Assembly: GCA_042217555.1 (NCBI GenBank)
Contig: JBDGSL010000010.1
Location: forward strand, 1-16,363
DNA from: Candidatus Nanohalobium sp.
Lineage (GTDB): Archaea; Nanohalarchaeota; Nanosalinia; Nanosalinales; Nanosalinaceae
Direction of reading: 5' to 3'
Length of the DNA stretch: 16,363 nucleotides
Every line of letters begins with the position of its first letter. Positions within the stretch are counted from its first letter, which is position 1. This document shows positions 1 through 16,363 of this stretch, piece after piece. The notes below the pieces were generated by a model. It was not told the origin of the DNA, ran no database searches, and saw nothing but the letters and a program-made list of their open reading frames with translations. The translations under genes and the position numbers were made by a program.

Positions 1-685
1 CAGCCCATTCAACACTCGCAGACTCATCACCATCCCACTTACTGTCAAAAGTAATGTCTTGAATCTCTTTACTGTCTGTGTTCCCGACTGAATCCTCGGC
101 TGTCACCTCTAAATCAAACTGACTTCCTTGATCCAATCCACTGGTATCAATCGTGATATCCGCTGAACAGCTCTCACTGCCGTCACAGTTATTATCAACC
201 TCTACACTGGCGCCGTTAGTCGCCGAAGCACTGATCGAACTCACTCCAGAAAGAGAATCTGATACCTCAACAGTAATCGTCGCATCGCTCCCAACATAGC
301 TAGGAGTGCTCTGGAAAGATATAGAACCGACTCCTTTGTCCACAGTGAAGTCTCTTTGGATGTCGCTACCGTTGCTGGCTTCAGCGGTAACAGTATACTG
401 GCCAGAAGAAAACCTGCTGCCTACTGTTACTTGGCTTGTAACATATTTTTTGTTCTCAACGCCTGTATTGTTTTTAATTAAGTAACCTGAGTTTACTGAG
501 AAGTTTATAGAGGGTGCATTGTCTGTGTTGGTGACGTTGAAAGTAATTATATCTCCATTTTGGAAGGTTTCTCCAGAGTTGGGAGAGTTCCAGTCGTCGT
601 CGCTAAGTGATGCTCCGAGGCTTATTGTGAGGGTTGTGATGAGTAGAAGGATGGTGGTTTTCTTAAGTGATCGGATGGTTACCAC
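1..685 (-). CDS. Secreted/surface protein with Ig-like beta-sandwich repeats (5' part; runs off window start)
   Basis: Not in the ORF track because there is no stop in the window. Manual translation from GTG at 685 is open to base 1: MVTIRSLKKTTILLLITTLTISLGA-SLSDDDWNSP...GQYTVTAEASNGS...ATITVEVSDSLSGVSSI...FDLEVTAEDSVGNTDS. It has a Sec-type signal peptide, S/T/D-rich beta-strand patterns, and sequons NVT, NFS, NNT, NGS. Confidence 0.8.
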   Translation of the reverse strand, partial: MVTIRSLKKTTILLLITTLTISLGASLSDDDWNSPNSGETFQNGDIITFNVTNTDNAPSINFSVNSGYLIKNNTGVENKKYVTSQVTVGSRFSSGQYTVTAEASNGSDIQRDFTVDKGVGSISFQSTPSYVGSDATITVEVSDSLSGVSSISASATNGASVEVDNNCDGSESCSADITIDTSGLDQGSQFDLEVTAEDSVGNTDSKEIQDITFDSKWDGDESASVEWA

Positions 686-708
686 TGTGTTTTGAATGGG
701 GTCTGGGG

Positions 709-714
709 TTTTAA
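709..714 (-). promoter_or_regulatory. Putative TATA box (TTAAAA) for a leaderless transcript of the surface-protein gene
   Basis: TTAAAA on the minus strand 24-29 nt upstream of GTG 685; no SD seen. Confidence 0.4.
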
Positions 715-753
715 GTAAATTTTAGGTTGGTTGTGGAGGGTGTTTTTCTGGTT

Positions 754-1398
754 TTAGTGTTTTTTGAATGTGAGGAGTGTGGTGTAGCTGATTAGGTTGT
801 TGGGCCAGAAGGTGGTTGTGCGGTTAGAGTATGCTTATTGTGGTGGCTGTGCTGAGTGGTATGCTGGTGAGGGTGGTGAGTAGGCCGGTCATTGCGGCTT
901 CGTATGCTCCTGCAATTATTAAATCGATTACCTGGTTTGGCAGGGATTTGAAGAACAGTATGTAGATTCCTCCGCCGATCATGAATGTGAAAGCTGGTAT
1001 TGCATTGACTATGTCGGCGGAAAGGACTATGCAGAATGCTTTATGGTATTTTACGCCTCTGTATTTTTTCAGTATTCAGGCCATTGCTGGTTCTCCGCCG
1101 AACTGGCCTAGAAGTGTTACAGAGTTGAGGAACTGCCCTGAGTAGAACAGTTTCAGTGATTCCAGGTAGCTGTGTTTTATATCGAGTTTGTGAAGGAATC
1201 TGTGCCATGTAAATCCGAAGACAAGCATTACAGACATTCCTGCAAGCATTGCAGGTAGGAAGAACTGTAAATCAGTGTTTTTCATTGACTTGATTACCTT
1301 GGAGAAGTCTGAGAAGTATATTAACCCGGTTATAAGTGCTGTAGGGGCTATGTACTTGAAAAAGTCTGATCTGTTGAACTCTCTGAGTCTGGAAGCAT
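754..1398 (-). pseudogene. Disrupted lysylphosphatidylglycerol-synthase-TM (UPF0104/flippase-like) membrane protein
   Basis: Family-like motifs are W..FL, GQFLNSVT..GQFGGEP, GAYEAAM..LL and (frame-corrected) ILYRTTTFWP..LI. Lesions: ATG 1398 is out of frame by 1 nt, in-frame TGA at 1076-1078, an apparent large internal deletion before GAYEAAM, and a +1 insertion making TAA at 824-826. Confidence 0.75.
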
Positions 1399-1460
1399 TT
1401 CTTTATTGATTTCTTGTTCTCCACCTCTTTTTTATTTTGTGCAGGTAAATTTCTTCTTTA

Positions 1461-2438
1461 ATGGACGAGAAACTGGTTGTATGCCATTTTACGCCTTTGC
1501 TGTCTCTGGTTGATGGAGGTATAGAAAGGTCTGTTCTGCAGCAGAGAAAAGCGTTGGAAGATAGGAGTGTTGAAGTGGTTGAAAGTCCTTTCCATGGTTT
1601 TGATGTTCTTCATCTGAACTACTTTGATCCTGTTTCGATACTGGTGTTTTCCTGGGCTTATCTGTCAGGTCGTGATATAGTGGTTCATGCTCATACGACG
1701 GCTGAAGATTTCCGTGACAGCGTAAGATTTTCCAACTTTCTGGCTCCTCTTGTCGATGTTTTCACAGGTTTTTTCTATAGACGGGCTGATAGGGTTGTTG
1801 CACCTTCGCAGTATACCCGTGGGCTGCTTGAGGATAAAGGGGTTGGTTCAGTGAAGGTGGTTTCGAACGGTATCGATACAGACCGGCTTGAGGGCTGTTC
1901 CACTGTGGAGAAGGGAGAAGGTTTTGATGTAGTGAACCTTGGTTTTGTGTTTGAGAGAAAAGGCCTGTCGGACTTCGTCTCGGTTGCGGAGGAGATGCCT
2001 GAGGCCGAGTTCCACTGGTTTGGGCCTCGGGTAGAGGGATTCATGTCTTCTAACAGGGTTGAAGAAGCTATCCAGGACTCTCCGGATAATGCAGAGTTCC
2101 CGGGGTTCATAGATAATGTTAACGATGCTTTTGAACTTGCTGATGTGTTTTTTCTTCCGACCAGGGAGGAAAATCAGGGTATGTCTGTTCTTGAAGCCGC
2201 TTACGTAGGAGTGCCTGTAGTTATACGTGACATCCCTGTCTTCGAGCAGTGGTTTGAAGACGGCGTTCACTGCTTGAAAGCTGATTCTGTGGAAGGTTTC
2301 GTGGAGGCGCTGCAAATCCTGAGGGAGGATAGGGATCTGAGGCAGAGACTGGTGCGGAACGCACGTGAAGTAGCTGAACAGCATACACTGGATGAAGTAG
2401 GTAAGTCCCTGGAAAAAGTCTATACCTCTCTACAGTGA
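1461..2438 (+). CDS. GT4 (GT-B) glycosyltransferase, CpoA/glycolipid-synthase-like
   Basis: GGIERS, HAHTTAEDF, ADRVVAPS, SNGID, RKG, and the E-x7-E motif FFLPTREENQGMSVLEAAYVGVPVV. Confidence 0.9.
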   Translation: MDEKLVVCHFTPLLSLVDGGIERSVLQQRKALEDRSVEVVESPFHGFDVLHLNYFDPVSILVFSWAYLSGRDIVVHAHTTAEDFRDSVRFSNFLAPLVDVFTGFFYRRADRVVAPSQYTRGLLEDKGVGSVKVVSNGIDTDRLEGCSTVEKGEGFDVVNLGFVFERKGLSDFVSVAEEMPEAEFHWFGPRVEGFMSSNRVEEAIQDSPDNAEFPGFIDNVNDAFELADVFFLPTREENQGMSVLEAAYVGVPVVIRDIPVFEQWFEDGVHCLKADSVEGFVEALQILREDRDLRQRLVRNAREVAEQHTLDEVGKSLEKVYTSLQ

Positions 2439-3293
2439 GATAAGTACCACTCCAGCAGCCATTAACACTGAACCTGTTATCCTCTGGTAGAAGCCCTCGG
2501 TTTCTCTCAGCATCAAGTAGCTGAAGATGACTGCGACAGGTATGCTAAGTCTTTTGATAGCCACGACGTATGAGACCAGTGTCAGTTTGAGTGCCGTCAT
2601 CTGCAGGATTATCGAGGTTCCGCCGAGTACGCCGAGCAGGGCCAGTGGTTTCCACTCTGTTTTCACTTTTTCCATCCATCCCTCTGATTTTTTCATCATC
2701 ACCGGAAGCATAAACAGTGAGGAAAGCGTGTACACAGTTAACGGCCACATGATAGGTGAAGACATGTTTACTCCGATCTTATCGGTGTTAGCAGTTATCG
2801 AGTATATGAGGATGACAGCCATGATCAGCTGGACACCTCTTTCCTTCCAGAGTTTCTTGATAGGGTCCAGCAGTGTATCTGTTTTGTTTGCCTTCAGTGT
2901 ATAGGCTCCAAAGGCTATCAAAATCACTCCAAAACCTCCTAGAAGACTTGGGGTTTCTCCAAGCATCAGAAAAGAAGTTCCCATTACAAGCACCGGTGAG
3001 ATAGCAAACATAGGAGTTACAATCGACGTATCGGACTCTTTGTACGCCTTTGCAATCAGTATAGATGTAAAAGCTATGACTAGGCTCTGAGGCACTGCCA
3101 GAAGGAAGAATTTTATGCCTAGTTCCGGTAGCCCTGTGTAAAGTAGGGCTGCCAGCAGCACCGGCAACCCGAAGACCCTGGAACTGAAAGCTGTAACAAA
3201 CTCATCTGTTCCCAGTGCGTTCTTCCTCTGGTAAACACTCTGCAATCCTTTTATCAGGGCTACTCCGAAAGCCAGGATCAGTCCGACCTCCAT
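2430..3293 (-). CDS. EamA/DMT-family transporter
   Basis: About 10 hydrophobic segments in two repeats (S..TP.FA.SP...LGE.PS..G..GV.LI..G; LRE......R.TG..LM..GV.L). Start placed at ATG 3293 (MEVGL) because the longer ORF-track start overlaps the photolyase. Convergent 9-nt overlap with the GT4 3' end. Confidence 0.85.
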   Translation of the reverse strand: MEVGLILAFGVALIKGLQSVYQRKNALGTDEFVTAFSSRVFGLPVLLAALLYTGLPELGIKFFLLAVPQSLVIAFTSILIAKAYKESDTSIVTPMFAISPVLVMGTSFLMLGETPSLLGGFGVILIAFGAYTLKANKTDTLLDPIKKLWKERGVQLIMAVILIYSITANTDKIGVNMSSPIMWPLTVYTLSSLFMLPVMMKKSEGWMEKVKTEWKPLALLGVLGGTSIILQMTALKLTLVSYVVAIKRLSIPVAVIFSYLMLRETEGFYQRITGSVLMAAGVVLISL

Positions 3294-3312
3294 GAAAAAC
3301 ATGTTCTCAAGG

Positions 3313-4740
3313 CTAGTCTTCTTCAAGCTTCTCAAACCGTTTCACAGATTTTTCCCTCTCCTCGTCGTGATCTACTATCGGCTCCGGGTAGTCCTCACCA
3401 ATCTCAACTCCGCAGTTCTCCTGTTCCAGCTTGTTCATCTTCCACGGCTCGTGGATGTGCTCGTCAGGAACATCTTTCAGCTCCGGCAACCATTTTCTGA
3501 TATATTTCCCGTCGGGATCGTATCTCTCTGCCTGGGAGGTAGGGTTGAAGACGCGGAAGTAGGGCTGAGCGTCCGTCCCGATCGAGTAGCTCCACTGTAT
3601 CCCGCCGACCATCGCCGCGATCTCCGCGTCGACGAACATCTTCGAGAAGTAGCTGTGGACGTTGCGCCAGTCCAGCCACAGATCCTTGCAGGAGAAGTTG
3701 GTAACCACCATCCTCAACCGGTTATGCATGAAACCGGTCTTCTTTAACTGCCGCATACCTGCGTCAACAAACGGGTAACCGGTTTTACCTTCAACCCATG
3801 CCTTCCATTTCTCCGGTGCTTCCTCCTTAGAGTCCCAGTCCGGCTCGTTGTCCCTGTACTTCTCCATGAACGGTTCATCAACCTCGTGTGGATAGTTCCA
3901 GAGGATCTGCATGTAGTAGTCGCGCCACGCCAGTTCCTCCTGCCATGTTTCAATCCCTGATGTGTCGTCGTCCGGGTTCCTCGCCTTCAGACGCTCGGCT
4001 TCCCAGTAAACCTCTCTTATACTCACCGTGCCGAACTTCAGGTGGGGAGAAAGCTTTGAAGTCGAGTCCCTCCACGCATAATCCCTGTTCTCGTCGTAGT
4101 TCCAGATCTTCTCCTTGAACTCTTCTATCCTGTTTTTTGCTCCTTCACGACTCGGGTTCCAGATCCACTCAAAGTCTTCAGGTTGTTCGAAACCTAGTTC
4201 TTCGAGCGAAGGTATATTATCGCTTTCAAGTTCAGGGGTTTCATACTCCTCGACTTCCTGAGGCCGTCTCTTCTCCCTGTCAAACCATTTCTTCTTGTAG
4301 TACGTGTAGACTTTGTAAGGAGTCCCTGAGTTAGTCAAAATTTCCTCTTTCTCGAACATTACAGTATCTTTGAAGTTTTCCACAGGTACATCCAGTTCCT
4401 CGGAGATTTTCTCGTCTCTTTCCCGGGCGTACGGAGAATAGTCTCTGTTGTGGTAGACTGCGTCAGCTTCGATCTCTTCTATTATTTTTTCCAGCTGTTT
4501 CAGAGGTTTTCCTTTCCTGATAACGAGGTCTTTGCCTTCTTTGCTGCCTAGCTCCTGCTTAAGTTCTTTCAGAGTGTTATGCCAGAACTTTACTCTTGGA
4601 TAACCTAGCTCTGCTGTTTGGAAGTAGTTTTCATCCACTATATAGAGTGGTATGACTTTTTCGTGTTCTTTGGAGGCTTTGACCAGTGCTGTGTTGTCGT
4701 GTTCCCGCATTGATCTGCGGATCCATACGATCGCTGTCAT
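3313..4740 (-). CDS. phr: Deoxyribodipyrimidine (CPD) photolyase / cryptochrome family protein
   Basis: WIRRSMREHDNTAL, TSKLSPHLKFGTVS, ELAWRDYY, GKTGYPFVDAGMRQL..TGFMHNRLRM, FRVFNP..Q..RYDPDG.YIRKWLPEL, YPEPIVDH. Confidence 0.93.
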   Translation of the reverse strand: MTAIVWIRRSMREHDNTALVKASKEHEKVIPLYIVDENYFQTAELGYPRVKFWHNTLKELKQELGSKEGKDLVIRKGKPLKQLEKIIEEIEADAVYHNRDYSPYARERDEKISEELDVPVENFKDTVMFEKEEILTNSGTPYKVYTYYKKKWFDREKRRPQEVEEYETPELESDNIPSLEELGFEQPEDFEWIWNPSREGAKNRIEEFKEKIWNYDENRDYAWRDSTSKLSPHLKFGTVSIREVYWEAERLKARNPDDDTSGIETWQEELAWRDYYMQILWNYPHEVDEPFMEKYRDNEPDWDSKEEAPEKWKAWVEGKTGYPFVDAGMRQLKKTGFMHNRLRMVVTNFSCKDLWLDWRNVHSYFSKMFVDAEIAAMVGGIQWSYSIGTDAQPYFRVFNPTSQAERYDPDGKYIRKWLPELKDVPDEHIHEPWKMNKLEQENCGVEIGEDYPEPIVDHDEEREKSVKRFEKLEED

Positions 4741-4773
4741 GGAGGGCTTGTTAGATAAGTGAAGGGTGTTTTT

Positions 4774-5430
4774 TTACTGGTTTTGGAACAGTTCGTCGAG
4801 TTTGTTTTTGTGTTTGGATGGGCCGATGAGTATTATTGAGTCGTCTTTTTCGAGTTCTGTTTCGGGTTCTGCGTTGAGTGTTTCGTCTTTTTTTATGATT
4901 GAGGCAACGGTGAAGTCTTCCGGGAATTTTTTCCTGTGTCGCAGCTGTTTTACTGTTTTGCCGTTGAGTGTTCCTTCTGTGATCTTGGCTTTCAGTACTT
5001 CTCTTTCTCCCGGCAGGTTTGCGAGTTTGACGAGGTAGGGGTGTTCTACTGCTGATAGAAATTCGGAGAGCAGAAGGTCTGTGTGGCCTATGGCATGGGT
5101 GTCTATTATCTGGAATGCTTCGAAGTATTCGTCATCTTCCATCCTGGATATGACTTTGGGGACGCCGTATTTTTTGGCAAGGCTGCATACCACCATGTTT
5201 TCGTTGTCGTCTTTAAGGGTTGATATCATGATGTCTGCCTGTGTTATCCCTGCGTCTTCAAGCGCTGAAAGGTCCGAAGGTGATTTGTTTATCACGGTAG
5301 CTCCTGTGGATGAGTAAAGTCTTTTACAGCGGTCTTCGTCAGCGTCTATCACGACAAGGTCGTGTTTTCCTTCCAGCCTGTCCACAAGTTTTTTCGACAG
5401 GGTGTTGATACCGGTTATGACTATGTACAT
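4774..5430 (-). CDS. trkA: TrkA/KtrA-type RCK regulatory subunit of K+ uptake
   Basis: RCK-N (VVID.D, L..AGI..AD, T.DD..N...C.LAK.YGV..VI.R) plus RCK-C. ATG 5430 overlaps the trkH stop as TGATG; GTG 5433 is an alternative start. Confidence 0.85.
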   Translation of the reverse strand: MYIVITGINTLSKKLVDRLEGKHDLVVIDADEDRCKRLYSSTGATVINKSPSDLSALEDAGITQADIMISTLKDDNENMVVCSLAKKYGVPKVISRMEDDEYFEAFQIIDTHAIGHTDLLLSEFLSAVEHPYLVKLANLPGEREVLKAKITEGTLNGKTVKQLRHRKKFPEDFTVASIIKKDETLNAEPETELEKDDSIILIGPSKHKNKLDELFQNQ

Positions 5431-6842
5431 CACTTTGAATCTGGGAAGATGCTCCTATTAAAAATTGCCAGTACCGGCAGCATCTCAAGTCGACCGGCAA
5501 GCATCAGAAATATCCAGACAAACTTGCTGGCCCAGGTAAGTTGCTGCATCTCCGCCCCCGACATATATACAGGCCCCATATTACCTGCGGCAGAGACTAC
5601 ACCGGAAAGAGCTGCTGCCAGGCTTATATCATCGAACAGAAGAGTCAGCAAGGTGCCGATGAAGATGAATCCTATCCACGTGAAGAACAGTACGGCCACA
5701 GTGTGCAACGCTGAACGGTCAAGTATCTCCTCATCAAGTTTTACTTCGTTTATAGCTGTTTCAGGCAGGCTGTAGGATCTTAAACGTGTTTTAACCATTT
5801 CAATAAGTGTTTTAAGACGGAAGATCTTTACTCCTCCTGATGTGGATCCAACTGACCCTCCTACGAACATAACTCCTATTACTGCCATCTGCAGTACAGC
5901 TGAGAAGGCCATCACAGACATGGTGCCGTAACCTGTAGAGGATATGATCGAGGCAGCCTGGAAGACAGCGTCTAGAAATCTTCCAGCTCCAAGATCCAGT
6001 ATCATCGCCAGAGATACCAGTATGAATATCTGGCCGTAAAGCTTGAACTCGGAGTTTCTGAGGGCTTCTCCCTCGCCCTGAAATAGTTTGTAAAGTATTG
6101 CAAAGTTGGTGCCTCCTAACAGCATGAACGGTATCGTTGCTGCCTGAACAGTCTCTGAGAAGTATCCGATACTGGCTGAGTGCGTTGAGAAACCGCCTGT
6201 GGAAAGCCCGGAGAAAGCATGCAGAACCGAGTCGAACACTGGCATACCCAGAGCTATATAGGTACCTATCATGACAGAGGTGATGAAGCCGTAGACTCGC
6301 CAGAGCTCAGTTATAGACTTTTTAAGTGAAGGTCTTATTGAGCCAGGGTCGGACTTGTGTGTCTCTGCTGTGAAAAGCCTCCGGGAGATACCTCCTGACT
6401 CACGGATAACGGCTATGAAGAACGTCAGTATTCCAAGGCCGCCTACCCACTGCATAAGGCTCCTCCAGAACAGAAGTGAACGTGGAAGGCTCTCCGGCTT
6501 CAAAACCATGGAGATTCCTGTAGTCGTCAATCCTGCCGATGCCTCAAAAAAAGCATCCACAAAACCCAGCTCGGGGACGAACGGCAGACCGCTCAGTATC
6601 ACCGCTATACTCCATCCAAGTACCGTGGAGACCATAGCCTCCCGGACGGAAGGGTTAGAACCATTTCCTGACCACTTCATAACAAGACCTGCCAGAAAAG
6701 AGGATAAAGCAGCAACAAGAAACGGGTAAAGCCTGGAAAACGGTTCAGAGTAGTACAGACCTGTCAGAAAAGGAAGTACAAGTATGGCTGAAAACACCAG
6801 CATAAACCGGCCCATTATCCTCGAAACTACCTTCGGCCTCAT
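5430..6842 (-). CDS. trkH: TrkH-family K+ uptake membrane protein
   Basis: Four pore loops (GLTTTG, GLSTGGFS, SSTGYG, GNMGP), LLFWRSLMQWVGGLG, GGSVGSTSGGVKIFR, MLAGRLE. Confidence 0.93.
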   Translation of the reverse strand: MRPKVVSRIMGRFMLVFSAILVLPFLTGLYYSEPFSRLYPFLVAALSSFLAGLVMKWSGNGSNPSVREAMVSTVLGWSIAVILSGLPFVPELGFVDAFFEASAGLTTTGISMVLKPESLPRSLLFWRSLMQWVGGLGILTFFIAVIRESGGISRRLFTAETHKSDPGSIRPSLKKSITELWRVYGFITSVMIGTYIALGMPVFDSVLHAFSGLSTGGFSTHSASIGYFSETVQAATIPFMLLGGTNFAILYKLFQGEGEALRNSEFKLYGQIFILVSLAMILDLGAGRFLDAVFQAASIISSTGYGTMSVMAFSAVLQMAVIGVMFVGGSVGSTSGGVKIFRLKTLIEMVKTRLRSYSLPETAINEVKLDEEILDRSALHTVAVLFFTWIGFIFIGTLLTLLFDDISLAAALSGVVSAAGNMGPVYMSGAEMQQLTWASKFVWIFLMLAGRLEMLPVLAIFNRSIFPDSK

Positions 6843-6953
6843 ACAACTTAGAAATCAATCCTCCCCGAATAAAAAATATCCCTGAAAAAGACTCATCGGC
6901 CCTGATTCAAAAAGCTTTACCCCGAAAACTTAGATGCTCGGATAGAACTGAGC

Positions 6954-6959
6954 AGGTGA
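6954..6959 (+). promoter_or_regulatory. Shine-Dalgarno AGGTGA of rps6e
   Basis: AGGTGA 10 nt upstream of ATG 6970; matches the archaeal GGAGGTGA consensus. Confidence 0.55.
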
Positions 6960-6969
6960 CAACTCAAAA

Positions 6970-7347
6970 ATGCAGATTACAATCGGAACTTCTGACGGCG
7001 AAACATTCCAGGAAGAGATCGAAGACAACTCACAACTAATCGGAAAAAAGGTAGGAGAAGAATTTGACGGTGGAATCATCGGATTATCAGGCTACACTCT
7101 CAAGATAACAGGAGGAAGCGACAGATCCGGATTTCCCATGAGAAAAAGCATCGAAGGCTCTGAGAGAAAAAGAGTGCTTCTGGAAGACGGCGCAGGAATC
7201 AACGAAGACGAAGACGGAGTAAGAAGAAGAAAAAGCATTAGAGGCAACACAGTTTCAGACGAAATCGAACAGCTCAACACACAGGTCGTGAAAGAAGGAA
7301 GTAAATCTGTTGAAGAACTTCTAGGCGAAGAAGAGGAAGAAGAGTAA
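6970..7347 (+). CDS. rps6e: 30S ribosomal protein S6e
   Basis: LIGKKVGEEFDG..IGL.GY.LKITGGSD..GFPMR, G.RRRKS.RGN; directly upstream of aIF2gamma as in other archaea. Confidence 0.96.
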   Translation: MQITIGTSDGETFQEEIEDNSQLIGKKVGEEFDGGIIGLSGYTLKITGGSDRSGFPMRKSIEGSERKRVLLEDGAGINEDEDGVRRRKSIRGNTVSDEIEQLNTQVVKEGSKSVEELLGEEEEEE

Positions 7348-7350
7348 TAT

Positions 7351-8538
7351 ATGTCAAAGATACCGGAAGTAAACATCGGCCTTGTAGGCCACGTCGACCA
7401 TGGGAAGACGACACTCACTCAAGCTCTCTCAGGACAATGGACAGACCAGCACAGTGAGGAACTTGAGAGAGGGATCACCATCAGGATAGGATACGCCGAC
7501 ATCACATACTACAGCAATGACGGCGAACTGAACGTCGAAGGAGAAGGTGAAGAGGAGAGAACTGTCTCACTGGTTGATGCTCCAGGCCACGAAACACTGA
7601 TGGCTAACGTCCTTTCTGGAGCAGCTATCATGGATGGCGCAGTACTTCTGGTAGCAGCTGACGAAGAAGTTCCACAGCCTCAGACACGTGAACACCTTGC
7701 AGCGCTTGACATAGTTGGCATTGATAATATTGTAATCGCACAGAACAAGATAGATCTGGTCTCTGAAGAAAAGGCAAGAGAGAACTATGAACAGATCAGG
7801 GAGTTTGTTGAGGGGACTGTCGCAGAGGACGCACCTGTAGTCCCTATCAGTGCGCAGCACGAGGTCAATATAGATGCGCTTCTAGAAGCCATTGATGAGG
7901 AGATTCCAACTCCGGAGCGTGACCTGGATTCTGATCCACGTATGCTTGTCGCCCGTTCATTCGATACCAACAAGCCGGGAACTTCGCCCAAAGAACTTAG
8001 AGGCGGTGTCGTAGGAGGTTCACTTGTTAGAGGAGAGCTTGAAGAAGGAGAGAAAGTGGAACTCAAACCAGGCGTCAGGAAGGACGGTGAAAACTTTGAA
8101 ACTGTTACGACTGAGGTGAAGAGCATAATACAGGGAGATACACCTGTCGAAAAAGGAAGACCTGGAGGTTTACTCGGAGTTGAGACAGATCTGGATCCGG
8201 CGATGGTCAAGTCCGACGGGCTCGCGGGAAATGTTCTCGGCCTGGAAGGAGAACTACCTGACGTAACTGATACGGTAGAGATCAAGGCAGAGCTTATGGA
8301 CCGTCTTGCCGGCGCTGAACAAGAAGAAGAGATAGACAACATCAGAGAACACGAAGCATTGATGCTTAACATAGGAACCACCAAGACTGCTGGTGTAGTC
8401 ACACAGGCCGGCAAGCACGTCAGACTGAATCTGAAGATGCCTGTCTGCGTAGAGGAAGGAGACAGAGTGGCGATTTCACGTCAGATAGGCTCTCGATGGC
8501 GGCTTATCGGCCACGGCAGGATAAACTCGATCGAATAA
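7351..8538 (+). CDS. eif2g: Translation initiation factor aIF2 gamma subunit
   Basis: PEVNIGLVGHVDHGKTT, RGITIRIGYAD, DAPGHE, PQPQTREHL, NKID, RSFD.NKPG, GGVVGGS, RWRLIGHG. Confidence 0.97.
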   Translation: MSKIPEVNIGLVGHVDHGKTTLTQALSGQWTDQHSEELERGITIRIGYADITYYSNDGELNVEGEGEEERTVSLVDAPGHETLMANVLSGAAIMDGAVLLVAADEEVPQPQTREHLAALDIVGIDNIVIAQNKIDLVSEEKARENYEQIREFVEGTVAEDAPVVPISAQHEVNIDALLEAIDEEIPTPERDLDSDPRMLVARSFDTNKPGTSPKELRGGVVGGSLVRGELEEGEKVELKPGVRKDGENFETVTTEVKSIIQGDTPVEKGRPGGLLGVETDLDPAMVKSDGLAGNVLGLEGELPDVTDTVEIKAELMDRLAGAEQEEEIDNIREHEALMLNIGTTKTAGVVTQAGKHVRLNLKMPVCVEEGDRVAISRQIGSRWRLIGHGRINSIE

Positions 8539-8542
8539 AAAA

Positions 8543-8556
8543 CGCAGAGTTTTTAA
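8543..8556 (+). promoter_or_regulatory. Putative BRE/TATA (CGCAGAGTTTTTAA) for the inserted cluster
   Basis: TTTTAA about 25 nt upstream of ATG 8579; the first 11 nt recur at 13793-13803. Confidence 0.45.
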
Positions 8557-8578
8557 GCAAGGCAAGGTTAATCCAGTT

Positions 8579-10156
8579 ATGGCCGACATTCTAAGCTCTC
8601 TCCTAGGATTTATCCACAGTGAACAGCCCGTGGTCCGTATACTGGTAGCTCTTGCATTTCTGATTGCAGGGCATCTCACGGTAAAGATATTCAGGATGCT
8701 TACACGTCGAACATGGATGCACAGAACAGAAGAAGCGACGAAGAAAGACATAGAGAGGAGGGAGGAAAAACTCGGCCTGGTATCAAACATACTCGACGGA
8801 GGGATAATAACGACAGCCATAATCTACCTCAACTCCGGTATCAGCACAGATATAATAAGCAAGGTATCGGAAAGCAGCCCACGTATCGTCTCCGCACTCC
8901 TCGTAGGTTTTCTGGGCATCATCCTTATCAGGATAGTTACAAAGGTGTTTGAAGGATTTCTCACTACTGTAGGGGTAAACAACTACCTCAGAGACATCGG
9001 TCTTTCCAGAAGCGCATCCAATGTGCTCTCAGCAGCTGTAAAGATCCTGATGTACATAGTGCTTTTCCAGGTAGTACTTAACCAGCTTAACGTCGGCTAC
9101 ACCTATCTTAACGAGCTGCTTACAGCCGCTACATGGGCCTTTGCTTTCATGATGGCAGGGATCGTATTCTACTCTCTCAAAGACCTGTTCCAGAACATGG
9201 CCGCCGGTTTCTACCTGAAGAACTCCCGTCTCGTACGGAAAGGTGAGGAAGTCAAAGTCGAAGGAGATACAGGAGAGATCAAAGAAGTCTCTCTGTTCTC
9301 CACCTCAGTAAACACGGACTCGGGATATACACTGTTGACACCGAACACCCAGTTGATGGACTCTCCTCTAAGAATCAAGAGAACCCAGAGCGACCTTGAA
9401 ACACTGGAGGATATAACAAGCTACTTTGTCGCTCAGAACCCGTCTTACTGCGGCCCGGCCTCTGCCGAGATGGCACTGGAGATATTCGGATACCGACACG
9501 ACCAGGAAGAGATCGGTGAAAAAGCCGATGTCGAGGAAGGGGAAGGAGTTGACGAAGATGACCTGATGGACGCCATCGAGGAATTGACGAACAACGAGGT
9601 CAGAACAGCCTGGATAGGATACGACAACATCACGGACCTGGAAGACGAGTACAAATCATGGTTCAACGATGGAGCACTGATAGTATCGAACTTCTACAAG
9701 CCTGAAATCTTCCCTGACGCATCCGCAGGACACTTTGTGCTTTCCGTAGGGGTAGAGGGAGATGAAATACTTAACCTGGATCCTTCAGGAACGAACGGTG
9801 GAGTATACTACGTCAACAAAGAAACGTTCTACGACGCGATGGCAGAGTTCGGCCACAAGAGAGGTTACATCGTCGTGGCACCGAAAGGAACCACAGCATA
9901 CTGGAGGATCAAGAACGACCTGATCTACGGCGACAAGAGCCTGTACGACGAACTTTCCAAAACACTCGAGTCAAGGCTACGTAAGATAATGAGGAAAGGA
10001 AGAATACTGAAGAACTCCACACCAGAATCCATGGAGAAATACATGGAGGACTGGACGTCTGAGGAGAAACTGACACGTGTATGGAAGCCGGAAGGCTTCT
10101 CAGGGGAAAAAGAAAAACTGGAGGGGGATGAAGATGAGACTACTGAAGATAACTGA
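8579..10156 (+). CDS. MscS-family mechanosensitive channel fused to a C-terminal papain-like (C39/phytochelatin-synthase-like) Cys-His-Asp domain
   Basis: Multi-TM N-terminus, then the MscS core KDLFQNMAAGFYL....VRKGEEVKVEGDTGEIKEVSLFSTSV.T.SG....PN..L, then Q286-NPSY-C291-GPAS, G-H385-F, LNL-D401-P. Confidence 0.85.
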   Translation: MADILSSLLGFIHSEQPVVRILVALAFLIAGHLTVKIFRMLTRRTWMHRTEEATKKDIERREEKLGLVSNILDGGIITTAIIYLNSGISTDIISKVSESSPRIVSALLVGFLGIILIRIVTKVFEGFLTTVGVNNYLRDIGLSRSASNVLSAAVKILMYIVLFQVVLNQLNVGYTYLNELLTAATWAFAFMMAGIVFYSLKDLFQNMAAGFYLKNSRLVRKGEEVKVEGDTGEIKEVSLFSTSVNTDSGYTLLTPNTQLMDSPLRIKRTQSDLETLEDITSYFVAQNPSYCGPASAEMALEIFGYRHDQEEIGEKADVEEGEGVDEDDLMDAIEELTNNEVRTAWIGYDNITDLEDEYKSWFNDGALIVSNFYKPEIFPDASAGHFVLSVGVEGDEILNLDPSGTNGGVYYVNKETFYDAMAEFGHKRGYIVVAPKGTTAYWRIKNDLIYGDKSLYDELSKTLESRLRKIMRKGRILKNSTPESMEKYMEDWTSEEKLTRVWKPEGFSGEKEKLEGDEDETTEDN

Positions 10157-10952
10157 CGGCCAGAGAAACCTAGAGAAACTTGACGAGTACTTCGAAGAAG
10201 TGGTTTCTGAAGATCTTGAGAAGATTGCACCTTCAATAGTAGGAAAGAAAATAGATGTTGCTATCAATTCAGAGTCTTTGACTAACTTTGATGCCGTCTT
10301 TGTTGAGATACCGGTTGAAAACGCTGTTTTTGGCAGAGTAATGCTTGAAGTAATGGAGGAGCGAGGAGTACCTGTAAACTACTCTTCAACCTCTTTCTTT
10401 GCGATGGCGAAGAAAAACTATCTCTACAGCGTACTTCACGAAAGAGACATCCCAACGCCTAAGACAGCTGTTGTGGCAGATGAAAAAGCTGCAAGAAATC
10501 TTGAAAACTATCTTAAAGGCCCACTGGTCGCAAGAAAGTTTGAAGAGTTGAAAGAGTCGGAGAAGAAAAAAATAGATACTGTAGAGGAAATAGGAGAGTT
10601 TACGGAGGGTGTAGAGTATGGAGAAAACTTTCTCCTGTTTCAGGAGTATTCAAAGGGATCTAAATATCGTTGTCTTGTAGTAGGAGATGATGTCGTTTCC
10701 TTAGAGGATACTTCCGAACACTGGTCTATCGGCAAGGAGAAGCTTAGGTATTCTAATGCTCCAAGCGATGTTGAAGAAGTTGTGCTTGATGCTAAAAACT
10801 CACTCGGCACACGAATGGCCGAAGTACTTATCAGAAACGAAGAGGTCGTAGACGTTAACCCGAATCCGGACCTTGAAATGTACTCTGATATCTCGGGAAA
10901 GGATGTATACAAAATCGTAGCGGACTCGTTGAAACAGGAGGTAGAAGGATAG
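10134..10952 (+). CDS. RimK-like ATP-grasp fold protein, catalytic motifs degenerate
   Basis: FDAVFV, K..LY..L....IPTPKT, FQEY, YRCLVVGD, DVNPNP align with RimK. Start moved to ATG 10134, which has GAGGGG 7 nt upstream. Confidence 0.75.
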   Translation: MRLLKITDGQRNLEKLDEYFEEVVSEDLEKIAPSIVGKKIDVAINSESLTNFDAVFVEIPVENAVFGRVMLEVMEERGVPVNYSSTSFFAMAKKNYLYSVLHERDIPTPKTAVVADEKAARNLENYLKGPLVARKFEELKESEKKKIDTVEEIGEFTEGVEYGENFLLFQEYSKGSKYRCLVVGDDVVSLEDTSEHWSIGKEKLRYSNAPSDVEEVVLDAKNSLGTRMAEVLIRNEEVVDVNPNPDLEMYSDISGKDVYKIVADSLKQEVEG

Positions 10953-11834
10953 ATGAAGTTCGCCATAATATACGGCGATGTCTCAACCACACACCGGTTA
11001 ATTATAGAGGAAGCGGAAGAGATATTTGATTCTGTGCTGGCAGCGCCTGTTGAAGGCTTGAAGTTTGTCCACAGCTCTGAAGGAAGCAAGGTGCTCTACA
11101 AGGATACGGATCTTACAGAGTTTGATGCAGTATATGTAAGGACCAACGACCAGGATGCATTATTCTCTGAACATCTTGTAGAGGTGTTGAATGAAGCAGG
11201 AGTTGTCACTCAGGCCGAGGATGAGTCCTTCGCATATTCAAATAACAAGTTTTACAGTATGAAGATCCTTTCGGAGAACAATGTTAATGTTCCGGATAGT
11301 TTCTACACTATCTCACCTGAAACTGCCGTTGATGCCGCTGAAAGACTCGGCTATCCGATAATCATGAAGACTATCGGTGGCGCCGGCGGCCAGGGAGTGA
11401 TGAGAGCCGGTTCGGAAAACGAGTTGAAGCCGGTCATGGACACGATGAAAGCATTTGAGCAGGACATCTGTCTTCAAGAGTATCAGGAACACGGAGGCAC
11501 AGATACAAGAGCAATTGTTATAGGGGATGAAATATTCGCTTACCGCAGATCCAGCAGCGGCGACGAGTGGCGTTCAAATGTAGCAGAAGGAGGCGAGAGA
11601 AAAGAAGCAGACCCGACCCCTGAGATGGAGGAAGCCGCGTTAACCGCAGCTAGAGCTTCAGGCTTCGATATATGTGGAGTAGACGTTATACAAACTGATG
11701 AAGAAGTCTATATCCTCGAACTGAACAGTGCCTTCGGCCTCTACAAAGCCATAAACGAGACCGTCGGAGAAAACGTTATCCTAAGGTTGGTGGAAAGAAT
11801 GCATGAAAGAGCGATGGAGGCGAACCAGGATTGA
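10953..11834 (+). CDS. RimK/LysX-family ATP-grasp amino-acid (probably glutamate) ligase
   Basis: FDAVYVR, NKF, PIIMKTIGGAGGQGV, CLQEY, DTRAIVIG, WRSNVAEGG, GVD, LELNS. Confidence 0.9.
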   Translation: MKFAIIYGDVSTTHRLIIEEAEEIFDSVLAAPVEGLKFVHSSEGSKVLYKDTDLTEFDAVYVRTNDQDALFSEHLVEVLNEAGVVTQAEDESFAYSNNKFYSMKILSENNVNVPDSFYTISPETAVDAAERLGYPIIMKTIGGAGGQGVMRAGSENELKPVMDTMKAFEQDICLQEYQEHGGTDTRAIVIGDEIFAYRRSSSGDEWRSNVAEGGERKEADPTPEMEEAALTAARASGFDICGVDVIQTDEEVYILELNSAFGLYKAINETVGENVILRLVERMHERAMEANQD

Positions 11835-12862
11835 AGACCGGCCTCGAACTGGAGTTCTGGGTCATCGACGAGAAAGGAGAACTTGACTACGCCAAGCCTG
11901 TAGCTGAAAGAGTATACTTCGCCTCACAGGAATTCTCACGCTCAATGATAGAAATACAGACAGAACCACATGAGGATGTAGAAGAACTGCTGAAAGAGGC
12001 CATCTCCAAGACAGAGATTCTGGCAGAACTAGCCAAGAAAGACGGCAAAAGAATAGTGCCTCTCGGAACACCGCTCAACTCGGGAAAAGTAGAGGTATAC
12101 GAATCCGAGAGATTTCAGATAGAACAGGAGGTAATAGGGCATGAAGTAAAACACGCGGGCAGGACTGCAGGCTTCCACTTACACTTCGAAAAAGAAGACG
12201 TATTGAGACAACTGAACACACTCACAGCTCTAGATCCACTCTTAGCCCTGACCAACGCCTCACCGCTTTATCAGGGAGAGAAGATCGCCTATGGATGCAG
12301 AAACAAGGTCTACAGACACAAGGCCTGCGGAGCATTCCCTGAGCAGAGAGAACTCTGGCCCTACATGGACTCGATCACAGAATGGCGCGAAAAAAGAGAG
12401 GAACTATTCGAGAAATTCGAAAACGAGGCCGAGAAGAAGGGAATAAAACCGGAAAGATTTGAAAGATTCTTCCAGCCGGAAAACGCTGTCTGGACGCCTG
12501 TAAAGCTGAGAGAGGACTACCCGACAGTTGAATGGCGAGCTCCAGACACCACACTCCTCACTGAAGTGATCAAACTTGTGAAGGCTGTCAAACCGATAGT
12601 CCAGAAAAAGAAGAGATCAGAACTACCAGAGTTCGAGAAAGTGAAGAACTTGTCAGAGAAGGCGATAGATAAAGGACTTCGATCCGGAGAAGTCAGAGAA
12701 TACATCGAAGAAATGGGTGTAGAGCACTCAAAGTTCTCTCCTCTCTCACAGCGGCTTGATCTCCCGGAAAAAGTCAGCAGGGAGAAGGCAAGAGAAGTGA
12801 GGCTGGACGTAGCTGAAAGATTGACCGAAGACCTGGAAGAAGCCAAAGAAATGATAAATTAA
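11831..12862 (+). CDS. Glutamate-cysteine ligase family 2 (GCS2/YbdK-like) carboxylate-amine ligase
   Basis: GLELEFWVID, QEF....IEIQT, GTPL, AGFHLHF, LALTNASPLYQG, W.PV..R....TVEWRAPD; TTG start in a TTGA overlap, with GGAGG upstream. Confidence 0.85.
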   Translation: MKTGLELEFWVIDEKGELDYAKPVAERVYFASQEFSRSMIEIQTEPHEDVEELLKEAISKTEILAELAKKDGKRIVPLGTPLNSGKVEVYESERFQIEQEVIGHEVKHAGRTAGFHLHFEKEDVLRQLNTLTALDPLLALTNASPLYQGEKIAYGCRNKVYRHKACGAFPEQRELWPYMDSITEWREKREELFEKFENEAEKKGIKPERFERFFQPENAVWTPVKLREDYPTVEWRAPDTTLLTEVIKLVKAVKPIVQKKKRSELPEFEKVKNLSEKAIDKGLRSGEVREYIEEMGVEHSKFSPLSQRLDLPEKVSREKAREVRLDVAERLTEDLEEAKEMIN

Positions 12863-13776
12863 AGCTGTTGGAAGGCCTCAACCAGCGAATCCATCACAGG
12901 CACCAGCTGTTCCTTCATCTCCTCATCACCGTAGAAACCAATTCCTGGCTTCGAGTTCAGCTCCACAATCCACGGCTCTCCATCCTCGTCGAAGAACAGG
13001 TCTACCGAGAAGAGGCAGGGCCTGTAGTCGAGTTCTTCATTGACCCTGTCAATTATATCCAGGGCCTTTTCCGGGAACTCTTCAGGACTGACTGCGTGCT
13101 GAGAACCTCCCTGTGAAACGTTGCTTATCTCGCCGTCGCTGTATCTCACGTAACCAGCCTTCAATTCGCCGTTAACGACTATACCTCTCAGATCGTGCGT
13201 TCCTTCAACGATACCTTCGATTCCAGAGCTGCTGTCAACAAATCTCTGGACGATATACTCCTCTTCTATCTCCGGTATATCCTCCTCGCTGTCGACTATG
13301 TGTATTCCTTTACCGCCGAAAGCGTAGCAGGGTTTCAGCACGATTTTTCCATACTGCTCCAGCATCTCACGCGCATTTTCTTCTGAGAAAGGTCTGGTCT
13401 CCGGCATCATTTCAGGAAAACGCTCGTAAGTCAGCAGTTTATCTTTACAGAGTTCCTCCAGCCCGGGATCGTTCAGGATTCCGATGCTCTCACTGATCTC
13501 CTGTTTGAAGGCCTTGGTCTCCTCATCGAAGTGGAACTTGTCGAAAACACCGTCAAGCTCAATATCCTCTACTTTCCTCCAGGAACCGTCCTCGCATACC
13601 CAGCCTCTGGAAAGATTCCCGTTTTCATACCAGTGATATTGAGCCTGTACAAGCCTCACGTCCTGGCCTTCGGCTCTTTCAGAGAAATAACCGTATGACC
13701 TGTTTGACTGTCCGTCGAAAGGCTTTTCTCCATCCCAGGTAACTTCTTCATCCCATAAAACACCGATATTCTTCAT
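12859..13776 (-). CDS. ATP-grasp ligase (RimK/GshB/YheCD-like), convergent with the cluster
   Basis: CKDK..TY, MPET, VLKP..AFGGKGI, YIVQRFV, HDLR, SNVSQGG, SVD, IVELNSKPG. Confidence 0.85.
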   Translation of the reverse strand: MKNIGVLWDEEVTWDGEKPFDGQSNRSYGYFSERAEGQDVRLVQAQYHWYENGNLSRGWVCEDGSWRKVEDIELDGVFDKFHFDEETKAFKQEISESIGILNDPGLEELCKDKLLTYERFPEMMPETRPFSEENAREMLEQYGKIVLKPCYAFGGKGIHIVDSEEDIPEIEEEYIVQRFVDSSSGIEGIVEGTHDLRGIVVNGELKAGYVRYSDGEISNVSQGGSQHAVSPEEFPEKALDIIDRVNEELDYRPCLFSVDLFFDEDGEPWIVELNSKPGIGFYGDEEMKEQLVPVMDSLVEAFQQL

Positions 13777-13792
13777 AACCAGAAACTCGGAG

Positions 13793-13806
13793 CGCAGAGT
13801 TTTAGA
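13793..13806. promoter_or_regulatory. Putative shared TATA region between the divergent ATP-grasp and PIN genes
   Basis: TTTTAGAA (minus strand TTCTAAAA) lies roughly 25 nt from both ATG 13776(-) and ATG 13828(+). Confidence 0.35.
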
Positions 13807-13827
13807 ACTAACCTACAAAACACCAGT

Positions 13828-14247
13828 ATGACACGCGAAATCATACTAGACACCAACTTCCTGACAGCACCCTTCCAGCTCGACTCCATCGACATATTCC
13901 AGGAACTCGAAAGAGTCTTCCCCAACTCCAAAATCTACACAATCGACGACGCAGTACAGGAAGCCAAAAGCATAGAACAAGGCAAATACGGCAACCTCGT
14001 AGAGAAACTGATAGAGAAGAAAGACATCGAAGTACTGGAAACAGAGGACGAAGAACCAAGTTCTTCTCGTACAGTAGAGGGAGAAGGCAGCGTAGACGAC
14101 CTACTAGTACAGATCTCCCGGGACTATGTTGTTGCGACGAACGACAAAGAGCTGAAGGAGAGACTGATAGAAGTCGATGCAGAAGTTATTCATATCAGAA
14201 ATGAGAGCTATCTAGAAGTACTGAACAGGAAAGATCCTGGGTTCTAA
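13828..14247 (+). CDS. PIN-domain protein (Fcf1/Utp24-like, the one normally following aIF2gamma)
   Basis: IILDTNFL, V.QE, VDD.L, VVATNDKELKERL; syntenic position upstream of rpoE'. Confidence 0.88.
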   Translation: MTREIILDTNFLTAPFQLDSIDIFQELERVFPNSKIYTIDDAVQEAKSIEQGKYGNLVEKLIEKKDIEVLETEDEEPSSSRTVEGEGSVDDLLVQISRDYVVATNDKELKERLIEVDAEVIHIRNESYLEVLNRKDPGF

Positions 14248-14768
14248 TTAGTCAAATTTTAGACAAATTATTAATAAGAAGATTTGGCGAAAACAGCCAA
14301 GTCGGCGCCAAACCTATAAAAGACCTAGAAGACGATTTAAAAGAACTAATTAGCGAGTACAAAGATGAAGAAGAGTTAGCACATAAATTTCTAGATCTGG
14401 ATCAGAAGGAACTCGATAAACTACAAAAGATTTTCATCTCACCTGCCCACACTAAAAGAACACAAAAATATGAGGAAGAAGAAAATCTGAAAGAATTCCT
14501 GAATAAAGTCATAGACAAAAAACTACAGCTACTAAAAGCAGGAAAGAAATATTCTGAAAAACTCCTTTCCACCTTAGGAAAAATGCATGAAGACGAAGAA
14601 GAAGCAATTACTATCATAAGAAAATATTATAATCAAAAAGCAGAGGAGGAAACAATGAAACTAATCAAAATGACTGAAAGCGACTACAAAACAGTAAAGC
14701 AAGGTGAAGAACAAATCGAAGCAGGAATTAATGAACTCCAAAATGTGAAGGGGGAGTTAAATTCGTAA
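14247..14768 (+). CDS. Hypothetical AT-rich, charged alpha-helical protein; start uncertain (possible ATT) or 5'-damaged
   Basis: The frame of the 61-aa track ORF is stop-free back to TGA 14202. From ATT 14247 it gives 173 codons, (I)SQILDKLLIRRFGENSQ...KGELNS. No ATG/GTG/TTG occurs before 14583. Confidence 0.55.
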   Translation: MSQILDKLLIRRFGENSQVGAKPIKDLEDDLKELISEYKDEEELAHKFLDLDQKELDKLQKIFISPAHTKRTQKYEEEENLKEFLNKVIDKKLQLLKAGKKYSEKLLSTLGKMHEDEEEAITIIRKYYNQKAEEETMKLIKMTESDYKTVKQGEEQIEAGINELQNVKGELNS

Positions 14769-14842
14769 ATTGCGGCTTTTAATGAAGTCGGTGATTATTG
14801 GTTTGATTAATGGTAGTTTAGAGAACGAGATGGCAGTGACCA

Positions 14843-14849
14843 TTTAAAA
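14843..14849 (+). promoter_or_regulatory. Putative TATA box (TTTAAAA) for rpoE'
   Basis: TTTAAAA followed by a short leader with GAGG motifs before ATG 14895. Confidence 0.4.
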
Positions 14850-14894
14850 CTTGTCTTCGGTTTCTTTTTTGTCTTGCAGAGGTAGAGGAACTGT

Positions 14895-15473
14895 ATGTAC
14901 AAAAGATTGACAATTCAGGATTCGGTTCGTGTCCCGCCGCAACACCTTGGAGAAAACGTAGATGAGAGCGTCCGCGACGGCCTACGTGAAGAGGTCGAGG
15001 GCGAGATAGTTGAGGACGTCGGCGTTGTACTCGGTGTTGAAGGTGTTAACTCGGTGGAGGGAGGCGATATCGAACCTGAGGATGCAGGTATCCACTACCA
15101 GGTAGAGTACGAAGCACTGGTCTTCGAACCGGAGCTTCACGAAGTTATCAACGGTGAAGTCGTTGACATCACAGAGTTCGGAGCGTTTGTCCGTATCGGT
15201 GCTTTCGACGGTCTCTGCCACGTTTCACAGATCATGGATGAGTACGTCAACCTTGACGACGAGGCATCCATGCTGATCTCCGAAGATCAGGACCGCGCGT
15301 TGGAGGTTGGTGACACAGTTACTTCCCGTATCATCGCTGTCAGCCTTGGAAAGCAGGATACTAACAAGATCAACCTGACGATGAGGCAGCCAGGACTCGG
15401 CAAGAGTGAATGGATTGAGATGTACGAGGAAGAAAAAGCCGAAGAAGAACAGGAAGACGAAGAGGAACAGTGA
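14895..15473 (+). CDS. rpoE1: DNA-directed RNA polymerase subunit E' (Rpo7)
   Basis: DSVRVPP, G.I...D.G, F.P.L.EV..GEV.....FGAFVRIG..DGLCHVSQIMD, LTMRQPGLGK..W. Confidence 0.96.
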   Translation: MYKRLTIQDSVRVPPQHLGENVDESVRDGLREEVEGEIVEDVGVVLGVEGVNSVEGGDIEPEDAGIHYQVEYEALVFEPELHEVINGEVVDITEFGAFVRIGAFDGLCHVSQIMDEYVNLDDEASMLISEDQDRALEVGDTVTSRIIAVSLGKQDTNKINLTMRQPGLGKSEWIEMYEEEKAEEEQEDEEEQ

Positions 15474-15497
15474 TTTCTCGTGAGAAATTACTTAGCC

Positions 15498-15518
15498 GAA
15501 AACCACGAGGTGGTTTTC
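15498..15518 (+). repeat. Perfect inverted repeat GAAAACCAC-GAG-GTGGTTTTC covering the spt4 SD
   Basis: 9-bp stem and 3-nt loop; ends 2 nt before GTG 15521; contains GAGGTG. Confidence 0.85.
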
Positions 15519-15520
15519 TA

Positions 15521-15709
15521 GTGGCAGAACAGGCATGCAAAAACTGTAACCGTATTGTAGAGGACGCGTCCGAGTGTCCTGTATGCAGAAACAACGATCT
15601 TTCCGGTTCATGGAGCGGACTGGTCGTCATCTACGATCCAGAAGAGTCGGAGATAGCTGAAAAACTTGGAATAAGCACTCCTGGCAGATACGCCATTCGT
15701 GTCAAATAA
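15521..15709 (+). CDS. spt4: Transcription elongation factor Spt4 (RpoE'')
   Basis: ACKNC...ECPVC zinc motif, W.GLVVI.DPE.SEIA.KLGI..PGRYAIRV. Start set at GTG 15521 behind SD GAGGTG. Confidence 0.93.
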   Translation: MAEQACKNCNRIVEDASECPVCRNNDLSGSWSGLVVIYDPEESEIAEKLGISTPGRYAIRVK

Positions 15710-15754
15710 AAAGTGAATACTATGGACGAAAATTACAAATTTTCTGGACAAGCA

Positions 15755-15775
15755 GAAAACCACGGAGTGGTTTTC
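15755..15775 (+). repeat. Perfect inverted repeat GAAAACCAC-GGA-GTGGTTTTC covering the rps24e SD
   Basis: Same arms as 15498-15518; ends 2 nt before ATG 15778; contains GGAG. Confidence 0.85.
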
Positions 15776-15777
15776 AA

Positions 15778-16218
15778 ATGAAAGCTCAAATTACAGCAGT
15801 TAAGGAGAACCCGCTTCTCGACAGAAGAGAGGCAGAAGTATCAATCAACCACGAAGGAGAAAGCACTCCTTCAGAAGAAGACGTCAAAAGCAGGGTAGCA
15901 GCAGAAAACGGCCTGGACGAGGAAGAAGTCGAAGTAGATTCCATCTACACAGGCTTCGGAAGAAACACATCAAAGGCCTACCTCAAGATCTTCCAGGAAT
16001 TCGAGTACGACGAAGACCTTCAGGAAGACACGATCGAGGAAGAACCTGTCGAAGTCACACAGGAATACGAGGAAGCTGTCTCCGGAACGATCACAGAAGC
16101 CAAGGAGACACTTCAGGAGATGGACGACGTCGACTGGAACGCAGCAATCAAAGCAGAGAAAGACAACAAAAACCGTACAACACTAATCGACTGGCTGGAG
16201 AGCCAGGCCGAAAATTAG
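15778..16218 (+). CDS. rps24e: 30S ribosomal protein S24e with C-terminal acidic linker and small helical domain
   Basis: ENPLLDRRE....I.H.G..TPS...V, I.T.FG.......KI; position after spt4. Confidence 0.9.
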   Translation: MKAQITAVKENPLLDRREAEVSINHEGESTPSEEDVKSRVAAENGLDEEEVEVDSIYTGFGRNTSKAYLKIFQEFEYDEDLQEDTIEEEPVEVTQEYEEAVSGTITEAKETLQEMDDVDWNAAIKAEKDNKNRTTLIDWLESQAEN

Positions 16219-16241
16219 AAATTTTCTAAGAAAGTCCACAC

Positions 16242-16248
16242 GAGGTGA
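16242..16248 (+). promoter_or_regulatory. Shine-Dalgarno GAGGTGA of rps27ae
   Basis: Strong SD 6 nt before ATC 16255. Confidence 0.65.
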
Positions 16249-16254
16249 GAACTT

Positions 16255-16363
16255 ATCGGAAAACACGCCAAGACACAGGTCTGGGAGAAGTATGAAGAAG
16301 ATGGGAGCAAGAACCACTCACAATGCCCAAGATGCGGCAGCTTCCTCGCAGACCACGAAGACC
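16255..16363 (+). CDS. rps27ae: 30S ribosomal protein S27ae (5' part; probable non-canonical ATC start)
   Basis: Manual translation (I)GKHAKTQVWEKYEEDGSKNHSQCPRCGSFLADHED contains the S27ae motif CPRCG..FLA.H.D; syntenic after rps24e. Confidence 0.85.
   Translation, partial: MGKHAKTQVWEKYEEDGSKNHSQCPRCGSFLADHED

Follow-up and report, generated by a model that had tools for sequence, protein, structure and literature searches.

In Pseudomonas aeruginosa, the rloABC locus is described as encoding a polyglutamate-cutting retropepsin, a membrane protein whose transglutaminase domain is inactive and an ATP-grasp protein, and it has a hypo-osmotic phenotype (PMC11957051). The ligase RimK is reported to yield free poly-alpha-glutamate in vitro (PMC10375531; PMC11957791), and human TMCPs are reported to deglutamylate (PMC10499314). 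Methylofuran (MYFR), according to its published account, carries mixed alpha/gamma branched polyglutamates built by the ligase pairs MyfA/MyfB (PMC8141765). The literature that we searched on nanohaloarchaeal and DPANN RimK loci held nothing on the locus described below; genome-paper supplements may list its genes. The amidoligase neighbourhoods of Iyer et al. 2009 may include similar RimK-GCS2-peptidase sets.

We analysed a stretch of 16,363 nucleotides (hereafter, the window) from Candidatus Nanohalobium sp., in which five genes (A to E) lie between the genes for aIF2-gamma and a PIN-domain protein. By analogy, the system they encode appears akin to Pseudomonas rimBK and rloABC, and would work like rloABC without being rloABC. 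The features of the locus are as follows.

7351..8538, + strand: aIF2-gamma gene (Pfam), left flank; conserved, with a tree that recovers genera and follows the species tree
8543..8557, + strand: archaeal BRE/TATA-like element CGCAGAG-TTTTTAAG, 21 nt 5' of the gene A ATG, recognised by sequence
8579-10156, + strand: gene A, 525 aa, ORF intact
9434..9781, + strand: predicted C39 catalytic residues of A, placed by alignment columns and intact here: Gln286 (9434), Cys291 (9449), His385 (9731), Asp401 (9779)
10134-10952, + strand: gene B, 272 aa, ORF intact
10953-11834, + strand: gene C, 293 aa, ORF intact
11831-12862, + strand: gene D, 343 aa, TTG start, ORF intact
12859-13776, - strand (convergent): gene E, 305 aa, ORF intact
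13793..13807, no strand assigned: AT-rich element CGCAGAG-TTTTAGAA lying between the start codons of the divergent E and PIN genes, recognised by sequence
13828..14247, + strand: PIN-domain gene (PF18477), right flank

A preliminary description of this DNA gave the same five genes, order, strands and junctions. A and B overlap by 23 nt (23-32 nt in 34/40 loci), B and C abut as TAG-ATG, C and D overlap in TTGA, and the convergent stops of D and E overlap by TTAA. The motif TT[TA][TA][TA][AT] occurs 24-34 nt before the ATG in 27/39 A loci, compared with 1/40 B, 0/41 C and 0/11 D loci, which are lenient controls because their upstream regions are coding DNA. The element before gene A is probably its own promoter, with a leaderless or short-leader transcript. 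The second element, about 20-25 nt by eye from the start codons of both E and PIN at this locus, is probably a promoter region common to the two. A TATA-like box of its own precedes gene A, so the cassette probably interrupts the ribosomal gene run and is not carried in the transcript of that run. The proposed insertion into an aIF2-gamma-PIN ribosomal run holds for the site, as aIF2-gamma is followed directly by PIN in three cassette-free genomes (G001, G006 and G054), but probably not for a shared transcript.

Gene A matched MS_channel_1st_1 (PF05552), MS_channel_2nd (PF00924) and Peptidase_C39_2 (PF13529), each above its cut-off (29 versus 24 bits for PF13529). The membrane part is of the MscS/CmpX type, with four hydrophobic segments (aa 16-198, by hydropathy), followed by the MscS beta-domain (aa 202-262), a C39-like papain-fold domain (aa ~270-436) and a conserved helical tail that ends in RxWxP. 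Solved MscS structures matched A only over the last TM helix and beta-domain (aa 184-264, E 2e-11), and the C39-like domain and tail replace the C-terminal alpha/beta domain usual in MscS channels. The MscS vestibule profile (PF21082) had no match in A, whereas it matched an ordinary MscS, and A scored below every NCBIfam MscS cut-off. Unlike E. coli MscS, its pore helix carries bulky aromatic residues, so A may not conduct. Atlas features and structure agree on the C39 assignment; a profile of the C39 domain plus tail had no match among solved structures.

Gene C had a Pfam RimK match at 1.8e-33 and exceeded the TIGR00768 cut-off (144.6 versus 143.4 bits), and its best solved relatives are E. 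coli and Pseudomonas RimK (2e-44). R63, K99, K139, the Gly loop, D184, R186, R199, R207-S208-N209, D244, E256 and N258 are invariant in 42/42 members. C is thus a predicted intact RimK-family ATP-grasp alpha-L-glutamate ligase, with an activity read across from RimK. At the positions of the RimK poly-Glu contacts (S7, R8, S14, R64, S68, R189 and N262), C keeps R63, R186 and N258, the 68-equivalent is variable, and Tyr7, Gly8 and His14 stand where RimK has Ser7, Arg8 and Ser14 (N-terminal mapping by eye). These three are acceptor-chain contacts, so the assignment of donor and acceptor is tentative. C scored below the cut-off of the RimK equivalog PRK10446 (100.8 versus 331 bits), and a weak test for a fused RimK form, among proteins >533 aa at E 1e-20, returned none. 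Gene B is a weak RimK match in Pfam whose profile matched C with a probability of 99.7. The Lys that corresponds to C K99 is retained in 40/41 members of B, the Gly loop is missing, and Asp244 is present in 0/41 and Glu256 in 2/41; in the tree B forms one clade (support 99) within the A-linked RimK family. Judged by these residues, B is a catalytically degenerate RimK paralogue, probably serving as a non-catalytic subunit.

Gene D is a predicted GCS2/YbdK-family carboxylate-amine (gamma-glutamyl) ligase (PF04107, 6.7e-16, 58.9 versus 21 bits) with E6, E8, E41, H116, E234 and R236 invariant in 11/11 members. It shares the fold family and acidic metal-binding residues of the haloarchaeal gamma-Glu-Cys ligase, but belongs to no named GCS2 equivalog, and the D family fell below all NCBIfam cut-offs (best E among 11 members, 1.4e-19). 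Gene E is a likely YheC/D-like ATP-grasp ligase (ATPgrasp_YheCD, PF14398, 1.5e-15, 57.6 versus 26.8 bits) with its catalytic residues intact: K113, K148, D195, R197, R211, N219, D259 and E272 are present in 24/24 members. We know of no function assigned to the YheC/D family. The preliminary description is borne out in naming an MscS-protease fusion, a GCS2 ligase and a convergent third ATP-grasp, and in setting intact ligases beside a degenerate paralogue, since the catalytic residues are present in C, D and E but lost from B.

The grouping of A, B and C is not due to chance, since the three genes are contiguous in 64 of 69 mapped nanohaloarchaeal genomes and the cassette lies directly behind aIF2-gamma in 59 of 65 cassette-bearing genomes (the other six are cut by contig ends). 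The exact set A-B-C-D-E occurred in 8/69 genomes. The conserved unit is the A-B-C core, and D and E fill an exchangeable slot, which in other nanohaloarchaeal genomes holds a P-loop protein, MATCAP or M14 peptidases, giving four types at one site. D was strongly matched in 13/70 genomes, each time directly behind C, and was missing from 52 of the 65 cassette genomes; E was strongly matched in 35/70, with 1-3 tandem copies in relatives. Complete genomes represent the D+E (L072), E+MATCAP (L079) and P-loop (L100) types. The expected co-occurrence of the genes was thus found for A-B-C but not for all five, and a self-contained five-gene pathway is not upheld. Between genera, C-D-E are 84-89% identical, compared with 56-75% for the flanks, and the C tree rejects genus monophyly (AU p 7.6e-8); the cassette has been exchanged between genera while its site stayed fixed. 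A search of viral contigs with a C-terminal-half alignment as query found no relative. The slot P-loop protein is close to DUF1611-bearing clusters and matched solved structures in the Walker A stretch only; in a Priestia peptide cluster, a homologue is flanked by two ATP-grasp genes. The slot MATCAP carries HExxH, and the M14 slot peptidase is of the AstE/AspA type. No MATCAP was found in a search of the window genome.

Among nanohaloarchaeal genomes, the state of the peptidase largely follows the slot type. Of the 63 that were scored, 32 have an intact C39 Cys-His pair and 31 have lost it: the pair is intact in all 31 scored genomes with GCS2 or P-loop genes (including 13/13 with D) and missing from all but one of the remaining 32. 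MATCAP occupies the slot in 22/31 genomes with a lost pair versus 0/32 with an intact pair, as expected if MATCAP replaces a peptidase step. This pattern probably stems from only two loss events, because the C tree places the E type and the M type in one clade each (support 85 and 93). Genome-wide, a rule that MATCAP excludes an intact C39 was rejected and is kept for slot MATCAP only, as nine P-loop genomes have an intact dyad and an unlinked MATCAP; four lost-dyad genomes show no MATCAP. A rule that an intact C39 needs GCS2 or P-loop was also rejected, given an intact dyad in 13/13 loci outside the phylum, where a genome-wide search for GCS2 alone gave no match in 5/11 genomes.

Among 331 archaea outside Nanohaloarchaeota, A was detected in 11; RimK genes come directly after it in nine of these, and in two no RimK lies next to it. 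Five of these 11 genomes combine A and C with a RimB-type retropepsin (PF05618, 118-147 aa, DTG motif at residue 25-47), which adjoins C and shows no signal peptide by eye. The C39 dyad is intact beside RimB as well, so two peptidases coexist. No RimB-type retropepsin was detected in the window or in 5/5 nanohaloarchaeal genomes searched. Some archaea whose proteins are not acidic have the core too, and a halophile-specific osmolyte was therefore rejected as the product.

Like rloABC, the cassette and its relatives join a RimK-like ATP-grasp, a membrane protein fused to a peptidase-like domain that can be inactive, and a polyglutamate-cutting peptidase (putative in the archaea) in one locus (PMC11957051). 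A link to osmotic stress may be counted as a further likeness. The two differ in several respects: RloB is described as a 7-TM protein with a periplasmic inactive transglutaminase, whereas A has an MscS fold and a C39 domain that is predicted to be cytoplasmic and is often intact; RloA is described as secreted, whereas the archaeal partner retropepsins show no signal peptide by eye; and the rlo locus, as far as its description extends, has neither the pseudo-ligase nor the swappable slot of the cassette (PMC11957051). In the window, neither RloB nor a retropepsin was found in the locus. With the Pseudomonas RimK-RimB(-RimA) system and E. coli RimK, the cassette shares a RimK-family ligase that keeps R63 and the donor-site residues R186/N258, a DTG retropepsin of the RimB Pfam family next to C in five outside genomes, and a patchy, horizontally moved distribution; the membrane anchor and dead subunit of the cassette do not figure in the rim systems as described (PMC11957791; PMC10092738). 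MATCAP-family metallopeptidases and the TTL-related E in the slot of relatives recall the writer/eraser logic of MATCAP/TMCP and TTL/TTLL, but the archaeal MATCAPs have HExxH where TMCPs are reported to have HExxxH (PMC10499314), and TTL is more distant from E than YheC/D and ArgX/LysX are. MyfA/MyfB are described in a C1 cofactor context (PMC8141765), and none was seen at the cassette locus.

We tentatively favor, at somewhat below an even chance, a reading in which A-B-C form a membrane-docked, non-ribosomal build-and-trim system whose product is a Glu-rich oligopeptide or polymer separate from any protein. C would spend ATP to add alpha-linked L-glutamates, and B would be a dead subunit co-assembling with C in a RimK tetramer. 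A would assemble as an MscS-fold oligomer that docks the ligase beneath the pore through its cytoplasmic tail, and its C39 domain would cut or release the chain. The slot behind C would set the chemotype: here, D may make a gamma-glutamyl primer or branch and E may add or link a further residue, and in other lineages the slot would hold a DUF1611-like P-loop protein, or a MATCAP or M14 metallopeptidase replacing the C39 activity. Outside the phylum, a RimB-type retropepsin would replace or accompany that activity. The peptidases that join the locus (RimB retropepsin, MATCAP, AstE/AspA M14) all come from families in which some members cut glutamate chains or acyl-glutamate, and the remaining slot genes (GCS2, P-loop) are of the small-molecule type. 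The product or its cut pieces may serve as a glutamate store or may pass the pore, the most tentative step of the scheme. As a general reading, the non-ribosomal glutamyl-peptide system with a channel-tethered peptidase of the preliminary description survives best, though not as a glutathione-like thiol pathway or a five-gene unit. An extended version is speculative and rather improbable: an MscS-fold channel as scaffold and gate of a peptide-polymer machine, with a RimK/pseudo-RimK heteromer under the pore, a C39 ring trimming or releasing the chain, and swappable tailoring ligases and tubulin-code-type erasers (YheC/D-TTL-like, MATCAP, M14, RimB) producing lineage chemotypes that species exchange in the manner of a capsule locus and that serve in osmotic or host interactions of DPANN symbionts.

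The cassette could instead serve reversible glutamylation of protein C-terminal tails such as those of S6e or P0, with C and E writing, C39, MATCAP, M14 or RimB erasing, and the channel coupling the process to membrane tension; this would be an archaeal parallel to RimK-RimB acting on RpsF or to the tubulin code. RimK-RimB are reported to modify RpsF (PMC11957791), MATCAP/TMCP are reported to act on protein tails (PMC10499314), and E has a weak TTL match (7e-8). The cassette also lies one gene behind S6e, the unlinked MATCAPs of the 10 MATCAP loci examined lie within or next to the L1-P0-P1-AlaRS run, and the only two of 1209 ORFs of this genome that end in at least five Glu are S6e and a protein matching P0 genes by eye. 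However, S6e ends in EE in only 21/38 nanohaloarchaeal loci and 0/8 outside carriers examined, and was rejected as a universal acceptor. Halophile proteins generally have acidic tails, outside the phylum the cassette lies away from S6e, and a conserved ribosomal target is hard to square with the cassette's rapid swapping and its GCS2/P-loop partners. To our knowledge, RpsF is absent from archaea and S6e is unrelated to it. We regard tail glutamylation, which the preliminary description had named among the alternatives that would overturn it, as unlikely, if still deserving weight. Less probable again is a short secreted or surface peptide assembled by D, C and E, matured by C39 as in peptidase-containing transporters and exported through the MscS-fold pore, with chemotypes diverging under host or virus selection. 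The fusion of C39 to a membrane oligomer, the exchange of C-D-E between genera and the four chemotypes at one site would suit such a peptide, but the gene is kept in the 31/63 genomes that lost the dyad, and no precursor-peptide gene was found in the locus. The small DTG retropepsin partners, with no signal peptide by eye, indicate turnover in the cytoplasm.

For the thiol pathway raised in the preliminary description, D would make gamma-Glu-Cys, C or E would lengthen this to a thiol resembling glutathione or phytochelatin, and C39 would be a phytochelatin-synthase-type transpeptidase. D is of the GCS2 family, the dyad is intact in every D genome, weak Phytochelatin matches lie in the C39 domain of 21/40 A members (best 1e-5), and phytochelatin-synthase clusters are among its atlas structure matches (TM 0.54-0.55). 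Against this, A of the window scored 14.8-17.5 bits with PF05023 (cut-off 24.9), D reached at best 70.6 versus 176.4 bits among the glutamate-cysteine ligase equivalogs (PRK13515-13518, TIGR02050; cut-offs 176-425), and C and E scored 41.6 and 29.4 versus 299 bits for glutathione synthase (GshB, TIGR01380). Most core genomes lack D, the dyad is intact in the five outside genomes where GCS2 was not found, and gamma-glutamyl transpeptidase was not found in 5/5 genomes searched; a thiol product is very improbable. That C is a housekeeping RimK homologue which glutamylates a cofactor or carrier (F420, pterin, LysW) and lies next to the channel by chance is largely refuted and scarcely credible. 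MptN, LysX and CofF models do match C at E 1e-21 to 1e-36, but all far below cut-off (MptN 125.9 versus 350 bits, LysX/ArgX TIGR02144 114.4 versus 275.6, CofF 74.9 versus 300), the true LysX genes that two relatives carry elsewhere branch separately, and RimK genes directly follow A in most outside carriers. F420 and LysW, which the preliminary description had named as alternatives that would overturn it, lose ground here, as CofE and LysW were not found in this 94%-complete genome while control profiles matched.

Nanohaloarchaeal genomes are about 1 Mb in size and encode few biosynthetic pathways; even so, almost all retain the core at a single site while exchanging its accessory genes. The favored reading would make the cassette the first candidate archaeal RimK build-and-trim system, and we found no paper on an MscS-peptidase fusion in the literature searched. 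The natural active/dead peptidase pairs point to enzymes worth comparing, and the cassette could supply a first substrate for prokaryotic MATCAP and YheC/D and help to explain the rloABC product.

An Rfam search of the region gave no match, and a sigma-70 promoter scan, a model unsuited to archaea, gave chance counts only. Repeats in the cassette region look like chance occurrences. A target-site duplication was considered for the two CGCAGAGTTTT copies at the ends of the region and rejected; they are better read as promoter boxes.

All five open reading frames named in the preliminary description were intact in the window, with junctions matching those described, and they lie between two flanking genes:

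7351-8538: aIF2-gamma, left flank of the cassette
13828-14247: PIN, right flank of the cassette

Based on Pfam and NCBIfam, gene A encodes an MscS helix and beta-domain followed by Peptidase_C39_2. Its named homologues are Nanohalobium, Nanohalovita, Nanohalococcus and Nanosalina proteins, marking the window as nanohaloarchaeal DNA. B matched RimK weakly, C belongs to the RimK family, D is a GCS2 ligase, and E is a YheC/D-like ATP-grasp protein transcribed against A-B-C(-D). No second copies of B-E were found in the window's genome. A has a TATA-like box ahead of it at 27 of 39 loci, and its overlap with B measures 23-32 nt at 34 of 40 loci, so A-B-C(-D) probably forms its own transcript.

Upstream, positions 1461-6842 hold genes for a GT4 glycosyltransferase, an EamA transporter, a DNA photolyase, TrkA and TrkH; the photolyase-TrkAH arrangement is conserved in family f1. 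Between PIN and RpoE', the AT-rich stretch at 14250-14770 (38% GC) has only short or start-less reading frames, and relatives carry different genes or none at that position.

The conserved unit is the three genes A-B-C plus an exchangeable position behind C (the slot). Among 70 genomes of the phylum Nanohaloarchaeota, the C39 and tail half of A was detected in 64 and C in 65, with strong matches to D in 13 and to E in 35. Loci were mapped in 69 genomes, the remaining one having no locus to fetch. A-B-C was contiguous in 64 of these 69, and in a further genome a contig begins with B-C. aIF2-gamma was directly ahead of A in 59 of the 65 cassette genomes, the other six being cut by contig ends. 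The site can also be empty, as three genomes join aIF2-gamma straight to PIN and have no RimK match. The proposal that five genes form the unit did not hold, as the exact window set occurs in only 8 of the 69 mapped genomes. These eight belong to the 13 genomes with D in the slot, with or without E. The slot holds a P-loop gene in 19 genomes (sometimes with an added M14 AstE/AspA peptidase), one to three E copies in 25 (a MATCAP peptidase being present in 16), and M14, a second RimK and MATCAP (M type) in seven; it was unseen in one. The P-loop protein had a score of 0.98 against atlas clusters; 11-16% of the members of these clusters carry DUF1611, a family with a reported D-glutamate acetyltransferase role.

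Several variants were also seen. Two genomes of genus g32 (L045:5847-6770 and L207) have a second C copy behind MATCAP and a 275-aa coiled-coil slot gene. A second ribosomal location is used by a variant that combines A-B-C, E and the P-loop gene (L131, L132, L135-L137, L215) and is oriented divergently from the S12-S7-EF2-EF1alpha operon. L077, a record bearing the title Colwellia polaris, shows the complete nanohaloarchaeal gene order together with the cassette and is evidently mislabelled.

The beta-domain of MscS is cytoplasmic, so the C39 domain and tail of A should be cytoplasmic as well. In the window's A, Gln286, Cys291, His385 and Asp401 are all intact. The Cys-His pair was scored in 63 genomes, two cassette genomes not being scorable, and its state followed the slot. 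All 13 D types and all 18 P-loop types kept it, as did a single one of the 24 E types; the other 23 E types, all seven M types and the genome with the unseen slot have lost it. MATCAP was in the slot of 22 of the 31 pair-lost genomes versus 0 of 32 pair-intact ones, and no MATCAP match was found anywhere in the 13 D genomes. Nine P-loop genomes have an intact pair together with an unlinked MATCAP, and no MATCAP was found in four pair-lost genomes, two of which are cut contigs. As E and M types are each a single clade on the C tree, the pattern may reflect only two events. The rest of the C39 domain and the tail stay conserved where the pair is lost, so A has a structural role too.

In families f4 and f5 (L039, L044-L057), the majority of A proteins terminate in (L/I)DEFT behind the RxWxP motif of the tail, an ending absent from f1. 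These families also have a second, short MscS/CmpX-type gene (L045, L046, L049, L054-L055; e.g., L054:10785-11675), divergent from S6e and adjoining TrkAH, whose product could co-assemble with A.

Sequence comparisons indicate that the cassette moves between genera. Across 39 genomes, slot type requires 14 changes on a careful aIF2-gamma tree versus five on a quick C tree, the minimum possible being four. Over C, D and E, the window shares 84-89% identity with genus g17, against 56-75% over the flanking genes. With two members of the window's own genus, identity is 40-68% over C, D and E and 76-96% over S6e, aIF2-gamma, PIN, RpoE and S24e. The membrane part of A is 44-45% identical to g17 and the C39 part 83-84%, pointing to a crossover inside A. 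AU tests on 12 of the 39 rows, run under a simple model with rows and groups picked after the tree comparison, rejected own-genus monophyly for the C tree (p 7.6e-8); for the aIF2-gamma tree they rejected the grouping seen with C (p 3.5e-4).

In all 42 C sequences compared, the residues for ATP, Mg and the donor glutamate are conserved; among solved structures, the best relatives are RimK of E. coli and of Pseudomonas. Seven poly-Glu contact residues are named for Pseudomonas RimK (PMC10092738). C retains three of them and, as mapped by eye, has invariant Tyr7, Gly8 and His14 in place of three others, so its acceptor may differ from that of RimK. B aligns to C along its length, lacks the Gly loop and Asp244, and has mostly lost Glu256; in a quick tree of 34 rows, all B proteins group as one clade within the A-linked RimK family and away from LysX. 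The catalytic residues of D and E are preserved. Two nanohaloarchaeal genomes (L243:5805-11820 and L244) also contain a distinct cluster for amino-acid biosynthesis of the LysX type, which is unusual in the lineage; LysX was confirmed by Pfam and the other genes were assigned by eye.

The cassette is real and conserved, and neither a description nor a characterisation of it was found in the main texts of the open-access literature searched. It works most like the Pseudomonas systems rloABC and rimBK and is a member of neither. RimK enzymes form tetramers, attach alpha-glutamate to RpsF (PMC10092738, PMC11957791) and make free poly-alpha-glutamate (PMC11957791, PMC10375531), and glutamate chains are removed or cut by RimB (PMC11957791), RloA (PMC11957051) and TMCP (PMC10499314). 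From the domains, residues, gene order and exchange observed here, we infer a mechanism whose simplest joint reading would be a ligase complex (C with B) docked beneath a membrane oligomer of the MscS-fold protein A; the C39 domain or a recruited peptidase would do the trimming, and D, E or the P-loop protein the tailoring. The cassette would be a RimK-type build-and-trim system with an unusual channel-peptidase anchor.

The product is tentatively assigned as free oligo- or polyglutamate, at somewhat below even probability. Glutamylation of protein tails is rather unlikely. The cassette and unlinked MATCAPs are both in ribosomal neighbourhoods, and S6e and a P0-like protein carry Glu tails, but S6e ends in EE in only 21 of 38 loci and in none of eight carriers outside the phylum. 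An exported peptide is improbable. A thiol product is very improbable, and cofactor ligation scarcely credible; D missed all glutamate-cysteine ligase cut-offs, C and E missed all those for glutathione synthase, LysX, CofF and MptN, and LysW and CofE were not found in the window's genome (94% complete), where positive controls matched. An osmotic role is plausible, given the TrkAH potassium-uptake genes two genes upstream in most nanohaloarchaeal loci and the hypo-osmotic sensitivity of rlo mutants (PMC11957051).

At 10 of 10 loci examined (L229-L238), which cover two different MATCAP subgroups, the unlinked MATCAP gene stood within or next to the Spt5-L11-L1-P0-P1-AlaRS run of ribosomal stalk genes. 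S6e (window 6970-7347) and the P0-like gene (G000:C7:2948-3901) were the only two of 1209 called ORFs with at least five terminal Glu. The nanohaloarchaeal P0 genes seen have an acidic tail at the end, and P1 retains a GLG.LF-type end.

A also occurs beyond the halophiles. A profile search for A recovered about 45 near-full-length representatives (50% clustering); Asp+Glu content is 8-11% in most of those below the top ten, and the Cys-His dyad is gone from several. The named ones are from Woesearchaeota and Iainarchaeum. Among 331 archaeal genomes from outside the phylum, 11 (0.6-1.6 Mb) have full-length A; each of these 11 keeps the dyad, as do two metagenome loci. Five have A-C with a convergent 118-135 aa DTG retropepsin and no B (the retropepsin passes the PF05618 cut-off in four and matches Asp_protease_2 in the fifth), four have A-B-C (two with a further RimK), and two have A alone, one of them with a retropepsin, a degenerate RimK and a RimK elsewhere. 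MATCAP was not found in the five outside genomes searched, where the positive control was also without a match. One outside genome has a separate GCS2-YheC/D-M14 operon, which suggests a D-E pair acting together with an M14-type peptidase. Such GCS2-YheC/D-M14 sets, and M29 aminopeptidase-GCS2 sets, were seen in small-genome archaea outside the phylum (L242:5313-8521, L241:1324-6008, L219:10983-14136) as a second ligase/peptidase pairing.

Follow-up and report, generated by a model that had tools for sequence, protein, structure and literature searches.

The gene cassette described here comes closest in logic to the Pseudomonas RimK-RimB and RloABC systems (PMC11957791, PMC12239564). In the former, RimB takes off the glutamates that RimK adds (PMC11957791). 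The channel at the head of the cassette is related to the MscS family, whose members include E. coli MscS, the cage-reduced Trypanosoma TcMscS and the MscCG-type glutamate exporters. Glutamate is exported by MscS-type channels (PMC12541555), and channels cut down to the transmembrane helices and the beta-domain are able to gate, as a 165-aa channel with homology ending at the beta-domain does in spheroplasts (PMC8282336). The enzyme joined to this channel invites comparison with the soluble phytochelatin synthase of Nostoc (Alr0975 or NsPCS; PDB 2BU3, 6TH5; PF05023) and with the C39 domains of the ABC exporters PCAT1 and ComA, in which, as here, a protease is joined to a membrane transporter.

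Within the stretch of Candidatus Nanohalobium sp. DNA that was analysed (16,363 nucleotides of contig JBDGSL010000010.1; hereafter the window), one open frame encodes an MscS-type channel, a papain-fold peptidase domain and a conserved tail (Table 1). The fusion is confirmed as real and conserved. In two runs (from one study, and one of them may be the source of the window) a single contig covers the whole gene, no differences being listed within it, and 206 homologues were found among 7999 scored candidates; the fusion that the initial annotation had read from the sequence is therefore not chimeric. The best 120 of these homologues are nearly all of full length (490-535 aa) and come from a nanohaloarchaeon wherever the source names the organism. 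A library clustered at 50% identity gave 84 matches, 43 of them full-length fusions, of which 29 have an intact catalytic set, and no longer form of the fusion was found among 922 candidates of 920-2625 aa, which is weak evidence against one. Two proteins of 232-236 aa (P0171, P0175) lack the channel, start at the linker helix and consist of an intact peptidase domain plus tail, as stand-alone or split forms.

Table 1. Coordinates of the fusion gene, its parts and the neighbouring cassette genes in the window.
Feature	Positions	Strand	Basis or remark
eIF2-gamma, upstream cassette boundary	7351..8538	+	Pfam; directly upstream in 56/64 genomes
MscS-type channel + PCS/C39_2-like papain-fold peptidase domain + conserved C-terminal tail	8579..10156	+	open, 525 aa
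Membrane part, residues 17-215, five hydrophobic segments	8627..9223	+	hydropathy, AF2 helices, alignment to E. coli MscS 94-175
MscS beta-domain, residues 216-262	9224..9364	+	PF00924 E 1e-7; strands in AF2 model
Papain-fold peptidase domain, residues 282-435	9422..9883	+	Pfam, profile comparison, AF2, Foldseek
Conserved tail, residues 436-505 (helices 439-494, RxWxP motif)	9884..10093	+	column conservation
RimK1, degenerate RimK-type ATP-grasp	10134..10952	+	23-nt overlap with fusion stop
RimK2, RimK-family alpha-L-glutamate ligase, intact ATP-grasp motifs	10953..11834	+	TIGR00768 144.6 bits, cut-off 143.4
GCS2/YbdK-type carboxylate-amine (gamma-glutamyl) ligase, variable slot	11831..12862	+	PF04107 E 7e-16; TIGR02050 under cut-off
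YheC/D-like ATP-grasp ligase, convergent, variable slot	12859..13776	-	PF14398
PIN/FCF1 gene, usual downstream cassette boundary	13828..14247	+	Pfam, relatives' gene order

Hydropathy, the AF2 helices and alignment to E. coli MscS place the equivalent of the pore helix TM3a at residues 174-199 and TM3b at 201-215; TM3b and the beta-domain match E. coli MscS at E 9e-11, and TM3 and the beta-domain of the family are both present. The pore helix is atypical, aligning only with a gap and having no regular Gly/Ala pattern; mechanosensitivity of the fusion is assumed from its family. Pfam recognizes MS_channel_1st_1 (residues 91-135), MS_channel_2nd (202-262) and Peptidase_C39_2 (285-402; 29 bits against a cut-off of 24) in the 525-aa protein, plus a Phytochelatin match under the cut-off (E 0.017), and finds no match to the alpha/beta cage (MS_channel_3rd, PF21082). 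Only about 24 residues, folded as one helix (269-281) in the AF2 model, lie between the beta-domain and Q286, which leaves no space for such a cage; its replacement by an enzyme fold, which distinguishes the fusion from the MscS family, was thus recognized correctly at the outset, as was the set Q286, C291, H385 and D401 (codons at 9434, 9449, 9731 and 9779). The conserved tail was overlooked. Because the MscS beta-domain is cytoplasmic, the peptidase domain should face the cytoplasm. A full-length AF2 model (pLDDT 81, pTM 0.45) predicts long helices to residue 215, then the beta-domain, the single linker helix and the peptidase, and helices again in the tail; the individual domains are modelled with confidence, but not the way they are arranged, nor the part of the tail beyond residue 450.

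The AF2 model of the peptidase domain (pLDDT 91.7, pTM 0.89) has the papain fold that had been predicted, with Gln, Cys, His and Asp probably placed as in the known enzymes, judging from the aligned fold. Among known structures, Foldseek ranks Alr0975 chains first to eighth (TM 0.77-0.79), followed by PeiR (TM 0.77) and then the C39 domains of PCAT1 and ComA (0.55-0.68). Profile comparison gives a similar order: a profile built from 66 intact domains matches the Nostoc enzyme across 158 of 170 columns (10-167; E 8e-10), PeiR at E 0.007, and ComA/PCAT1 C39 domains at E 0.03-0.08 over about 50 columns. The fusion domain shares with NsPCS (TM 0.77-0.80) the order and spacing of the catalytic residues, G323, S403, M421 and the RG(F/Y) motif (G323, K374 at 9698 and R428 at 9860 match positions conserved in PCS), but is only 22-24% identical to it, is fused to a membrane part and does not keep the second-substrate residues. 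The likeness to PCS claimed initially thus holds for the nearest solved structure, PeiR being nearly as close, but not for Pfam, which files the domain as C39_2: all 66 intact domains match PF13529, with gathering scores exceeded (29-31.9 bits against 24), whereas PF05023 scores stay below theirs (14.8-18.3 against 24.9), with 60 of the 66 matching at E<0.1 (best 9e-9). Atlas models place the C39_2 and PCS clusters at equal distance (TM 0.54-0.58), and hhalign fits the front half of the domain better to small C39_2 proteins (E 9e-19, 112 columns) than to a PCS-like protein (E 1e-11 over 160 columns). The domain therefore sits between the C39_2 and PCS families, and its C-terminal end is of PCS type. 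Unlike PCAT1 and ComA, which are also weaker structural matches, the fusion has an MscS-type channel as partner; a Pfam scan of the 525-aa protein gave no ABC membrane or ATPase domain, and no substrate peptide gene of the C39-exporter kind was seen in the cassette.

Domain and tail are a single-copy feature of the phylum Nanohaloarchaeota, found in 64 of 70 genomes and in 27 of the 28 best assemblies; in one genome without a detected fusion (G039) the RimK genes reach the contig end. The order fusion-RimK1-RimK2 is adjacent in all 64 genomes that hold the domain, and the successive junctions of the operon in the window are 23-nt, 0-nt and 4-nt. The G.GG.G loop and RSN motif are present in 35 of 35 RimK2 sequences and 0 of 36 RimK1 sequences. 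RimK2 scores above the TIGR00768 cut-off, so that a RimK-family ligase is common to this cassette and to RimK-RimB and RloABC; no retropepsin-type peptidase is found among the window's cassette genes. Here, in distinction to those systems, the peptidase is a papain-type cysteine enzyme on a channel, on its cytoplasmic side, accompanied by a dead/live RimK pair and by swappable capping and trimming genes. All parts come from known families, and neither the architecture nor the swappable cassette has been described so far: the open-access literature, with the supplement of PMC10266531, yielded no paper on an MscS-peptidase fusion, nor did we find in open-access print an enzyme that replaces the MscS cage. 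In PMC10266531 the gene, matched to the cassette by gene order, is listed as MscS and its neighbours as GshAB, with C39 unmentioned in the main text; the supplementary data for Ca. Nanohalococcus occultus show the same gene order and an RPKM of 3484, against 3506 for eIF2-gamma. In this symbiotic archaeal phylum, whose genomes are of about 1 Mb, the gene is near-universal, single-copy and transcribed, and it carries only the annotation 'MscS'.

The Q/C/H/D set, intact in the window, has been lost in about half of the phylum, which the initial annotation had not noticed: the 64 genomes split evenly into 32 intact and 32 broken (G011 and G043 were each read from two contigs). Its state follows the neighbouring genes, a covariation that is new here. 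Intact loci carry either GCS2 (13) or a reverse-strand DUF1611-like P-loop gene (18), never both, in 31 of 32 cases, the exception being G067, which has neither; broken loci carry neither gene (0/32), several of them stopping at contig edges before the variable slot. A whole-genome search with the cassette genes found cassette-type GCS2 and DUF1611-like genes absent from all broken genomes, and other GCS2-family genes lie away from the cassette in 3 broken-set genomes (G009, G013, G022) of 41 searched. The eIF2-gamma tree holds 52 of the 64, with G011, G043 and 10 loci that lack a complete eIF2-gamma left out; on it 9 of 10 independent pairs support the covariation and no pair contradicts it (p 0.004); the tree of the fusion itself (60 rows) yields just 4 supported pairs (p 0.125). 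Among loci that reach PIN, a cassette MATCAP/QEGLA metallopeptidase is present in 18 of 23 broken and 0 of 25 intact ones, a separate and different MATCAP occurring elsewhere in 9 intact-set genomes. The YheC/D-like ATP-grasp gene (9/32 intact, 21/32 broken loci) is not tied to the catalytic set. R428 is the arginine of the RG(F/Y) motif, which we take to bind the gamma-glutamyl carboxylate in NsPCS. In a partly redundant set of sequences it is found in 121 of 121 intact but 1 of 42 broken copies, and G323 in all intact but 2 broken ones. The tail is kept either way (conservation 0.68 in intact and 0.70 in broken loci), and the beta-domain is equally conserved in both groups.

The DUF1611-like gene was named from its Atlas neighbours. 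Of 31 metagenome loci seeded on this gene, 16 reach the fusion, and all 16 are intact, though partly from the same organisms. All seven distant loci with scanned neighbours (L207-L211, L213, L214) are arginine operons, with argG before the gene and/or N-acetylornithine carbamoyltransferase and argH after it; a further operon, in G119, reads argG-DUF-argC-argD, and L215 is too short to show neighbours. Position in these operons suggests that the enzyme carries out an amino-acid N-acylation. Members of this P-loop family (~345 aa, RMDAGKTT), which sits beside argG and N-acetylornithine carbamoyltransferase or argC, include L207:3983-5014, L208:3782-4819, L210:1714-2736, L211:961-2112 and L183:5707-6753. 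The cassette thus also leads, by way of bacterial arginine operons, to an enzyme family that has no name in NCBIfam, a candidate to fill a missing acylation or activation step.

Outside the phylum the picture differs. Intact motifs used as seeds in a GTDB scan brought up 66 loci, namely 6 nanohaloarchaeal cassettes and 60 others, titled Woesearchaeota, Aenigmarchaeota, Nanohalarchaeota, Nanobdellota, unnamed archaea and, probably by mislabelling, 'uncultured Methanosarcinales'. None of these 60 has an adjoining RimK gene, their neighbours being unrelated housekeeping genes, and among 50 of the 60 genomes 2 have a DUF1611-like gene and 11 a GCS2 gene, which means that the original substrate must have another source. 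A sample of 201 genomes from one order holds the fusion in 24, intact in 23; behind the sole broken copy (G145) come RimK1, RimK2 and an N-formylglutamate amidohydrolase (FGase). These tallies take in the unpublished genomes G105, G219, G236, G296, G298 and G299, and no claim is based on these alone. In other DPANN, then, the fusion is mostly intact and does not stand beside RimK, and the link to capping genes fails there; the operon link, and with it the tie to neighbouring ligases that had been proposed, is a feature of Nanohaloarchaeota.

Like the fusion, its fold and its operon, the covariation is shown, and it suggests that glutamate peptides are built and trimmed by a system not studied so far. 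Our leading reading, which we hold tentatively and at somewhat less than an even chance, is that the fusion serves as a peptidase anchored to a channel and acts on N-capped glutamyl peptides, the products of GCS2 or the DUF1611-like enzyme together with RimK2, as fold and covariation suggest. A cage-less MscS-type membrane oligomer would carry the PCS-like cysteine peptidase under its pore on the cytoplasmic side, and in Nanohaloarchaeota the fusion would head an operon for glutamate-peptide turnover. GCS2, as a gamma-glutamyl ligase, or the DUF1611-like enzyme, by a probable N-acylation, would provide an N-capped amino acid, to which RimK2, with dead RimK1 as partner, would add alpha-glutamates, as its family membership implies. 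An acyl-enzyme would then form between C291 and the capped end, like that of NsPCS with gamma-Glu-Cys, and be hydrolysed, and the small products might exit via the channel, by analogy with glutamate in MscCG-type channels, or be recycled. Lineages without a capping gene would have lost the whole active site, retaining channel and tail as a scaffold, and would mostly use a metallopeptidase instead (MATCAP, AstE/AspA, FGase). A wider version, an undescribed class of channel-enzyme in which PCS-like peptidases form the cage of an MscS ring, the tail docks the dead/live RimK pair, and a single site produces, cuts and releases capped glutamate peptides that serve as an osmolyte stored in polymer form or as a host-directed signal, with the DUF1611-like protein as the missing acylation enzyme shared with bacterial arginine synthesis, is speculative and unlikely to hold as a whole. 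The covariation with swappable neighbours names candidate substrates, and natural active/inactive pairs inside single genera make the function directly testable.

Other readings fit parts of these data. The fusion might be a RimB-like eraser that trims RimK-made polyglutamate tails of proteins, or free poly-alpha-glutamate, without needing a capped end, MATCAP replacing the domain in other lineages. We consider this unlikely: the removal of RimK-added glutamates by RimB, the complementarity of MATCAP and the intact set, and the setting of the cassette among translation genes all suit it, as does a retropepsin/RimB-like gene that in G084 precedes a dead/live RimK pair, the slot of the fusion here (the same pair is found in G082 and G088), but these three genomes also carry an intact fusion elsewhere, and the tracking of the catalytic set by GCS2 or DUF1611-like genes is left unexplained. 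Rather improbable is a role of the peptidase fold mainly in sensing a ligand or gating the channel, with catalysis optional. Half of the phylum has indeed lost C/H/Q but not the domain, D401 or the tail, and the Ca. Nanohalococcus occultus gene, transcribed at about the eIF2-gamma level in the supplementary data cited above, encodes a protein with a broken set (P0114); however, broken copies lose R428, G323 and the surrounding loop besides the nucleophile, so that the pocket decays together with catalysis.

Still less probable, in our estimate, is peptide scavenging by the symbiont, in which the channel admits host or environmental peptides for digestion by the domain and the nanohaloarchaeal operon was recruited later. 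The nearly always intact fusions among housekeeping genes outside the phylum and the existence of channel-less domain-plus-tail proteins are consistent with such a role, but the distribution is patchy (24/201 in the sampled order), the residues of the narrow PCS-like pocket are invariant, and the covariation is again unaccounted for. The version put forward initially, a glutathione or gamma-Glu-Cys transpeptidase that polymerizes a phytochelatin-like product released on downshock, has NsPCS as top structural match and GCS2 plus two adjoining ATP-grasp ligases, labelled GshAB in PMC10266531, on its side, yet we regard it as the most doubtful. The second-substrate site of NsPCS consists of Arg173, Lys206 and Tyr207, and R152K leaves AtPCS1 with 0.01% of its activity, according to PMC3855540; in the fusion domain Lys374 takes the place of Arg173 (119 of 121 intact copies), and Lys206/Tyr207 align to variable or Gly positions. 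Because these residues are not kept, the domain is, on residue comparison, likelier a hydrolase than a polymerase, which speaks against the proposed polymerization. Glutathione is likewise not the common thread, since the non-ligase DUF1611-like gene replaces GCS2 at 18 of 32 intact loci; the reverse-strand ATP-grasp gene, moreover, is commoner at broken ones.

Several further features of these neighbourhoods were noted. Potassium uptake genes TrkA/TrkH (window 4774-6842) are divergent and stand just upstream of S6e-eIF2-gamma-fusion in most relatives, an osmoregulation neighbourhood. Families f3 and f4 (L041-L054) often have a second short MscS-type gene (~285-330 aa) upstream of S6e, convergent on it, between TrkH and the cassette. 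Between PIN and RpoE1 (window 14250-14770) the sequence is A-rich, low in GC and coding-like, with no ORF of at least 80 aa from a common start; relatives sometimes hold unrelated ORFs there. Unusually long frames occur for eIF2-gamma in L021 and L047 and for TrkH in L027 (937, 1022 and 829 aa), which may reflect inteins, fusions or read-through from upstream. At L180:5402-7673 (G084), L155 and L156, in DPANN genomes with the fusion at another locus, a dead/live RimK pair comes after a retropepsin/RimB-like gene. In the sampled Woesearchaeota-type order a strong RimK match is present in 144 of 201 genomes, most genomes having a RimK with a ~70-aa C-terminal extension (L154, L157-L164), and in Woesearchaeota-type genomes GCS2-family genes adjoin N-formylglutamate amidohydrolase (L169, L171, L175).
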